Shown here in pieces: positions 1-64,000 of a stretch of DNA of 64,000 nt (position 1 is the first letter of the stretch; each line of letters begins with the position of its first letter). This stretch comes from Alphaproteobacteria bacterium. GTDB taxonomy: Bacteria > Pseudomonadota > Alphaproteobacteria > SMXQ01. The position numbers and the translations under genes are program-made. The notes beneath the pieces are model-generated. The model ran no database searches. It saw only the letters and a list, made by a program, of their open reading frames with translations, and was not told where the DNA came from. The stretch lies in contig WHSO01000006.1 in NCBI GenBank assembly GCA_009380075.1, positions 13,930 through 77,929 of the forward strand. Reading direction: 5' to 3'.

Positions 1-392
1 ATCGACACCAGGTGTTTTCCATTCCCGATGGCGGCCACGCTGATCTGCGCGCCGAACTCGACGGCGCCGGTGACATCGATCAGGCAATCGATCCCGGGGC
101 TGCGAATAAGAAGAAAGGGGTCGTCCGTAACCGCGGGCCTGCCGGACGCGATAGCCTGATCCAGCCCATCCTGCGTTGAAACCGTCACCGTGTTCTCGAC
201 CCCGGCGTAGGCGAAGGCCGCGGCGGCGCGATCAACCGAGCGATTGGCGATCGCAACAAGCTCCATGCCGTTGACGGAGTGGGTGATCTGGTTTGCGACG
301 CCTCGACCCATGAAACCGGCGCCGATCATCCCGACACGGATCGGCCGGCCTTGTTCCGCACGTTCCTGCAGCAGACGATCGATGATGATCAT
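1..392 (-). CDS. NAD(P)-dependent oxidoreductase (homoserine dehydrogenase-like/SAF-domain family), runs off the window edge
   Basis: Manual translation from CAT at 390-392: MIIIDRLLQERAEQGRPIRVGMIGAGFMGRGVANQI, with a Rossmann GxGxxG motif; follows the rfbC-like gene in the same direction; not in the ORF track. Confidence 0.8.
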   Translation of the reverse strand, partial: MIIIDRLLQERAEQGRPIRVGMIGAGFMGRGVANQITHSVNGMELVAIANRSVDRAAAAFAYAGVENTVTVSTQDGLDQAIASGRPAVTDDPFLLIRSPGIDCLIDVTGAVEFGAQISVAAIGNGKHLVS

Positions 393-405
393 TGTCGCGC
401 CTCCA

Positions 406-963
406 TCAAACCTGTACCAGGGGCTGGACCAACTCTTCTTTGAAGTCGGCCCAGTTTGCATCCTTTTCGGAAATGACTGCCGGCGGCAGCGGCCATTCGA
501 TCGCAAATGCCGGGTCATTGTACCTGACGCCACGCTCTCTGCCAGGGGCGTAGGCGCTGCTCGCGAGATAAATGGCGAAGGTATTGGGCTCGATCGTTAC
601 GAAGCCGTGGGCGAACCCTTTGGGCACGTACATCATGAGATTATTCTCGGGGGTGAGTTCCGCTGCGAACCATTTGCGAAAGGTCGTGGACGACGGCCGC
701 AGATCGACGATGCAGTCCCACATCGCGCCCTGCACGCACCTGACCACCTTCACTTCCGCCGCCGGCGGCAGCTGGAAATGCATACCCCTGAGGGTTCCGG
801 GCGAGATATTGAAAGACTCGTTGATCTGAACGAAATTCCCTTCCAGCCCCGCGTCGGTGAAGACCTTGCCGCAGAAAAGCCGCGAGAACCGCCCGCGGCT
901 GTCGGCAAATGGGGAGAGTTCAATGAGGCGGGCGCCGGCGAGGCCGACATCATGAAACTTCAT
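406..963 (-). CDS. rfbC: dTDP-4-dehydrorhamnose 3,5-epimerase family protein
   Basis: DSRGRF, GTLRGMHFQ, VDLRPSS and VPKGFAHGF motifs. Confidence 0.9.
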   Translation of the reverse strand: MKFHDVGLAGARLIELSPFADSRGRFSRLFCGKVFTDAGLEGNFVQINESFNISPGTLRGMHFQLPPAAEVKVVRCVQGAMWDCIVDLRPSSTTFRKWFAAELTPENNLMMYVPKGFAHGFVTIEPNTFAIYLASSAYAPGRERGVRYNDPAFAIEWPLPPAVISEKDANWADFKEELVQPLVQV

Positions 964-2012
964 GCGGCTACCATCTGGCGCAGGTCGGAAGCCAGTTTGC
1001 CCTGGTCGACGAGACCGTTGAGTATCTTCAGTCTGATGAAGTCCGAATTACGGAAGTTGCGATCGGAGAAATTTATCGCCTTCATTGCGTCTCGCAATTC
1101 GGCGATCGCTCCACTGAGTGTCTCGCGGGGTTGGTGGTTTGGCGCAAGTGAGCGGAATTTCGCGAAATCCACCTTGTAGGAACGATTGTCGGCCGGAGGC
1201 GTTTTCGACATCGATATGTCCGCTTCCGGCATCGCCTTGCCGACGGCGGTTGCGAGGTCGCGGACCTGGAAATTCCATTCGTCACAGCCGCCGTTGACCG
1301 CGAGATACCGGCCGCCCTGATCGGCCGGGCGTGTCGCTGCCCATTCCATGGCGCGGGCCATGTCGCGCACGTGGATGAGCGGGCGCCAGGGCGATCCGTC
1401 GCTCAGAATTTCGATGGTTCCGGTGGAAACCGCGCTTGCAACGAAATCGTTAAGGACGAGATCGAGACGCAGGCGAGGGGACAGCCCGCAAGCCGTCGCG
1501 AAGCGCAGGCTCGTAATGATCATGTCCGTGTCGAGTGCGGCAAGATCCTTCTCGGTGTCGATCTTGGAGCGCGCATAAGCGGTGAGGGGCGCGAGGCTGC
1601 TGGTCTCGGATCGCGCCGCGCCGTCTGCTGCCGCTCCATAGACGCTGCAGCTCGACGCGAAAACGAAATGGCCTACACCCGCCTCGGAAGCCGCTTTCGC
1701 CACCGAAACACTTGCGCGATGATTGATCTCGTCGGTGACCGATTCAAATCGTTTGCCCATCGCGTCGTTGGATACGGCTGCCAGATGGATCACCGCGTCC
1801 GCGCCAGTGAGATCCGCGGCGCTGATGTCCCGGACGTCGCGAAATACCTGGAAGTCCAAAACCGTTTCGGGAAGCGCGCCGAGTCCGAAAAGGCAATGGG
1901 CGAACCAGCCCTGGTCGATGCCACCCAACATGGCATCCGGCCACGTACGACGAAAATGGGCCGCCACGACCGGACCCACATACCCCATATTTCCTGTAAT
2001 GATGATGCGCAT
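960..2012 (-). CDS. NAD-dependent nucleotide-sugar epimerase/dehydratase (extended SDR)
   Basis: ITGNMGYVG, FASSCSVYG and YARSK (YxxxK) motifs; ATGA overlap with the downstream gene. Confidence 0.9.
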   Translation of the reverse strand: MRIIITGNMGYVGPVVAAHFRRTWPDAMLGGIDQGWFAHCLFGLGALPETVLDFQVFRDVRDISAADLTGADAVIHLAAVSNDAMGKRFESVTDEINHRASVSVAKAASEAGVGHFVFASSCSVYGAAADGAARSETSSLAPLTAYARSKIDTEKDLAALDTDMIITSLRFATACGLSPRLRLDLVLNDFVASAVSTGTIEILSDGSPWRPLIHVRDMARAMEWAATRPADQGGRYLAVNGGCDEWNFQVRDLATAVGKAMPEADISMSKTPPADNRSYKVDFAKFRSLAPNHQPRETLSGAIAELRDAMKAINFSDRNFRNSDFIRLKILNGLVDQGKLASDLRQMVAA

Positions 2013-2015
2013 CGT

Positions 2016-2792
2016 CTAGTCTTTCCATAGCTTCCAGGGGGCTTTTCCCGACTGCCAATACTCCTCGAGGAGATTCTTGTCCCGCAGGGTATCCATTGGC
2101 TGCCAGAAGCCGCCGTGTCGATAAACGGACAATTGCCGGTCGTGAGCGAGCCGCTGCATGGGCTCGACTTCCCATGAAACGGAGTCGCCGTCGATCAGGT
2201 CGATGACCTTCGGACTGAGAACGAAGTAGCCGCCGTTGATGTATCCTTCGCTGCCGTCCGGCTTTTCGCGAAAACCGATCACCAATTCGTCCTCCAGGTG
2301 GAGGGCGCCGAAGCGCCCGGGCGGCTGAACAGCGGTCACCGTCGCCATGCGGCCGCTCTTGCGATGCAGCGCAATCGCCGCCGAAACGTCGACGTCGCCG
2401 ACCCCGTCCCCGTAGGTCATGCAGAAGCTGTCATCGTCCTTTACATAATCATGAACACGCTTGAGCCGGCCGCCGGTCATGGTCGAGTCACCGGTATCGA
2501 CGAGCGTTACGCGCCATGGTTCAGCACGACTTGATCGTACTTCCACGGAATTCTTGGAGAAATCGAAAGTGCAGTCGGAGCGACGCATATTATAGTTAAG
2601 AAAGAAGTCCTTGATGACTTCTCCCTTGTAACCGAGGCATATAATGAAATCGCTGATTCCATGATGGAAATAGATTTTCATTATATGCCAGAGGATGGGC
2701 ATATTCCCGATTTCAACCATCGGCTTGGGCCGGACTGCGGTTTCTTCCGAAAGTCGGGTGCCCAAGCCACCCGCTAAAATCACAGCTTTCAT
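2016..2792 (-). CDS. rfbF: Glucose-1-phosphate cytidylyltransferase
   Basis: [35 protein letters not shown] and [12 protein letters not shown]; start reassigned to MKAV. Confidence 0.95.
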
Positions 2793-2910
2793 ACGCGGAG
2801 CCTTTACAAAGGGAGTGTGGACTAGCAGATTTTTGCATAGTTGCGAAGGGATAAATTTTTTGTTACTACCTAGCCCGGTGTGCGCAGATTCTGAATTGCA
2901 GGGGTAAAAA

Positions 2911-3780
2911 ATGGGGCACTCAGTCACAATTGGGATGCCCATTAGGAATGGCGGGCACCAAATCAAAGTTGCTCTGGAAAGTTTATTAAATCAGACGTTC
3001 GCAGATTTTCAGATTATTATTTCCGATAACTGTTCCACTGACGATACTGTGGAAATATGCAGGAAATTTGCCGAAAACGACAGTCGCATCCGTATCGTAA
3101 CGCAGCGCGACAACCTTGGTATTTTTGGCAATTTCCGTTTCACATTGTTTCAGGCGAACAGCCCTTACTTCATGTGGGCGTGCCACGACGATCGATGGGC
3201 GCCAGAGTTCATTGAGAAAAACCTTCGGATGCTGGAGGGAAATCCTCGCGCCATCGGATCCATCTCGAAGGTAAGGCTGTTGCTTCCGGACGGTTCCGTT
3301 GCGCCGGCGAAGGGGACAGCGCCGTTGCTTGGCGAACCGTGGGAGCGCGTCCGCGTATTCCTGAAGCGGCCGTCCGAGGCGTCGCGCTTTTACTCCCTCT
3401 TCCGCACGGACGACCTGCGGGCCTCCTTTCCGGAGGATATCGATGTATTCGGATACGATTATGTCGTGCTGGCGCTCGCGGCCCTGCGCGGCGAGTTCCT
3501 CGAGGTCGACGAAGTCCTGATGGAGCGGGAGGCGCACGACTATCTCTATTATCAAAAGCACTTCGTCGCTCGCCGCCCCACACCGATGAAGCGCTGGTTC
3601 GCCATGCGCGATTTGACGGCCAAGATCAGCGAGAAGTTGCGCCCGCCTTACGGAGTAGGGGTTAGACGCGCGCTGTTCATGCTGCAAGTGCGACATGCCG
3701 CTCAGTATGCCATTTATCGGTTCCCTCCACTGCTCGATGCTTCAAGGGCGATAGGCCGCTCAGCACGTCCCAGGTCTTGA
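2911..3780 (+). CDS. Glycosyltransferase family 2
   Basis: [18 protein letters not shown] and YFMWACHDD; 5' part is lower in GC. Confidence 0.9.
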
Positions 3781-4413
3781 CCGAATAGCAGGCCTATCTG
3801 AACATTGTGCCCTCGGCGGTGCGGTCGCCAAAAACGCCGAGGATGACAGTTCTCAAATACGTTTCCGCCAGTCTGGCCGGGATGACCGTAACGCTAGCTG
3901 TTCAGGCAGGACTGCGGCCCATTGGCGGCCCGTCGAGCGCCCGTAGAAAATGGCTTCAGAACCTCGCGCACGTCTGCCTCGCGCCGCCGCCCGCCGCCTT
4001 GGCCGGCGGGATCATGGGTCCGACAATCGCCCGTTCCGCCTCGTTCCGGTCATTCGGATAGCGCAGGCCGCGTTGGTCGGCCGCCTTAACGATGCTCCGG
4101 CCGTCACGTCGGGTACCCGTTTTTCCCCGATTCAGGTGTTACATAGGAAATCTCTAGTGATTCTAATAACTTAATAACTTCGTGGGTCGGCTCTCACTTT
4201 GCCGGTTCCACTCGCCCATGGCAACTGCACCACCCCGCAAAGGTGCCACAATACTTCCGTGGCGGCGCGTAACACAGCGCATTTTAACTTGCCATAAGCC
4301 AATGCTTCGGCATACTGAATCGCGCTTCCGAATTCTGGCAGCGGGTTTTCCGTCGCGCCCCAAAAGGTTTTTTTGGGGCCTTGTCGTGGGGATACACAGT
4401 GATCGAGGGTGAT

Positions 4414-5799
4414 ATGGGACGGTCGGGCGCATTTCGTTTGGGGGGACGCAGTGAGTTTGGGGCAACGCTTTCCATTGCGGTGCTTTTGGCGGCTTGGGGC
4501 GTTCCGCTCGCGCCGGCCTACGGCAATGATGGGACCGACGGCGTCCAGGTATCGGAGGGGCCGCAGCCGCCCGAGCAGGTGGCCCAGGCCGCGATCGAGG
4601 TGCCTTCGCGCATCACCACGGTGCCGCGCGGCCAGACCGTCGAGGAGCGCCGCCGTCCGGATCTCGATCCCCTTGGCGTCCAGGTCGGCACGTTCACGCT
4701 CTTGCCATCCATCGGCCTGGAAGAGCAGTACAACGACAATATTTTCGCCACCGAAAACAATACCATCGACGATTTCATCACCCGCCTCCTGCCGCGGGCC
4801 AGGCTTCGTTCGAACTGGAACAATCACAGCCTCTCGGTTTACGGCAATGCCGACATCGGGCGCTATGCCGATAACGGCAACGAGGATTACGAGGACTACA
4901 CGGCGGGGGCGAACGGCCGGCTTACCATCCTCCGCGACACCTGGCTGCAAGCCCAGGTCGAACATCAGCGACGGCACGAGGACCGCGGTTCGCCCGATGA
5001 TGTCGGTGGTATCGAGCCGACAATCTACGGCGCTACGCTCGGCCAGTTGACCGGGTTTCACCGCCTGAACCGCCTGAACTTCACGTTGAGCGGCACGGTC
5101 GAGCGCCTCGATTTCGACGATGTTGCCACGGGCGGCGGCGGGATCATAAACAACGACGACCGCGACCGTTACGAAATGGAAACCTCTCTGCGGGTCGGCT
5201 ACGAAGTGGTCCCGAACTACGAGGCCTTCGTCCGCGGCGGCTACCTGAAGCGCACCTACGACGATATCTCAGACAACGGGCTTGACCGGGACAACAACGG
5301 CTACGAAATCGTGGCCGGCATCTCGGTCGATTTCGGCGGCATCACCTTCGGCGATTTCTTCGCCGGCTACCGGACGCAGGAATATGACGATCCCGCGTTG
5401 GATAGCGTCAGCGGCCCGTCCGTCGGTGGCGAAATCACCTGGAACGTGACGCCGCTCACGACCATCATCGGCACCCTGAGCCGGACGATTGAGGAATCGA
5501 CCAACGGCGACGGCATGGGCAATTTCGCCTCGGGCCGGTTCCTGACCGCCGCCGGGGTCAGCGCCCAGCACGAATTGCGGCGCAACCTGCTCCTGGGGGC
5601 GAACATCGGCTACCAAAACGACGATTACGAAGGAATTTCCCGGACCGATGAGACCTTCCGGTTCGGTGTCAACGCCAATTACATGATGTATCGCAACCTG
5701 TATATTCGCGGCGGCTACACCGTGCGGTCCAGAGATGCGGAAATTGGTACGGACTATGTCGAAAACGTCGTCTTCGTGCGGTTGCAGGCTCAGTATTGA
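4414..5799 (+). CDS. Exopolysaccharide-associated outer-membrane beta-barrel (BBP2/VpsM-like)
   Basis: Signal peptide, YNDNIF motif, alternating beta-strands, C-terminal aromatic residue (LQAQY); lies upstream of OPX and Wzc; start codon uncertain. Confidence 0.85.
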   Translation: MGRSGAFRLGGRSEFGATLSIAVLLAAWGVPLAPAYGNDGTDGVQVSEGPQPPEQVAQAAIEVPSRITTVPRGQTVEERRRPDLDPLGVQVGTFTLLPSIGLEEQYNDNIFATENNTIDDFITRLLPRARLRSNWNNHSLSVYGNADIGRYADNGNEDYEDYTAGANGRLTILRDTWLQAQVEHQRRHEDRGSPDDVGGIEPTIYGATLGQLTGFHRLNRLNFTLSGTVERLDFDDVATGGGGIINNDDRDRYEMETSLRVGYEVVPNYEAFVRGGYLKRTYDDISDNGLDRDNNGYEIVAGISVDFGGITFGDFFAGYRTQEYDDPALDSVSGPSVGGEITWNVTPLTTIIGTLSRTIEESTNGDGMGNFASGRFLTAAGVSAQHELRRNLLLGANIGYQNDDYEGISRTDETFRFGVNANYMMYRNLYIRGGYTVRSRDAEIGTDYVENVVFVRLQAQY

Positions 5800-5848
5800 T
5801 ACCCCGGAGCTGCGGAGAGAATTCCCATCGCGGTTCAAGAGTTCGACC

Positions 5849-6454
5849 ATGTCGGTACTGACGGACGTTCGTAAGAAGGGTTTCAGGATGGCCGTGGCCG
5901 GTATTTTCGGCCTCCTGGTCGTGGCAATGGTGTCACTCGCGTCGGCGGGTCCGGCCATGGCGCAAGCCCCGGTGCCGTCTCCGAAGGCGGAGCAGGACGT
6001 CAGCTATACCCTTGACTCCGGCGATCGTGTCCGCTTGATGGTGTTCGGCCAGAAAGAATTGTCTGGGGACTTCGTGGTCACCGGAAATGGCACCCTGTCC
6101 CTGCCCCTGATCGGCGAGGTCGCCGTCAAAGGTCTGACCTTGCGTCAGACCGAGGCCGCGATCATCAATAAGCTGCAGCCGGACTTCCTCAAGAATCCGC
6201 GGGTGAGCGCCGAGGTCATCAATTATCGCCCCTTCTACATCATCGGTGAGGTGAAAAACCCCGGTACGTACCCCTACGTCAACGGCATGCGTATCGTTAA
6301 CGCCGTCGCCATCGCCGGGGGGTACACCTATCGTGCCAACGAGAGGGAGATGCGCATTACCCGGGCCAAGGGCGACGGCAAGCCCGAGCGCGTCAGGCCC
6401 GATACCCTCGTGCTGCCCGGCGACGTCGTCGAGGTAACGGAGCGGTATTTCTGA
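5849..6454 (+). CDS. Polysaccharide export protein (short OPX: Poly_export plus SLBB)
   Basis: YTLDSGDRVRLMVFG, LSLPLIGEV, FYIIGEVKNPGTYPY and AIAGGYTYRA. Confidence 0.9.
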   Translation: MSVLTDVRKKGFRMAVAGIFGLLVVAMVSLASAGPAMAQAPVPSPKAEQDVSYTLDSGDRVRLMVFGQKELSGDFVVTGNGTLSLPLIGEVAVKGLTLRQTEAAIINKLQPDFLKNPRVSAEVINYRPFYIIGEVKNPGTYPYVNGMRIVNAVAIAGGYTYRANEREMRITRAKGDGKPERVRPDTLVLPGDVVEVTERYF

Positions 6455-6669
6455 TCGACCCTCAATTTGCCTGGGGGGACGGCAATTCCAGGGGCTTTTC
6501 AGTCTCTCGGGCTGGGGACGCGGGCGCCAAGGAGCCCTCGGGATGTCACACCAAGCCTAAAATCCGAAGACACGCGGGATAACGGCGAATGCCTCGAATC
6601 CCTGATGTTCCCGATTTCACCATCGGGTAATATGCCTACAATGTAGGGCGACAAGAATGCAGGATCAGC

Positions 6670-9042
6670 ATGGCAATCATATTAGGCAGGAAGCCCGTTC
6701 CCATGGCACCCGATGACGTCAGCAGGCCTGCAGCGCCCTCTTCCATAAGTTTCGGGCCGCTCGACATTCGTGAAATCGTCCGCGTGCTCCGGCGGGGAAT
6801 CTGGGTCATCGCCTGGTCGATCGCCTTCTTCCTCGCGTTGGGAGCGACGTTCATTTTCTCGATCGTTCCCCAGTACACGGCTTCGGCTTTCGTCGAGATC
6901 AATCCCCGGCAGGCGCAGATCCTGAACTTCAAGGATTTGATGAGCACCGTGCAGACGGACTCGTCCACGATCGGCACCGAAATCGAGATTCTTCGTTCGC
7001 GCAATCTTGCCGATAGAGCCGTCCAGAAGCTGAACCTCTTTGTCCTGCCCGAGTTCAATGAGGCCCTGCGCGCGCCCTCGATCCCCAGGGGCATAATCGG
7101 ATGGGTGAAAGACTCCGTTTCGAATGCGACGGCGTACCTCGACACGTGGCTCGGCTTCGGGGATGCGAAGCCGGGCGCGACGTCGGGCAGTTCGGCACCC
7201 GTGACGTCGGAGTTCACCGACCTGCCGTTGCTGAGCTACTTCCGCGATCGGGATCAAAAGCATCAAGAATTTGCAGCCATCGCGGAGCAGGAGCGGACCA
7301 ACGTCGTCGATACGTATCTGAGGAAGCTGCAGGTGGTGCCGCTGAGCCGCTCCCGCGTGATCGGCATTTCCTTCAGTTCGGAGAATCCGCGGACCGCGGC
7401 GACGATCGTCAATACCACGGCCGATCTCTACATCGTGTCGCAGCTCGAAGCGAAGTACGAGGCGGCGAAGCGGGCGAATACCTGGCTGAGCGACCGGATC
7501 GCCGAGCTTCGGCGCGACGTCGGAAACGCGGAGCGGGCGGTGGAGGTGTTCCGCAACAAGTCCGGCCTCACCCGGGGCAAGGGCACGGCGACACTCGTCG
7601 ACGAACAGTTGACCGACTTGAACTCCCGCTACATCCAGCAGCGAACTCTCCTTGGTGCGGCAATTGCGCGTATGCGTCAGGCCGAGGACCTGCTCAAGTC
7701 CCCGCGCGGCATCGAGACCGCGGCCGCAGTCCTCAATTCGCAAACGATCCGGGACCTGATCCGCGAGGAAAGCCAAGTCAACAGGACGATGGTGGAGCTG
7801 TCGAACGAGTACGGCGACAAGCACCCGAAGATGATCAATGCCCAGACCCAGCAGGTTCAAATTCGCCGGAAAATCCGGTTCGAGATGGAAAAGATCATCC
7901 AGGGGCTGCGCAACGAAGTGGCGGTCGCGCGCGGCGCCGTGCAGCAACTGAAGAACGAGCTCGATACCTCCCGCACGAAAGTTGCGGCGCTCGATTCGGC
8001 CCAGATTCAGCTCCGTGCCCTGGAACGGGAGGCTAACGCATCCCGTCTGTTGCTGGAACAGTTGCTGTCGCGGTCGAAGGAGCTCGCGACCCAGACCGAC
8101 TTCCAGCAGCCGGACGCGACGCTCATCACCAAGGCGCCGATCCCGGACAGGCCGACCTATCCCAAGACCGGCCTGATGTTCATCCTCCTGTTCACCCTGG
8201 GAACGACCGTCGGCATCTATGGCGCGTTCCTGGCGGACCGTGTCGATCACGGCTATCGCAGCGCCGACGAGATCACGCGGGAACTGGGCGTTGTCGCGCT
8301 CGGCCTGATCCCGGCCATCAGCCAGCTGAAGTCCCGCGGCAAGGGGCCGCAGGACTATTGCGTCGAGAACCCCACCTCGGCCTATGCGGAAGCGCTGCGA
8401 AGTCTGCATACCAACATGCTGCTGGCGGACGTCGGAAACCGCCCCGGCGTGGTCCTGGTCACCTCCGCCCTGCCGAACGAAGGCAAGAGCTCGATCGTCG
8501 TGTCGCTCGCCCGCGTGCTGGCGGGTGCCGGACGCGCCGTTGTCGTGGTCGACTGCGACCTGCGCCGGCCCACGGTCCACGGATTGTTCGGGGCGAAGGA
8601 CGGGCCCGGCCTGGTCGAATGCGTGACCGGCAAGGCTTCGCTCGATCATGTGATCCAGGAAGACAAGCAGACCTCGGTGCATTTCATCCGGGCGGGCGAA
8701 CGGTCCACCAATTCGCCGGACATCTTTGACTCGGTCGCCTTCCAGCAGCTGCTGAAGACGCTGTCGCGGAACTACGACATGGTTCTGCTGGATTCGCCGC
8801 CGGTTCTCGCGGTGTCCGATACGCTGTTCCTGGCCCGGCTCGCCAACAAGACCGTCCTGGTGGTCCGTTGGGCGCGGACACGGCGGGCCATGGCCTCGCT
8901 GGCGCTGAAGAAGTTGATTGATGCGCGCGCGAATATCGCGGGTGTCCTGCTGTCGCGGGTCGATATCGAGGGCCACGCTCAGTATGGCTTCAGCGACTCG
9001 GGCACCTATTCCGGCGCCATGAAGAAGTACTACACGGGCTGA
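6670..9042 (+). CDS. Polysaccharide co-polymerase / BY-kinase (Wzc/ExoP/GumC)
   Basis: Two TM segments, coiled coil, Walker A TSALPNEGKSS, VDCDLRRP, LLDSPPVL, Tyr-rich C-terminus. Confidence 0.93.
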   Translation: MAIILGRKPVPMAPDDVSRPAAPSSISFGPLDIREIVRVLRRGIWVIAWSIAFFLALGATFIFSIVPQYTASAFVEINPRQAQILNFKDLMSTVQTDSSTIGTEIEILRSRNLADRAVQKLNLFVLPEFNEALRAPSIPRGIIGWVKDSVSNATAYLDTWLGFGDAKPGATSGSSAPVTSEFTDLPLLSYFRDRDQKHQEFAAIAEQERTNVVDTYLRKLQVVPLSRSRVIGISFSSENPRTAATIVNTTADLYIVSQLEAKYEAAKRANTWLSDRIAELRRDVGNAERAVEVFRNKSGLTRGKGTATLVDEQLTDLNSRYIQQRTLLGAAIARMRQAEDLLKSPRGIETAAAVLNSQTIRDLIREESQVNRTMVELSNEYGDKHPKMINAQTQQVQIRRKIRFEMEKIIQGLRNEVAVARGAVQQLKNELDTSRTKVAALDSAQIQLRALEREANASRLLLEQLLSRSKELATQTDFQQPDATLITKAPIPDRPTYPKTGLMFILLFTLGTTVGIYGAFLADRVDHGYRSADEITRELGVVALGLIPAISQLKSRGKGPQDYCVENPTSAYAEALRSLHTNMLLADVGNRPGVVLVTSALPNEGKSSIVVSLARVLAGAGRAVVVVDCDLRRPTVHGLFGAKDGPGLVECVTGKASLDHVIQEDKQTSVHFIRAGERSTNSPDIFDSVAFQQLLKTLSRNYDMVLLDSPPVLAVSDTLFLARLANKTVLVVRWARTRRAMASLALKKLIDARANIAGVLLSRVDIEGHAQYGFSDSGTYSGAMKKYYTG

Positions 9043-9326
9043 CCACGTTTCCGCTCCCTTCGGCCTCGGCGTGATGCGACCGTACCGGTTGCCGACGACC
9101 CGGCCGGTGTTCTTCCCGGCGGGCATGGCCCCCTGCATCGTGAGCGAATTGCCGTACCCCCTTCGGGACGTGCGGTGCCCTTGAAACCAGTGGGCGTGAT
9201 CGCGTGTGGGGGAACGCAGGGTCGATGAAATGCCTGTGTGCCCTGCTTTCAATTCACATTGCAGAAACTTTTAATTAAGTACGTTGAAATTCCAGTATTG
9301 CCACGAGCTGAATTTCGGCGCCGCGT

Positions 9327-9342
9327 GTTAACGCCTTCTTAA
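9327..9342 (-). promoter_or_regulatory. Putative CtrA binding site
   Basis: Minus strand reads TTAA-GAAGGCG-TTAAC, matching the TTAA-N7-TTAAC consensus. Confidence 0.6.
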
Positions 9343-9407
9343 AGAAGTCCGATGCAGACTCCGATCATCGATGAAGCTGACAACTTCATATCGGAGCATC
9401 TGGCCAA

Positions 9408-9572
9408 ATGTTTATGCTTCCCAATGACGCCAAGCGGCTCTATGCGCCGGAAGGCATAGCGCCGGAATCGGCTCCCCACAAGTGGAGCGCCCGGAAAACG
9501 CTGGTGTTCTTGACGTCGACATCCTGCATTCTCTGGGCGATCATCATCTCCACCTTCACGCACGTCTTCTAA
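9408..9572 (+). CDS. Small (54 aa) single-pass membrane protein
   Basis: MFMLPNDAKRLYAPEGIAPESAPHKWSARKTLVFLTSTSCILWAIIISTFTHVF; GGAG at 9393-9396; below the ORF-track cut-off. Confidence 0.6.
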   Translation: MFMLPNDAKRLYAPEGIAPESAPHKWSARKTLVFLTSTSCILWAIIISTFTHVF

Positions 9573-9608
9573 AGCACGTTTCCCGCGGGTTGAATCAATT
9601 TTCGGATT

Positions 9609-9689
9609 CGTCATCGCCCTCCCCCGATCAAGTCGGGGGATCACCGGGCGATCAACTGAGTGGATGCCCCACCTGCCTGGGGCATGATG
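9609..9689. repeat. REP/RIME-like palindromic element
   Basis: GTCATCGCCC..TCCCCCGATCAAGTCGGGGGA..CGGGCGATC..GGATGCCCCA..TGGGGCATGA hairpins, resembling alphaproteobacterial intergenic repeats. Confidence 0.5.
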
Positions 9690-9869
9690 TTTCAACGTTA
9701 GGGCAACACTCTCTGGCGGCAGTGGCACGCCCGCACCGTAGCCCGCGCCCGCCTGCCGGTGACCCAGACGACGGGCCCTCCCTTCACGTATCATCCGTCC
9801 CGTAACGGTCCCCATCCGTGCGAAGTGGCGATGAACCCCGGCATGTGCGCCGCCGGCGGCACGGGCGTC

Positions 9870-10985
9870 CTAGGCCTCGATCACGGCGCCGGCGCGCATC
9901 TTCTGCGCATCGAAGGTGATGAGGTCGTTGCCCTGCGGACCGCGCATGACCCCCGGCGGATCTTCGCCACGTTCCACGGTACGGATGGCGTCGTCCAGCA
10001 TCTTGCGGAAGATGGCAACGCCGGTGTCGGAGGTGGCCAGCGTCTCGCCCGTCCGCGGCGCGATGACGCCCTGGCTTTCCTGGGCGGCGCGGTCCTGGTC
10101 GCGGGAATGCAGGCCCCACCACTCGTCCTCCATCCGGTCGTAGACGCCGCGCACGCGCGACTTCAGGCCTTCGTTGGTGATGGTTTCGGGCGTGCCGCGC
10201 GCCTCGCGCCCGCGGATGAAGAAGGTCATGGTCTTTTCGTCGTCCACCGGCACGCGGAAGCGGAGGATATGGCTCGGGTTGTCGCCGACCCGGGCGCCGA
10301 AATAGCGGCTGTTGGCCGGGAACAGGAAATGCGACACCTTGGCGAAGCCGTTGGGGACCCTGAAGGCGGCGCGGACCCCGTACCAGGTGCGTTCCCATTC
10401 CACGTCCGGGCGCTGCAGCGCGACGTCGGGATAGACGCTGGCGTGCAGGGCGATGGAATGCATCTGGTCGACGGCGTTCTCGGCGCGCTGCATCCAGTTG
10501 CAATGCTCTTCGAAGGCACCGATGACGCGCGTCAGCCCGTCGCGGAACAAGAGGTCGTAAGCGGGGAACTCCGGCGCCGGCTCGGGGCCCATGTAGGCGA
10601 AGACCAGGCCCGCGACCTCGCGCGCCGGGTAGGTCCTTGCCCGCACCTCGCGCTTCAGCGGCGTATCGTCGGGCTCCGCCGGCATGTCGAGGCACGCGCC
10701 GGTGCGGTCGAACTTCCAGCCGTGGTAGCAGCAGCGGATGCCGTCGCTTTCGACACGGCCGAGTTCCAGCCCGGCGCCGCGGTGCGGGCAGGCGCGCTCG
10801 ATCAGCCCCAGCGCACCCGAACCGTCGCGGAAGAGGATGAGGCCTTCGCCGAGCACGCGCACCGGCACCGGTTTCGTCGCAACAGAGTCGGAGAACCAGA
10901 CAGGCCACCAGTAGCGGCGCATGAGATTGCCCGCCGGCGTGCCGGGGCCGACCTGCGTAAACCGCCGGTTTTCATCAGGTGTCAT
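9870..10985 (-). CDS. Rieske non-heme iron oxygenase alpha subunit (phthalate/vanillate-type)
   Basis: CPHRG..CCYHGWKF Rieske ligands; ENAVDQMHSIALH mononuclear Fe site; QDRAAQESQG; start MTPDEN. Confidence 0.92.
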   Translation of the reverse strand: MTPDENRRFTQVGPGTPAGNLMRRYWWPVWFSDSVATKPVPVRVLGEGLILFRDGSGALGLIERACPHRGAGLELGRVESDGIRCCYHGWKFDRTGACLDMPAEPDDTPLKREVRARTYPAREVAGLVFAYMGPEPAPEFPAYDLLFRDGLTRVIGAFEEHCNWMQRAENAVDQMHSIALHASVYPDVALQRPDVEWERTWYGVRAAFRVPNGFAKVSHFLFPANSRYFGARVGDNPSHILRFRVPVDDEKTMTFFIRGREARGTPETITNEGLKSRVRGVYDRMEDEWWGLHSRDQDRAAQESQGVIAPRTGETLATSDTGVAIFRKMLDDAIRTVERGEDPPGVMRGPQGNDLITFDAQKMRAGAVIEA

Positions 10986-11529
10986 CGTATCGCTCCTCCC
11001 CGGAATTTGTGTTTTTCTACAGAGGGATATCTCCGTTCCCAACAGAAAAATTCTACCATGAATCACCCCACCCCGCGCTAAGATTGACGTACATCGGCAT
11101 CGCGACCGAAGAGTCGCCATCGGCCCGGAAAGGACGCTTTGCGTCTTAGGGTACGAAACATCAAATGCCGGAAGGGGGGTGACCATGATGACGTCAGAAC
11201 AGAATGAACGGCTGACCCGCGTCGGGCCGGGTACGCCGTGTGGCGACATGCTGCGGCGTTACTGGTGGCCCGTGGGATTTGGTTCCCACATCACATCCAA
11301 GCCCGTGCCGGTGCGCATCCTTGGCGAAGACCTCATCCTCTTCCGCGACGGTTCGGGTGCGCTGGGGCTGATCGAGCGCGCCTGCCCGCACCGCGGCGCC
11401 GGGCTCGAACTCGGCCGTGTCGAAAGCGATGGCATCCGCTGCTGCTACCACGGCTGGAAGTTCGACCGTGCCGGCAACTGCCTCGACATGCCGGCGGAGC
11501 CCGACGATACGCCGCTGAAGCGCGAGGTG
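10644..11529. repeat. 199-bp inverted repeat (10644-10842 and 11331-11529) inside the two Rieske genes
   Basis: Manual alignment: 7 mismatches in 199 bp; first 75 bp identical. Confidence 0.9.
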
Positions 11530-12321
11530 AAGGCGCGCACCTACCGCGCACAGGATCTGGCCGGGCTGGTCTTCGCCTACATGGGGCCGGATCCCATTCC
11601 GGAAATCCCGCCGTATGATCTTCTTGTGCGGGAGGATATGAACCGGGTGCTCTACTCCAAGGAGGAAAAGTGCAACTGGCTCCAGCGCGCGGAGAACGGC
11701 TGCGACCCCCACCACCTGATGGCGCTGCACGCGCCGGGCTATCCGCAGATCGCGCTCAAGCCCGCCACCGTCACCTGGGAAAAGACCTGGTACGGCTTCC
11801 GCCAGGAACAGCAGTATCCGGACAGCCTCTACAACGTCACCCATCAGATCTTCCCGTCCCACACGCGCCGCCTGGCGGCGCGTGTCGGCGACGACCCCAA
11901 GCACTATCTCAACTTGCGGGTGCCGGTAGACGACGTCACCACCATCACCTACTTCGTGCAGGCCGTCATCGCCGAACGGGGCCCCTACACGATCACGACC
12001 CACGACCACACGGCCTACGACTACATGGCCTACGAAGAGGTCAATGACGGCTGGTGGCGCATCCCCTCCCACGAACAGGACCGCATCGCCCAGGAAAGCC
12101 AGGGGCGGATCGCCGACCGTTCGCGCGAGACGCTGGGCACCTCCGACCGGGGTATCGTCATGTTCCGGCGCAACCTGGAGGAGTCGATCTGCGCCGTGCA
12201 GGAGGGCCGCGATCCGGTGGGCGTCGTGCGCGACCGCACCCGCAATGACGTGATCCGCTTCGATGCCGGCAAGAACTTCTCGGGCGGTACCACCCGGCCC
12301 CCCGCCATCATCGCCACGTAA
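11185..12321 (+). CDS. Rieske non-heme iron oxygenase alpha subunit (paralog)
   Basis: CPHRG..CCYHGW, ENGCDPHHLMALH and QDRIAQESQG. Confidence 0.92.
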   Translation: MMTSEQNERLTRVGPGTPCGDMLRRYWWPVGFGSHITSKPVPVRILGEDLILFRDGSGALGLIERACPHRGAGLELGRVESDGIRCCYHGWKFDRAGNCLDMPAEPDDTPLKREVKARTYRAQDLAGLVFAYMGPDPIPEIPPYDLLVREDMNRVLYSKEEKCNWLQRAENGCDPHHLMALHAPGYPQIALKPATVTWEKTWYGFRQEQQYPDSLYNVTHQIFPSHTRRLAARVGDDPKHYLNLRVPVDDVTTITYFVQAVIAERGPYTITTHDHTAYDYMAYEEVNDGWWRIPSHEQDRIAQESQGRIADRSRETLGTSDRGIVMFRRNLEESICAVQEGRDPVGVVRDRTRNDVIRFDAGKNFSGGTTRPPAIIAT

Positions 12322-12383
12322 GCTTTCCGGTTCCGTCAGGCGTTGTGTGCACGCGGCAATCACAAGACGCGAAGGAGACTTTC

Positions 12384-13532
12384 ATGACTACCTTCATCCC
12401 CGTGCTCGGTCGGGCCACCGTGTTCCTTGCGGCGTTTCTGCCATTCGCAGCGACGGCCCAGGACATGCCGCCCGCGGCGAAAAAGGTCGTCGCCGACCTG
12501 AAGGTCTCGCCGGACATCCTGGCCGGTTGGGAAGACGAGCACAAGGTACCGGCATCGTGGCTGGCGGCGGCGCGCAAGGAAGCGGCCCTCAGGATCAACG
12601 GGAGCTGGGCGCCCAAGGAATTCGACGACATGGCGCAGGCGTTCCGCGAGCGTTACCCGTTCATCGCCATAAATTACAACCGGGCATCGAACCGGAACCG
12701 CGTGCGCGTCCCGCTGATCGCCTACAAGGAAGGGCGCATCACCACCGATATCATCACGGGCATCGACAGTTCCATCAACCAGTTCCGCGCCGCCAACGCG
12801 CTGGCCGACCTCTCGGACGTGCCCAACCTCTCGAACATTCCACCGGGCATGGGCTCGCGCAGCGGCCACTGGGCCGGCGTGCGCGTGCGCTACTGGTGCT
12901 TCGGGTTCAACCCGACCCTGATCAAGCCCGAGGCAATGCCCAAGCGCTGGGAAGACCTTCTGACGACACCGGGCCTCAAGGACGGCAAGCTGGCGCTGTG
13001 GCGCGGCGTCACCTCGTGGCTGCTGCCGTTGTGGGGCGAGAAAGGCGAGGCCTGGGCCAAGGACTACGCTACCCGCCTGTTCGCCGAGGTGAAGCCGCAG
13101 CGGCGCAAGGAAGGCGCGCGGGCGCTAATCAGCCTCGTGGTCGCGGGCGAATTCAACGCCACCCTCGCCGCCGCCGCCTATCAGGTGCGCGCGATCGAGA
13201 AAAAGGGTGCGCCCGTGGCCTTCCATTGTCCCGACGTGGTGCCGGTGTCGATCTCCTCGGTCGGCGTGCTCGCCCGCAACCCTCACCTGAACGCGTCGAA
13301 GCTGTTCATGAACTGGTTCCTGAGCAAGGAGGGGCAGCTCTCCCAGTACGCCGCCGACGGCGCGCCGCCGGTGCACAAGGCGCTGATCGGACGCGGCTTC
13401 ATGGCCTATCCGGCGGCGATCAAGGGCAAGAAAGTCGTGTTCCGTAATCCTGACCTTCTCGACGAGGAGCTCAAGGCGCTGCTCAAGTTCTGGAATCCGC
13501 TGTTCAACAGCGGCGACAACAAGGGCGGATAG
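12384..13532 (+). CDS. ABC-type extracellular solute-binding protein
   Basis: GGAG RBS, signal peptide, AARKEAAL, PKRWEDLL and KLFMNWFLSKEGQ. Confidence 0.85.
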   Translation: MTTFIPVLGRATVFLAAFLPFAATAQDMPPAAKKVVADLKVSPDILAGWEDEHKVPASWLAAARKEAALRINGSWAPKEFDDMAQAFRERYPFIAINYNRASNRNRVRVPLIAYKEGRITTDIITGIDSSINQFRAANALADLSDVPNLSNIPPGMGSRSGHWAGVRVRYWCFGFNPTLIKPEAMPKRWEDLLTTPGLKDGKLALWRGVTSWLLPLWGEKGEAWAKDYATRLFAEVKPQRRKEGARALISLVVAGEFNATLAAAAYQVRAIEKKGAPVAFHCPDVVPVSISSVGVLARNPHLNASKLFMNWFLSKEGQLSQYAADGAPPVHKALIGRGFMAYPAAIKGKKVVFRNPDLLDEELKALLKFWNPLFNSGDNKGG

Positions 13533-13643
13533 GGCCGTTCAGGGCGCGGTCCCGGGATCGAGACCGCTTTCGTTCGCCAGGCGCTGGATTTCGGCGCGCA
13601 GCTTCGCCCGCCACGGCGCATCGGCGGGAGCATCTTTGCGCGC

Positions 13644-14147
13644 TCAGCGCGCGCCATCTGTGCCGAGGTGGCGCATCAAATTGTCGAGCGTGGTGTAGCC
13701 GATCTCGACGGCGCCGAAACCCAGCCCCGCGTCGCGCTGCGCCTTGTTGGGGTGCATCTGCCGTAAGGTCAGGACCATCTTGCCGTCGCTCTGTTCATCG
13801 AAGGTGAGGAGTACGCGAAAACGGCCGGCGTCGTCATCCTTGTCGGAATCGTGTTCGAATTCGATCGTGTGTGGCGCCTCGATGCGCAGGAATGTCATGC
13901 GGTTGTCGTAGCGCTTGCCATCCGGTCCGATCATGAGGAAACGCCAGCGGCCGCCGACGCGAATATCGATCTCACGCGTCTCCACTGTGAAGCCCTTGGG
14001 CCCGAACCAGCGCGGCAGATGATCCTTATTGATCCATGCGTCGAAGACCACGTGCCGCGGCGCCGCAATGACGCGCGACAGCACGAGCTCGCGTTCAAGC
14101 GCGTCCAAATCCCACGCCGAATCACTTTTTGCGTTTTGGCTCGCCAT
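13644..14147 (-). CDS. SRPBCC/Aha1-domain protein
   Basis: ELVLSRVIAAPRHVVFDAW, WFGPKGF and DIRVGGRWRF. Confidence 0.9.
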   Translation of the reverse strand: MASQNAKSDSAWDLDALERELVLSRVIAAPRHVVFDAWINKDHLPRWFGPKGFTVETREIDIRVGGRWRFLMIGPDGKRYDNRMTFLRIEAPHTIEFEHDSDKDDDAGRFRVLLTFDEQSDGKMVLTLRQMHPNKAQRDAGLGFGAVEIGYTTLDNLMRHLGTDGAR

Positions 14148-14472
14148 GTTTCGGTCCCCTGAGATTCATTTGGTTGATGTAGGCTTCCATGCGGTCGAGG
14201 CGGCCTTCCCAAACCGCGCGTTGGGACGACAGCCAGTCCTCGATCTCCCGCACCGTCTCGGTGCGCAGCCTGCAGGGCCGCCTGTTGCCCTCGACCCGGC
14301 GGTCGATCAGTCCGGCGCCTTCGAGCACCTTGAGGTGCTTGGAGATCGCCGGCTGGCTCATCTCGAACGGTTCGGCCAGTTCCATCACCGTTCCATCACC
14401 CTGCGCTAGGCGCGCCAGGATGGCGCGGCGCGTCGGGTCGGCAAGGGCGAAGAAGGCGGCGTCCAAATTCAT
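14122..14472 (-). CDS. ArsR/SmtB family transcriptional regulator
   Basis: FFALADPTRRAIL and SQPAISKHLKVLEGAGLI. Confidence 0.93.
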   Translation of the reverse strand: MNLDAAFFALADPTRRAILARLAQGDGTVMELAEPFEMSQPAISKHLKVLEGAGLIDRRVEGNRRPCRLRTETVREIEDWLSSQRAVWEGRLDRMEAYINQMNLRGPKHGEPKRKK

Positions 14473-14473
14473 A

Positions 14474-14511
14474 ATAACTTATTAGTTATATAACCGTATG
14501 GTTATTGTCAA
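14474..14511 (-). promoter_or_regulatory. Tandem palindromic operators overlapping the arsR promoter
   Basis: ATAACT-TATT-AGTTAT (14474-14489) and ATAACC-GTAT-GGTTAT (14490-14505); TTGACA on the minus strand at 14506-14511; no RBS before the ATG. Confidence 0.75.
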
Positions 14512-14557
14512 GCCAAAAAAAGTGCGCCGTCGGCGGTCGTTTCGCACGGACACGCGA

Positions 14558-15424
14558 TTAACGCGCGCCCAGTTCGCGTTCGAGCTTTTCCAATTTCTCG
14601 CGCAGACCTTCGCGCCACGGCGCGTCGGCTGGGGCCGTGCGCTCGAGCTCCTGCCAGAGGGTGAGAGCTGCCTTCGGATCGCCGCCTTGCAACAGCGCGA
14701 GGCCGCGGTAATAGCGCGCCGCCGGATCGGTGGGCGCCGCCGCCAGCGCCGCATCGAAGGCGGCCTTGGCGGCGGGGGTCACGGTGCCGTCGGCGCGGGC
14801 GAGCAAGGTCTCTCCGTAAGCGAGGGCGACGGCGGCGGCGTTGTCGGGCCGCTGCGCCGTCGCGTCCATGGCGCGCCGGTAGGTGGCCTCGGCGTCGCCG
14901 TCGCGGCCGAGGCGCTGGTAGAGCCGGATCAGCAGCGTCCAGCCACGGGCATCGTCGGGGGCTTCCTTGATGCGCGCCTCGATCAGCTCGATCATGGCGG
15001 CGATGCCCTCGGCGCTGGGCAGCGCCGGTGGCGTCTCGGCCTTGGGCCGTTCGGCGAAGGGCCGGGCCGGCAGGCCCGGCGCTCCGAACACGACATAGGC
15101 GAGGCCCGCCGCGGCGGGCAAGGCGACGATCAGTACCGCTGCCAACGCCCGCCCGGTGGAGTGACGCCCGGACCCGGTGCCGCGCCGGTCGGATTCCAGC
15201 GCGGCCAGCGCCCGGCGCTCGATCTCCGTGCGCGCTGCCTCGGCCTCCGCTGCGCCGATCAGGCCGCGGTCGCGGTCGCGCGCGATCTCCGCCAACTGGT
15301 CGGCGTAGATAGCGCGGTCGAAGGCGGCGCGGTTCTCGGCCGGGCCGCGCCGGCCCAGCAGCGGCCAGGCCAGCGCCGCGACGGCGGCAACGGTCATGAC
15401 GCCGAGGACGACGATCAGCGTCAT
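14558..15424 (-). CDS. ccmI: Cytochrome c biogenesis protein CcmI/CycH (TPR)
   Basis: IYADQLAEIARD..GLI..EAEAARTEIERR, PDDARGW, TPR repeats; position in the operon. Confidence 0.88.
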   Translation of the reverse strand: MTLIVVLGVMTVAAVAALAWPLLGRRGPAENRAAFDRAIYADQLAEIARDRDRGLIGAAEAEAARTEIERRALAALESDRRGTGSGRHSTGRALAAVLIVALPAAAGLAYVVFGAPGLPARPFAERPKAETPPALPSAEGIAAMIELIEARIKEAPDDARGWTLLIRLYQRLGRDGDAEATYRRAMDATAQRPDNAAAVALAYGETLLARADGTVTPAAKAAFDAALAAAPTDPAARYYRGLALLQGGDPKAALTLWQELERTAPADAPWREGLREKLEKLERELGAR

Positions 15425-15939
15425 GCGCCGGCGCCCTTGCCGCCGTCGTCACCGTCGTCGTCGAGAAGGGCACGCAGGCGCGCGCGCTCCTGGGCATCCA
15501 GCGGCCGTGCCTCCCGCGCGGTCCGCCGGGCCCGCAATCGCAGGACTACGACCGCTCCGCCGATCAGGAGGAGCGCGAAAGGCGCCGTCCACAGCGCGAC
15601 GGTGCTCGCCTTGAGCGGCGGCTTGAGCAGGACGAAATCGCCGTAACGGCTGGTCAGGAAGCGGATGATCTCCTCGTTGCTGTCGCCCGCGAGCAGGCGT
15701 TCGCGCACCAGGATGCGCAGGTCGCGCGCCAGCTCCGCGTCGGAATCGTCGATCGACTGGTTCTGGCAGACGAGGCAGCGCAATTCCTTGAACAGCTCGC
15801 GCGCCCGGGCTTCGAGCGCCGGGTCGGGCAGCGCCTCGTTGGCGCCGACGGCACGGGCCGGCGGCGCGGCGAGTCCCACCGTCACCGCCACCAGCGCCGC
15901 CGCCAGTGCGGCACGCACGCCGGTACGCGGGCGGATCAC
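15421..15939 (-). CDS. ccmH: Cytochrome c biogenesis protein CcmH/CycL
   Basis: LRCLVCQNQSIDDSDA and RYGDFVLLKPP; the C-terminal part of the spurious 1113-aa ORF; GTGA overlap with ccmG. Confidence 0.92.
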   Translation of the reverse strand: MIRPRTGVRAALAAALVAVTVGLAAPPARAVGANEALPDPALEARARELFKELRCLVCQNQSIDDSDAELARDLRILVRERLLAGDSNEEIIRFLTSRYGDFVLLKPPLKASTVALWTAPFALLLIGGAVVVLRLRARRTAREARPLDAQERARLRALLDDDGDDGGKGAGA

Positions 15940-16481
15940 GGTCTTTCCTCGCGCAACAGGCGCTCGATCACCGGAACGATCTTCTCGGCGTATTCGCCGG
16001 GGTGGATCGGACCGATGTGCTTGTAGCGGATGATCCCCGTGGCATCGATGATGAAGGTCTCCGGCACGCCGTAGACGCCGAAATCGATGGCGACGCGGCC
16101 CTTCTCGTCGGCGGCGATGCGGGCATAGGGATTGCCGAGCTCGGCGAGCCATTTCTTCGCGTCGGCGGGCTTGTCCTTGTAGTTGAGGCCGACGACCCGC
16201 ACCTTGCCCTCGCGCGCCATGCGCATCAGGATCGGATGCTCGATCTTGCACGGCAGGCACCACGACGCGAAGACGTTGAACACGCTGACGCGCCCCTTGA
16301 GGTCGACGTCGCTCACCTCGCCGTCGCCGTCGAGGGCCGGCAGGCGGAACGCCGGCACCGGCTTGCCGATGAACGGCGACGGGATTTCGCCGGGGTCGCG
16401 CGGACGCGACAGCAGGATGATGAAGATCGCGCTTAGCAGGACCAGCGCCGCGGCCGGCAGGATGAAAAGAAGGCGCCGCAT
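15936..16481 (-). CDS. ccmG: Thiol:disulfide oxidoreductase CcmG/DsbE
   Basis: FASWCLPCKIEHP and GVYGVPETFIID. Confidence 0.93.
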   Translation of the reverse strand: MRRLLFILPAAALVLLSAIFIILLSRPRDPGEIPSPFIGKPVPAFRLPALDGDGEVSDVDLKGRVSVFNVFASWCLPCKIEHPILMRMAREGKVRVVGLNYKDKPADAKKWLAELGNPYARIAADEKGRVAIDFGVYGVPETFIIDATGIIRYKHIGPIHPGEYAEKIVPVIERLLREERP

Positions 16482-16484
16482 CGG

Positions 16485-18488
16485 TCAGGCGGCGCCGGGC
16501 ACGGCCGCGTCGGCGGAACCCCGTGCCTTGCGCGACGGTGCGCCGACCCGGTGACGGCGGTCGGTGAGCGACACCAACCCGCCCGCCACCATGATCACCG
16601 CGCCGATCCAGATCCACGGCACCAGCGGGTTGTGATAGAGCCGCACGGTCCACCCGGCCGCGCCGCCGGGTGCCGGGGCGGTGGGATCGCCCAGCACGGC
16701 ATAGAGATCGGCCATGAAGGTGGTATGGATCGCGGCCTCCGTCGTCGTCTGGCGCGGCGTCGTGAAAGCGCGTTTTTCCGGGCGCAGGACCGTCACCGGG
16801 GCGCCGTTCCGGGTCACGGTCAGGGTCGCGCGCTCGGCCAGGTAATTGGGGCCGGGGATGCGTTCGACACGGTCGAGGGTGACACGGTAGCCCGCGATCT
16901 CCACCGCCTGGCCCGGCGTCATGGCGAGGATGCGCTCGGACTGCCAGGCCGACGACGCGGTGATGCCGAGCACGATCACCGCCATCGCCCCATGGGCCAC
17001 CGTCATGCCGATGGCGGCGCGCGGCAGGCCACCGAGGCGCCGCAGCGTCTCGGCCGGCGGCGCGCGGAACAGGCGGATGCGTTCCGCCAGCTCCGTCACC
17101 GTGCCGAGGGCGAGCCAGGCGGCGAGCCCGACGCCGAGCACCGCGAGAACCGGACCGCCGGTAAACGCGAACGTGGTGCCGGTGACGAGGACGGTGACGA
17201 CCGCGGCGGCGGCGAGACGTGCGAGCACGCCGGCGAGGTCGCCGCGCTTCCAGGCCAGCAACGGCCCCATCGCCATGACCGCGATCAACGGCGCCATGAT
17301 CGGAACGAAGGTAAGGTTGTAGTAGGGCGCGCCGACCGACACCTTGCCGGCGCCGACGGCCTCGATCACCAGCGGGTAGAGCGTACCCAGCAGCACCGTT
17401 GCCGTCGCCGTGCCGAGCAGCAGGTTGTTGAGCACCAGCCCCCCTTCGCGCGAGATGGGTGCGAACAGGCCGCCCATGCGCATGGATGGCGCCCGCAACG
17501 CATAGAGGCCGAGGCTGCCTCCCGCCGCGACCAGCAGCAGCGCCAGGATGAACAGCCCGCGCGTCGGGTCGCTGGCGAAGGTATGGACCGAGGTGAGCAC
17601 GCCGGACCGCACTAGGAAGGTGCCCATCATCGCCAGCACGAAGGTAAGGATGGCGAGCAGGATGGTCCAGCTCTTGAGCGCGTCGCGTTTCTCCACCACG
17701 ATCGCCGAATGCAGGAGCGCCGTTCCCGCCAGCCACGGCATGAACGACGCGTTTTCCACCGGGTCCCAGAACCAGAAGCCGCCCCAGCCGAGCTCGTAGT
17801 ACGCCCACCAGCTTCCCAGTGCGATACCCAACGTCAGCGCACACCACGCCGCGAGCGTCCACGGCCGGACCCAGCGCGCCCAGGCGGCGTCGACCCGGCC
17901 CTCGATCAGGGCCGCGACGGCAAAGGCGAAGGCGACCGAGAAGCCGACATAGCCGAGGTAGAGAAACGGCGGATGGAAGGCAAGGCCGGGGTCCTGCAGG
18001 ATGGGGTTGAGGCCGTTGCCGTCTACCGGCGCGGGGTCGAGGCGCAGGAACGGGTTCGACGTCGCCACGACGAACAGCAGGAAGGCGAAGCCGATCATGC
18101 CCTGCACGGCCAGCACGCGGGCGCGCAGCGCCGGCGGCAGGTTGCGGCCAAAGGCGGCGATGGCGGCGCCGAACAGCGCCAGGATCAGCACCCACAGCAC
18201 CATGGAGCCTTCGTGATTGCTCCACACGCCGGCCACCTTGTAGAGCATGGGCTTGGCCGAATGGGAATTCTGCGCCACGTTGACGACGGAAAAATCCGAC
18301 ACGATGTAAGCGTGCATCAGGCTGAAGAAGGCCGCGGCGATGAACACGAACTGGGTGACCGCGGCGGTGCGGCCCATGTCCATCAGTGCCGCATCGTTGC
18401 GCGCCGCACCGAACAGTGGCACCGTCGCCTGGGCCGCCGCCAGGCACAGCGCGAGGACGAGGGCGAAATGTCCGGCCTCGGCGATCAT
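16485..18488 (-). CDS. ccmF: Heme lyase CcmF
   Basis: [27 protein letters not shown] and [11 protein letters not shown]. Confidence 0.96.
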
Positions 18489-18985
18489 GGGGTTGCACCC
18501 GTGCCGGCGCCTGCCTTGCCTTCGGACTCCTTCCACTGGCCAGAGCGCTTGATGGCGTCAGCGACCTCGCGCGGCATGTAGGTCTCGTCGTGCTTGGCCA
18601 GGACTTCGCGCGCCTCGAAGGTGCCGGGCGCGGTGAGGCGGCCTTGGGCAACCACGCCCTGGCCCTCACGGAACAAGTCGGGAAGGATGCCGCGATACAC
18701 GACCGCCAGCCGGTTCGCGGTGTCGGTGACGGTGAAGCGCACCTCCGCCCCCTGGCGCGCAACGCTGCCCTTCTCCACCAGGCCGCCGATGCGGATCAGG
18801 CGGTCCCTGGGCACGTCGGTGCGGGTGGCAAGGTCGGTCGGCGAATAGAAGAACACAAGGTTGTCCTCAAAGGCATTGAGGATCAGCATCGCCGCGAGGC
18901 CGAGAACGACCGCGGCGGCGCCGAGCAGATAGAGCCGCCGGCGGCGCCGGGTGAAGGCCGGACGGCGGGGTCGGGCCGTGGTCAC
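18485..18985 (-). CDS. ccmE: Heme chaperone CcmE
   Basis: [21 protein letters not shown] and [10 protein letters not shown]; GTG start. Confidence 0.94.
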
Positions 18986-19161
18986 GGGCGGCCGCCTTCG
19001 GCGCGATCCCGCATCCGGTCGAGCGCGCCCTCGCTGGCCCGGAGGCGGGCCAGCACCCGCCATGCCATCCCGCCCAGTACCAGGGCGGCGAAGGCGAATG
19101 CCGGCCAGACGTAGGCGCCGTAGCCGCCCATGCGGAAGAATTCCGTGACGGCGGCGGTCAT
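18982..19161 (-). CDS. ccmD: Heme exporter protein CcmD
   Basis: Manual translation [29 protein letters not shown]...; 59 aa, overlaps both ccmC and ccmE. Confidence 0.88.
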
Positions 19162-19916
19162 CGCGCTTCCCCTTGTAGCCCGTCCGCCGCCGGCTCATTG
19201 CGTCCCGCCGCGACCAACAGGGCCTGCAGCTTGCGTCCGGCGATCTCGGCCCGCACGCTCAGGATCAGCAGTGCGGCGAAATAGGCCATGAAGGCGACCG
19301 CCATCGTCAGCAGCGGCCAGAGCATCGACGGGTGGATGGCGGGTCCGCCGATACGCAACACCGAAGCGGGCTGGTGCAACGTCGCCCACCAGTCGACCGA
19401 GAACTTGATGATCGGGATGTTGACGAAGCCGACCAGCGCCAGCAACGCCGCGGCGCGGTTGCCGCGCTCGGCGTCGTCGAAGGCGCCGCGCAGCGCGATC
19501 AGGCCGAGGTAGAGGAAGAACAGCACCAGCACTGAGGTCAGCCGCGCGTCCCATACCCACCACGTGCCCCAGCTGGTCTTGCCCCACAGCATGCCGGTGA
19601 CCAGGCAGATCGCGGTGAACCCGGCGCCCAACGGCACCGCCGCGCCGGCGACGATATGCGCCAACGGATGCTTCCACACCAGCGCGACGGCGGAGAACAC
19701 GGCGACCAGCGTATAGGCGGCGAGCGCCATCCATGCCGCCGGCACGTGGATGTACATGATCCGCACCGAATCGCCCTGCTGGTAGTCGGCGGGCGATACG
19801 AACACGGCGAGCCACAGGCCGACGCCCCCCGTCACCGCCGCCGCTGCCCAGCACCACGGCAGCACCGCGCCGGCGAGGCGCAGGAAACGGGCGGGATTGG
19901 CGAGGATATTGACCAT
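19158..19916 (-). CDS. ccmC: Heme exporter protein CcmC
   Basis: [23 protein letters not shown] and WWATLHQ. Confidence 0.96.
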
Positions 19917-19919
19917 AGC

Positions 19920-20584
19920 TTACCTGCTGGCCTGTCTCAGGGCCGCCGCCGCGGCGAACGGCGCAAGCGCCAGGGCGGCCAGTAAAAACCCCGCAAGCGC
20001 CGTCAGGCTCGCGCCGGCGTCGGTTCCGGCGATGGCCGCGTCCACCGCGGCGACCCCGAAGATCAATATGGGAATATAGAGCGGCAGGACCAGAAGGGAA
20101 ATCAGCACGCCCCCCCGACGGGCGCCGAGGGTCAGTGCCGCGCCGATGGCGCCGATCAGGGTCAAGGCCGGCGTCCCCAGAGCGAGCGCACCCAGGACCG
20201 CGCCATAGCCCGGAACCGGCAGGTTGAGCATCACGCCGAGGACGGGCGCCGCCGCGATCAGGGGCACGCCGGTAGCGATCCAGTGGGCCGCGCATTTGGC
20301 CAGCACGACCAGTTCCAGCGGCACGTCGGCCAGCAGCAGCCCTCGAGGCTGCCGTCCTCGAAATCCGCCGCAAACATGCGCTCAAGGGCGAGCATGGCGG
20401 CGAGCAGCGCCGTCACCCAGATCAGGCCCGGTGCGGCACGCGCCAAAAGCGCCGGATCGCCGCCGAGGCCGAAGCCGAACAGCAGCGCCCCCAGCACGAA
20501 GAACGCCACCACCATCAGCGTGTCGGCGCCGCGTCGCCAGGCGAGGCGCAGGTCGCAGAAGGTGATGGCGAGGAGCGCCACCAT
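19920..20584 (-). CDS. ccmB: Heme exporter protein CcmB, frameshifted near 20340 (probable sequencing error)
   Basis: N-half ..FAADFEDGSLE and C-half LLLADVPLELVVLAK lie in different frames; GAG GG CTG lacks one G. Confidence 0.88.
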
Positions 20585-20586
20585 GC

Positions 20587-21306
20587 TCAGGCACCGGCAT
20601 CCGGGGTGATGTCGTCGTTGAAGGGGTCGGCGAAGCGGGACGCGGCGAAGCGCGCGATCGGGAGCTCCTGGGCGCGGTCCGCCGCGATGTCGCCATGGGT
20701 TGCGATGACCGCCATGCCGCCCGCCTTGCGGTGCCGGGCGAGGGCTGCCTCAAAGGCGCGCGCCGATGCCGCATCGAGGGACGTTGTCGGTTCGTCCAGT
20801 AGCCACAGGACCGCGTGGCTGGCGGCGACGCGGGCGAGTGCGACGCGCCGCTTCTGGCCGGCGGAGAGATAACGGCAGGGCAGGCGCTCGAGTGGCGCCA
20901 GCGCATAGGCCGAGACCGCACGCGCCAGGGCGGCGTCGCGGGCGCGCGCATCCGTGGGACCGTTGACGCGACTCCACAGATTCAGGGTCTCGTGCGCGGT
21001 GAGCTCCGGTTTCAGGCCGTCCGCATGGCCGAGATACGCGATCGCCGGCTCTGTCGCGGCTCCGTCGAGGATGCAGGATCCCGCCGCGCTCGGCAAAAGC
21101 CCCGCCATGACGCGCAGCAGGCTCGACTTGCCGACGCCGTTGGGCCCGGTCAGCAGCAAGAGGCCGCCCGGGGCGACGTCGAAGCCGAGCCCGGCGAACA
21201 GTACCCGCCCCCCACGGACGCAGGCGAGCCCCACTCCCCTGAAGCGGGACGCAGGAAAGGACGGCGGCGTTGCGTCCGGCCTGGCGCCGGCGGGAGCATC
21301 GATCAT
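20587..21306 (-). CDS. ccmA: Heme exporter ATP-binding protein CcmA
   Basis: GPNGVGKSSLLR, LSAGQKRRVALAR and WLLDEP. Confidence 0.93.
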   Translation of the reverse strand: MIDAPAGARPDATPPSFPASRFRGVGLACVRGGRVLFAGLGFDVAPGGLLLLTGPNGVGKSSLLRVMAGLLPSAAGSCILDGAATEPAIAYLGHADGLKPELTAHETLNLWSRVNGPTDARARDAALARAVSAYALAPLERLPCRYLSAGQKRRVALARVAASHAVLWLLDEPTTSLDAASARAFEAALARHRKAGGMAVIATHGDIAADRAQELPIARFAASRFADPFNDDITPDAGA

Positions 21307-21756
21307 GGCGCCCCTCATAGCATAGGGTGAGGCCCGCGCGCGTCACCAAGCTGAAGGGTGCAACCCACAAAAATAGCGGCCACCGGCGGGGGGACCGGTG
21401 GCCGCTGGGAATTCCGGCATCAGGGTGCCGGTCGGAGGCTACTCTGGAAGGCCATGCAACGGGAGAGGGGGGGATTGCTGCGGCGGCCTTCCATTGGCTC
21501 TAAATGACCCCGGAAATGTGACCAGAGTAGGCCTCCAATGGGGCGAAAATGAGATATTTCCATTCTACCTACCAAGCTATTGAAATAAATTGTATAAAAT
21601 ACCTTGCGGACGGGTGTTTGCGGGGCGCGCAAAACGCGCGTTTGACGGCCCGCGCGTTTCCCGTTAACACCCCACTTTCTCTGGCCAATCATCCTATTCG
21701 CAAGGGTCTGCCGCCGTTCGCGGGCGGCGCCCCAGCCAACCAAAGGGAGAGAGACC

Positions 21757-24429
<2,673 letters not shown>

Positions 24430-24481
24430 CGTCACGGCGGGCGCGCTCGCGCGCGTCCGCCCGCGTAGGCGACGAGGCGAC

Positions 24482-25516
24482 ATGGCCGATCCCATCCCAA
24501 TGCCGAAATCACCGGGCCCGGAGCCATCCGCCGGACGCCTCGCCGGGCTGACCGCCTGGGCCCTGACCGAAGGCCACGCCGGGATGGAAATCCAGGCCCG
24601 CGCGCTGGCAGAGGCACTGGGCCTCGACCCGGTGGTCAAGCGGGCGCCGGCGCCGAAGGCGACCGGCTGGCTGCCGCCACGGCTGTGGCCCTCGGCGCTC
24701 GCCAACGCCAACAAACGGGGCGCGGATCTGACGCCGCCGTGGCCCGACGTTCTCATCACCTGCGGCCGGCGCGTCGTCGCCCCGGCGCTCGCCATACGGC
24801 GCGCGAGCCGCGAGGGTGGGGCGCCCGGGACCTTCGCCATCCATATCCAGAATCCGCAGGTGCCGCTTCGCCTCTTCGACGTGGTGGTGGCGCCCGATCA
24901 CGACGCCATGACCGGGCCCAATGTCGTGAGTTGCCTCGGCTCGATCCACGCCCTTACGGCCCGACGCCTCAAGGCCGAGGGTGTGGCATCCCGCAAACGT
25001 TTTGCCGACCTGCCACGCCCCCTCGTCACCGTGCTGGTCGGGGGCGCCAACCGGGCCTACGGCATCGGCACGAAGGAGATGGAGCGTCTTGCCGATTCCA
25101 TATTTTCGCTGATGGTGCGGCAGAACTGCGGCGTCGCCGTGGTGCCGTCGCGACGCACGGGCCGCCGGAACGTGCGCCTGCTGAAAGATCGCCTGTCCGA
25201 TATCGGCGCCTATGTCTGGGACGGGGAGGACGAGAACCCCTATCTGGCGCTGATCGGCCTGGCCGATGCGCTCATCGTCACCTGCGACTCGGTCAACATG
25301 GTGTGCGAAGCGGCGGCGAGCGGAAAGCCGGTCTACATCGTGATGTACAAGGGCCGCTCGGCGCGCTTCGACGCCTTTCACGCCGCCATGCGGACGCGCG
25401 GCCACGTACGGGCATTCAGCGGCCAGATCGACTTCTTCTGGCGGCCCGCCCCCCTGGTCGAGATCGATGCCGTCGCCGCCGAGATCGTCCAACGCTACCG
25501 CACCGAGCGCGGCTGA
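24482..25516 (+). CDS. ELM1/GtrOC1-family (DUF1022) protein
   Basis: PPWPDVLITCG, FDVVVAPDHD, ENPY and VTCDSVNMVCEAAASGKPV. Confidence 0.85.
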   Translation: MADPIPMPKSPGPEPSAGRLAGLTAWALTEGHAGMEIQARALAEALGLDPVVKRAPAPKATGWLPPRLWPSALANANKRGADLTPPWPDVLITCGRRVVAPALAIRRASREGGAPGTFAIHIQNPQVPLRLFDVVVAPDHDAMTGPNVVSCLGSIHALTARRLKAEGVASRKRFADLPRPLVTVLVGGANRAYGIGTKEMERLADSIFSLMVRQNCGVAVVPSRRTGRRNVRLLKDRLSDIGAYVWDGEDENPYLALIGLADALIVTCDSVNMVCEAAASGKPVYIVMYKGRSARFDAFHAAMRTRGHVRAFSGQIDFFWRPAPLVEIDAVAAEIVQRYRTERG

Positions 25517-25523
25517 GGCGGGG

Positions 25524-26000
25524 TCAGTAGGGCGTGCCGTCCTTGTGCACGAAGTGCCATCGTCCGTCGGCGTCCATCCCGGCGGCGATATCGTCGTCCG
25601 GATAGGTCACTGTGTCGCCCTTGGTGCGGTCGCCGATCTCGAGATACGTCGCCTCCGCCGCGCCGCGGTTGACGAGGTGGTGGGCATCGCCGCCGCCCGC
25701 CCTGAAGCCCGCGCACATGCCCGGCGTCAGGACAGTTTCCCCCGCGTTGGTCACCAGGGTGAGGGTCCCCTCGAGGACATAGACGAATTCGTCCTGCCGT
25801 CGGTGGGCGTGGCGCAGCGCGCTTTCGCTGCCCGGCGCGAGGCGGGTCAGGTTGACGCCGAAATTGGTCAGGCCGAAGGCCTCCCCCAGCGGGCGTTTTT
25901 CCCGTCCGGCCACGCGGCGGGCGAAGGGCTCGGGGTAATTGCTGGCTTTGGCGCGTGCCGGCAATCCGGCGGCGCGAGCGGCGATGGGACGGTCGGGCAT
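25524..26000 (-). CDS. Cupin-domain protein
   Basis: SNYPEPF, GLTNFGVNL, SALRHAH..QDEF and AHHLVN. Confidence 0.88.
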   Translation of the reverse strand: MPDRPIAARAAGLPARAKASNYPEPFARRVAGREKRPLGEAFGLTNFGVNLTRLAPGSESALRHAHRRQDEFVYVLEGTLTLVTNAGETVLTPGMCAGFRAGGGDAHHLVNRGAAEATYLEIGDRTKGDTVTYPDDDIAAGMDADGRWHFVHKDGTPY

Positions 26001-26140
26001 TGGACTCTCGTGGTTTCCGGGATGCCGCGATCCTAGCATGGTCCCGGTCCTGTGTCCGGCGCGGTGGCGAAATGGACCCTCACCAAAGCGTGAACGCGAT
26101 TGATTGGGGTGGCCCAGGAGCATGGGCATAGTCTGGCGGC

Positions 26141-26899
26141 ATGAAGATGGTTTCACTCAGGGTCATTCCCGTTTTCGTCGCGGTCCTCGTGTTCGCGGCG
26201 TCGCCGGCGCGGACGGAACCCGCATCGGAGCCCGCCCAGCCGGTGGTGGTCGAGCTGTTCACGTCCCAGGGATGCTCGTCCTGCCCTCCCGCAGATGCCT
26301 ACCTGATGCAGCTCGCGAAGGATCCCGGCATTCTCGCGCTCTCCCTGCATGTCGATTACTGGAACGGGCTCGGCTGGAAGGATCCGTTCTCCAGCCCCGA
26401 GGTGACCGTGCGCCAGCGCAGCTACGCGCGCAATCTCGGCGCGCATTACGTCTATACGCCGCAGATGGTGGTGATGGGTGCCGCCCATGCGGTCGGCTCC
26501 AACCGCAGCGATGTGGCGCGGCTTATCGCCGATACGCGTGCGGGCATGGCTCCCGCGCCCACCGTTGCCATCGATCATATGGCGCGCAACACGCTGACCA
26601 TCCGCGTCGGTGCGGGACAGGTGAAGGGGCGTGCGACGGTGTGGCTGGTCTCCTACGATACCCGCCATGAGACCAGGGTGGCGGCGGGCGAGAACGGCGG
26701 CCGGACCCTTGCCTATTCCAACGTCGTGCGCGGCATCCGTTCCGTCGGCGCGTGGGACGGTTCGGCGACCAGCCTCACCGTGGATGTGACCGAGGAAATG
26801 AACGACGGCTATCAGAATTGTGCCGTGCTGGTCCAGGCGGGCGAAACCGGGCCGATCGTCGCGTCCGCGTCCATGCCGATGCGCATCGCCGCACGGTAA
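26141..26899 (+). CDS. DUF1223 thioredoxin-like secreted protein
   Basis: VVELFTSQGCSSCPPAD, HVDYWN and YTPQMVV. Confidence 0.92.
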   Translation: MKMVSLRVIPVFVAVLVFAASPARTEPASEPAQPVVVELFTSQGCSSCPPADAYLMQLAKDPGILALSLHVDYWNGLGWKDPFSSPEVTVRQRSYARNLGAHYVYTPQMVVMGAAHAVGSNRSDVARLIADTRAGMAPAPTVAIDHMARNTLTIRVGAGQVKGRATVWLVSYDTRHETRVAAGENGGRTLAYSNVVRGIRSVGAWDGSATSLTVDVTEEMNDGYQNCAVLVQAGETGPIVASASMPMRIAAR

Positions 26900-27044
26900 C
26901 CCGTACCCGGCCCGGCGCCGGGGTTCCGGGCCGCCCCGCGTTCCCAAGAGTTCACTGTTTTCCTGGGCTTCCGGGCTCTGGCGAAGGCGCGCCGGGCGAT
27001 GATATGCTGCGCGGACACTTTCCGTAGCGCGTCAGGAGGACATC

Positions 27045-27383
27045 ATGGCCATTCCCGTTCAGATCACTTTCCGGGACATCCCGTCGAGCGACGCGGTCGA
27101 GACCAGGATCCATAAATACGCCGAAAAGCTCGATCGATTTACCGATCGCGCGACGTCGCTCCACGTTATCGTCGCCGCGCCCCATGCGCGCAGCCAGGGA
27201 CCCCAGCACAAGGGCCAGCTCTACCAGTTCACCCTTGAATTGACCCTGCCGAAGGGCGACATCGTCGTACGCCAGGGCGACACCGACAACCATGCACACG
27301 AGGACGTCTACGTCGCCATGCGCGATGCCTTCAAGGCCCTGGAACGTCGCACGCACGAACATTTCGAAAAGCTCGGCCACTGA
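27045..27383 (+). CDS. HPF/RaiA family ribosome-associated protein
   Basis: PVQITFRDI..SDAVE and HEDVYVAMRDAF; AGGAGG RBS. Confidence 0.85.
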   Translation: MAIPVQITFRDIPSSDAVETRIHKYAEKLDRFTDRATSLHVIVAAPHARSQGPQHKGQLYQFTLELTLPKGDIVVRQGDTDNHAHEDVYVAMRDAFKALERRTHEHFEKLGH

Positions 27384-27435
27384 GACGGCCGCGTCCGGTG
27401 CCGTCAAAGCGACGGAAAGGGATCGTCCCGCACCC

Positions 27436-30102
27436 ATGAGCTTCAGCATTTCGCCATCGTTTCCCGACCCGCGCGTCGCACCACGCGCGCAGGTGACGGC
27501 GGTCCTCGGCCCGACCAACACCGGCAAGACATACCTCGCGATCGAGCGCATGATGGGCCATGTCTCCGGCATGATGGGTTTCCCGCTGCGGCTGCTGGCG
27601 CGGGAGAACTACGACCGAGTCGTCGCCATCAAGGGCGTGGATGCGGTGGCGCTCGTCACCGGCGAGGAGAAGATCCTTCCGCCCAACCCGTCCTATTTCC
27701 TGTGCACGGTGGAATCGATGCCCTTGGCGCGCGAGGTCGCGTTCCTCGCCGTGGACGAGGTGCAACTCGCCGCCGATCCGGACCGCGGCCATATCTTCAC
27801 CGACCGCATCCTCAACGCCCGTGGCTATGCCGAGACCATGCTGCTCGGCGCCGAAACCATTGCGCCGTTCATCCGCGCCCTGGTGCCCGGATGCGAATTC
27901 GTGTCGCGCCCCCGGTTTTCCTCGCTCACCCATGCCGGCGTGCACAAGATCACGCGCCTGCCGCCGCGCTCGGCGGTGGTGGCGTTCTCGGCGGCCTCGG
28001 TCTACGGCATCGCCGAGTTGCTGCGCCGTCAGCGCGGCGGCGCGGCCGTCGTCATGGGGGCGCTCAGCCCCCGCACCCGCAACGCCCAGGTCGCCATGTT
28101 CCAGAACGGTGAGGTGGATTACCTGGTGGCGACCGATGCCATCGGCATGGGGCTCAACATGGACGTCGCTCATGTCGCCTTCGGCGAACTGGCGAAATTC
28201 GACGGCCGCCGCCGCCGCGGGTTGAGCGCGGCGGAGCTGGCGCAGATCGCCGGCCGCGCCGGCCGCCACATGTCCGACGGCACCTTCGGCACCACGGTCG
28301 AGGCCGGCGAACTCGCGCCCGAGATGGTCGCGGCGGTCGAGGGTCATCACTTCGAAAAGGTGCGCAGCATCTACTGGCGCAACAGCGATCTTTCCTTCCA
28401 CTCCATTGCCGCGCTCATGCGGTCGCTGGAGGCACCGTCGCCGATGCCGGGGATGATTGCCATGCGTGATGCGCCCGATCACCTTGCCCTCGGCATCCTT
28501 GCTGCCGATCCCGAATCCGTCCGCGCCGTCGCCGGGCCCGACGATGTGCGGCGGCTGTGGGACGTGTGCCAGATTCCCGATTTCCGGCGCGACGCGGGCG
28601 GCGGCCACGCACGGTTCGTGGCCGGCGTGTGGCGGCGCCTCGCGGCGGGCGGACACCTGCCGGACGACTGGATCGCGTCCCATATCGCGCGCCTCGACCG
28701 CGTCGACGGCGACATCGATACGCTGACGGGCCGTATCGACCACATCCGCACCTGGACCTATATCTCGCACCGCGCCGCCTGGCTGGAGGACGCGGGCCAT
28801 TGGCAGGGCCTGACCCGCGCGGTCGAGGACCGCCTGTCCGACGCGCTGCACGACCGTCTCACCCAGCGCTTCGTCGACCGGCGTACCACGGCGCTGGTCA
28901 AGGGCCTGCGGGGGAAGGCGGACCTCGCCGCCGCGGTCGACGACGACGGTACCGTCGTCGTCGCCGGCCACGTCGTCGGGCGCCTCGAGGGATTCCGTTT
29001 CGTCGAGGCGCCGGCGCACCGCTCGGGCGACGACAGCGAGCTTGCGCGCAAGACCGCACGCGGCGCGGCCGCCCGTGCGCTGGGGCCGGAAATCACGCGG
29101 CGCCTCGATGCGGTCGCGGCACCCGGGGCCGGCGACAATGGGCTCGCCCTCGAAGACGACGGGCGGATCACCTGGAACGGGGCGCTCGTCGGCAATACCG
29201 GTCCGGGGCGGGATGCCCTCGGCCCCGTGGTACGCGCCGTGGCGAGCGACGTGGTCGACTCTCGCAGCCAGGCGCGGCTCGCCGTGGCGCTTCAGCACTG
29301 GCTCGATACGCATCTGCGCGCCCGCCTGGGGCCGCTCTTCCGGTCGCGGGATCGTGCCGGCGATGCCGCCCTTGCGTCGCCGGCACGCGGCATCCTGTTC
29401 CAGCTGGTCGAGGCGGTGGGCTGCGTTCCCCGCCGGCAGGTCGACACGCTGGTCCGCCAGTGCGACGGACGGGCGCGCAAGCAGCTCGCAGGGCTCGGCA
29501 TCCGCCTGGGGACCGAGTCGGTCTATGTCGACGGCCTGCATGGCGCAGGAGTCCGGCGGCTGCGCGCGGTGCTGGACGGCATTCACCGTCGCGATGCCGG
29601 CGCCGAGATCGCCGCCCGTGCCCGTGCCGTCGCGCGTGGCGCGCCGTCGGTCGCCCGCGACCACGCCCTTCCGGACACGTTCTACCGGGCCTGCGGCCTG
29701 ATCGCGCTCGGCCCCCGGGCGCTCGCCTGTCCGCGTGCGGAAGCCCTCGCCGCCGAAACACGGCGGCTCGCCCGCCAGGGCGCCTTCAGCGCAAGCCCGG
29801 CCCTGCGCCGCCTTGCCGGCGGCAGCATCGAGGATCTCGTGGGCGTTTTGCTGGCGCTTGGCTTCCGCAGCGAGGAAGGTCCGGCCGGGATCGGTTTCGC
29901 GGCGGCTACGGCGTCCCGTACGCACCGGCATCGCGTCCGTTCCGCCGCCGCCAAGGGATCGAAGGGAGACGCCGACGCGGCGGTTGCGGGTGCCAAGGCC
30001 AAGCCCGGGCGCCCGCGGCACGCGCCGCGCCAGGCGTCGGATTCGCCCTTCGCCGTGCTCGGCACCCTCACGCTGCGCCCGCGACGGGACGGCCCGCGGT
30101 GA
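27436..30102 (+). CDS. SUV3/MgpS-like ATP-dependent helicase
   Basis: LGPTNTGKT, DEVQ, VATDAIGMGLN and QIAGRAGR. Confidence 0.92.
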   Translation: MSFSISPSFPDPRVAPRAQVTAVLGPTNTGKTYLAIERMMGHVSGMMGFPLRLLARENYDRVVAIKGVDAVALVTGEEKILPPNPSYFLCTVESMPLAREVAFLAVDEVQLAADPDRGHIFTDRILNARGYAETMLLGAETIAPFIRALVPGCEFVSRPRFSSLTHAGVHKITRLPPRSAVVAFSAASVYGIAELLRRQRGGAAVVMGALSPRTRNAQVAMFQNGEVDYLVATDAIGMGLNMDVAHVAFGELAKFDGRRRRGLSAAELAQIAGRAGRHMSDGTFGTTVEAGELAPEMVAAVEGHHFEKVRSIYWRNSDLSFHSIAALMRSLEAPSPMPGMIAMRDAPDHLALGILAADPESVRAVAGPDDVRRLWDVCQIPDFRRDAGGGHARFVAGVWRRLAAGGHLPDDWIASHIARLDRVDGDIDTLTGRIDHIRTWTYISHRAAWLEDAGHWQGLTRAVEDRLSDALHDRLTQRFVDRRTTALVKGLRGKADLAAAVDDDGTVVVAGHVVGRLEGFRFVEAPAHRSGDDSELARKTARGAAARALGPEITRRLDAVAAPGAGDNGLALEDDGRITWNGALVGNTGPGRDALGPVVRAVASDVVDSRSQARLAVALQHWLDTHLRARLGPLFRSRDRAGDAALASPARGILFQLVEAVGCVPRRQVDTLVRQCDGRARKQLAGLGIRLGTESVYVDGLHGAGVRRLRAVLDGIHRRDAGAEIAARARAVARGAPSVARDHALPDTFYRACGLIALGPRALACPRAEALAAETRRLARQGAFSASPALRRLAGGSIEDLVGVLLALGFRSEEGPAGIGFAAATASRTHRHRVRSAAAKGSKGDADAAVAGAKAKPGRPRHAPRQASDSPFAVLGTLTLRPRRDGPR

Positions 30103-30527
30103 CCACGGCCCGGATGTCGCCCGACGCCCCCGCATCCGCCGTTCCCGGCCTGCGCGTCGACAAGTGGCTGTGGTTCGCCCGCTTCTTCAAGAGCCGTACC
30201 CTCGCGGCGCGCCATTGCGCCGCCGGCCGCGTGCGCATCAACGGGACCCGCGTCGTCAAGGCTCATGCGCCCGTCGTTCCCGGCGACGTGCTGACCTTTG
30301 CCACGGGCGGCGCGCGCATTCATGTGGTGCGCGTCCTCGCCCTCGGCACGCGGCGGGGGCCGGCGCCCGAGGCGCGCACACTCTACCTCGACCTCGATCC
30401 TCCCTCCGCCGGGAATGCCGCGTCCCCGGGGCCTGAGGTGGCATCCGGCCCCCGGCGCGCGCCGGGATCGGGCCGTCCGACCAAGGCCGACCGCCGGGCG
30501 CTGGAGCTGCTGCGCGGCGAGCGCTGA
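30099..30527 (+). CDS. RNA-binding S4 domain protein (Hsp15-like)
   Basis: LRVDKWLWFARFFKSRT and GRPTKADRR; GTGA overlap with the helicase. Confidence 0.9.
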   Translation: MTTARMSPDAPASAVPGLRVDKWLWFARFFKSRTLAARHCAAGRVRINGTRVVKAHAPVVPGDVLTFATGGARIHVVRVLALGTRRGPAPEARTLYLDLDPPSAGNAASPGPEVASGPRRAPGSGRPTKADRRALELLRGER

Positions 30528-30554
30528 GCGCCGCGGCGCGATCCGGGGTGATCG

Positions 30555-31184
30555 TCACGCCCTGCGGAACACCAGGGACAGGTTGTTGGCCGGCATCGGC
30601 ACCGTTTCGGCATGGACCATGCCGTGCCGGGCGGCTTCGTCGATGACGGTCCCGAGATCGCGGATACCCCATGCCGGGTTGCGCGCCCGCAGGCTGCGGT
30701 CGAATGCGGCATTCGACGGCGCGGTATGTGCGCCGCCGACACGGTAAGGCCCGTAGAGGTAAAGCACCCCACCCGGGGGCAGCAGGCGTCCGGCCCCGGC
30801 CATCAGCCCTTCACAGGCGGCGAATGGGGCGATATGGATCATGTTGACGGAGACGATGGCATCGGGCGTGAATCCGGGCGGCAGGGGCCAGTCGGGCCGG
30901 GCGACATCGAGGCGCATCGGCGCCAGCACATTGGGCACTTGCGCCGCCCCGAGCCAGGCCGCGGCGGAGGCGACCGCCTCGGCGTCGACGTCGGTGGACA
31001 GCCAACGCAGATGGGGCAGCGCTGCGGCAAAATACGGCGCCTGTTCGCCGGGGCCGCAGCCGATCTCCAGCACCGCCGTGGCCCCGGCCAGCACCCGCCG
31101 CAGCACCGCGAGGATGGGGTCGCGGTTGCGGAGCGTATGCGGGGCGTGAACGGCGCCCGCGGGGACGTCCGGCGGTCCGGTCAT
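30555..31184 (-). CDS. DUF938 SAM-dependent methyltransferase
   Basis: [28 protein letters not shown] and MPANN. Confidence 0.9.
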
Positions 31185-31343
31185 GGCCGGAACCTAGACG
31201 TCCCGGCGCCGTCCCGCAACCGCGCCCACCGCCGCGTCCCTGTGGCTTGCCGTGGCATGGGCGCTGTGATACCCAAGGCGCCCGAGAGGGAACGAGACGG
31301 GCGGCCGCAACCGCCAGGACTGCGTGAAGGGACAGAACGGCAG

Positions 31344-31688
31344 ATGACTTACCTAGTGACCGACGCCTGCGTGAAGTGCAAGTACATGGATTGCGTCGAG
31401 GTTTGCCCGGTGGATTGCTTTTACGAGGGCGAGAATTTCCTCGTCATCAACCCGGACGAATGCATCGATTGCGGCGTGTGCGAGCCCGAATGCCCGGTCG
31501 AGGCGATCAAGCCCGACACCGAGGGCGATCTGTCCAAGTGGCTGGAAATCAATACGAAATACGCCGAATCGTGGCCCAATATCACGCGCAAGGGTGAGCC
31601 CCCCGCCGACGCCGACGCGTGGAAGGACGTCAAGGACAAGTTCGACGCGCATTTCAGCCCGAACCCGGGCAAATCCGGGCAGTCCTGA
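31344..31688 (+). CDS. fdxA: 7Fe ferredoxin FdxA
   Basis: [38 protein letters not shown]. Confidence 0.95.
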
Positions 31689-32014
31689 CGTCCCGAAGCA
31701 GCCCGAAATGGCGTTTCACTTGAAATGCTAGGATTCGGGGCAAATTTCTGATATATTACAAAGCAAGCGGGCGGGATTAACCATTTGAAATAATGGCTTA
31801 ATCCCGACCAGCCCATAAAGGACGCGGGGCCGGTACGGTCGGTCCGCGCATTCCGTCAGGGAATCGAACCGCATAAGGGGAATGCCGTCGATCCGGCATG
31901 CCGCGGTTCGTTTGCGGCTGATGCGAAAGCCCGGGCTCCCGCGGAACAGGTTTGTCCATTCCGTTGCAATGTATCAGCGTGGAACGCGTTCCAGTGAGGA
32001 TGCAAGGACCAGAG

Positions 32015-33028
32015 ATGGCAACCAAGAAAAAGCGTAACACCAGATCCGCATCGAAGACCCGGGCCCGGACGCACACCCGCAAGCCCAGCCGGAAGGCCGT
32101 GCCGCGAAAGGCTCTTAACAAGGCGGCGGCCAAGGCAAAAGCCCGGCCCAAGGCGAAGGCCGCGGCCGCGCCGAGGGCACGTTCCAGGGCCAAACCCGTG
32201 GTCAAGAAAGCGGCCAACACAAAGGCGAAATCAAAAAAGATGGTAAAGTCCAAGTCCGTATCCGCAAAGCGCGGCGCATCCTCAAACAGCGTTCGGTCTG
32301 TAAAGGCAGTGGCGAAGAAGCGTCCGCCGGTCAAGGCGACGGCGAAGAAACCGGTCCGGGCCGCAGCGCCGAAGCCTGCGGCCAAGGCACCGGCCCGAAA
32401 GCCCGTTCCCGCCAAGACGGCGACGAAGCCCGTTCCCGCCAAGGCCGCCACCGGTCACGCGCCGGCCAAACCGGTGGCGAAGGCGGTACCGGCGAAAGCG
32501 CCGGCCAAGCCCGGCAAGCCGTTCTCGGTCAAGAAGCTCGGCGATTTTGCCTGCGGCGACTACGTCGTCTATCCGACCCATGGCGTCGGCAAGATAGAAG
32601 CGATCGAAGAGCAGGATATTGCCGGTTTCACGCTGCGTCTCTACGTCGTCCGGTTCGAGAAGGAAAAGATGACGTTGCGCGTCCCGGTCAACAAGGCGGA
32701 GGATTCCGGGCTGCGGAAGCTGTCGACGCGCCAGCAGATCGACGTTGCCCTTTCGACCCTGAAGGGCCGCTCCCGCGTCTCGCGTGCCATGTGGTCGCGC
32801 CGGGCGCAGGAGTACGAGGCCAAGATCAACTCGGGTGATCCCGTTTCCATTGCCGAGGTGGTGCGCGATCTGCACCGTAACGCCGGCCAGCCCGACCAGT
32901 CCTATTCCGAGCGGCAGATCTACGAAGCCGCGCTGGAACGGCTGGCGCGGGAGCTGGCGGCGGTCGAGCGGATCGATTCCGACGCCGCCGCAGTCAAGCT
33001 GGAGCAGTTCCTGGTCAAGGCGGCCTGA
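32015..33028 (+). CDS. carD: CarD family transcription factor with a long Lys/Ala/Pro-rich N-terminal extension
   Basis: GDYVVYPTHGVG, MWSRRAQEYEAKINSG and SYSERQIYEAA; about 175 aa of basic low-complexity N-terminus. Confidence 0.9.
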   Translation: MATKKKRNTRSASKTRARTHTRKPSRKAVPRKALNKAAAKAKARPKAKAAAAPRARSRAKPVVKKAANTKAKSKKMVKSKSVSAKRGASSNSVRSVKAVAKKRPPVKATAKKPVRAAAPKPAAKAPARKPVPAKTATKPVPAKAATGHAPAKPVAKAVPAKAPAKPGKPFSVKKLGDFACGDYVVYPTHGVGKIEAIEEQDIAGFTLRLYVVRFEKEKMTLRVPVNKAEDSGLRKLSTRQQIDVALSTLKGRSRVSRAMWSRRAQEYEAKINSGDPVSIAEVVRDLHRNAGQPDQSYSERQIYEAALERLARELAAVERIDSDAAAVKLEQFLVKAA

Positions 33029-33125
33029 GACTGCCGCAGCGCGAGATCGGGGGCCGGCCGCCGGGTACGAGGCCGGCCCTCATGCTGTGCGGTCGTCCAG
33101 CAAAAGGCCGGGGTCAAGAAGGATC

Positions 33126-33602
33126 ATGACGGCACTTCGCGTCATCTCGGGCGGGCAGACCGGTGTCGATCGCGCCGCGCTCGATGCCGCGTTGGAGGCG
33201 GGGCTTGACGTCGGCGGCTCGTGCCCCCGTAGCCGGCTGGCCGAGGACGGAACGATCCCCAGCATTTACCCCTTGCGTGAAACGCCCGGCCGCGACACCG
33301 CCGAACGGACCCGCGCCAATGTCGCCGAGGCCGATGCGACGCTGATTCTGGTTCCCGGCCCGGATCCCGCGGCGTGGGGAGGGGGTACCCGCCTCACCCG
33401 GCGCTGCGCACGCCGTCTGGGCAAGCCGCTTCGCGTCGCCGTCCTTGGCGGCCATGACGCCGTCGCGGTGGCCGGTGTTCGCGACTGGCTTCGCGCCAGC
33501 GGCGCCGTCACCCTCAACGTCGCCGGCCCGCGCGAGAGCATCGCACCGGGCATCTACGATAGGGCGCACCGGTTTCTCGTTAGCCTATTTGGGACGCCCT
33601 AG
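33126..33602 (+). CDS. Putative molybdenum carrier / SLOG (YpsA-like) protein
   Basis: ISGGQTGVDRAALD, RTRANV..ADATL and LNVAGPRES. Confidence 0.88.
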   Translation: MTALRVISGGQTGVDRAALDAALEAGLDVGGSCPRSRLAEDGTIPSIYPLRETPGRDTAERTRANVAEADATLILVPGPDPAAWGGGTRLTRRCARRLGKPLRVAVLGGHDAVAVAGVRDWLRASGAVTLNVAGPRESIAPGIYDRAHRFLVSLFGTP

Positions 33603-35092
33603 TTTCCCGCGGCGACCAGCTTGACCGTCTGCCCAGGGCGCAGGGCCTCGCCCGCGCCGAGGCCGTTGAGGGCGCGGAAGCGCTCGACCTTCAGCTTCTC
33701 GAACGGCAGGCGCGCCGCCAGGCTTTCCGCGGTCTCGCCGGCCCGCACCTGATGCAGGCGGATGCGCCAGGGCTTCCACGTGGCGGCTTCGGATGCCGAC
33801 ACGTTGCGGAAGGAATAGGTCGTTTCGCGGAACGCCTGCGACAAGCCTTGCGTCTTGGCCGTGGGGCTCAGGAACATCATCCGCCAGATCTGGGTCGCGC
33901 TGCCCTGGATCGCGACCAGCCGCAGGTCCATGGTGCCTTGGTTGGTGCGCGCGCGAACGGTTCCGGTCGCTGCCGGCAGGCCGTTGATGGTGACCTCCTC
34001 CCGGTTGTCGACGCGCAATCCCTTGGCCCAGACGTTGATCATGTAGTCGTACATGCTGCGCGTGCCCGGACGCTTGGCCCCGTCGAAGACGATGAGGGCG
34101 TTGTCCGGGCCCTTGGCGATGACACGCTGGGGCCCGTTGGCGAGCTCGAACCTCTCCGGCACGCGGAAGCGGAAGCGTAGTTCCGGATGCAGGAAGTCGC
34201 GGCCCCGCGCAAAGCCGTGGGACGGGCTGTCGCCGTAGATCATCCCGTCGATCTTGCGGAGGTAGACGTCGCGACCGACGATGGGATTGGCGACGGGAAT
34301 GTTCCCGGCGGCCTCCGCCGCGCGCTCGACCCGTTCGACGGTGCGCGGGTGGGTGGCCATCAGGTCGCGCTCGTCGATCTTGCCGGGGGGAAGACCCTGC
34401 AACTGCGCTTCCACCTGGGAATGGGCGCGGAGCGAGGCGAGGAAACTCGACATTGCCCGGGCGTCGAATCCGGCGCGCTTGAGATAACGCACGCCGAGCG
34501 TGTCGGCCTGGAACTCCTGGTCGCGGGAATAACCCCGCAGATAGAGCCCGGCGCCGGAGCCGGCGAGGTTCGCCAGTTCTCGCGATCCGGTCAGGATTCC
34601 GACGATGCCAACGCCGACCTGGGCCAGTACGCTCTGGCTGTAGCGCTGGGCCGAATGCCGCGCCGTGACATGGCCGATCTCGTGGGCGAGGACACCGGCG
34701 AGCTCGGCCTCGGAATTGGCCAGTGCCAGCAGCCCGCGCGACACGTGAACGTAGCCGCCCGGAAGCGCAAAAGCGTTGACCATGTCGCTGTCGAGCAGGG
34801 TAAAAGTGTATTTCAGGTTGGGGAGATCCGAGGCGCGCGCCAGCAACTGGCCGACGGAATCGACGTAGCGGACTAGGTCCCGGTCCGTCACCTCGCCACC
34901 GAAGGCGGCGACCAGCTTGGGATGTTCCGTGTCGCCGATCTTCTGCTCTTCCTCGGCCGACATGAAGCTGAGCATCTGTCCGCCGGTCGCGGGGTTGGTG
35001 GCGCAACCCGCAATCCACGGCACCAGCACCGCCAGCAGCGCCAGTGCCGATACCGCCCGTCCCCGGGGGTTGGACCTCATACGCATCCTCAT
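33599..35092 (-). CDS. M48 family zinc metalloprotease lipoprotein with a LysM-like C-terminus
   Basis: Lipobox IAGC, NAFALPGG, HEIGH, YSRDQEFQAD and THP. Confidence 0.92.
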   Translation of the reverse strand: MRMRMRSNPRGRAVSALALLAVLVPWIAGCATNPATGGQMLSFMSAEEEQKIGDTEHPKLVAAFGGEVTDRDLVRYVDSVGQLLARASDLPNLKYTFTLLDSDMVNAFALPGGYVHVSRGLLALANSEAELAGVLAHEIGHVTARHSAQRYSQSVLAQVGVGIVGILTGSRELANLAGSGAGLYLRGYSRDQEFQADTLGVRYLKRAGFDARAMSSFLASLRAHSQVEAQLQGLPPGKIDERDLMATHPRTVERVERAAEAAGNIPVANPIVGRDVYLRKIDGMIYGDSPSHGFARGRDFLHPELRFRFRVPERFELANGPQRVIAKGPDNALIVFDGAKRPGTRSMYDYMINVWAKGLRVDNREEVTINGLPAATGTVRARTNQGTMDLRLVAIQGSATQIWRMMFLSPTAKTQGLSQAFRETTYSFRNVSASEAATWKPWRIRLHQVRAGETAESLAARLPFEKLKVERFRALNGLGAGEALRPGQTVKLVAAGN

Positions 35093-35925
35093 GGTTCAAG
35101 CACCTCGATCTGTTCGGGGTGGGTGGATTCGATCATCGGCCCGTTGTAGCGGCGCAGCCATCCTCGTACCCGTACCCGCTTGCCCTGTAGGCCTTCCAGT
35201 TTACGGCCAAAAACGGGGCGAAATGTGGCATTTGCGCGCCTGGGTACGACGATGGTGAAATCCGTGCGCCAGTCCGGGCCGAAGTTGAGATAGCCCCGTC
35301 CGCGCACCTCGGCCACGGCAAGGACGCGGCCTTCGACCAGCTCGAACCCGCCGACGTAGCGGGCCGCCTCCTCGGCGCTGCGCACGCGATAATGGGCGAG
35401 CGACCAGATACCGCGCCGGGCGGCGCGGGCGGCGCGTTCGAGGGCGTACATCTCCCTCGTCGCGGCGCGGTTGTCTTCGAAGGTGTAGACCCGCGCGAGC
35501 CCCCGGGCCAGCATCTCCCCCTGCAGCCAGAGCCCGTCGTCGCGCACCAGATGCGCCAGCCCCCGGCCATGCCGGTCCGCCCGCGCCCCGCCGAAATGCG
35601 GCGTCACGCGCCGGCCGAGGGCGAGTGATTCGAGTACCTTGCGTGCCTCCGGCGCCAGCGGCCAGGTCGGGAAACCGGCGCGGCCGAGTGGCAGCTTGGG
35701 GGCCTGGATGCCGACGAGGCGCACGGTGCGTCCGTCGGTCAGCACCACGGTGTCGCCGTCGGTTACCTCGACCGCCGTGCCGGGCGGGCCCGCGACCAGT
35801 CCGGGCGGCAGGACGGTACCCTCGCGCGCCGGGGCTGGTTGCGCTCCGGCCCCGAACAGGAAGGCCAGCGCCACGACGATCCTGAACGTCGCGGCAGCCG
35901 TGACGGCGGCCTGAATGATCATCAT
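35089..35925 (-). CDS. Thermonuclease (SNase) family protein with a C-terminal OB-fold
   Basis: VTDGDT, VRLVGIQAP, DRHGRGLAH and ERAARAARRGIW; start codon uncertain. Confidence 0.88.
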   Translation of the reverse strand: MMIIQAAVTAAATFRIVVALAFLFGAGAQPAPAREGTVLPPGLVAGPPGTAVEVTDGDTVVLTDGRTVRLVGIQAPKLPLGRAGFPTWPLAPEARKVLESLALGRRVTPHFGGARADRHGRGLAHLVRDDGLWLQGEMLARGLARVYTFEDNRAATREMYALERAARAARRGIWSLAHYRVRSAEEAARYVGGFELVEGRVLAVAEVRGRGYLNFGPDWRTDFTIVVPRRANATFRPVFGRKLEGLQGKRVRVRGWLRRYNGPMIESTHPEQIEVLEP

Positions 35926-36022
35926 GGCGACAGTGTAGCGCCGCGCCATCGTACGGCAAACGTGCCGAAAGTCGTCGCGGCGCCACCAGCGCCTTTGACC
36001 GCACGGCCACGGCCTCGGTAAG

Positions 36023-37024
36023 ATGGCCGTTATAATGGACCAGACCACCACGATCCGCCGCACGGCGCTATATCCGCCCATCGAACCCTTTGAAACCGGG
36101 ATGATCGACCTCGACAGCCGGCATCGCATGTATTTCGAGGTGTCCGGCAAGGCCGACGGCGTGCCGGTCGTGTTCCTGCACGGCGGGCCGGGGGCGGGGA
36201 CCCATGCCCACCACCGGCGCTATTTCGATCCGCGCCATTACCGCATCGTGCTGTTCGACCAGCGCGGCGCCGGCCGGTCGGAACCGTTCGGCGAGCTTGC
36301 CGACAACACGACGGCGCATCTCGTCGCCGACATGGAAACGCTGCGCCGGTATCTCGGTGTCGAGCGCTGGCTCCTGTTCGGCGGCTCGTGGGGCTCGACC
36401 CTGGCCTTGGCCTATGCGGAAAGCCATCCGGACCGCGTCATCGGCATGGTCCTGCGCGGCATCTTCCTCGCCCGCGCGTTCGAGGTGGACTGGTTCCTCC
36501 ACGGCATGCGGGCGTTCTTTCCCGAGGCCTGGGATCGCTTCGCCGGTTTCCTGCCGCCGGAGGAGCGCGGCGACCTTCTCACCGGTTACCACCGCCGCTT
36601 GGCCGATCCCGATCCCGAGGTGCATATGCCGGCGGCGCGGGTCTGGAGCACTTATGAAGGCGCCTGCTCGACCCTGCGCCACGATCCGGACATCGAGGCG
36701 GAGTTCGGCGCCTCGCGCACGGCCCTGGGGCTCGCGCGCCTCGAGGCCCATTACTTCGTCAACCGCCTGTTCATGGCGGAGAACCAGTTGATCGACAACA
36801 TCGGCATGGTGTCCGGCATCCCGGCGACGGTGGTGCAGGGACGCTACGACGTGGTCTGCCCGATCCGTTCCGCCGATGAACTGGTGCGTCACTGGCCCGG
36901 CGAGCCTGGCGCCAACGGGCTCGACTACCGAGTCATCGCCGATTCCGGCCATGCGGCTTCCGAACCCGGGACCCGCGCCGCCCTCATCGCCGCCACCGAA
37001 CGCTACAAGGCCCTGATTCCCTGA
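36023..37024 (+). CDS. pip: Proline iminopeptidase
   Basis: FLHGGPG, FDQRGAGRS, FGGSWGSTL and QGRYDVVCP. Confidence 0.95.
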   Translation: MAVIMDQTTTIRRTALYPPIEPFETGMIDLDSRHRMYFEVSGKADGVPVVFLHGGPGAGTHAHHRRYFDPRHYRIVLFDQRGAGRSEPFGELADNTTAHLVADMETLRRYLGVERWLLFGGSWGSTLALAYAESHPDRVIGMVLRGIFLARAFEVDWFLHGMRAFFPEAWDRFAGFLPPEERGDLLTGYHRRLADPDPEVHMPAARVWSTYEGACSTLRHDPDIEAEFGASRTALGLARLEAHYFVNRLFMAENQLIDNIGMVSGIPATVVQGRYDVVCPIRSADELVRHWPGEPGANGLDYRVIADSGHAASEPGTRAALIAATERYKALIP

Positions 37025-37185
37025 GGCCACGGGCCACGGCCGCAGGGGGGCTCCTCGACCGCATGCCTTGCGGCGGGGACGCTCCCTTCCTAGAATGCGG
37101 CGCCTGCACGAGCGGGCAACAACAATGGGGAAAATGGGGGGCGATCTTGGGCGGCGCGACGAGCAGGCTGGAGACCTTTGATTTC

Positions 37186-37707
37186 ATGCGGAATGGGATG
37201 GCGGCGCTCCGCTGCGCCGTGGTCCCCGCGCTGCTGCTCGCAGGCCTTGCGCTGGCCCCGGCGGCACGGGCGCAGGATCCGGAATACCTGATCTTCGGCG
37301 CCGGCGTCTTCGACATGAACGACGACGACACCGCGCCGATGCTCAGCATCGAATTCATCGACGACCGCAAGTGGCTGTGGGAATTCAAGCCGATGACCGG
37401 CTTCTTCCTCAACTTCGACGGTGGCATGTACGCCTACGCGGGCCTCGCCCTCGACTTCCACCTTGGGCGGCGCTTCGTGCTGACGCCGTCGCTGGCGCCG
37501 GGCCTTTACTTTGAAGGCGACAGCAAGGACCTCGGCCATGTGATCGAGTTCCGTTCCTCGATCAAGGCGTCGTGGCAGTTCGACGACAGCTCGCGTGTCG
37601 GTCTCGACCTCAGCCACATCTCCAATGCCGGCCTCGGCAGCCGCAACCCCGGCGCCAACCAGCTCATGGTGATCTATTCGCGACCGCTTGGCGCCGGGGC
37701 GAAGTAG
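37186..37707 (+). CDS. PagL-like lipid A 3-O-deacylase / acyloxyacyl hydrolase
   Basis: Signal peptide, DLGHVIEFRS and HISNAGLGSRNPGAN. Confidence 0.85.
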   Translation: MRNGMAALRCAVVPALLLAGLALAPAARAQDPEYLIFGAGVFDMNDDDTAPMLSIEFIDDRKWLWEFKPMTGFFLNFDGGMYAYAGLALDFHLGRRFVLTPSLAPGLYFEGDSKDLGHVIEFRSSIKASWQFDDSSRVGLDLSHISNAGLGSRNPGANQLMVIYSRPLGAGAK

Positions 37708-37722
37708 GCTCGACGCCATCGT

Positions 37723-37765
37723 AAAAAAGAAGCCCCGGCGAGCGGTCGCCGGGGCTTTCTGGTTT
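37723..37765. terminator. Bidirectional intrinsic terminator
   Basis: A-run, then AAGCCCCGGCGA-GCGG-TCGCCGGGGCTT, then a T-rich tail; lies between convergent genes. Confidence 0.8.
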
Positions 37766-37782
37766 CCTACTTTACGTCGGGA

Positions 37783-40044
<2,262 letters not shown>

Positions 40045-40155
40045 ACATTGTCAATGGGAACGGACCGATGCGGAGATGGGCGCGATGCCTGTGTTCCGCG
40101 GACCCCGGCGATGGGGATGAAAATCCCTTTCGGGTCTGTGCTATAAGCGGCCCGG

Positions 40156-40232
40156 GCGCCCGTAGCTCAGCCGGATAGAGCACAGGATTCCTAATCCTGG
40201 GGTCGTGGGTTCGAATCCCGCCGGGCGCGCCA
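40156..40232 (+). tRNA. tRNA-Arg (anticodon CCT)
   Basis: Acceptor stem GCGCCCG/CGGGCGC, D arm AGCTCAGCCGGATAGAGC, anticodon arm CAGGA-TTCCTAA-TCCTG, T loop GTTCGAATC, encoded CCA. Confidence 0.97.
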
Positions 40233-40489
40233 TCATCCCGATTGGACGAACGCCATCGTTTCCCGATTTTTTAAGCTTGATGTGAGGGGACACTTAGTAT
40301 GGACTCTCGGGGGACCCGGCGGTTAGGGGTGGATAAGGGCAAATAACGGCGGCTGGCTGCGGTGTCCAGGGCAGCGGGGCGCGCACTGCGAATCGTTCTT
40401 AAGCGCCAGTTGCGCGACGACGGCGCCACATAAAATGGAGTCGCCGGGAATCGGCGGAAGCGGCGCAGGCTGGGCGAGTCGGGAAAATG

Positions 40490-40626
40490 GACGACTCAAT
40501 ATTCACACCATTAAAGAGTCGTTACGACTCTTTAATCGACGAACGACTCTAAATTCAAGAAAGCGCAGAAAACCGCGCCGACTGGTGAGGTCGGCGCGGT
40601 TTTGAGTAACGGAATATTGAGTCGTC
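40490..40626. repeat. Nested inverted-repeat element
   Basis: Perfect 15-bp outer IR GACGACTCAATATTC (40490-40504 and 40612-40626) enclosing a 13-bp palindrome (40510-40536) and a 14-bp hairpin (40569-40603). Confidence 0.9.
40569..40603. terminator. Probable bidirectional terminator hairpin
   Basis: AAAACCGCGCCGAC-TGGTGAG-GTCGGCGCGGTTTT, about 50 bp past the stop of the leftward repressor operon. Confidence 0.6.
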
Positions 40627-40652
40627 GATGCCCGATTAAACGGGCCTTGTCA

Positions 40653-41018
40653 TCAGGGGCGGGCGCGCCACGCCGCGATCCGCACCAGCTGCTCGATCTG
40701 GCAGCCTTCGCCGTGCGGCACCATCAGATTCACGATGACGTTGTTATCCCCAATGACGACGGTGGCCCGCGCGCCGCCGACGGCGGGCGAGCGCGCCCCG
40801 GCGCCCGGGCCCCCTTCGCCGTCTTGCCCTGGCTTCTGTTCGCCCGGCACCAGGTCATCGAGCAGTGCCTGCATGCGGGTTCGCCTCACATCCAGAGATT
40901 CAGCCATAGTGCCCCCACTGCCTTGCGGCTCGGCCGGTTGAACTTCTCCCACGGTGTCAGGGTCGCTCCCGCGAATTAACAGTTCGTAAACGAGCCGCAG
41001 ACTCAGGGGTGCCGCCAT
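40653..41018 (-). CDS. Hypothetical protein downstream of the repressor (phage immunity region-like)
   Basis: GGAG RBS just after the repressor stop; contains a VVIGDNNVIV segment; alternative start at 40907. Confidence 0.55.
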   Translation of the reverse strand: MAAPLSLRLVYELLIRGSDPDTVGEVQPAEPQGSGGTMAESLDVRRTRMQALLDDLVPGEQKPGQDGEGGPGAGARSPAVGGARATVVIGDNNVIVNLMVPHGEGCQIEQLVRIAAWRARP

Positions 41019-41029
41019 GTCGATGGCTC

Positions 41030-41530
41030 CTATTCCAGGGCGTCCAGGAGTTCGAGCAGCCGGGCCGCGGAATCGGCCTTAGCCTGGCCGCCGGCGGGGG
41101 GCTCCAGCAGCTCGGCGTAAAGATGGGCGATCCAGAGGGCCTTTCTCTCCGGGGTCATCGTCCGGCCGACCTTGGACAAATGCCCCTCAAGCATCCCGAT
41201 CGCGTTCACCAGGACGCCGTGGTCAACGGAATTGGCGCCCCGTCCGGCTGCAGCGCGCTCGGCCTGGGCCGCGCTCAGCGTGCCGCCCATCAGCTCGAAA
41301 GCCGCCAGCGCCTTGGCGTCGTCCGTATCCTTCAGCCGCTGCCATAGGAGCGGGAAGAGGGGTTCCCCCGTCACAGCCGAGAGACGTGCCAAAAAATCAA
41401 CGTCGGGGGTGCTCTCCCCGCGCTCGTACATACCCAGGGTATTGGGGTGAATGCCCACATCAGGCGCGAAGTCTTTGATCGACTTGCCGGTTTTAGTACG
41501 TGCCTCGCGGATGAGGTCGCCCAAGGTCAT
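41030..41530 (-). CDS. XRE/Cro-CI family HTH repressor
   Basis: LGDLIREAR..SIKDFAPDVGIHPNTLGMYERGESTPDVDFL; no S24 peptidase domain apparent. Confidence 0.9.
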   Translation of the reverse strand: MTLGDLIREARTKTGKSIKDFAPDVGIHPNTLGMYERGESTPDVDFLARLSAVTGEPLFPLLWQRLKDTDDAKALAAFELMGGTLSAAQAERAAAGRGANSVDHGVLVNAIGMLEGHLSKVGRTMTPERKALWIAHLYAELLEPPAGGQAKADSAARLLELLDALE

Positions 41531-41553
41531 GTGCTGTTAACCTCGTTCTTGTG

Positions 41554-41583
41554 TTGACTCGATACAAAGACTTGGGTTATCAT
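41554..41583 (+). promoter_or_regulatory. Sigma70-type promoter for the ner-like gene, probably leaderless
   Basis: TTGACT-N18-TATCAT with the ATG 7 nt downstream; the -35 box overlaps a GACTC site. Confidence 0.6.
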
Positions 41584-41590
41584 CCGCTCC

Positions 41591-41914
41591 ATGCAAATTA
41601 ACACCTTAATCAATGACATCCCAAAAAAGCCCGCCCTACGGCGGGAGTGGATCAAGTACCAGTTCCGCCTGCGCGGCTATTCGGTGCACGCATTCGCGGA
41701 GAGCATCGGCGTCCGGCCCCCGGCGGTCTCGAACGCCTTCTGGAAGCCTTCGAGCCACATCCAGCAGGAGATAGCCGACTTCCTGGGCATCCCGCCGGGG
41801 GTGCTGTTCCCGGAGTTCTACACCGACGACGGCCGCCTGATCCCAGGGACGAAACCTCGCAACCGTAGCCGCAAGCCGACGAAGAGTCACCGTTCAAAAG
41901 GACGGGCGGCATGA
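41591..41914 (+). CDS. Ner/Nlp-like DNA-binding protein (Mu-like phage Cro analogue)
   Basis: WIKYQFRLRGYSVHAFAESIGV..AVSNAF..IADFLGIPPGVLFPEFY; divergent from the repressor. Confidence 0.85.
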   Translation: MQINTLINDIPKKPALRREWIKYQFRLRGYSVHAFAESIGVRPPAVSNAFWKPSSHIQQEIADFLGIPPGVLFPEFYTDDGRLIPGTKPRNRSRKPTKSHRSKGRAA

Positions 41915-42081
41915 ACACGGCGGCGGCCTTCCTTGACACTCTTCGCCGGGGAGCAGCGACCCCGGCAAGGCCCTGCGCGGCGGGCGTGTGCCGCGCACGC
42001 TTACCTGCCCAAAAATCCATGGGCGGTTCCTCTCCGACACTTGAACCCCCGATCCGGCTGAGGGAAGGGGGGTTCGCCTGA
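41911..42081 (+). CDS. Short ORF (56 aa) coupled to the ner-like gene, possibly a phage remnant
   Basis: ATGA overlap with the ner stop; MNTAAAFLDTLRRG..GGFA; no recognisable domain. Confidence 0.35.
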   Translation: MNTAAAFLDTLRRGAATPARPCAAGVCRARLPAQKSMGGSSPTLEPPIRLREGGFA

Positions 42082-42153
42082 AATAAGCAGGAATACCCCC
42101 AAGGCGCCCGCAGCGGGCACGGCAGATATCGTCGGAAGTCGGATTAGCGGCGT

Positions 42154-43152
42154 TCAGGTCTTCGCCACCCGGCTCCCGTTGCGGCGGTGCCACGCCACGG
42201 CGGTCGTGACGATCGTGTCGATATCCGACATCTCCGGCTGCCAGCCCAGCTCGCGCCGTGCTTTCGATGCGTCGGCAATGAGCATGGGCGGGTCCCCGGC
42301 GCGGCGCGGGCCGATCCGGAAGGGCCGCTCCGATCCGCAGGCGCGGGCGACGGCGGCGGCGATCTCGAGCACCGTGGTGCCTTGTCCGGTGCCGAGGTTG
42401 AAGGCATGAAAGCCCGACCGGCCGAGGATCCATTCTCCAGCCAGAACATGGGCCCGCGCCAGGTCATCGACATGGATGTAATCGCGCACCGCACTGCCGT
42501 CGCGGGTATCGAAATCGTTGCCGAAGACGGTGAACGGCTGGTTGTCCGACAGCGCGCCGGCGATGGCGAGCGGAATGGCATGGGTTTCGGGCTCGTGGCA
42601 TTCGCCGATGTCGCCCTCGGCGTCGCAGCCCGCGGCGTTGAAGTAGCGCAGCGCCACGCTGGCGAGTCCGTAGGCCGGCGCGAAGTCCGCGAGCATGCGT
42701 TCGATCACGAGCTTCGACCAGCCGTAGGGATTGACCGGCCATTGCGGATGGTGCTCTCCGATCGGGATGTGCTTGGGAACGCCGTAGGTCGCGCAGGTGC
42801 TTGAGAAGATGAGCTTGGAGACGCCGCCCGCCCGCATGCGCTCCAGCAAGGTGAAGGTGCCGAGGCAGTTGTTGCGGTAATAGAGCTCGGGCTCCTTGAC
42901 CGATTCCTCCACATAGGCGAAGGCCGCAAAATGCGCGACGAGGTCGGGCTTGTAGGCGGCAAGCGCCGCATCCACGGCGGCGGCGTCGGCGATATCGCCG
43001 TCGACCAGCGGTCCCCACTTCACCGCCTCGGCATGCCCGCGCGACAGGTTGTCGAAGGTCACGACTTTCCACCCGGCACGCGCGAAGGCCTTGCAGCAAT
43101 GCGACCCGACATAGCCGGCACCGCCCGTCACCAGGATCGTTCGCTCGCTCAC
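42154..43152 (-). CDS. galE: UDP-glucose 4-epimerase
   Basis: VTGGAGYVGSH, FSSTCATYG, NPYGWSK, LRYFNAAG and RDYIHVDDLA. Confidence 0.95.
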   Translation of the reverse strand: MSERTILVTGGAGYVGSHCCKAFARAGWKVVTFDNLSRGHAEAVKWGPLVDGDIADAAAVDAALAAYKPDLVAHFAAFAYVEESVKEPELYYRNNCLGTFTLLERMRAGGVSKLIFSSTCATYGVPKHIPIGEHHPQWPVNPYGWSKLVIERMLADFAPAYGLASVALRYFNAAGCDAEGDIGECHEPETHAIPLAIAGALSDNQPFTVFGNDFDTRDGSAVRDYIHVDDLARAHVLAGEWILGRSGFHAFNLGTGQGTTVLEIAAAVARACGSERPFRIGPRRAGDPPMLIADASKARRELGWQPEMSDIDTIVTTAVAWHRRNGSRVAKT

Positions 43153-43406
43153 GCCGGTATCCTGCCCTTCTCCATCCGTTGCCGGAAACAGCCGATCGTC
43201 TTCCGCCGGCTGTCCTCCGGCTTCCCGAAACCGCTATAACCCGTATCCCTGCCGGGCACAACGAAGACCCGGGGCCCTTCATTTGGACCGCGGGCGTGCA
43301 GTGTATCCCGGCTGCTGTTGGTCGAGGGAACCGGACGAACGTTAGTATCGCATCATTGAGCTTTTCTTAACGGCGGGACACGCGCGCAGGTTGTCAGAGG
43401 GGCGAG

Positions 43407-44273
43407 TCACGTCTTCTCGCAGACGAAGACCTTTTCACCGAAGGTGAAGCCGAAGCGGATCGCGTCCGCGCCCTCGCCAGTGAATTCGCGCAAGGCGAAG
43501 CCCGCATCGCGCACGCGGTCGCGGAAATCGGCGCCGTAGCGCCGCACGTGGTCCTTCTGTCCGAAATGCAGCTCGCGCGTGCCGGGATCGCGGACCTGTG
43601 GGTCCTCGTAGGTCCGGCGGCAACCCTCGGCCAGCGGCACCATCGCTACCAGACGCCCGCCGGGCATGAGCACCCGGCGGATCTCCGCGAGCGCCCGGCG
43701 GTCGTCCACGTGTTCGAGCACGTGGGAACACAGCACCGTGTCGAAGGTCCCGTCGGGCACATCCATGTTTTCGATATCGAGCTGGATATCGGCGGTCGGG
43801 TCGGCGATGTCGGCGGAGACGTAGAGCAGGCAGGACTGGCGCAGGGTGGTCGCGATCAGCGGCTCGGGCGCGAAATGCAGAAGCGCCTTCGCCTCCCGCA
43901 GGATGCCGTGGGAGCGGTCGACGTAAGCCAGCAGGCGGTGGCGCTCGAGCGCGCCGCAACAGGGGCAGCGCGCTTCCGGCCGCGGCGGCAGCCCGAACGG
44001 CAGGAAACGTCCCGCGAAGCCGCAGAGCGGACAGACGTGGTCGTGGCGCGGCTCCAGACTGGCGAGGATGCTGAGCGCATAGTCGTCGTCGACGCAGGCC
44101 TCCCCCGATACCAGGTATCGGGCGAGGCGAAGGCGCCGCTTGCCCCTCCGGACGGCCGCGATGGCCTTCGCCGCGGCCCGCCCGCGTGCGTTCCGGGCGG
44201 CGGCGGCCGTGGTCCGGAGGACACCGCTCAGCAGGGGCAATCGTTCGAAGTTCCGTTCGACCATGACGCGCAC
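43407..44273 (-). CDS. Class I SAM-dependent methyltransferase with a Cys-rich N-terminal region
   Basis: [30 protein letters not shown] and FGQKDHVR; start codon uncertain. Confidence 0.85.
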
Positions 44274-44432
44274 TTCCCATCCCAGGCCAGGGGCGAAACG
44301 GGCCTGTTTTTCCCAGATGGTGAGTTAGGACAGGCCGTCTCCCGGGATAGTTCCCCGCATCCTGCGCCGGTTGCCCGGTGCGGTCCCGGTGCGCTAACGT
44401 TGGCACCCACCAACCGATGGCGACCCCTCACC

Positions 44433-45023
44433 ATGTTCCAACGTCTTGCCGCAGTCCTCGCTTCGCTCCTCGTCACTTTTGGCCTTACCATCGCCCCTAT
44501 GTCCACCGCCACCGCCGCCGATAACGCACCACGCGTCAGGCTCACCACCAACATGGGCGCCATCGTCCTCGAGCTCGATGCCGCGCGCGCGCCCAAGACG
44601 GTGGAGAACTTCCTCACCTACGTCCGCGCCGGGTTCTACGACGGCACCATCTTCCACCGCGTCATCCGCGGCTTCATGATCCAGGGCGGCGGCATGGTGC
44701 CGGGGCTGGAGCGCAAGCCGACGCGCGGGCCGATCCCCAACGAGGCCGACAACGGGCTGAAGAATGTCGCCGGCACCATCGCCATGGCGCGCACCGGCGA
44801 CCCGCATTCGGCGACGGCGCAGTTCTTCATCAACACCGTCGACAACCGGGCCCTCGATCATCGGGACAAGTCGCCGCAGGGCTGGGGCTATACCGTCTTC
44901 GGCCGCGTCATCGAGGGCATGGACGTGGTGCGCATCATCGAGGGCGGGCCGACGGGGCCGTCCGCCGGCTTCATGGACGTGCCGACGTCCGACGTGATCA
45001 TCACCAAGGCGGAAATTCTCTAG
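44433..45023 (+). CDS. Cyclophilin-type peptidyl-prolyl isomerase (secreted)
   Basis: [40 protein letters not shown] and GYTVFGRV. Confidence 0.95.
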
Positions 45024-45997
45024 ATCCCCAGCGCCTTGAGCTGCCCTTCCGGGTAGCGGGTGCCGCGGGCGGCATCGTCGGGGAAGGCGGCGCCGAGGCG
45101 CGCGACCTCGTCGGCGCTGAGAGCAACGTCGGCGGCGGCCGCATTCTCGGCGACATGGGCGGGCCGATGCCCGCCGGGAATCGACACCACCCCTTGGGCC
45201 GCGAGCCACGCCAGGGCGATCTGGGCCGGCGTCGCGCCCCTGGCCTTCGCGATCTCCCGGACCGTGCCGAGGAGTGCGAGGTTATGGTCGAAGTTCTCGG
45301 GCGCGTAGCGCGGCATGTCGCGACGGCGGTCCTTGGCGTGGAGGTCGTCGGGGCTGGCGAAGCGGCCGGTCAGGAACCCGCGGCCGAGCGGCGCATAGGC
45401 GACGAAGGCGATGCCGAGGTCGCGGCAGGTCGGCAGGATGTCCGCTTCCGGGAACCGCGACCACAGCGAGTATTCCGTCTGCAGCGCGGCGATGGGATGC
45501 GTTGCGTGGGCGCGGCGGATGGTGGCGGGGCCCGCCTCCGACAGGCCGAGCGCGCGGACCTTGCCGGCCTCGACCAGACGGGCCATGGCGCCGACGGTCT
45601 CCTCGATCGGCGTGTCGGGATCGACCCGGTGCTGGTAGAACACGTCGATGACGTCGGTCTGAAGGCGGTGGAGGCAGGCGTCGGCCGCCTCGGCCACGTA
45701 TTCCGGCCGGCCGTTCACCGCGCGGCGCCCGTCGGGGTAGCGGATGTTGCCGAACTTGGTGGCGAGGATGACCTTGTCGCGCCGGCCCCGGAGGGCGCGG
45801 CCGAGGAATTCCTCGTTCTTGCCGTCGGCATAGGCGTCGGAGGTATCGAGGAAATTGGCGCCGGCGTCGATGGCCGCGTCGATGGCCTTCAGGTTCTCGG
45901 TCTCGTCGGGCGGCGAATAGATCGGCGTCATGCCCATGCAGCCGAGCCCGATGACGGGCACCCGCACAAGGGTTGCTTTTAGTTGAATGCTTTTCAT
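45020..45997 (-). CDS. Aldo/keto reductase
   Basis: GLGCMGM, DTSDAY, LATKFG, YQHRVDP and QTEYSLWSR. Confidence 0.94.
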
Positions 45998-46177
45998 CGC
46001 AGGTCTCCGCTTGGTCGGTGGTGGATGGGCGGGACGCGTGCTGAACGAAAACGCCGTTGCGGCCGGATTCCCGATTGATTTCAATTCGTTGCGACCCTGC
46101 TCGGCGCGCTGGAAATCGGGTTTCGTTCTGTTATGTTACGTCAGAATTATACAGAAAAATCAACGGGAGACGACAAA

Positions 46178-47788
46178 GTGGCGGACCCTGCATCCATGCC
46201 CGCGGGCGTCGCGTTCAAGGCGCCGGTCATCGACGACTACAAGCACATCCTGACGCCCGAGGCCGTCGCCTTCGTGGCCGAGATCGAGCGCCGCTTCGGT
46301 TCGCGCCGGCGCGAGCTCCTTGACGCCCGCCAAGAGGTCCAGAAAAAGCTCGATTCCGGCTGGCGCCCCGATTTCCTCGAGGAAACCCGCGATACCCGGG
46401 AACGCGACTGGACGGTGGCGCCGCTGCCCCAGGACCTCCTCGACCGCCGTGTCGAGATCACCGGGCCGACCGACCGCAAGATGGTGATCAACGCGCTCAA
46501 CTGCGGCGCCTCCGTCTTCATGACCGATTTCGAGGACGCCAACGCGCCGACCTGGGACAACATGGTGCGCGGCCAGGTCAACCTCTACGACGCGGCGCGC
46601 CGCACCATCAGCTTCGACGACCCGGTGACCAAGCGCCATTACGCGCTCAACGACACGACCGCGGTTCTGCTGGTGCGCCCGCGCGGCTGGCACCTGCCGG
46701 AAGCGCACATGCTGGTCGACGGTGAACCCGTGACCGGCGCCTTCTTCGACTTCGGCCTGTTCTTCTTCCACAACGCCAAGGAACAAATCGCCCGCGGCAC
46801 CGGGCCCTATTTCTACCTGCCGAAGATGGAGCACTACCTCGAAGTGCGCCTGTGGAACGACGTGTTCAACTTCGCCCAGGACACCCTCGGCATCCCGCGT
46901 GGCACGATCAAGGCGACGATCCTGATTGAAACCATCCTTGCCGCCTTCCAGATGGACGAGTTCCTGTGGGAGATCCGGGATCACTCGGCCGGCCTCAACT
47001 GCGGGCGCTGGGACTACATCTTTTCGTTCATCAAGCGCTTCCGCAACGACCCCGCCTTCGTGCTGCCCGACCGCGGCCTCGTCACCATGGCGAGCCACTT
47101 CCTGTCCAGCTACTCGCAGCTCCTGATCAAGACCTGCCATCGCCGCAACGTCCACGCCATGGGCGGCATGGCGGCGCAGATTCCCATCCGCGGCGACGAC
47201 AAGGCCAACGCCGAGGCGCTGGAGAAGGTCCGCCAGGACAAGCTGCGCGAGGTCAGGAACGGTCACGACGGCACCTGGGTCGCGCATCCGGGCCTCGTCG
47301 CCGTCGCCAAGGCGGTGTTCGACGAATACATGCCGCAACCCAACCAGATCGACAACAAGCGTGAGGACGTGAACGTCACCGCGGCGGACCTGCTCAAGGT
47401 CGCCGAAGGGCCGATCACCGAGGCGGGCTTCCGCCAGAACATCAACGTCGGGCTCCTCTATACAGAGTCCTGGCTGCGCGGGAACGGCTGCGTGCCGCTT
47501 TACAACCTGATGGAAGACGCCGCTACCGCCGAGATTTCGCGCACCCAACTGTGGCAGTGGGTGCGCTACAAGGCGAAGCGCGCTGACGGGAAGACCATCG
47601 ACGACGGCTTGTTCAAGAAGACGCTGGACGAGGAAGTCGCCAAGATCAAGCACGGCATCAATGACGCGGCACGGGCCAAAGCCGTCGATGCCGCTGCCGA
47701 CCTCTTCCGCAAGATGGTGCTGACCAGGGAATTTTCCGAGTTCCTGACACTGCCCGCCTACGATTGGGTGGTGGAACACGGCGCCTGA
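46178..47788 (+). CDS. aceB: Malate synthase A
   Basis: DRRVEITGP, VRPRGWHL, GLNCGRWDYIFS and LMEDAATAEISR. Confidence 0.96.
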   Translation: MADPASMPAGVAFKAPVIDDYKHILTPEAVAFVAEIERRFGSRRRELLDARQEVQKKLDSGWRPDFLEETRDTRERDWTVAPLPQDLLDRRVEITGPTDRKMVINALNCGASVFMTDFEDANAPTWDNMVRGQVNLYDAARRTISFDDPVTKRHYALNDTTAVLLVRPRGWHLPEAHMLVDGEPVTGAFFDFGLFFFHNAKEQIARGTGPYFYLPKMEHYLEVRLWNDVFNFAQDTLGIPRGTIKATILIETILAAFQMDEFLWEIRDHSAGLNCGRWDYIFSFIKRFRNDPAFVLPDRGLVTMASHFLSSYSQLLIKTCHRRNVHAMGGMAAQIPIRGDDKANAEALEKVRQDKLREVRNGHDGTWVAHPGLVAVAKAVFDEYMPQPNQIDNKREDVNVTAADLLKVAEGPITEAGFRQNINVGLLYTESWLRGNGCVPLYNLMEDAATAEISRTQLWQWVRYKAKRADGKTIDDGLFKKTLDEEVAKIKHGINDAARAKAVDAAADLFRKMVLTREFSEFLTLPAYDWVVEHGA

Positions 47789-47808
47789 CCGGACGGGGGG
47801 CCGGCACG

Positions 47809-48774
47809 ATGAGCGACATCTGGAGCGCGGCCTATACCGCGAAGAAGGGCGATGTGGCCCTCTACATGTGGCGCAAGCACGAGGGCACGCCCATCGGGGC
47901 GGCGCCCCGGCCGGTGCTGTTCCTGGTGCACGGCTCGTCGTTCTCGGGCCCATCCGGGTTCGACCTGACCGTCCCCGGCCACGACGACTATTCGCTCATG
48001 GACGCCTTCGCCCGGCGCGGCTACGACGTCTGGACCGTGGACCATGAAGGCTACGGCCGTTCCGGCTGGCGCGAGGGCTACCGCGCCACCATCGCCGACG
48101 GGGTCGACGACCTCAGGGCCGCCGTGGCGGTGGTGCGCGAACAGACCGGCCTCGAATCGTATTTCTTCTACGGCCAGTCGTCGGGGGCGCTGCGGCTCGC
48201 GAGCTTCGCCGCCGCCTGCCCCGAAGCCTGCGCCCGCATCGTGCTCGACGCCTTCGTCTGGACCGGCGAGGGCGCGCCGACCCTGATCGAGCGGCGCAAG
48301 AAGCTCGACCAGTGGACGGGCTCGAACGCGCGGTCCGTGGATCGGGCCTTCTACCGTTCCATCTTCAACCGCGACCTGCCCGGCACCTCGGACCCGGCGG
48401 TGCCCGACGCACTCGCCGACGCGGAGCTCGAGCTCTGCGACAGGGTGCCGACCGGCACCTACGCCGACATGTGCGCCAACCTGCCGACGGTGGACCCGCT
48501 CGATATCGTCTGCCCGACCCTGATCCTGCGCGGCGAGCACGACGGCATTGCGACGGAGGAAGACCTCTTCGCCTTCTTCATGCGCCTGCCCAACACCGAT
48601 AAGCAGTTCTCCATCATCGAGGGACAGGCCCATGTCTCGCCACTTGGGCTGAACCGCCGGCGCTTCTGGCACGTCATGGACGGGTTCCTGAAGATGCCGG
48701 TGCGCCGCGATCCCTACCTCGCCGAAGACCGCGACAAGATCGCGGAAAAGCGCCGCGCCGGAGGCCGGGCATGA
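47809..48774 (+). CDS. Alpha/beta-fold hydrolase
   Basis: LVHGSS, DHEGYGRS, GQSSG nucleophile elbow, HDGIA and QAH. Confidence 0.88.
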   Translation: MSDIWSAAYTAKKGDVALYMWRKHEGTPIGAAPRPVLFLVHGSSFSGPSGFDLTVPGHDDYSLMDAFARRGYDVWTVDHEGYGRSGWREGYRATIADGVDDLRAAVAVVREQTGLESYFFYGQSSGALRLASFAAACPEACARIVLDAFVWTGEGAPTLIERRKKLDQWTGSNARSVDRAFYRSIFNRDLPGTSDPAVPDALADAELELCDRVPTGTYADMCANLPTVDPLDIVCPTLILRGEHDGIATEEDLFAFFMRLPNTDKQFSIIEGQAHVSPLGLNRRRFWHVMDGFLKMPVRRDPYLAEDRDKIAEKRRAGGRA

Positions 48775-49679
48775 GCCGCATCCGCGCACAGGAATACACG
48801 GTCAAGAAGGGTAACGTGCCGCTCCACGTCTACCGCAAGCACGCCGCCGGCGCGGGTGCAGGGGGGCCGCGCCCGGTCCTGTTCCTGGTGCACGGCTCGT
48901 CGTTCTCGGGCCGCTCGGGCTTCGACCTGCAGGTGCCGGGCAAGGACGACTATTCGATGATGGATCACTTCGCCCGCCTCGGCTGCGACGTCTGGACCAT
49001 GGACCATGAAGGCTACGGCCGCTCCGGCTGGGGCGATGGCGCGTTCTCCTACGTGAAGGAAGGCGTGGACGATCTCAAGGCGGCCATGCCGGTGGTCGAA
49101 GCGGAGACCGGCGCGAAATCCATGCTCATGTATGGCGGCTCGTCGGGCGCGCTGCGGGCCGTCTGTTTTGCGGCCGCCTGCCCGGAGAAGGTGTCGCGCC
49201 TCGCCCTCGCCGCCATGGTCTATACCGGCAAGGGCTCGCCGACGCTCGCGGAGCGGGCGAAGAAGCTCGACCTGTGGAAATCCTCAAACAAGCGCCCCGT
49301 CGATCACGCCTTCTTCTCGACCATCTTCACCCGCGACAAGCCCGGCACGTCGGAGGACGTGGTGGCGAAGGCGCTCGCCGATTCGGAGGCGCCGCTCTGC
49401 ACCCACGTGCCGACCGGCACCTACATCGACATGTGCGCGCACCTGCCGCTGGTCGAGCCCGAGGCGGTGACCTGCCCGACCCTGCTGGTGCGGTCCGAGC
49501 ACGACGGCATCGCCACCGACGAGGACGTGATGGAGTTCTTCGCCCGGCTACCCAACAAGGACAAGCAGTTCACCATGATGGACGGCCAGTCCCACGCGGC
49601 GACGTTGGGCCTCAACCGCCACCGTTTCTGTCACGTGCTGCACGTCTTCCTGTCGATGCCGGCGAAGGCGAGGGCCTAA
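48771..49679 (+). CDS. Alpha/beta-fold hydrolase (tandem paralog)
   Basis: LVHGSS, DHEGYGRS, GGSSG, HDGIA and QSH; ATGA overlap with the upstream paralog. Confidence 0.88.
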   Translation: MSRIRAQEYTVKKGNVPLHVYRKHAAGAGAGGPRPVLFLVHGSSFSGRSGFDLQVPGKDDYSMMDHFARLGCDVWTMDHEGYGRSGWGDGAFSYVKEGVDDLKAAMPVVEAETGAKSMLMYGGSSGALRAVCFAAACPEKVSRLALAAMVYTGKGSPTLAERAKKLDLWKSSNKRPVDHAFFSTIFTRDKPGTSEDVVAKALADSEAPLCTHVPTGTYIDMCAHLPLVEPEAVTCPTLLVRSEHDGIATDEDVMEFFARLPNKDKQFTMMDGQSHAATLGLNRHRFCHVLHVFLSMPAKARA

Positions 49680-52036
49680 GCGCTTTTTTCCTTCGCCTTT
49701 TGAATCTCCCGCCACACGGATTCGGACGTGACCGGCATTTCGATATGCCGGATGCCGAAGGGCGACAGCGCATCGACGGTGGCGTTGACGACGACGGCGA
49801 GCGCCGGGGTCGTGCCGCCTTCGCCGCCGCCGCGCACGCCGAGCTTGTTGCGGGGCGAGGGCACTTCGTGGATCGCGACCTTGAAGTCCGGCAGCCGGTG
49901 GGCCCGCGGCATGGCGTAGTCCATGAACGTCCCGGCCATGAGCTGCGCCGTCTCCGGTGCATAGACCATGTGCTCCCACAGCGCCTGGCCGATGCCCTGC
50001 GTGGCGCCGCCGTGGCTCTGGCCGCGCAGGATCAGCGGGTTGATGGCGCGGCCGACGTCGTCCACCGCGGCATAGGCAACGATGTCGGTGTGGCCGGTCT
50101 CGGGGTCGATCTCCACCTCGCAGACGTGGCAGCCGTAGGGGAAGGAGCCGAGGTGCACGATCTCGTCGCAGGTGGCGGCGAGCGGCCCGCGCAGGTCGTC
50201 GGGCAGGGTGTCGTCGGTCTCCGCCGCGCCGGCGATCTCGAAGATATCGAGGGACCGGTTGGTGCCGTCGAGCTTGAAGCGGCCATCCTCGAAGCGGATG
50301 CGCTCGGCCGCCGCGCCGAGCACATGGGCGGCGATGCGGATCGCCTTGTCGCGGATGTCGTCGCTCGCCTTGCCGATGACGATGCCGGCCATGCGCATGG
50401 AGCGTGCCGAATGGGAGCCGCCGCCCTCGTGCACCACGGCGGTGTCGCCGGTGATCAGGCGGACGCTGTCGGCGGGAACGCCGAGCCAGTCCACCAGGAG
50501 CTGGGCGAAGCTGGTCTCGTGCCCCTGGCCCGACGACAGGGTGCCGATGACGAGGTCCACATGGCCGTCGCCGTGGACGGTGATGTCGGTGCGCTCGCGC
50601 GGGTAGCCGCCGGTGAGCTCCAGGTAATTGGAGACGCCGATGCCGCGCAGCTTGCCGCGCGCCGCCGCTTCCCTGCGCCGGGCCGCGAACCCGTCCCAGC
50701 CGCCCATAGCGAGCGCCAGCGACATCACCTTGTCGTAGGCACCGCAGTCGTAGGGCAGGCCGAGGGCATTGGTGTAGCCCTCGCCGATACGCGGGATGAA
50801 ATTGCGCCGACGGATCTCGACGCGGTCGAAGCCGTGCGCGGCGCAGGCGATGTCGATCAGGCGCTCGAGGATGAACATGGCCTCCGGCCGGCCGGATGAG
50901 CGGTAGTTGTTGACCGGCGGCTTGTTGCTCATCACCGCCTGGGCGCGGAAATGGGCGGCCGGGATGTCGTAGACGCCGGTCATCAGCTCGACGCCTTTGA
51001 TCAGTGGGACAAAAGTAATTGGATAGGCGCCGAGGTTGAGGCAATTGGTGCCGTGGATGGCGAGGAAACGGCCGTCCGCGTCGAGCGCGAGCTCCACGTC
51101 GGCGGTCAGGTCGCGCCCCTGATAGTCGCTGAGGAAGGATTCGCTGCGCGCGGCGGTCCATTTGACCGGGCGGCCTAGGCGCTTTGCCGCCCAGACCACC
51201 AGCGGGAATTCCGGATAGATGGCGTTGCGGGTGCCGAAATTGCCGCCCACTTCCATCGCCGTGACGCGGACCTTGTCTTCCTGGATGCCGAGAATGGCGG
51301 CGACCTCGCGCCGCTGGCGCACGACGCCGCCCGAACCCGCGTGGAGCGTGTGCATGCCGGTATCGGGATCGTAGGCGCCCACCGCCGCGCGCGGTTCCAT
51401 CGGCACGCCGGTGACGCGCTGGATGCGGGTCGAAAGCTTCACGACATGGGCGGCGCGGGCGAAGGCGGCCTCGGTCGCCGCCGGGTCGCCGGCGTCGGCA
51501 TCGACCAGCAGGTTGCTCGCCTGGTCGTCCCACAGCCGCGGCGCATCCGGTGACGCGGCCGCTTTCGCCTCGGTGACGGAGGGCAGGGGTTCGTAGTCCA
51601 CGGCGACCATCTCTGCCGCGTCCTGGGCCTCTGCCCGGGTCTCGGCGACGACGAGGGCCACCGCCTCGCCGTTGAAGCGGACCCGGTCGCGTGCCAGCAT
51701 GAACTGGGGCGGCGACACCGGCACCTTGCCGGAGCGGTGGGTGAGCTGGATGTCCGGCGGGCCGGAGCGCGGCGGCGGGTGATGGATCGGCCGGACGCCG
51801 TCGGCGGCGGCATCGTCGGCCGTCAGCACCGCGACGACGCCGGGGGACGCCAGCGCCGCCGTCGTGTCGATGCGGCGGATGCGCGCGTGGCCGTGGGGCG
51901 ACCGCACCATGGCGGCGTGAAGCTGGCCCGGCAGGTTCACGTCGTCGGAATAGGTGCCGCGCCCGGTCAGCAGCCGGCCGTCCTCGCGGCGCGGCAGGGG
52001 CGCGCCGATCCCGGTGTTGACGGTGACGGTGGCCAT
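49676..52036 (-). CDS. Xanthine dehydrogenase/CoxL-family molybdopterin-binding subunit
   Basis: RREDGRLLTGRG, VGGNFG, GQGHETSFAQ, DDVGRAINP and GVRGGGEGG; active-site loop NYRSSGR. Confidence 0.92.
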   Translation of the reverse strand: MATVTVNTGIGAPLPRREDGRLLTGRGTYSDDVNLPGQLHAAMVRSPHGHARIRRIDTTAALASPGVVAVLTADDAAADGVRPIHHPPPRSGPPDIQLTHRSGKVPVSPPQFMLARDRVRFNGEAVALVVAETRAEAQDAAEMVAVDYEPLPSVTEAKAAASPDAPRLWDDQASNLLVDADAGDPAATEAAFARAAHVVKLSTRIQRVTGVPMEPRAAVGAYDPDTGMHTLHAGSGGVVRQRREVAAILGIQEDKVRVTAMEVGGNFGTRNAIYPEFPLVVWAAKRLGRPVKWTAARSESFLSDYQGRDLTADVELALDADGRFLAIHGTNCLNLGAYPITFVPLIKGVELMTGVYDIPAAHFRAQAVMSNKPPVNNYRSSGRPEAMFILERLIDIACAAHGFDRVEIRRRNFIPRIGEGYTNALGLPYDCGAYDKVMSLALAMGGWDGFAARRREAAARGKLRGIGVSNYLELTGGYPRERTDITVHGDGHVDLVIGTLSSGQGHETSFAQLLVDWLGVPADSVRLITGDTAVVHEGGGSHSARSMRMAGIVIGKASDDIRDKAIRIAAHVLGAAAERIRFEDGRFKLDGTNRSLDIFEIAGAAETDDTLPDDLRGPLAATCDEIVHLGSFPYGCHVCEVEIDPETGHTDIVAYAAVDDVGRAINPLILRGQSHGGATQGIGQALWEHMVYAPETAQLMAGTFMDYAMPRAHRLPDFKVAIHEVPSPRNKLGVRGGGEGGTTPALAVVVNATVDALSPFGIRHIEMPVTSESVWREIQKAKEKSA

Positions 52037-52040
52037 GGTG

Positions 52041-53039
52041 TCAGTCCGCCGCCGGGCGGGTGTAGACCCCCGCCGCTTCGGCCCGCTGCTGGACCAGCGC
52101 CAGCACCGCGTCGATATGGGGCGTCGCCACGCCGGTGAGGCGACCCATCTCCTGCACCGCGGTGACCAGGGCGTCGATCTCCATCGGCCGTCCGCGCTCC
52201 AGGTCCTGCAGCATCGAGGTCTTGTGGGCGCCGACCGCGGCGGCGCCGTCGATACGCTTGTCGACCGAGACGGGGAATTTGACGCCAAGCGCCTCGCCGA
52301 TCGCCTGGGCCTCGGCCATCATGGCGCGGGCCAGCGCCCGGGTGCCGGGGTCGGTGGCAATGACATCAAGGGTGGCATGGGTCAGCGCCGAGATCGGGTT
52401 GAAGCAGAGATTGCCCCACAGCTTGATCCAGATCTCGTCGCGGATGCGCGGGCGCACCGGCGCCTTGAGCCCGGCCGCGATCAGGGCGGTGGAGAAGGCT
52501 TCGATCCGCGCAGTCTTTTCGCCGCTGGGCTCGCCCAGCGTGAAGCGGTCGCCGGAGACGTGCCGGATGACGCCGGGCTCGGGCACCTCGCAGGCCGGAT
52601 AGACGATACAGCCGATGGCGCGCTCGGGGCCGATGCCGTCCCACTGCACGTCGCCAGGATCGACGCTGGCGAGGCGGCGGCCGTCATGGGGGCCGCCGTG
52701 GCCGTAGAAGTACCACCACGGCACGCCGTTGACCGCCCAGACGACGGCAGTGTCGGGGCCGAGCAGCGGCTGCATCGCGGGAACGACGGCGGGCACCGAA
52801 TGGGCCTTGAGGCTGATGACGACATAGTCCTGCGGCCCGGCATCGCGCGGATCCTCCACTGCTGTGGGGCGCAGCACGGTCTCCTTGCCGTCCTCGATCA
52901 GGCGAAGGCCCTTGTCCTGCATGGCCTTCAGGTGCGGCCCGCGCGCGATCAGCGTCACTTTGGCATCGGTGGCGAGCAGCCTCGCGCCGATGTAGCCGCC
53001 GATGGCACCGGCGCCGAAGACACAGACGCGGATCGTCAC
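52041..53039 (-). CDS. Ketopantoate reductase family protein, probable oxalyl-CoA reductase (PanE2-like)
   Basis: GAGAIGG, NGVPWWYF, WIKLWGNLCFNPISAL and HKTSMLQD; overlaps the CoA ligase stop. Confidence 0.8.
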   Translation of the reverse strand: MTIRVCVFGAGAIGGYIGARLLATDAKVTLIARGPHLKAMQDKGLRLIEDGKETVLRPTAVEDPRDAGPQDYVVISLKAHSVPAVVPAMQPLLGPDTAVVWAVNGVPWWYFYGHGGPHDGRRLASVDPGDVQWDGIGPERAIGCIVYPACEVPEPGVIRHVSGDRFTLGEPSGEKTARIEAFSTALIAAGLKAPVRPRIRDEIWIKLWGNLCFNPISALTHATLDVIATDPGTRALARAMMAEAQAIGEALGVKFPVSVDKRIDGAAAVGAHKTSMLQDLERGRPMEIDALVTAVQEMGRLTGVATPHIDAVLALVQQRAEAAGVYTRPAAD

Positions 53040-54568
53040 GCGCCGGCCCCGAGGCCGAGCTTTTCCGCCAGCCCGATGCGCTGCAGCTTGCCCGTCGCCC
53101 CCTTGGGGATTTCGGCGACGAACAGGATCTTGCGCGGCACCTTGAATTCGGCCAGCCGCTTGCGGGCGAACTCGCGCAATTCGTTCTCCGTGCAGGCCTT
53201 GCCCTCGCGCAGCACCACGGCGGCGGCGACCTCCTCGCCGAGCTTCGGATGCGGCATGGCAAAGGTGACGACCTGCCCGACTGCCTCGTGGTCGAGCAGC
53301 ACCTCGTCCACCTCGCGGGGCGAAATCTTTTCGCCGCCGCGGTTGATGATTTCCTTCAGGCGCCCGGTAATGGCGAGATAACCCTCCGCATCCATCACGC
53401 CCTGGTCGCCGGTGCGGAACCAGCCGTTGGTGAAGGCCTCGGCGTTGGCCTTGGCATTGGCCTCGTAGCCCGGCGTGACGTTGGGGCCGCGGATGACGAT
53501 CTCCCCCGTCTCGCCACGGGCCAGAAGCTTGCCGTCCATGGCCATGATGGCAATGTCGGGTCCGGCGGGGATGCCGACCGTGCCGGGCTTGCGTGGGTTG
53601 GGTGGCAGCGGGTTCGACGCCATCTGGTGGGCGGCCTCGGTCATGCCGTAGGCCTCGATCACCGGCGCGCCGAAGACGCGCTCGAGCTCGGCCATCACCT
53701 GGGGCGGCAGCGACGACGACGACGAACGGACGAAGCGCAGTGGGTTACGGCCTATGATCTCCGCGTTGCGCTCGGCGCGCGCGAGGATCGCCTGGTGCAT
53801 GGTCGGCACGGCGGTGTACCAGGTCGGATGCACCTCGTCCATCCAGCCGAAGAACCGGAGCGCGTTGAACCCCGGCGAGCAGAACACGGCAGCGCCGGCG
53901 CCGACGGAGGACAGCACCGCCGCGATCAGCCCGTGGATGTGGAACAGCGGCATGATGTTGAGGCAGCGGTCGGCGGGCGTCAGCGCCAGAGTCGTGGCGA
54001 TGTGCCGGGCCGAGGCGGCGACATTGCCCTGGGTCAGTGGCACGATCTTGGGTCGCGACGTGGTGCCCGAAGTGTGCAGCACCAGCGCCACGTCGCCCGC
54101 TTCCGCCATGCCCGCCTTCGTCGCGGTGTCGCCCTTGCCGGCGGCGGGTAGGGCGAAGGTGCCGGCGGGGTCGTCCGGCCCCCACGAGATTTCATGCACC
54201 GGCACGTTCAGCTTCTTCGCCACCGCTATGGCGGGCGAGGTGCTGCCCCGTTCGACGACCAGCGCCCTGGCGCCGAGGTCGGAGAGATAGAACTCGAATT
54301 CCTCGGCCTTGTAGTCGGGGTTGAGCGGCGCCGTCGTCGCCCCGCAGGCGATGGCGAGGAACGCGGTTGCCATCTCCGGCCCGTTGGGCAGCACGATGGC
54401 GACGCGGTCGCCCCGCCCGATGCCGAGGGCGTTGAGGTCGCGAACGGTCCGTTCCGCCAGGGCGCGCAGCCCGGCGAAGTCGAGCGTCGCCCGTCCAGGC
54501 GCGCCGATGGCGGGCGCGCCGGCGCCGCCGGCGGCGAGGAGGTTTCCTACAGTCGTGAACTCGGTCAT
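53036..54568 (-). CDS. Acyl-CoA synthetase, probable oxalate--CoA ligase
   Basis: LHTSGTTSRPK, MPLFHIHGL, WYTAVPTMHQ, RSSSSSL and YGMTEAAHQMASN, resembling the AAE3/Pcs60 group. Confidence 0.8.
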   Translation of the reverse strand: MTEFTTVGNLLAAGGAGAPAIGAPGRATLDFAGLRALAERTVRDLNALGIGRGDRVAIVLPNGPEMATAFLAIACGATTAPLNPDYKAEEFEFYLSDLGARALVVERGSTSPAIAVAKKLNVPVHEISWGPDDPAGTFALPAAGKGDTATKAGMAEAGDVALVLHTSGTTSRPKIVPLTQGNVAASARHIATTLALTPADRCLNIMPLFHIHGLIAAVLSSVGAGAAVFCSPGFNALRFFGWMDEVHPTWYTAVPTMHQAILARAERNAEIIGRNPLRFVRSSSSSLPPQVMAELERVFGAPVIEAYGMTEAAHQMASNPLPPNPRKPGTVGIPAGPDIAIMAMDGKLLARGETGEIVIRGPNVTPGYEANAKANAEAFTNGWFRTGDQGVMDAEGYLAITGRLKEIINRGGEKISPREVDEVLLDHEAVGQVVTFAMPHPKLGEEVAAAVVLREGKACTENELREFARKRLAEFKVPRKILFVAEIPKGATGKLQRIGLAEKLGLGAGA

Positions 54569-54602
54569 GTCTTACGGTCCGCTTGATCGATGATGTTGTG
54601 GT

Positions 54603-55655
54603 TCAGCCGCCGCCGTAGGTGGCGAAGGCGGTGCGAATGCGGCGGCGGTCGAATCCCGCCCGGCGCGCGAGCGCGAGCAGGATGCGTGCCTTGGCCGGGT
54701 CGAGCCATCCGGCCCGGATCAGCCCGCGCGAAACGAGGTCCATTTCCGAGCCCTTGAATCCGTAGGTCCGTGCCAGCACCGGCCCGGCGCCGGCCCGGCT
54801 CGCCAGAATGACGGGTACGCGGCGGGCGAGCGCTTCGGCCGCGTCGGCCGCCTTGGGCGTCAGGTGGCCGCCGCCCATGGCGGCGACGACGACCCCGGCG
54901 AGATCCTCGTCGTAGGCCGCACGCAGAAGTGCCCCGTCGTCGCCCTGGTGCGCGGCGATGACGGCGACGGGACGCACGTCCTTGGGTCGGACCGGAATGG
55001 CGACGACGGTGGCCGCGGTGGGGTAGAGGAGGATCCGCGCCTCGCCCTCGGCGATGAAACCGATGGGCCCGGCATTGGGCGAGGTGAAGGCGTCGGGTGC
55101 ACTGGTGTGAGTCTTGCGCACCAGCGCAGCGGCGTGGATGCGGTCGCCCATCACCACCAGGGTACCGAGCCCTTCCGCTGCGGGGCTGGCGGCGACGGTG
55201 ATGGCGGCAAGCAGGTTGGCCGGCCCGTCCGCGCCCGCGAGCGCCGGATGGCGCATGGCGCCGGTGACCACCACCGGCAGGCGCGCGCCCACCATCAGGT
55301 CGAGGGCGAAGGCGGTCTCCTCGATCGTGTCGGTGCCTTGGGTGACGACGGCGGGGGCGCGGCCCTTGATAATGGCGCGGGCAAGCCCGATCAGATGCTC
55401 GTCACTGAGGTGCGCGCCCGGCAGGCGGCGGAGGTCGAAGGTCTTGATGCGGGCGATGCGGTCGAGCCCGGGTACCGCGCGGCACAGCCCGCGCGCCGTC
55501 AGTCGGGGCTCGACCCCTCCGGCCGGAGCGCGTCCGGCGGCGGACGGCGCCTTGCGGGCGGTCCGGGCCGCGGGCGCGGCGCCGCGGCCACCGGGTGGGG
55601 CGGCCATGGCGATCGTGCCGCCGAGGGCGAAGACATTGACGGTCGTCAGGGACAT
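54603..55655 (-). CDS. Asparaginase/glutaminase family protein
   Basis: LGGTIAM, TQGTDTIEETAF, VVTGAMR and DGPANL. Confidence 0.9.
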   Translation of the reverse strand: MSLTTVNVFALGGTIAMAAPPGGRGAAPAARTARKAPSAAGRAPAGGVEPRLTARGLCRAVPGLDRIARIKTFDLRRLPGAHLSDEHLIGLARAIIKGRAPAVVTQGTDTIEETAFALDLMVGARLPVVVTGAMRHPALAGADGPANLLAAITVAASPAAEGLGTLVVMGDRIHAAALVRKTHTSAPDAFTSPNAGPIGFIAEGEARILLYPTAATVVAIPVRPKDVRPVAVIAAHQGDDGALLRAAYDEDLAGVVVAAMGGGHLTPKAADAAEALARRVPVILASRAGAGPVLARTYGFKGSEMDLVSRGLIRAGWLDPAKARILLALARRAGFDRRRIRTAFATYGGG

Positions 55656-55666
55656 GACGGCCGATC

Positions 55667-56158
55667 TTACGCGGGCCGGGTCTCCCAGGTCACGTCCAGC
55701 GTGACCTGGGCATCCTTCAGCAGGTTCATCACCGGGCAGCGCATCTCGACGTTCTTGCGCAGCTTGGCGAGACGCTCGGGCGGCTCATTGGTCCGGATCA
55801 GGACCGTGAGGGCGACGCGCTGGAAATGGGGCCGCACCCCGACCACCCCGCGCGAGCCGCGCCCGTCGACCCAGCCGTCGCATTCGAACTCGACGCCGGA
55901 ATAGCGGAAATTCATGGCCTTGGCACAGCGGTTGATGATCACCCCCTCGCAGCCCACCAGGGCGCAGAGGACGGTTTCGAGCGGCGACGGCCCGATATTG
56001 GTGCCGGTCTTTTCGTCGGTCACGACCTCGAAACCGCGCACCTTCGACACGGTTTTCGGCTCGGCGGCGTTGGTGGCGCGAATCTCGCGCACCCCCAGCA
56101 GCTTGGCGTGGGGATCGACCTCGGGCGGCAGGATGTCGGGATCTCGGGCATCGGTCAT
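55667..56158 (-). CDS. OsmC/Ohr family protein
   Basis: TDE..GTNIGPSPLE..ALVGC and EMRCPV (two-Cys pattern). Confidence 0.85.
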   Translation of the reverse strand: MTDARDPDILPPEVDPHAKLLGVREIRATNAAEPKTVSKVRGFEVVTDEKTGTNIGPSPLETVLCALVGCEGVIINRCAKAMNFRYSGVEFECDGWVDGRGSRGVVGVRPHFQRVALTVLIRTNEPPERLAKLRKNVEMRCPVMNLLKDAQVTLDVTWETRPA

Positions 56159-56280
56159 GACGCTGTCCTTTCGGGAGAGCGCGCGCGGCGCGCGGCGCGG
56201 GTTCGACAAGGCTGCGGTCGGCGGCTATTGTTGCGGCCGGGCGTGGAAGGCGCGGTCCATCGCAGGGAGGAATTGGGAAA

Positions 56281-56979
56281 TTGGCGACTTTGCAGGTGCT
56301 GAGCGCGGGCGCGGTCAAGCCGGCGCTGGCCACCATCGGCCCGGCGTTCGAGGCGGCGGAAGGGATCGCCATCGCCGCCACCTTCGGCCCGGCCCCCGAG
56401 CTGCGCGAACGGACAAAGGGTGGCACCGGTGCCTTCGGCGTGGTCATCGGCCCGCAATCCCTGATCGCGGCGCTGATCGATGAAGGCAAGCTGGTGGCCG
56501 ACAGCCGCCGAGCCCTCGGCGGGGTCAAGGCGGCAATCGCCCTTCACCGCGATGCCCGCGTGCCCGACCTGTCCACTCTGGACGCGGTGCGCGCGGCCGT
56601 GCGCGCGGCCTCGGCCATCGTCTACAACACCGCCTCGTCCGGGCAGTACATCGACGACATGATCAAGGGACTCGGCATCGCCGAAGAGGTCGAGCCGCGG
56701 GTCCACCGCTTCCCGACCGCGGAAGACGCCATGCGCTTCCTCGGCTCCGACGCGGGCCGCGACGCCATCGGCTTCGGCCAGTCCTCGGCCATACGGGGCT
56801 ACGAGAAAACCCTCGGCGTGCGCCAGGCGGCGGCCCTGCCCAACGCCATCGGCAACGTCACCCGCTACGAGGCCGCGCGGACGGCGACGGCGCCCGATGC
56901 GGCCGCGGCGCAGGCCTTCGTCGTCTTCCTCGCCGGGCCGGAGGGACGCCGCCACCTCGCGGCGACCGGGGTCGAATAG
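56281..56979 (+). CDS. ModA-like (SBP_bac_11) binding-fold protein without a signal peptide
   Basis: LQVLSAGAV, ASSGQY and AFVVFLAGPE; TTG start after a GGGAGG RBS. Confidence 0.75.
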   Translation: MATLQVLSAGAVKPALATIGPAFEAAEGIAIAATFGPAPELRERTKGGTGAFGVVIGPQSLIAALIDEGKLVADSRRALGGVKAAIALHRDARVPDLSTLDAVRAAVRAASAIVYNTASSGQYIDDMIKGLGIAEEVEPRVHRFPTAEDAMRFLGSDAGRDAIGFGQSSAIRGYEKTLGVRQAAALPNAIGNVTRYEAARTATAPDAAAAQAFVVFLAGPEGRRHLAATGVE

Positions 56980-57013
56980 GGCGCCGGAACGCGCGTGGCC
57001 CGGCCTCCGCGCC

Positions 57014-58531
57014 TCAGGCACTCCGGACCTTCCGGCGGCCGTTCCGCCGCTCGAACCAGATCGGAATGGCGAGATTGAGGAACAGGCACACCCACAGGAT
57101 GTTGCCGAGCGTCGAGGAGAACAGCACGCTGATGTCGCCCTGGGACATCTTCAGCGCGCGGATGAAATAGGTTTCCAGAAGCGGCCCCAGGATGACCCCG
57201 ATCAGGATGGCCGCGACGTGATAGCCGGTCCGGCGCGCGATATAGCCGATCACGCCGAAGGCCAACGCCAGATACATGTCGAAGATGTAATCGCGCGACA
57301 CGAAGGCGCCGACCAGGGTGAACGCGATCACGACGGGCGCCATGTAGACCGTGCGCACCACGGTGACATGCGACATGTAGCGTGCCAGCAGCGGGATGGT
57401 GAAGATCATCAGGAAGTAGGTCACCGCCATGGCCGTGAACGGCAGGTACGCGAGCTTCGGGTTGTTGACGAACAGGTCGGTCCCCATGGTGACGTTATGG
57501 TACTGCAGCACCACCAGCATGATCGCCGCCGTGGCGCCGCCGGGGATGCCGAGGATCAGCAGCGGCACCAGCGTGCCCGAAGTGACGCCGTTGTTGGCTG
57601 CCTCGGGCGCGATCAGGCCCTCGATGTGCCCGGTGCCGTAGAGCTCCGGCGTCTTCGAATAGGTCTTCGACTGCTGATAGGCGACGAAGGACGCGATCGC
57701 CGCGCCGGCGCCGGGAATGATGCCGATGAACAGGCCGATGATCGATGTCCACACCACGTGCCACCAGCGCTTCAGCGTCTCGCGGACGCCCTCGATCGTC
57801 GGAGCCCAGCCCGTCGAGTGCAGGACGGCGGCGCGCCCGCGCTCGGTCAGGATGGTGTCGCGATCGATGACGATGAAGGCCTCGGAGATCGCGAACAGGC
57901 CGACGAGGGCGGGAATCAGCGGTATGCCGTCATAGAGCTCGAGGAAACCCATGCTGCCGCGCGGCATTTCGTAAACCACGTCGGCGCCGATCGCCCCGAT
58001 CATCAGGCCGAAGAAACCCGCGGTCAGGCCCTTGAGCGTATCCCCCGTGGCGATGGTCGCGATCAGCGAGATGCCGAACAGCATGACCACGATCATCTCG
58101 ACCGAATGCAGGTAAAAGGCAACCTCGGCCAGCCACGGCATGGCGATCAGCGCCACCACCGTGGTGATCAGGCCGCCGAGCACGGAGGAGGTGAAGGAGA
58201 TCGCCAGCGCCTGCTGCCCGCGGCCCTGCTGCGTCATGGGATAGCCGTCCAGCGGCGTCGCCGCGGCGCCGGCGGTGCCGGGGATATTGACCAGGATCGC
58301 CGGGATGCCCGCGCCCATGCGCGACGAACAATAGATCGCGATCATGGCGACGAAGCCCACGTCGATCGGAAGGACGATGGCGAGCGGCAACAGCATGATG
58401 ATGGTGTTTGCCGCCGAGAACCCGGGGATGGCGCCGACGACGAGCCCGAGAACGATCGACGGAACGATCACCCACCAGTACTGGATGGTCTCGGCGAACA
58501 GTTCGATGAAAATGCGGGGATCGAATTCCAT
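57014..58531 (-). CDS. tctA: Tripartite tricarboxylate transporter large subunit TctA
   Basis: GAIPG, NIPGTAGAAATPLDGYPM, APEAANNG and LGIPG. Confidence 0.94.
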   Translation of the reverse strand: MEFDPRIFIELFAETIQYWWVIVPSIVLGLVVGAIPGFSAANTIIMLLPLAIVLPIDVGFVAMIAIYCSSRMGAGIPAILVNIPGTAGAAATPLDGYPMTQQGRGQQALAISFTSSVLGGLITTVVALIAMPWLAEVAFYLHSVEMIVVMLFGISLIATIATGDTLKGLTAGFFGLMIGAIGADVVYEMPRGSMGFLELYDGIPLIPALVGLFAISEAFIVIDRDTILTERGRAAVLHSTGWAPTIEGVRETLKRWWHVVWTSIIGLFIGIIPGAGAAIASFVAYQQSKTYSKTPELYGTGHIEGLIAPEAANNGVTSGTLVPLLILGIPGGATAAIMLVVLQYHNVTMGTDLFVNNPKLAYLPFTAMAVTYFLMIFTIPLLARYMSHVTVVRTVYMAPVVIAFTLVGAFVSRDYIFDMYLALAFGVIGYIARRTGYHVAAILIGVILGPLLETYFIRALKMSQGDISVLFSSTLGNILWVCLFLNLAIPIWFERRNGRRKVRSA

Positions 58532-58532
58532 G

Positions 58533-59069
58533 TCACAGGATCCCCCGCATCAGCGTTTCAAACAGGCCCGCGGGGAAGCGGACCTCGAAGGCGACCACGA
58601 AGAGCAGCCAGCCGCCGAGGGCGAGCACGGTTGACAGAGCGACGATCAGTTTCGGGTGCCGGCCCTCGTTGAGCACCAGCATGGCGAGCATGAGGAAAAT
58701 GAATGTGGTGAGCGTGAAGCCGAACCATCGGATGACGAAGATGTAACCGATGGTGAGCGCGAGCAGGGCAAGCCGCTTCACGATGAAATTGCGTGGCGCG
58801 ATGAGGGTTTCCAGATCGAGCGTCATCGTGCCGCGCCGTGCCGCCAGCGCAAGGCGGACAATGACGGCGACGCTGCAAAGGATGAGGATGCAGCCGACGA
58901 AAAAGGAACTGACCTGAGCCGTCCACGGAGCTTCCCAGACGGTGGAGAAGTAATAGATGGTGAAAACGATGCCCGCGACGGGGATGATCATTTCCGCGCT
59001 GGCCGACCTCCGGGGTTTTTGCAGGGGTTTTGCGGCGGCATTGGCACCGCCGAGTGCTTCTTCGGTCAT
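58533..59069 (-). CDS. tctB: Tripartite tricarboxylate transporter small subunit TctB
   Basis: About 5 TM segments, C-terminal FEVRFPAG; lies between tctC and tctA. Confidence 0.85.
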   Translation of the reverse strand: MTEEALGGANAAAKPLQKPRRSASAEMIIPVAGIVFTIYYFSTVWEAPWTAQVSSFFVGCILILCSVAVIVRLALAARRGTMTLDLETLIAPRNFIVKRLALLALTIGYIFVIRWFGFTLTTFIFLMLAMLVLNEGRHPKLIVALSTVLALGGWLLFVVAFEVRFPAGLFETLMRGIL

Positions 59070-59118
59070 GGGATTATTCGGGTCCTATGGATCGGGGACG
59101 GCGGATGGGCGCGGAAAA

Positions 59119-59144
59119 GGGGCGGTGGATTCATCCGCCGCCCC
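59119..59144 (-). other. Intergenic stem-loop between tctC and tctB
   Basis: GGGGCGGTGGAT-TC-ATCCGCCGCCCC. Confidence 0.5.
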
Positions 59145-59161
59145 GATCCCTTCGACAAGTG

Positions 59162-60220
59162 TCAGCCCTTCTTCTTTTTCTTCTTGGCGGCTTCCTTGGC
59201 GGAGGCACCCCGCAGCAGGTCACCGTACTCTTCGCCGATCGCCAGGATATTCTTTACGTACTCGGCGCATTCCTTCTGCCCGCCGGGACTGATCAACTCC
59301 CACGGGGCCTTGGCCTTGATAACCGCCTGCTTGTATTCCTCGGTGGCGACGACCTTGCGGAGGGTGTCCTCGAGAATCTTCATGCGGTCGGGATATTTCT
59401 GGATTGTCTCCGCCTTGACCGCGAAGGCCCGTGCCGAAACCAGTGGCGGCAGCTTGGTGCCGAACTTCGCATTGACGAGGGGGGCGTTGTCGATCTTGCC
59501 GCCCAGGACGTTCTTGTCGTCGAACAGCGCCAATGCCTTGAAGTTCTTCTGCTGAATCACGATGCTGGCCGAGGGCAGCGCGCCGAACGGCACCTCTCCC
59601 GTCGCAACCGCGTTGCGGGTGTTGCGTCCGCCGGAGAACGGAATCGGGTTGAACTTGGCGCCGGTCGCCTTTCCCAACGCCAGCACGCCGATGGTCGCCG
59701 GGTGGGCGATGCGGCTGGTGGCGAAGTTGAGGGTTTCCTTCTTTCCGGCCGCGACGATGTCCTCGATGGTCTTGAACTTCGAGCGCCGGCTGATGTAGAT
59801 GATGCTCGGGTCCGAATCCACACGGAAGAAGTAACGATAGGCGTCGAGCGGGAAGGTGGGCTTCTTCACGACCCAGTTCAGCACTTCCGGTCCCATGTTG
59901 CCGAACAGCAGTTCGTGACCGTCGGACGAAGCCTTGCCCATGTACTGCTCGTAGGCGACGCGCCCGGCCGCGCCGGGCTGGAACACCGGTTCGAAGTTGA
60001 TTTTGAGAAGTTTCTTCCAGACTCCGGTGACGAGCTGCAGGTTGAGGTCCGCGCCGCCGCCCTGGCGCGTCGGAATGTAGACCTTGATGTTCTTGGACGG
60101 GAAGTCGGCGGCATAGGCGTCGGCGATACGTCCCGAGCTCAGGATGCCGGCGGTGATCGTGGCGACGGTTCCCATCAGGAAGCGGCGCCGGTGCAATTCG
60201 AACAGGTAGTCGTCTGACAT
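59162..60220 (-). CDS. tctC: TctC/Bug substrate-binding protein with a twin-arginine signal
   Basis: HRRRFL Tat motif, FPSKNI, GGGAD, PGAAG, DGHELL and IPFSGG. Confidence 0.88.
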   Translation of the reverse strand: MSDDYLFELHRRRFLMGTVATITAGILSSGRIADAYAADFPSKNIKVYIPTRQGGGADLNLQLVTGVWKKLLKINFEPVFQPGAAGRVAYEQYMGKASSDGHELLFGNMGPEVLNWVVKKPTFPLDAYRYFFRVDSDPSIIYISRRSKFKTIEDIVAAGKKETLNFATSRIAHPATIGVLALGKATGAKFNPIPFSGGRNTRNAVATGEVPFGALPSASIVIQQKNFKALALFDDKNVLGGKIDNAPLVNAKFGTKLPPLVSARAFAVKAETIQKYPDRMKILEDTLRKVVATEEYKQAVIKAKAPWELISPGGQKECAEYVKNILAIGEEYGDLLRGASAKEAAKKKKKKG

Positions 60221-60525
60221 GTCACTCTCCCGGTTGCCGTGCCCCGGGGGCACGGGTTCACGTTATCGGTCGCGGCAATTGCTTTACGGAACCCGGTCAT
60301 CGCATGGTGATGTCGACAAACATCCCCAGTCCTGTATGCGACTGTGCTCAGATACGAATCAACGGAATGACGGCCAAGCTCCCTGTCGTGTCGTACGTGT
60401 TGGCGTACTGTTTTGTAATATGCTGAAAATACGTTCTATTTTCAGCGAGCCGCTGCCCGGATGATGACTCCTCCGTTCCATCCGGGTCAAGGCACGATCT
60501 GGTGAACTTATCCACAGGAGGGCCC

Positions 60526-61446
60526 ATGCGTTTCATCATGATGGGGTCGGGCGGGGTCGGCGGGTATTTCGGCGCCCGACTCGCCGCGGCCGGCCACGGC
60601 GTCGGCTTTGTCGCCCGTGGTGCGCATCTGGCGGCCATGAAAACAGCGGGCCTGCGCGTCACCAGCCCATGCGGGGACGTGACCGTGTCGCCGGTCGTGG
60701 CGGCCGAGGACCCGGCGGTGCTCGGGGCCGCTGACGTGATCTTCGTCGCGGTCAAGCTCGGCGACCTCAAGGATGCGCTCGGCCGTATCGCACCCGCCGT
60801 CGGGCCCGCGACGACGGTTATCTCATTGCAGAACGGGGTCGAGGCCGAGGACCGGCTGGTCGCCGCCTTCGGGCCCGGGCGGGTGGCCGGCGGCGTCGCC
60901 TATATCGCCGCGGCGGTCGAGGCGCCCGGCACCATCCGTCATATCGGCACCAACCAGCGCATCGAGATCGGCACCCTGCCCGGGGGCGAGGCGGTCCCCG
61001 TCGCGGCCATCGTTGCGGCGCTGGCGGAGGCCGGCATCGACGCCGCGGCCGTCGCCGATATCCGCCACGCTATCTGGCGGAAGTTCGTGTTCCTCGTCGC
61101 CCTCTCGGCGACGACGACACTGACCGGCCGCACCATCGGCGTCGTCCGCGCCGACCCGCACGCCCGCGCCCTGTTCGCCGATCTGATGGCCGAGGCCGCC
61201 GCCGTCGGCGGCGCCCGCGGCATCCCGCTGGCCGACGACATCGTCGCCGACCGCCTCGCCCTGACCGATACGCTGCCCGAGGCAATGACCTCCTCCATGG
61301 CCCACGACGCGGCGGCGGGACGGCCGCTCGAAGCGGATTGGCTGTCCGGCGCCGTGGTCCGGATGGGGCGTGAAACCGGCGTCCCGACCCCGGCCAACAA
61401 CGCCGCAGTGGCGATCCTGGCGCTGCGCCGGGACGCCGGACGATAG
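60526..61446 (+). CDS. panE: 2-dehydropantoate 2-reductase family protein
   Basis: GSGGVGGYFG, LQNGV, IWRKFV, SSMAHD and GRPLE. Confidence 0.85.
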   Translation: MRFIMMGSGGVGGYFGARLAAAGHGVGFVARGAHLAAMKTAGLRVTSPCGDVTVSPVVAAEDPAVLGAADVIFVAVKLGDLKDALGRIAPAVGPATTVISLQNGVEAEDRLVAAFGPGRVAGGVAYIAAAVEAPGTIRHIGTNQRIEIGTLPGGEAVPVAAIVAALAEAGIDAAAVADIRHAIWRKFVFLVALSATTTLTGRTIGVVRADPHARALFADLMAEAAAVGGARGIPLADDIVADRLALTDTLPEAMTSSMAHDAAAGRPLEADWLSGAVVRMGRETGVPTPANNAAVAILALRRDAGR

Positions 61447-61610
61447 GGCAGGCCGCGGCTTCCGGCCGTGGGTCCGCCAGCCACCTTGACCCTCGCGCCG
61501 CAATCTTCGTATATCAGGGGCGCTCGCGTCGGCGAGAACGGAACCTTGCTCCGGTGTCGCGCGCGGTCCCCGCGGGATCGTTTTTACCAACCGAACAAGA
61601 GGATGCCCTG

Positions 61611-62300
61611 ATGAGCTACGCCGTTCCCGCCGCGCCGGTGGTTGCGCTCCCCGTGGCCGGATCCGAAGACACCTTCCCGGTGCGCCGCATCTGGTGCGTC
61701 GGGCGCAACTACGCCGCCCATGCCCGCGAGATGGGCTCCGATCCGGACCGCGACCCGCCGTTCTTTTTCGCCAAGCCGACCGACGCGATCGTGCAAAACG
61801 GCGACCCGATCCCCTATCCCGCCGGCACCAAAAACCTTCATCACGAGATCGAGCTCGTCGTCGCCATCGGCAAGGCGGGTAGCCGCATTCCGGTGGACCA
61901 GGCGCTGGAGCACGTCTACGGTTACGCCGTCGGTCTCGACATGACGCGGCGCGACCTGCAGAACGCCGCCAAGGATTCGGGGCGTCCGTGGGAAATGGGC
62001 AAGTCCTACGACTTTTCGGCGCCGTGCTCCGCCATCCAGCCGGCCGTGCGCATCGGCCATCCCGACAAGGGCGCGATCTGGGTCAAGGTCAACGGCACCG
62101 TCAAGCAGTCGAGCGACATTTCCAACCTGATCTGGAACGTGGCCGAGACCATCTCCCACCTGTCGCAACTGATCGACTTGCGTCCCGGCGACATCATCTA
62201 CACCGGCACGCCGGAAGGCGTGGCGGCGGTGGTCGCGGGCGACGTCATGGAAGGGCATATCGACGGGGTCGGCGATATCCGGACGCCCGTGATCGCGTGA
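61611..62300 (+). CDS. Fumarylacetoacetate hydrolase family protein (fumarylpyruvate hydrolase-like)
   Basis: RRIWCVGRNYAAHAREMG, HHEIEL, DMTRRDLQ and GDIIYTGTPEGV. Confidence 0.92.
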   Translation: MSYAVPAAPVVALPVAGSEDTFPVRRIWCVGRNYAAHAREMGSDPDRDPPFFFAKPTDAIVQNGDPIPYPAGTKNLHHEIELVVAIGKAGSRIPVDQALEHVYGYAVGLDMTRRDLQNAAKDSGRPWEMGKSYDFSAPCSAIQPAVRIGHPDKGAIWVKVNGTVKQSSDISNLIWNVAETISHLSQLIDLRPGDIIYTGTPEGVAAVVAGDVMEGHIDGVGDIRTPVIA

Positions 62301-62313
62301 TCGCCGGCGCCTG

Positions 62314-63548
62314 ATGGAAGACAACCTCGCCACCGAACGGCCGACCTTCGTCACCCATCTCGAATGCGGGATGACCGGGGAAAGGCTCCCCGCCGACCGG
62401 CTCGCCAACCTGTCGCCGGAGGGCAAGCCGTTGCTGGTGCGCTACGACCTCGCCGCCATCCGCAAGGCGGTGTCGCGTGAGGCGCTTGCCGCCCGCGCGC
62501 CGGACCTGTGGCGCTACCGCGAACTGCTGCCGGTGCGCCGCTGCGACAATATCGTTTCACTTGGCGAGACCATGACGCCGCTGATCGACCTGCCGCGGCT
62601 GCGCGCGGCGCTTGGCGGCGGCGACATCCTCGTCAAGGACGAAGGCCGCCTGCCCACCGGCTCGTTCAAGGCGCGCGGCCTCGTCCTGGCGGTGTCCATG
62701 GCGAAGGAGCTTGGCGTGCGCAAGATGGCGATGGCGACCAACGGCAACGCCGGCGCGGCGCTCGCGGCCTATGGTTCGCGTGCCGGGATAGAGACCGTCG
62801 TGTTCTGCCCGGCCGACACGCCGGAAGTGAACGTGTGCGAGATCGCGTTGCAGGGCGCGCGGGTCTATCGCGTCAACGGTCTGATCAACGATTGCGGCAG
62901 GATCGTCGTCGACGGGCGCGACGCGGCGGGCTGGTTCGAGGCGAATACGCTGAAAGAGCCCTACCGCATCGAGGGCAAGAAGACCATGGGGCTCGAGCTC
63001 GCCGAACAGCTCGGCTGGGATCTGCCCGACGTGATTCTCTACCGACCGGCGGCGGCACCGGGCTGATCGGCATGTGGAAGGCCTTTGCCGAACTGGAAGC
63101 CCTGGGGTGGATCGGGCCGAAGCGCCCGCGCATGGTCGCGGTGCAGGCGTCGGGCTGCGCCCCCATCGTCAAGGCGTATGAGGATGGGGTCGAGCACGCC
63201 GAACTGTGGCAGGGGGCGCATACTGTCGCCGCCGGCATCCGCGTGCCCGTCGCCATCGGCGATTTCCTCATCCTGCGCGCGGTGCGGGAATCGAACGGCT
63301 TCGCCGTCGCCGTCGAAGACGACCTGATCGAGGCGGGACGCGAGGAGGTGGCCAAGACCGAGGGCCTGCTCTTGTGCCCCGAAGGGGCGGCGACCTACGC
63401 CGCCTACAAGCAGGAACTGGCGTCGGGGCGCATCGGCAAGGGCGAACGGGTCGTCCTGTTCAACTGCGGCAACGGGCTCAAGTATCCGATGCCACCGGCC
63501 GAGGCCGCGCTCGATCTCAACCGACCCATCGACTACGCCGCACTCTAG
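62314..63548 (+). CDS. Threonine synthase-like PLP enzyme, frameshifted near 63042 (probable sequencing error)
   Basis: KDEGRLPTGSFKARG and EPYRIEGKKT, then TGGGTGLIG in another frame; TAC CG ACC lacks one C of ILYPTGGG. Confidence 0.88.
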
Positions 63549-64000
63549 CGCGCAAGAGCCCGCGCGGCGCGGCGCACGGCACGGAAGACACGGCTGTGGG
63601 TGCCACAGCGGCACAGGTTGTCCTGCAGCGCGACGCGGATCGCGTCGGTGTCGGGATCGGGATTCCTGTCGAGCAGGACCTTGGCCGAAATCATGATGCC
63701 GCTGGTGCAGTAGCCGCATTGTGCCGCCTGCTCGGCGATGAAGGCGGCCTGCACCGGATGCGGGTTCTCCGGCGTGCCGAGCCCCTCCAGGGTCACGATC
63801 GCCTTGCCCGCGGCGTCGCGCACCGTCAGCGTGCAGGAGAACGCCTTGTCGCCGTCGACGATGACGTTGCAGGTGCCGCACTGTTCGGTGCCGCAGCCGT
63901 ATTTGGGCGAGGCGAGCCCGATGTCGTTGCGCAGGACGTAGAGGAGCGGCGTATCGCCCTCCGCCGTCACCGAATGCTCCCTGCCGTTGACGCTGAGCCG
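63545..64000 (-). CDS. (2Fe-2S)-binding small subunit of a molybdo-hydroxylase; 5' end lies beyond the window
   Basis: LSVNG..LLYVLR, KYGCGTEQCGTC, QCGYCTSG and NLCRCG. Confidence 0.92.
   Translation of the reverse strand, partial: RLSVNGREHSVTAEGDTPLLYVLRNDIGLASPKYGCGTEQCGTCNVIVDGDKAFSCTLTVRDAAGKAIVTLEGLGTPENPHPVQAAFIAEQAAQCGYCTSGIMISAKVLLDRNPDPDTDAIRVALQDNLCRCGTHSRVFRAVRRAARALAR

What the first reader, a model, noticed from the sequence alone, without database searches (positions are those of the whole stretch)
40233..42140. Stand-alone repressor/Ner bistable switch with a distal repeat array: candidate domesticated phage epigenetic switch
Seen: an intact XRE repressor and Ner-like gene diverge across only 60 bp, each followed by one small ORF, with no integrase, MuA/MuB or virion genes. 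The ner -35 region TTGACTCGATAC contains GANTC and resembles the array motif ACGACTCAATAT about 1 kb away, at the end of the repressor operon. Known: c/ner pairs form the lysis-lysogeny switch of Mu-like phages, and lambda CI loops between distant operators. Inference: the retained switch could give superinfection immunity against Mu-like phages, or act as a methylation-gated looping toggle on host genes such as the adjacent galE and methyltransferase.
Basis: partly seen in the sequence, partly recalled or inferred. Interest (0 to 1): 0.7.

Follow-up and report, generated by a model that had tools for sequence, protein, structure and literature searches.

The report
Transposase-less mini-Mu carrying an immunity switch
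The repressor/Ner gene pair is not a domesticated host switch but the cargo of a 1.76-kb cut-down Mu-like transposable phage that recently jumped in next to a tRNA gene and has kept both phage ends but no transposase.

Summary
An intact XRE repressor (41030-41530, -) and a Ner-family gene (41591-41914, +) diverge across 60 bp. A genome-unique array of five 15-bp sites (40490-40626) lies behind the repressor operon. No transposase or virion genes were found.

Contigs of about 98-99% identical strains in three sediment metagenome runs join 40275 directly to 42040. The extra DNA (40281-42039, 1759 bp) starts TG, ends CA and is flanked by a 5-bp duplication, CTTGA. These are the marks of Mu-type transposition. 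Its left end is 71-80% identical to the left end of a MuA/MuB-encoding prophage in a congener.

It is therefore a recently inserted, non-autonomous mini-Mu carrying only the immunity region. It is not a conserved, domesticated module: Ner matched none of 60 relatives and the repressor only one weak HTH hit. galE and the small-molecule methyltransferase are not part of it.

The claimed likeness between the ner -35 region and the array motif is at chance level. The array is real and has a positional counterpart, with a different motif, in the congener's phage. The element's left end is also the densest GANTC (CcrM site) cluster in the genome. The array's function remains open.

The parts
40156..40232 (+). 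tRNA-Arg(CCT). Host context, not part of the element. The element starts 48 bp downstream, just past a T-run.
   Evidence: ARAGORN; Rfam tRNA 69 bits.
40276..40280 (.). Left copy of the 5-bp target-site duplication CTTGA.
   Evidence: the empty-site joint 40275|42040 has 5 letters that fit either side.
40281..42039 (+). The whole element: a 1759-bp non-autonomous Mu-like element (mini-Mu) that starts TG and ends CA.
   Evidence: Contigs in runs X1, X2 and X3 skip exactly 1764 bp. Termini and length were read.
40281..40497 (+). Left end, homologous to the left end of a MuA/MuB prophage in congener G003. It holds three direct repeats with an ATGGA core (at 40299, 40435 and 40487), proposed as transposase-binding sites L1-L3.
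   Evidence: 71% identity over 40283-40350 and 80% over 40377-40489 to G003:C40. Repeats. Transposase binding is inferred.
40490..40626 (.). Array of five 15-bp sites with core ACGACTCWWWAWT, at 40490(+), 40509(-), 40523(+), 40542(+) and 40612(-). Sites 2 and 3 form a 27-bp perfect palindrome; sites 1 and 5 form an 18-bp inverted pair. Every site contains GANTC.
   Evidence: 5 of 5 genome-wide occurrences. As a single strand 40480-40635 folds with z = -9.8. A positional counterpart with a different motif exists in G003.
40569..40603 (.). GC-rich hairpin (14-bp perfect stem) with T-runs on both strands: a bidirectional terminator ending the repressor operon.
   Evidence: Inverted repeat I7; fold. 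The simple terminator scan did not list it because the T-run is short.
40653..41018 (-). orf121, co-oriented with the repressor and 11 nt downstream of it, with AGGAG before its ATG. An orphan of unknown function; a gene caller starts it at residue 49.
   Evidence: No Pfam, PHROG or NCBIfam family. Only itself among 5.8 billion proteins. Atlas model pLDDT 0.32. GC3 0.75-0.85.
41030..41530 (-). c-type repressor: an XRE helix-turn-helix plus a helical C-terminal domain, with no S24 peptidase domain.
   Evidence: Pfam HTH_3. 386 HMMER hits, of which 14 chosen relatives of 152-184 aa are 28-37% identical in the alignment. Model pLDDT 87; the HTH resembles SinR, P22 C2 and DdrO, all matches weaker than E 0.001. 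Relatives of its HTH lie beside MuA/MuB in viral and metagenome contigs.
41531..41590 (.). Divergent control region. Early promoter Pe: TTGACT (41554) N18 TATCAT (ends 41583). A 19-bp imperfect palindrome at 41548-41566 covers the -35 and is the candidate operator. The ner ATG lies 7-8 nt after the -10, so the ner mRNA is probably leaderless.
   Evidence: The -10/start stretch 41575-41591 matches G003's early promoter at 16 of 17 positions. The operator and the leaderless start are inferred.
41591..41914 (+). Ner-family (HTH_35) regulator.
41911..42081 (+). orf56, a doubtful gene. Its start overlaps the ner stop (ATGA) and it crosses the element's right end. Positions 41940-42000 are 80% identical to a stretch behind the first early gene of G003's phage, where a 38-codon frame sits in the same register.
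42001..42039 (+). Right end: at most about 40 bp beyond the early-region homology. It holds one inverted ATGGA-core site (42016-42020) and ends in CA. Read inward, it aligns imperfectly with the left terminus.
42040..42044 (.). Right copy of the 5-bp target-site duplication CTTGA.

Best explanation
Window 40281-42039 is a 1759-bp, transposase-less derivative of a Mu-like transposable phage: a natural mini-Mu. It entered by Mu-type transposition into the AT-rich spacer 48 bp downstream of tRNA-Arg and duplicated the 5-bp target CTTGA.

It keeps both phage termini (5'-TG...CA-3') and, from left to right:
- a left end of about 210 bp with three repeated sites;
- a five-site repeat array around a terminator;
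- the leftward operon of the c-type XRE repressor and orf121;
- the divergent early promoter Pe with its candidate operator;
- ner.
After about 125 bp more it reaches a right end of about 40 bp. Everything from the gene after ner to the right end (MuA, MuB, late genes) is missing.

How it probably works (inferred from phage Mu and its relatives):
- c represses Pe, and Ner counteracts c, so the element holds a self-contained c/Ner circuit with nothing lytic left to control.
- c made from it should shut down incoming phages of the same immunity type.
- A heteroimmune relative with matching ends, such as the G003-type phage, could supply MuA/MuB in trans and move or amplify it.

I cannot tell whether it arrived already cut down (my estimate about 50%) or as a whole prophage that then lost about 35 kb in place (about 40%).

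The array is a conserved architectural part of this phage group's left end and changes specificity together with the immunity cassette. I read it as a set of protein-binding sites. In my order of preference the candidates are:
1. a transposition enhancer or accessory site for the transposase N-terminal domain, or a site for orf121;
2. a regulator or host factor sensitive to CcrM methylation;
3. a distal operator of c or Ner (least likely).
For: Shown:
- Empty site. Contigs in 3 of the 4 runs laid (X1, X2, X3) join 40275 to 42040. X2 record 12 (2696 nt) covers 40204-40275 and then 42040-43600 with 28 differences in 1561 nt. X1 record 5 has 5 differences in 516 nt.
- CTTGA stands on both sides, the element starts TG and ends CA, and it is 1759 bp long.
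- Left-end homology to G003:C40 (one search gives the identities). There the end is followed by a CI-like S24 repressor, a CII-like gene, an 802-aa transposase (rve + Mu-transpos_C; phrog_310 E 2e-98) and a MuB-like ATPase (phrog_296 E 1.7e-38). G003 also has Mu-type portal genes.
- Further homology patches at the Pe -10 (16 of 17 positions) and at 41940-42000 (80%).
- Among contigs fetched with an alignment of this repressor and five relatives, 6 of the 8 viral loci and 3 of the 12 metagenome loci also encode MuA and/or MuB homologues. The other nine metagenome loci are 1.1-9 kb. L036 also has a Ner homologue at 30% identity, and L054 has a two-domain XRE divergent from the MuA side beside a 99-aa ORF that I read by eye as Ner-like (no BLASTP alignment to this Ner).
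- The own genome has no MuA, no Mu portal and only one copy of c, of ner and of the left end.
- Array: 5 of 5 genome-wide motif hits lie here. In G003, 3 of 4 genome-wide GATTCCYTTTT hits lie at the equivalent place, with the same 33-bp spacing of the GANTC cores.
- GANTC: 10 sites in 350 bp, the genome maximum (mean 0.83, next best 7). The CcrM orthologue matches 6PBD at E 3.6e-162.

From the literature (passages of PMC3145075 seen): Mu needs the L and R ends plus an enhancer about 1 kb from L that overlaps the c operators. Engineered mini-Mu(LER) units are exactly such L-E-R derivatives, moved by MuA/MuB supplied in trans.
Against: - No right end of a full relative is available for comparison. 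The right end here is short (about 40 bp, one ATGGA-core site), whereas Mu uses several R sites (recalled), so mobility may be poor.
- The L/R terminal inverted repeat is imperfect: 10 of the first 30 positions match without gaps, more with a 2-nt gap.
- There is only one copy in the genome. Apart from the 113-nt left-end patch in G003, no related copy turned up in the 30 other genomes of the order (left-end query), the 400 class genomes (whole element; only three stray hits of 36-48 nt), or the exact 22-mer scans of the viral, genome and metagenome collections. So there is no direct sign that the cut-down form has moved more than once.
- No protein binding, transcription or immunity was tested.
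- The TSD CTTGA fits Mu's recalled target consensus N-Y-(G/C)-R-N at 2 of its 3 informative positions.
- The parent phage's transposase is unknown.
Confidence: 0.85

Rival explanations
1. In-place decay with no function. A full Mu-like prophage transposed into this site and later lost about 35 kb by one internal deletion. What remains is an inert remnant, and its ORFs are intact only because too little time has passed.
For: - Any internal deletion keeps both termini and the TSD, so fit this equally well.
- The insertion is recent, since strains 98-99% identical have the empty site. Intact ORFs are therefore no evidence of selection.
- There is a single copy, and no second insertion of the cut-down form was found anywhere searched.
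- The right end is very short.
Against: - The right deletion endpoint would have to fall within about 40-100 bp of the terminus of a phage of about 37 kb without removing it. That is roughly 0.1-0.3% for a random endpoint (inference).
- No contig in X1-X4 shows a full prophage at this site, but contigs cannot show absence.
- The promoter, Shine-Dalgarno sequences, terminator and both regulators are all intact.
Confidence: 0.4
2. One reading: a domesticated, stand-alone bistable switch kept by the host. The repressor would loop between the c-ner operator and the distal array, gated by GANTC methylation, to control host genes such as galE and the methyltransferase.
For: - c and ner are intact and divergent.
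- Every array site and the Pe -35 contain GANTC, the left end is the genome's densest GANTC cluster, and CcrM is present.
- Transcription from Pe would run out of the right end antisense to galE, with no + strand terminator found in 41914-42200.
Against: - No clear homologue in the 60 relatives searched: Ner 0 of 60, the repressor one weak hit of 60. The empty site is present in near-identical strains. So there is no conservation and hence no domestication.
- The array motif does not occur in the control region (rank 622, -0.25 bits).
- G003's control region likewise lacks its own array motif: GATTCC/GGAATC positions include none in 11150-11330.
- The methyltransferase is a small-molecule type.
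- The boundaries are transposon ends with a TSD.
Confidence: 0.05
3. A remnant of a tRNA-targeting genomic island or integrase-type prophage, with the array as arm-type integrase/excisionase sites of an old attL.
For: - It lies next to a tRNA gene, at a locus that varies between congeners. katG, galE, the methyltransferase and a CDF transporter come and go here.
- The repeats lie 250-400 bp from the tRNA.
Against: - No integrase is present.
- No repeat of the tRNA 3' end was found. The only similar stretch is a 16-nt, 88% match inside ner.
- The insertion lies 48 bp beyond the tRNA with a 5-bp TSD and TG...CA ends.
- The homologous end in G003 belongs to a MuA/MuB element.
Confidence: 0.03

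Closest known systems
Left end and immunity region of phage Mu and Mu-like transposable phages (Mu, D108; Pseudomonas D3112/B3 group)
   Same: - Order of parts: terminus, repeated end sites, leftward repressor, divergent operator/early promoter, then ner.
- TG...CA termini and a 5-bp target duplication.
- A Ner-family protein, 41% identical to D3112-group Ner-like proteins.
   Different: - No A or B transposition genes and no late genes; the total length is 1.76 kb.
- The repressor is an XRE HTH protein with a helical C-terminal domain, not the winged-helix Mu c type (recalled).
- There is an extra orphan gene behind c.
- A five-site GANTC-bearing array lies between the end sites and the repressor operon. 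I know of no described counterpart in Mu (recalled; nothing found in the listings).
Engineered mini-Mu(LER) units (PMC3145075; passages seen)
   Same: - The L end, the operator/enhancer region about 1 kb in, and the R end are kept, and the phage genes are deleted.
- Such units depend on MuA/MuB supplied in trans.
   Different: - This one is natural and carries a working-looking c and ner.
- Its R end is about 40 bp.
- The place of its enhancer is unknown.
- Two full-text searches (listings only) turned up no description of a naturally occurring mini-Mu.
The Mu-like prophage in congener G003 (contig C40)
   Same: - Homologous left end (71-80%), early-promoter -10, and the stretch behind the first early gene.
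- A genome-unique repeat array at the same place with the same 33-bp spacing.
- Also inserted 39-41 bp downstream of a tRNA gene (tRNA-Ser).
   Different: - It has MuA, MuB, a CII-like gene and an S24 CI-type repressor.
- Its first early gene is an unrelated 88-aa protein instead of Ner.
- Its array motif is GATTCCYTTTT instead of ACGACTCWWWAWT.
Cryptic-prophage repressor remnants and host Ner-like proteins (for example E. coli Nlp/SfsB; recalled)
   Same: Phage-type regulators left in a chromosome without the phage.
   Different: - Those are conserved across strains. This one is a strain-level insertion with transposon ends.
- The match to the SfsB model is only E 0.064, far below its cut-off.

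Membership tests
Mu-type (DDE, MuA-family) transposable element | Termini 5'-TG...CA-3' | tested here: met
   The element starts TG at 40281 and ends CA at 42039.
Mu-type (DDE, MuA-family) transposable element | 5-bp target-site duplication, with an empty site in a close relative | tested here: met
   CTTGA stands at 40276-40280 and at 42040-42044. The joint 40275|42040 appears in contigs of 3 of the 4 runs laid.
Mu-type (DDE, MuA-family) transposable element | Repeated transposase-binding sites at both ends, inverted between L and R | tested here: inconclusive
   Three direct ATGGA-core repeats in L (19, 155 and 207 nt from the end) and one inverted copy 20 nt from the R end. No binding data and no cognate transposase.
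Mu-type (DDE, MuA-family) transposable element | Encodes MuA transposase and the MuB ATPase (autonomy) | tested here: not met
   Neither is in the element or in the 3.54-Mb genome. So the element is non-autonomous. It is of Mu descent by its ends and by homology to G003's MuA/MuB element.
Mu-like phage immunity module (c / ner) | Leftward repressor and rightward Ner-family gene, divergent from one control region next to the left end | tested here: met
   The same arrangement with MuA/MuB is seen in L036, and L054 shows it with MuA.
Ner family (Pfam HTH_35, PF13693) | Profile match above the curated cut-off | tested here: met
   40.7 bits against a cut-off of 25; phrog_769 E 1.4e-16. No solved structure matched by sequence.
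SOS-cleavable CI/LexA-type repressors | C-terminal S24 peptidase domain | tested here: not met
   Only HTH families matched. The model is all-helical. G003's repressor does have S24.
Lambda-type long-range operator looping (OL-OR) | The same operator motif at the promoter and at the distal site | tested here: not met
   The best intergenic score is -0.25 to 1.4 bits against 24-25 bits for the array sites.
Domesticated prophage module | Conserved at the same locus in relatives, under purifying selection | tested here: not met
   Ner matched 0 of 60 relatives. The repressor matched 1 of 60, weakly (E 6.4e-4, 24% identity, a 321-aa frame in another family). The site is empty in about 98-99% identical strains. 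dN/dS is impossible because no homologue close enough exists.
tRNA-integrating island (tyrosine recombinase) | An integrase gene and a direct repeat of the tRNA 3' end | tested here: not met
   There is no integrase ORF between katG and the methyltransferase, no significant tRNA-end repeat, and the insertion lies outside the tRNA.

The most novel reading that the evidence does not exclude
The element is a mobile 'immunity satellite' of transposable phages: a natural mini-Mu that spreads by borrowing MuA/MuB, and perhaps headful packaging, from heteroimmune helper phages that share its ends. Its own repressor would shut out phages of its own immunity type. Its left-end array would be an immunity-specific enhancer or operator whose occupancy is set by CcrM methylation of GANTC, tying transposition or expression to the replication state of the alphaproteobacterial cell cycle, much as Dam does for IS10 and Tn5.
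Probability: 0.2. Interest if true: 0.8.

Novelty: new variant of a known kind. Interest (0 to 1): 0.55.

Why it matters
Mini-Mu elements are a laboratory tool. A natural one, caught as a strain-level insertion with an intact immunity switch, would show that transposable phages can give rise to non-autonomous hitchhikers, as insertion sequences give rise to MITEs and other phages have satellites. It would also be a compact, self-contained c/Ner circuit with no lethal genes, which is convenient for testing bistability.

Two side observations can be tested directly:
- The immunity cassette of this phage group comes with its own array of sites behind the repressor operon, with a different motif in each phage.
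- The left end is the strongest cluster of CcrM sites in the genome.

If the element is merely a decaying remnant, the finding is ordinary prophage decay.

Tried and rejected
- galE as part of the same island. I inferred this from G002 and G003, where tRNA-Arg is followed after 36-47 bp by the methyltransferase. I rejected it, because the empty-site strain keeps galE.
- A right end resembling the left end. None was found with a 24-mer or 20-mer at up to 3 mismatches in the window, G000 or G003, nor by local alignment to 43153-43420 or 42060-42160, where scores stayed within the shuffles. The true right end was found only through the empty-site joint.
- The right-end 25-mer in G003: no match.
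- Close relatives of c, Ner and orf121 by word search in 5.8 billion proteins: each found only itself.
- Single-protein scans of genome and viral contigs: nothing. One search gave one weak 26-residue hit that I did not follow.
- The exact 22-mer of the left end: only G003's contig plus one chance hit inside a coding region of an unrelated low-GC contig. It was absent from viral and metagenome contigs.
- The whole element against 400 class genomes: only 36-48-nt stray hits.
- orf121 against the ORF behind the repressor of L054: a 12-residue match at E 0.061, not evidence of homology. The window Ner against L054's Ner-like ORF: no BLASTP alignment.
- G007's weak tblastx hit to orf121 lies in a CDF transporter and is noise.
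- Rfam found only the tRNA.
- Foldseek with the repressor model: no match at E <= 0.001, only generic XRE HTH domains.
- RNA evidence: no RNA holder was listed.
- Cover inside the element in X1-X4 is patchy and at most depth 3.9. I did not interpret it.
- I found no convincing promoter for the repressor by eye in 41531-41680.
Full report
WHAT IS THERE

From left to right the region reads:
- katG (37783-40002, -);
- tRNA-Arg(CCT) (40156-40232, +);
- a cluster of short repeats around a GC-rich hairpin (40490-40626);
- a 121-codon ORF (40653-41018, -);
- an XRE/HTH_3 protein of 166 aa (41030-41530, -);
- a 60-bp gap;
- an HTH_35 (Ner-family) protein of 107 aa (41591-41914, +);
- a 56-codon frame overlapping its stop (41911-42081, +);
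- a GalE-type epimerase (42154-43152, -);
- a Methyltransf_11 protein (43407-44273, -).

The Ner call is solid. Pfam gives 40.7 bits against a cut-off of 25, and phrog_769 gives E 1.4e-16. tblastn finds 116 phage records, 111 of them Pseudomonas phages, with 41% identity to genes annotated as Ner-like. The methyltransferase is a small-molecule class I enzyme, not a DNA methyltransferase.

THE MODULE IS NOT CONSERVED

c and ner are single-copy in the own genome. With the Ner protein as query, 0 of 60 relatives matched, including 7 of the same genus and 23 more of the family. With the repressor as query, one weak match in another family was the only hit. A word-indexed search of 5.8 billion proteins returned only the query itself for c, for Ner and for orf121.

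In two congeners (G002, G003) tRNA-Arg is followed after 36-47 bp by the methyltransferase. In G001, G006 and G007 the locus differs again: katG and the methyltransferase are absent, and G007 has a CDF transporter there. The spot is a variable one.

A MU-LIKE LEFT END

A 113-nt stretch just right of the tRNA (40377-40489) is 80% identical to G003 contig C40. Side by side, the two sequences are homologous from a shared terminus (TGAGGGGACA...) over about 205 bp.

In G003 this end sits 39-41 bp after a tRNA-Ser. It is followed by a repeat array, a CI-like HTH+S24 repressor on the minus strand, an early promoter, an 88-aa ORF and a CII-like regulator (phrog_2345). Then come an 802-aa transposase (rve, Mu-transpos_C; phrog_310 E 2e-98) and a MuB-like ATPase (phrog_296). 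G003 also has two Mu-type portal genes. The own genome has neither portal nor MuA.

Two further short patches are shared: 16 of 17 nt at the early-promoter -10/start (41575-41591), and 80% over 41940-42000.

A full HMMER search gave 386 relatives of the repressor. An alignment of 14 of them (152-184 aa, plus one of 199 aa) shows 28-37% identity and a shared helical C-terminal domain.

With an alignment of the repressor and five of these as query, 6 of the 8 viral loci and 3 of the 12 metagenome loci also encode MuA and/or MuB homologues. The other nine metagenome loci are 1.1-9 kb. L036 adds a Ner homologue (30% identity). L054 shows a two-domain XRE of this family divergent from the MuA side, beside a 99-aa ORF that I read by eye as Ner-like. 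The module therefore belongs to transposable phages.

THE DECISIVE RESULT

I laid Logan contigs of four sediment-metagenome runs on 39900-43600. In three of them (X1, X2, X3; depth 3.7-11.6) a contig joins 40275 directly to 42040, skipping 1764 bases, with 5 letters that fit either side.
- X2 record 12 (2696 nt) covers 40204-40275 without a difference and then 42040-43600 with 28 differences in 1561 nt.
- X1 record 5 has 5 differences in 516 nt.

These are strains of about 98-99% identity that have tRNA-Arg, galE and the methyltransferase but lack the element. Reading the sequence confirms CTTGA at 40276-40280 and again at 42040-42044. Between them lies a 1759-bp element that begins TG and ends CA.

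TG...CA termini with a 5-bp target duplication are the signature of Mu-type transposition (established knowledge; the TG/CA termini are named in the reference list of PMC3145075). Read inward, the two termini align imperfectly. An ATGGA core sits about 19-20 nt from each end, and two more direct copies lie at 155 and 207 nt in the left end. This spacing recalls Mu's L1-L3 (recalled).

This result corrected an earlier inference of mine. galE is not part of the insertion. Its absence from this locus in G002 and G003 is a separate and older difference.

WHAT IT IS

It is a non-autonomous, cut-down Mu-like element that keeps both ends and only the immunity region. In Mu the cis requirements for transposition are the L and R ends plus an enhancer about 1 kb from L that overlaps the c operators. 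Engineered mini-Mu(LER) units are such derivatives, moved by MuA/MuB supplied in trans (passages of PMC3145075). The natural element has the same layout.

Two full-text searches gave no description of a naturally occurring mini-Mu (listings only).

I cannot decide whether it transposed in its present form with a helper or is a full prophage that lost about 35 kb in place. Both keep the termini and the duplication. The right deletion endpoint lies only about 40 bp from the terminus, which is unlikely for a random deletion. That improbability applies to the formation of the derivative in either scenario. No second copy was found.

THE SWITCH

Pe is the one promoter-like site found in 40200-42200, against 0.2 expected. 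A 19-bp imperfect palindrome (41548-41566) covers its -35 and is the natural candidate operator. The ner ATG follows the -10 by 7-8 nt with no Shine-Dalgarno sequence, so the mRNA is probably leaderless. The repressor has a GAGG upstream of its start codon. I did not find a convincing repressor promoter.

The repressor has no S24 domain. If it is inducible at all, that is not through RecA-type self-cleavage.

That c represses Pe and that Ner opposes c is inferred from Mu, not shown. Because the insertion is recent, intact frames are not evidence of selection.

THE ARRAY

Five 15-bp sites (core ACGACTCWWWAWT) lie at 40490(+), 40509(-), 40523(+), 40542(+) and 40612(-). A sixth, degenerate copy at 40476 lies in the conserved end.
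- The motif occurs five times in the whole genome, all here.
- Sites 2 and 3 form a perfect 27-bp palindrome with cores 10 bp apart.
- Sites 1 and 5 form an 18-bp inverted pair around the terminator.
- The single strand folds far better than shuffles (z = -9.8). However, the terminator lies inside the outer stem, so terminated transcripts of either strand could not form it. I therefore favour a role at the DNA level.

Since c and Ner must act at Pe/Pc, the motif's absence there argues against either being the array's main binder. This is an inference.

G003 has an array at the same position with the same 33-bp spacing of its GANTC cores but another motif, GATTCCYTTTT. Three of its four genome-wide copies lie there; the fourth is in a coding region. 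It goes with another repressor type and another first early gene. G003's control region also lacks its own array motif.

The array is therefore a conserved architectural feature whose specificity changes along with the immunity cassette, while the end sites stay alike. Mu and D108 offer a parallel: their ends are alike, but the operators/enhancer and the transposase N-terminus differ (recalled). That is why an enhancer-type role ranks first for me. With n = 2, this is a lead and not a result.

METHYLATION

The genome encodes a CcrM orthologue of 381 aa, matching 6PBD at E 3.6e-162. The 350 bp at the element's left end hold 10 GANTC sites. The genome mean is 0.83 and the next best window has 7. 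G003's left end has 7 in about 300 bp, four of them at aligned positions.

Control of transposon ends and promoters by Dam methylation (IS10, Tn5; recalled) is the obvious analogy. It is untested here.

VERDICT

The 'domesticated looping switch' reading is not supported.

The best-supported explanation is a recently inserted, transposase-less mini-Mu that carries a c/Ner immunity module and an unexplained, GANTC-rich site array. I put about 0.85 on this identity and give no firm figure for function.

Noticed in passing
window 40233-40280; L019 9859-9899: Both members of this phage group found so far sit 39-48 bp downstream of a tRNA gene: tRNA-Arg here and tRNA-Ser in G003. Here the insertion lies just past a T-run in the most AT-rich stretch of the region (GC 0.53). 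For random insertion this would be a rare coincidence. It may reflect a MuB-like preference for AT-rich DNA or a real target preference.
   Followed up: partly
window 40281-40630; genome-wide scan: The element's left end is the densest GANTC (CcrM site) cluster in the 3.54-Mb genome, with 10 sites in 350 bp against a mean of 0.83 and a next best of 7. A CcrM orthologue lies on contig C77 (L032 1417-2562).
   Followed up: partly
window 42045-43400: The GalE-type epimerase and its flanks are missing between tRNA-Arg and the methyltransferase in congeners G002 and G003. The protein is only 51-58% identical to the congeners' galE at other loci, whereas neighbouring genes are 72-90% identical. This looks like a separate, older acquisition.
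   Followed up: partly
window 45020-46084: The aldo-keto reductase gene has no counterpart at this place in G002 and G003 but is present in G001. katG is present next to the tRNA in G000, G002 and G003 but not in G001 or G007. The whole neighbourhood of this tRNA varies in gene content.
   Followed up: no
window 41630-41645 (- strand): A terminator-like hairpin with a T-run lies on the minus strand inside the 5' part of the ner coding sequence. It could shield the repressor promoter region from leftward read-through, for example from galE.
   Followed up: no
window 41911-42000; L019 11600-11716: A short frame overlapping the stop of the first early gene (ATGA here, TGATG in G003) is shared by both phages at 80% nucleotide identity, although the genes before it are unrelated. 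It is either a conserved micro-ORF or a cis element. In G003 it ends in a hairpin with a T-run.
   Followed up: partly
L054 4234-5750: A lower-GC metagenomic Mu-like phage has the same two-domain XRE repressor type divergent from a 99-aa ORF that I read by eye as Ner-like (no family scan; no BLASTP alignment to the window's Ner), with a CII-like gene and MuA beyond it. An ORF behind its repressor shares a short motif of the form 'TVVIG, then N or D, then N' with orf121 (12 residues, E 0.061). This is too weak to call homology.
   Followed up: partly
table 7 (X2, place 40768): A low-depth contig matches orf121 from 40768 rightwards but differs to the left of it. Related c/orf121 sequences in another context may exist in the same sediments and could be the parent or a helper phage.
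   Followed up: no

What the first reader, a model, noticed from the sequence alone, without database searches (positions are those of the whole stretch)
40490..40626. 137-bp nested inverted-repeat element beside tRNA-Arg
Seen: a perfect 15-bp outer IR encloses the perfect palindrome ATTAAAGAGTCGT-T-ACGACTCTTTAAT and a perfect 14-bp GC hairpin. The motif ACGACTC followed by five A/T bases occurs five times in mixed orientation (about 40491, 40511, 40524, 40543 and 40614). As a single strand it would fold into a closing stem with two internal hairpins. Inference: an operator or transposase-binding array, a recombination/cruciform site, a MITE, or a structured ncRNA. It does not match any element I recognise.
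Basis: partly seen in the sequence, partly recalled or inferred. Interest (0 to 1): 0.7.

Follow-up and report, generated by a model that had tools for sequence, protein, structure and literature searches.

The report
Box array in decayed Mu-like prophage
The 137-bp nested repeat is real and sits just inside the left end of a broken Mu-like transposable prophage, where it most likely combines the terminator of the repressor operon with a now-orphaned array of transposase-recognition boxes that each carry a host DNA-methylation site.

Summary
The element is not a stand-alone oddity beside tRNA-Arg. It lies 207 bp inside the 5'-TG left end (40283) of a truncated Mu-like prophage, directly 3' of the leftward XRE-repressor operon. 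The transposase genes have been deleted. The GC hairpin has the form of a bidirectional intrinsic terminator. A related intact prophage in a congener has, at the same position, a non-homologous element with the same syntax: box+, box-, box+, hairpin, box-. About half of the distant relatives of its transposase carry single-site box arrays, often right after the repressor gene. Most of the transposases examined have the N-terminal Mu DNA-binding domain, and box sequence follows that domain, not the repressor. My best reading (about 0.4) is a Mu-enhancer-like transposase-binding array wrapped around a terminator, now a relic. Unexpectedly, every box contains GANTC, the CcrM methylation site. With the conserved end, this is the densest GANTC cluster in the genome. 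The binding protein, any role of methylation and the pairwise-perfect nesting remain unproven.

The parts
40156..40232 (+). tRNA-Arg(CCT). This is host flank; the prophage end lies 50 bp downstream.
   Evidence: ARAGORN and Rfam tRNA at 69 bits. Congeners have the methyltransferase gene (window 43407..) directly after this tRNA.
40283..40489 (+). Left-end (attL-like) segment of a Mu-like transposable prophage. It starts with 5'-TG (TGAGGGGACA). It holds candidate end-binding direct repeats (about 40294-40306, 40432-40444, 40484-40496), a 10-bp-periodic triple repeat (40323-40352) and 5 GANTC sites.
   Evidence: Homology to the intact prophage G003:C40 starts exactly at TGAGGGGACA and stops at 40489. 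A 30-mer at 40387-40416 is identical in both. GANTC: 5 observed against about 0.6 expected. That the repeats bind transposase is inferred.
40491..40503 (+). Box 1, ACGACTCAATATT. It is the left arm of the 15-bp outer IR (40490-40504) and contains GACTC (GANTC).
40510..40522 (-). Box 2, ACGACTCTTTAAT on the minus strand. It is the left half of the 27-bp palindrome and contains GANTC.
40524..40536 (+). Box 3, ACGACTCTTTAAT. It is the right half of the 27-bp palindrome and contains GANTC.
40543..40555 (+). Box 4, ACGACTCTAAATT. It is unpaired (86% complementary to box 5) and contains GANTC.
   Evidence: (I6).
40569..40603 (.). Bidirectional intrinsic-terminator-like hairpin: A4, a 10-bp GC core, a 7-nt loop, the GC core again, and T4. 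On the minus strand it is followed by TTTTCTGCGCTTTCTT; on the plus strand by TTTTGAGT.
   Evidence: (I2). The consensus scanner did not list it. I attribute this to the A4/T4 pairs being counted as stem, which is my reading of the sequence, not a tool result.
40613..40625 (-). Box 5, ACGACTCAATATT on the minus strand. It is the right arm of the outer IR (40612-40626) and contains GANTC.
40653..41018 (-). ORF121, an orphan open frame downstream of the repressor gene. It is uncertain whether it is a gene. Its stop codon lies 26 nt from box 5.
   Evidence: No Pfam, PHROG or NCBIfam family. The only match among 5.8 billion proteins is itself, called as 73 aa. Codon-position GC is ambiguous.
41030..41530 (-). 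XRE-type (HTH_3) repressor, 166 aa, transcribed leftward. It is an orphan.
   Evidence: Pfam HTH_3 6e-11. PHROG transcriptional repressors. No homologue other than itself. In 401 class genomes there were only N-terminal matches at 38% identity or less.
41549..41583 (+). Early promoter TTGACT-18-TATCAT (41554-41583), overlapped by a 19-bp imperfect palindrome TTGTGTTGACTCGATACAA (41549-41567). The palindrome is a candidate primary operator and has one GANTC at its centre.
   Evidence: The operator role is inferred from the sequence.
41591..41914 (+). Ner-like early regulator (HTH_35), 107 aa.
   Evidence: Pfam HTH_35 2e-10. phrog_769 1e-16.
41940..42000 (+). Last patch of homology to the G003 prophage, matching the region just before its CII-like gene. 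The prophage is truncated just after it.
   Evidence: 80% identity to L022:11626-11689. There is no MuA-like transposase anywhere in the 97%-complete genome and no PF02316 match (that search's controls did not ring either).

Best explanation
The 137-bp element is the innermost part of the left-end control region of a Mu-like transposable prophage that has lost everything to the right of its ner gene. It combines two things. (1) The GC hairpin is a bidirectional intrinsic terminator. It ends the leftward repressor transcript before it runs into the transposase-binding end, and it stops host read-through from tRNA-Arg. (2) The five 13-14-bp boxes, four on one side of the terminator and one on the other, are recognition sites for a phage protein. 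That protein is most likely the N-terminal Mu-type DNA-binding domain of the deleted MuA-like transposase. On this reading the array is the counterpart of the phage Mu transpositional enhancer (IAS/E element), which is two clusters of transposase sites separated by a spacer. Here it is detached from the operator because the repressor is XRE-type rather than Mu c-type. In this genome the array is a relic without its protein. Each box also contains a CcrM methylation site, so binding may have depended on methylation state.

Shown: the position inside a Mu-like left end; the terminator-like anatomy; the uniqueness of the boxes; the same syntax with different sequence in a related prophage; the recurrence of single-site arrays in relatives; and the GANTC enrichment.

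Inferred: that the boxes bind protein; that the protein is the transposase; that the array enhances transposition; and any role of methylation.
For: Context. The homology to the intact prophage in G003 begins at 5'-TGAGGGGACA (40283) in both genomes, next to different tRNAs. That prophage encodes a CI/S24 repressor, a CII-like protein, a MuA-like transposase (phrog_310 2e-98) and a MuB-like protein. Congeners lack window 40233-43406.

Same syntax, different words. G003 has GATTCCYTTTT-type boxes in the order + - + hairpin -, starting at the same alignment column and abutting the repressor stop codon. It folds into the same closing stem with two hairpins.

Not operators. No box-like site is found in the repressor/ner region. 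The G003 operator region has CTATAG palindromes, not its boxes.

One-sided. The boxes cluster at one place only in G000, G003, two cyanobacterial genomes and three viral records.

Recurrence. An array (an 8-mer in at least 4 copies within 220 bp) lies within 3.2 kb upstream of the transposase match in 28 of 56 distinct metagenome and viral loci and in 10 of 34 genome loci. In 7 of 14 loci examined, the array lies within 60 bp of the stop codon of a leftward HTH_3/HTH_31 gene. Several have the form boxes, then a roughly 55-bp spacer with a hairpin, then boxes.

Binder. Of the 10 transposases scanned, 7 have an N-terminal PF02316 'Mu DNA-binding domain' above the Pfam cut-off, and 2, including G003, match it weakly. 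L203, L170 and L139 share the box AACTCGGACG. The L203 repressor is unrelated to the other two, while the N-terminal domains are 45-62% identical. In the close pairs L191/L203 (catalytic core 88% identical) and L139/L180 (77%), the N-terminal 95 residues are only 62% and 52% identical, and the boxes differ.

Literature. [quoted passage not shown]
Against: The cognate transposase is gone, so nothing links these particular boxes to it. The G003 transposase matches PF02316 only weakly (E 0.0067, below the cut-off).

The arrays in relatives are mostly tandem direct repeats with a TCGGA core, and any likeness to ACGACTC is loose.

The pairwise-perfect nesting is better explained by selection for base pairing than by protein recognition alone. 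Boxes 1 and 5 are identical over 15 nt, and boxes 2 and 3 over 13 nt, while the A/T tails differ between the two pairs. The G003 array shows the same pattern.

Homology between the two prophages resumes after ner (41940-42000). That would suggest similar transposase genes behind differing arrays, if the homology continued, which cannot be seen.

The link between boxes and N-terminal domain rests on 9 loci without phylogenetic control. Same-box and different-box pairs differ little in N-terminal identity (about 54% against 48%).

No IHF-like site is apparent in the spacer.

Viral records and MAGs are incomplete, so 'one-sided' is not proven.
Confidence: 0.4

Rival explanations
1. The array is a distal operator. 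The boxes are bound by a regulator of the swapped immunity module (the XRE repressor, the Ner-like protein or ORF121). Binding might loop the DNA to the early promoter about 1 kb away, or block transposase access to the adjacent end.
For: The array, the repressor and the ner/cro gene are exchanged together between the two prophages, while both flanks are conserved. Boxes 2 and 3 form a classic dimer-type palindrome. In relatives the arrays hug the repressor gene.
Against: No box-like site lies in the repressor/ner control region; the best hit there ranks 88th or 189th in the window. The G003 operator region carries a different motif. Relatives with unrelated repressors share the same box. Three of the five boxes are isolated half-sites.
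Confidence: 0.15
2. The element acts as RNA, as a 3'-UTR device of the leftward repressor operon. Transcripts that stop at the inner terminator are protected by its hairpin. Read-through transcripts form the 15-bp closing stem and are cleaved, as in RNase III retroregulation at lambda sib (recalled).
For: The nested perfect pairing covaries between pairs, and the same architecture is kept with unrelated sequence in G003. The structure starts 26 nt after the ORF121 stop codon in the window and 2 nt after the repressor stop codon in G003. In G003 the minus strand folds better than the plus strand (-44.0 against -36.6 kcal/mol).
Against: A purely structural role does not explain why both stems use the same 7-mer, or why that word holds GANTC in both phages. 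In relatives the equivalent arrays are tandem direct repeats that cannot pair. There is no Rfam family. No expression data exist.
Confidence: 0.12
3. The array is a methylation-gated packaging (pac) site bound by the small terminase. This would be analogous to the P1 pac site with its Dam-site hexamers flanking the cut region (recalled) and to Mu pac near the left end (recalled).
For: The array is one-sided, lies near the left end, and consists of short boxes in two groups, each with a methylation site.
Against: In relatives the array can lie 900 bp or more from the record end, with genes beyond it (L191, L170). A conserved 10-bp-periodic triple repeat between the first two end repeats (40323-40352) sits where I recall that Mu keeps pac; one search shows two direct repeats at Mu 32-69. 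The terminase genes are missing here.
Confidence: 0.07
4. The boxes bind host factors at a CcrM-site cluster. Candidates are methylation-reading or AT-tract-binding proteins of Alphaproteobacteria (GcrA, MucR, CtrA). They would silence the prophage end or time its activity.
For: The two unrelated box families share only GANTC followed by an A/T run. The host has a CcrM orthologue. TTAA-N7-TTAC occurs on both strands of the palindrome (sequence).
Against: Only boxes 1 and 5 fit the extended GcrA motif as I recall it. The G003 array has no TTAA-N7-TTAA. Box tails are conserved beyond what an AT-tract reader needs. No tool result bears on binding.
Confidence: 0.06
5. The element is a MITE or other small mobile element with 15-bp terminal inverted repeats that landed in the prophage.
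For: It is 137 bp long, has perfect 15-bp terminal IRs and folds as a hairpin.
Against: It is single-copy in the genome. It is absent from 30 other genomes of the family, from the phage collection and from relatives. There is no clear target duplication. The sequence after it shows no homology to the G003 'empty' position. G003 has a different element of the same syntax at the same place.
Confidence: 0.03

Closest known systems
Phage Mu transpositional enhancer (IAS / E element, overlapping operators O1-O2)
   Same: It is a single internal site on the left side of the genome, near the repressor gene. It consists of two clusters of short asymmetric transposase-recognition boxes separated by a spacer (passages of PMC3145075). 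The transposases of the relatives carry the same N-terminal Pfam domain, PF02316.
   Different: Here the array lies 3' of the repressor operon, 207 bp from the end, not between the repressor and ner genes about 1 kb in. It does not overlap the operator. The repressor is XRE-type and shares no domain with the transposase (for G003). The spacer holds a terminator hairpin, and no IHF-like site is apparent in it. The boxes carry GANTC. Function is untested.
MuA end-binding sites L1-L3 of Mu and of D3112-like phages
   Same: The element lies next to a 5'-TG end with imperfect direct repeats. [quoted passage not shown] The likely equivalents here lie in 40283-40496.
   Different: The five boxes lie beyond these repeats and have a different sequence. 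They are swapped between two phages that keep the end segment. In G003 no second cluster is found at another place.
Dam-controlled transposon ends and phage sites (IS10/Tn10, Tn5, P1 pac, Mu mom); recalled, not from any call
   Same: Host orphan-methylase sites are embedded in the protein-recognition sequences of a mobile element.
   Different: The methylase here would be CcrM (GANTC) of Alphaproteobacteria. Two literature searches found no transposable phage or transposon described with this. The effect of methylation is untested.
Lambda tI/sib retroregulator (recalled)
   Same: A terminator hairpin is nested in a longer stem that can form only in read-through RNA, placed at the distal end of an operon near a prophage end.
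   Different: There is no evidence of RNase III processing. The stems reuse one DNA word that is also a methylation site.
MITEs and REP-like palindromic elements
   Same: Similar size, terminal inverted repeats and a strong hairpin fold.
   Different: The element is single-copy, shows no target duplication, and is position-specific within a prophage family.

Membership tests
Left end of a Mu-like transposable prophage | The element boundary starts with 5'-TG, and homology between independent insertions begins exactly there. | tested here: met
   The window and G003 share sequence from TGAGGGGACA onward, behind different tRNAs.
Left end of a Mu-like transposable prophage | A leftward repressor gene and a rightward ner/cro-type gene lie next to the end. 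| tested here: met
   XRE repressor (-) 41030-41530 and Ner-like HTH_35 (+) 41591-41914. RS1, D3112 and Mu have the same layout.
Left end of a Mu-like transposable prophage | MuA-type DDE transposase and MuB-type ATPase genes lie downstream. | tested here: not met
   They are present in the G003 relative but absent from the window and from the whole 97%-complete genome. The window copy is therefore a truncated remnant.
Left end of a Mu-like transposable prophage | A right end with inverted end repeats, and a 5-bp target duplication. | not testable with these tools
   The right part is deleted in the window. The right end was not found in the G003 assembly.
Mu-type transpositional enhancer (IAS) | Clusters of boxes separated by a spacer, present once per genome. 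| tested here: met
   Four boxes, a 55-bp spacer and one box. All 5 genome matches lie here.
Mu-type transpositional enhancer (IAS) | Bound by the N-terminal domain of the transposase. | not testable with these tools
   The cognate transposase is deleted. In relatives, 7 of 10 transposases have PF02316 above the cut-off, and boxes follow that domain rather than the repressor. This is indirect.
Mu-type transpositional enhancer (IAS) | Coincides with the repressor operators. | tested here: not met
   No box lies in 41531-41590. I therefore say it works like an enhancer, not that it is the Mu IAS.
Mu-type transpositional enhancer (IAS) | Stimulates transposition in cis. | not testable with these tools
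   This needs an assay in an intact relative.
Intrinsic (rho-independent) terminator | A GC-rich stem-loop followed by a T tract. | tested here: inconclusive
   The sequence shows a 10-bp GC core flanked by A4 and T4, with 5 T in the next 8 nt on each strand. The consensus scanner did not list it. There are no transcript data.
MITE | Many copies with terminal IRs and target-site duplications. | tested here: not met
   There is one copy in the genome and none in 30 family genomes. No clear duplication is seen (sequence).
Known RNA family (Rfam 15) | A match to a covariance model. | tested here: not met
   Only the tRNA matched in 39000-42000 at E up to 1.
CcrM-site regulatory cluster | Local excess of GANTC in a host that encodes CcrM. 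| tested here: met
   Ten sites in 360 bp make this the top cluster of the genome; the next has 7. 0 of 20000 shuffles reach 10. The CcrM orthologue matches NF050803 at 2e-184, and the match to PDB 6pbd (E 3.6e-162) covers residues 12-359 of 381.
CcrM-site regulatory cluster | The methylation state changes protein binding or activity. | not testable with these tools
   This needs methylome data and binding assays.

The most novel reading that the evidence does not exclude
The array is a CcrM-gated transposition switch. All five boxes, three of the four non-homologous boxes in the related phage, and four positionally conserved sites in the shared end segment carry GANTC. One of those four sites has changed its middle base while keeping the motif. 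On this reading, the transposase (or whatever reads the boxes) distinguishes a fully methylated resting prophage from hemimethylated or unmethylated, freshly replicated copies. That would be the alphaproteobacterial counterpart of Dam control of IS10 and Tn5, and the first case for a transposable phage. Two further features may characterise the lineage: dedicated enhancer arrays detached from the operator, and insertion 41-50 bp behind tRNA genes.
Probability: 0.15. Interest if true: 0.75.

Novelty: new variant of a known kind. Interest (0 to 1): 0.5.

Why it matters
The oddity itself is explained: it belongs to a decayed Mu-like prophage, not to the tRNA, and it is not a new mobile element or RNA. 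Three by-products could matter to people who study transposable phages.

First, many non-Mu transposable phages seem to carry a dedicated, single-site box array next to the repressor gene. This array may be their transpositional enhancer, an element characterised, as far as I recall, only in Mu and D108.

Second, in an alphaproteobacterial lineage these boxes and the conserved end are saturated with CcrM sites. This suggests cell-cycle or replication gating of transposition, which is directly testable with methylome data and binding assays.

Third, two independent insertions of this lineage sit 41-50 bp behind tRNA genes, which hints at target choice in a family known for near-random insertion.

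Tried and rejected
- Rfam over 39000-42000 at E up to 1 gave only the tRNA and a sub-threshold hit antisense to it. Rfam on the RS1 ends gave nothing.
- Copy number. A search of the own genome found only the element itself plus short chance pieces. In 41 related genomes only the tRNA matched, apart from the G003 patch. Of 31 family genomes, 2 matched: the genome itself and G003.
- Collections. Exact 25-mer and 21-mer probes from the conserved end found 0 hits in viral and metagenome contigs. The XRE protein found 0 relatives in viral contigs. The phage collection gave no DNA match.
- Protein homologues. XRE and ORF121 match only themselves.
- Right end of the G003 prophage. It was not found with the terminal 10-mer or with the left-end DNA. 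One extra exact GATTCCCTTTT lies inside a coding region and is a chance hit.
- Shared domain between the G003 repressor and transposase (the Mu situation): none.
- RS1/RC1. Box 1 looks by eye like their terminal repeats (ACGAC..AATATT..CACC), but BLAST finds no significant similarity. I do not count it as evidence. Comparing RS1 with RC1 places their true left end at TGTAGCG, 113 bp from a tRNA fragment in RS1 and inside a coding region in RC1. The tRNA proximity therefore does not extend to them.
- tRNA next to the transposase relatives: found in 1 of 34 loci, which is G003's own.
- GANTC cluster to the left of the transposase in the other 33 genome loci: none.
- MITE test by looking for resumed homology after the element: not significant at the expected place.
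- Promoter inside the element: none by the scanner, and by eye only poor hexamers.
- Sequencing runs: no RNA holder is listed.
- PF02316 in the own genome: no match, but the control genomes did not ring either, so the result is weak.
Full report
**1.

- a perfect 15-bp outer inverted repeat at 40490-40504 and 40612-40626, extending to 18 nt at 94%;
- a perfect 13-1-13 palindrome at 40510-40536;
- a perfect 14-bp stem at 40569-40582 and 40590-40603 with a 7-nt loop.

The box ACGACTCWWWWWT occurs five times, at 40491+, 40510-40522-, 40524+, 40543+ and 40613-40625-. Only 0.36 matches are expected in the 64-kb window, and 0 of 100 shuffles reached five. All 5 matches to ACGACTCWWWAWT in the 3.54-Mb genome lie here.

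With up to three mismatches the window has 27 matches against 32 expected. The motif is therefore not a diffuse feature. The only extra nearby site is a degenerate one at 40432-40444(-).

Either strand folds into a closing stem with two hairpins, with z about -9 and 0 of 200 shuffles folding as well.

**2. What the locus is.**

The gene order is:
- katG (-) at 37783-40002;
- tRNA-Arg(CCT) at 40156-40232;
- the element;
- an orphan frame (ORF121, -);
- an XRE/HTH_3 repressor (-) at 41030-41530;
- a sigma-70-like promoter, TTGACT-18-TATCAT;
- a Ner-like HTH_35 gene (+) at 41591-41914;
- unrelated metabolic genes.

Two congeners have the methyltransferase gene (window 43407..) directly after tRNA-Arg. 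Window 40233-43406 is therefore extra DNA.

A search of 41 related genomes matched only the tRNA, except for one 113-bp patch at 80% identity in G003 contig C40. That contig carries, behind tRNA-Ser(CGA):
- a CI/S24 repressor (-);
- a small (+) gene;
- a CII-like gene;
- a MuA-like transposase (rve plus Mu-transpos_C; phrog_310 2e-98);
- a MuB-like ATPase.

This is the left arm of a Mu-like transposable prophage.

The two loci become alignable exactly at TGAGGGGACA (window 40283; 50 bp after tRNA-Arg, and 41 bp after tRNA-Ser in G003). They stay alignable up to window 40489, including an identical 30-mer. Homology reappears for 60 bp after ner (41940-42000) and then stops.

The window's genome has no MuA-like transposase. 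The window therefore holds a 1.7-kb remnant of such a prophage: a 5'-TG left end, the immunity genes and ner.

The transposase family is that of D3112/B3-like, Ralstonia, Rhodobacter and Pseudoalteromonas transposable phages (153 phage records, all below 60% identity). RS1, D3112 and Mu have the same left-arm layout.

**3. Where the element sits in that anatomy.**

It starts 207 bp inside the end, right where the conserved end segment stops. It ends 26 nt before the stop codon of the last leftward frame.

The conserved 207 bp contain imperfect direct repeats:
- TTAGTATGGACTC at 40294-40306, which matches the second such site of G003 in 12 of 13 positions;
- AAAATGGA at 40432 and 40484.

Their spacing resembles the L1-L3 sites described for D3112-like phages at 10, 93 and 124 bp (passages of PMC4378225). 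I take these, not the five boxes, to be the end-binding sites. This is an inference.

The GC hairpin has an A4 run before it and a T4 run after it, with 5 T in the next 8 nt on either strand. That is the form of a bidirectional intrinsic terminator. It would close the leftward repressor operon and block read-through from the tRNA. The simple scanner did not list it. I attribute this to the A/T pairs being absorbed into the stem. No transcript data exist; no RNA holder is listed.

**4. Same syntax, different words.**

At the same alignment column, G003 has an unrelated sequence with the same grammar:
- GATTCCTTTTT (+);
- AAAAGGGAAC (-), four bases, then GATTCCCTTTT (+);
- a small hairpin;
- AAAAAGGAATC (-), abutting the repressor stop codon.

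Several features match those of the window element:
- The orientations are the same.
- The distance from the first box to the inner dyad is about 30-32 bp in both.
- The outer pair is identical within itself, and the inner pair matches within itself apart from a one-base gap, while the two pairs differ from each other.
- It folds into the same Y shape, though less strikingly (z -2.7 and -2.1).

In G003 the box also clusters at that place only: 3 of 4 exact genome matches are there. The fourth is inside a coding region, and no second cluster appears with one mismatch.

**5. Who reads the boxes?**

They are not the primary operator:
- A weight matrix of the five boxes finds nothing in the repressor/ner control region. 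The best hit there ranks 88th or 189th in the window.
- That region has its own 19-bp imperfect palindrome over the -35 hexamer.
- G003's control region carries CTATAG palindromes, not its boxes.

The element is not a MITE. It is single-copy and absent elsewhere, and homology does not resume after it. No Rfam family matches. The XRE protein and ORF121 have no homologues at all. Phages with the same immunity module could therefore not be found.

**6. Survey of the transposase's relatives.**

No close relative exists in 185,000 species genomes, the metagenome contigs or IMG/VR; the best hits are 45-47% identical. The distant ones are still informative.

The survey criterion was an 8-mer in at least 4 non-overlapping copies within 220 bp, lying within 3.2 kb upstream of the transposase match. 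It was met in:
- 10 of 34 genome loci (two are the same phage, and one looks like a coding low-complexity repeat);
- 28 of 56 distinct metagenome and viral loci, which partly overlap the first set.

I looked at 14 loci in detail:
- In 7 (L191, L203, L170, L180, L139, L064, L058), the array lies 0-56 bp beyond the stop codon of a leftward HTH_3/HTH_31 gene, as in the window and G003.
- In L116 it lies in the divergent control region.
- In L118 and L130 it lies just before the transposase gene.
- In L053 and L054 it lies about 840 bp past the repressor gene.
- In L057 and L084 it lies next to unassigned leftward frames.

L191 and L203 show three or two boxes, a 55-bp spacer with an 8-bp-stem hairpin, and then seven or six boxes. 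That is the window's plan.

The box clusters at one place only in all five relatives tested: two genomes and three viral records of 71-87% estimated completeness.

Many box cores share TCGGA, for example AACTCGGACG, GAATCGGATCG, TTTCGGACTT and AAGTCGGAACT.

Ten transposases were scanned. Seven have an N-terminal PF02316 'Mu DNA-binding domain' above the Pfam cut-off. Two, including G003, match it weakly, and one does not match.

From memory, PF02316 is the domain that MuA and the Mu repressor use on the operator/enhancer. A review (passages read, PMC3145075) describes the Mu E element. [quoted passage not shown]

Box sequence follows the transposase N-terminus rather than the repressor:
- L203, L170 and L139 share one box. 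The L203 repressor is unrelated to the other two, while the N-terminal domains are 45-62% identical.
- In L191/L203 the catalytic cores are 88% identical and the N-terminal 95 residues 62%, and the boxes differ.
- In L139/L180 the cores are 77% identical and the N-terminal residues 52%, and the boxes differ.

This is suggestive, not a controlled test. Same-box and different-box pairs differ little on average.

**7. The methylation-site surprise.**

ACGACTC contains GACTC, which is GANTC, the site of the cell-cycle methyltransferase CcrM of Alphaproteobacteria. G003's record title calls it an alphaproteobacterial MAG.

The window's genome encodes a CcrM orthologue. It matches NCBIfam NF050803 at 2e-184 (612 bits, below that model's strict cut-off of 830). 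It matches PDB 6pbd at 3.6e-162 over residues 12-359 of its 381.

GANTC is under-represented in the genome, with 8405 sites and observed/expected 0.75. Yet 40302-40619 holds ten. That is the densest 360-bp cluster of the whole genome (the next has 7) and ties for the densest 140-bp cluster.

The excess is present separately in two parts:
- the conserved end segment: 5 sites against about 0.6 expected, reached by 6 of 20000 shuffles;
- the element: 5 sites against 0.5-1.0 expected.

G003's unrelated boxes contain GATTC in 3 of 4 cases. Its left end has 7 GANTC in 185 bp, against 2.4 per kb on the contig.

Four end-segment sites are conserved in position between the two phages. One has changed its middle base while staying GANTC.

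None of the other 33 genome loci shows such a cluster to the left of the transposase. Two full-text searches found no paper linking GANTC to Mu-like ends or to transposase control by hemimethylation (listings and passages only).

**8. Most likely mechanism.**

The element is a composite of two parts. One is a terminator that insulates the transposase-binding end from the repressor transcript and from the tRNA. The other is an array of transposase-recognition boxes wrapped around it, working like the Mu enhancer. The array is detached from the operator because the repressor is XRE-type. In this genome it is a relic, because the transposase is gone. The GANTC content suggests that box recognition, and perhaps end recognition, depended on CcrM methylation state.

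The lists of what is shown and what is inferred are given under the best explanation. I put the enhancer-like reading at about 0.4.

**9. What does not fit.**

The pairwise-perfect nesting looks like selection for base pairing. Boxes 1 and 5 are identical over 15 nt, and boxes 2 and 3 over 13 nt, with tails that differ between the pairs. G003 shows the same pattern. This keeps an RNA-level reading alive: a terminator nested in a read-through-only stem. That reading, however, does not explain why both stems reuse one methylation-site-bearing word. It also does not explain why relatives use tandem direct repeats.

The distal-operator, pac-site and host-factor readings cannot be excluded without binding data.

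**10. Standing relative to what is known.**

Membership of 'Mu-like prophage left end' is met on the features that can be tested, but the copy is truncated. 'Works like the Mu enhancer' is a functional analogy. It fails the defining feature of coinciding with the operator, so I do not file the element as the Mu IAS. The CcrM-site saturation and the detached, repressor-adjacent arrays are, as far as my searches go, undescribed. I rate the finding a new variant of a known kind.

Noticed in passing
window 40233-40283; L021:2860-2901 (G003:C40): Two independent insertions of this prophage lineage lie 50 bp and 41 bp downstream of tRNA genes: tRNA-Arg(CCT) here and tRNA-Ser(CGA) in G003. Both have the left end facing the tRNA 3' end. 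In the window the insertion point is 6 bp after the T run that follows the tRNA. For a family known for near-random insertion, this hints at target preference. No tRNA was found in the 33 other transposase-relative loci, and RS1/RC1 do not share the pattern.
   Followed up: partly
G000:C109:5593-5670 (outside the window): The second densest GANTC cluster of the genome, with 7 sites in 78 bp. It lies in an AT-rich stretch immediately upstream of a leftward gene start. It is a candidate CcrM/GcrA-type regulated promoter.
   Followed up: no
window 40323-40352: A 10-bp-periodic triple repeat (TTAGGGGTGG / ATAAGGGCAA / ATAACGGCGG) lies between the first and second candidate end repeats and is conserved in G003. 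Mu has two direct repeats at the equivalent place (32-69), where I recall its pac site maps. This is a possible pac or HU-bending site.
   Followed up: no
window 41549-41567: A 19-bp imperfect palindrome, TTGTGTTGACTCGATACAA, with 7 of 9 pairs. It overlaps the -35 hexamer of the ner promoter and has a single GANTC at its dyad. It is the likely primary operator of the XRE repressor.
   Followed up: partly
window 40233-43406: The whole stretch is absent from two congeners, which have tRNA-Arg followed directly by the methyltransferase gene. Besides the prophage remnant it contains an NAD-dependent epimerase gene (42154-43152, -) of unclear origin.
   Followed up: partly
L191:901-1068, L203:3159-3298, L053:3907-4175, L170:3210-3464, L180:2544-2663 and others: Distant relatives carry up to 14 tandem 11-12-bp boxes, often in two blocks around a roughly 55-bp spacer, right after the repressor gene. 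Many share a TCGGA core. Some boxes contain GATC or GANTC (for example GAATCGGATCG in L130 and L133, and AAGATCGGCATTC in L057), so host-methylase sites in such boxes may be more general.
   Followed up: partly
L107:1-300 and L211 (RS1 and RC1 records): The RS1 record includes host flank with the 3' part of a tRNA-like sequence (about 130-180), which ARAGORN and Rfam do not call. Comparison with RC1 places the true phage left end at TGTAGCGCGACGG (RS1 about 293), with two 18-bp direct repeats, CGACGRAAAYATTGCACC, at +8 and +30.
   Followed up: partly
window 4357-4494: Four copies of GCCCCAA/TTGGGGC in mixed orientation lie within 140 bp. This was seen only in the k-mer cluster scan.
   Followed up: no
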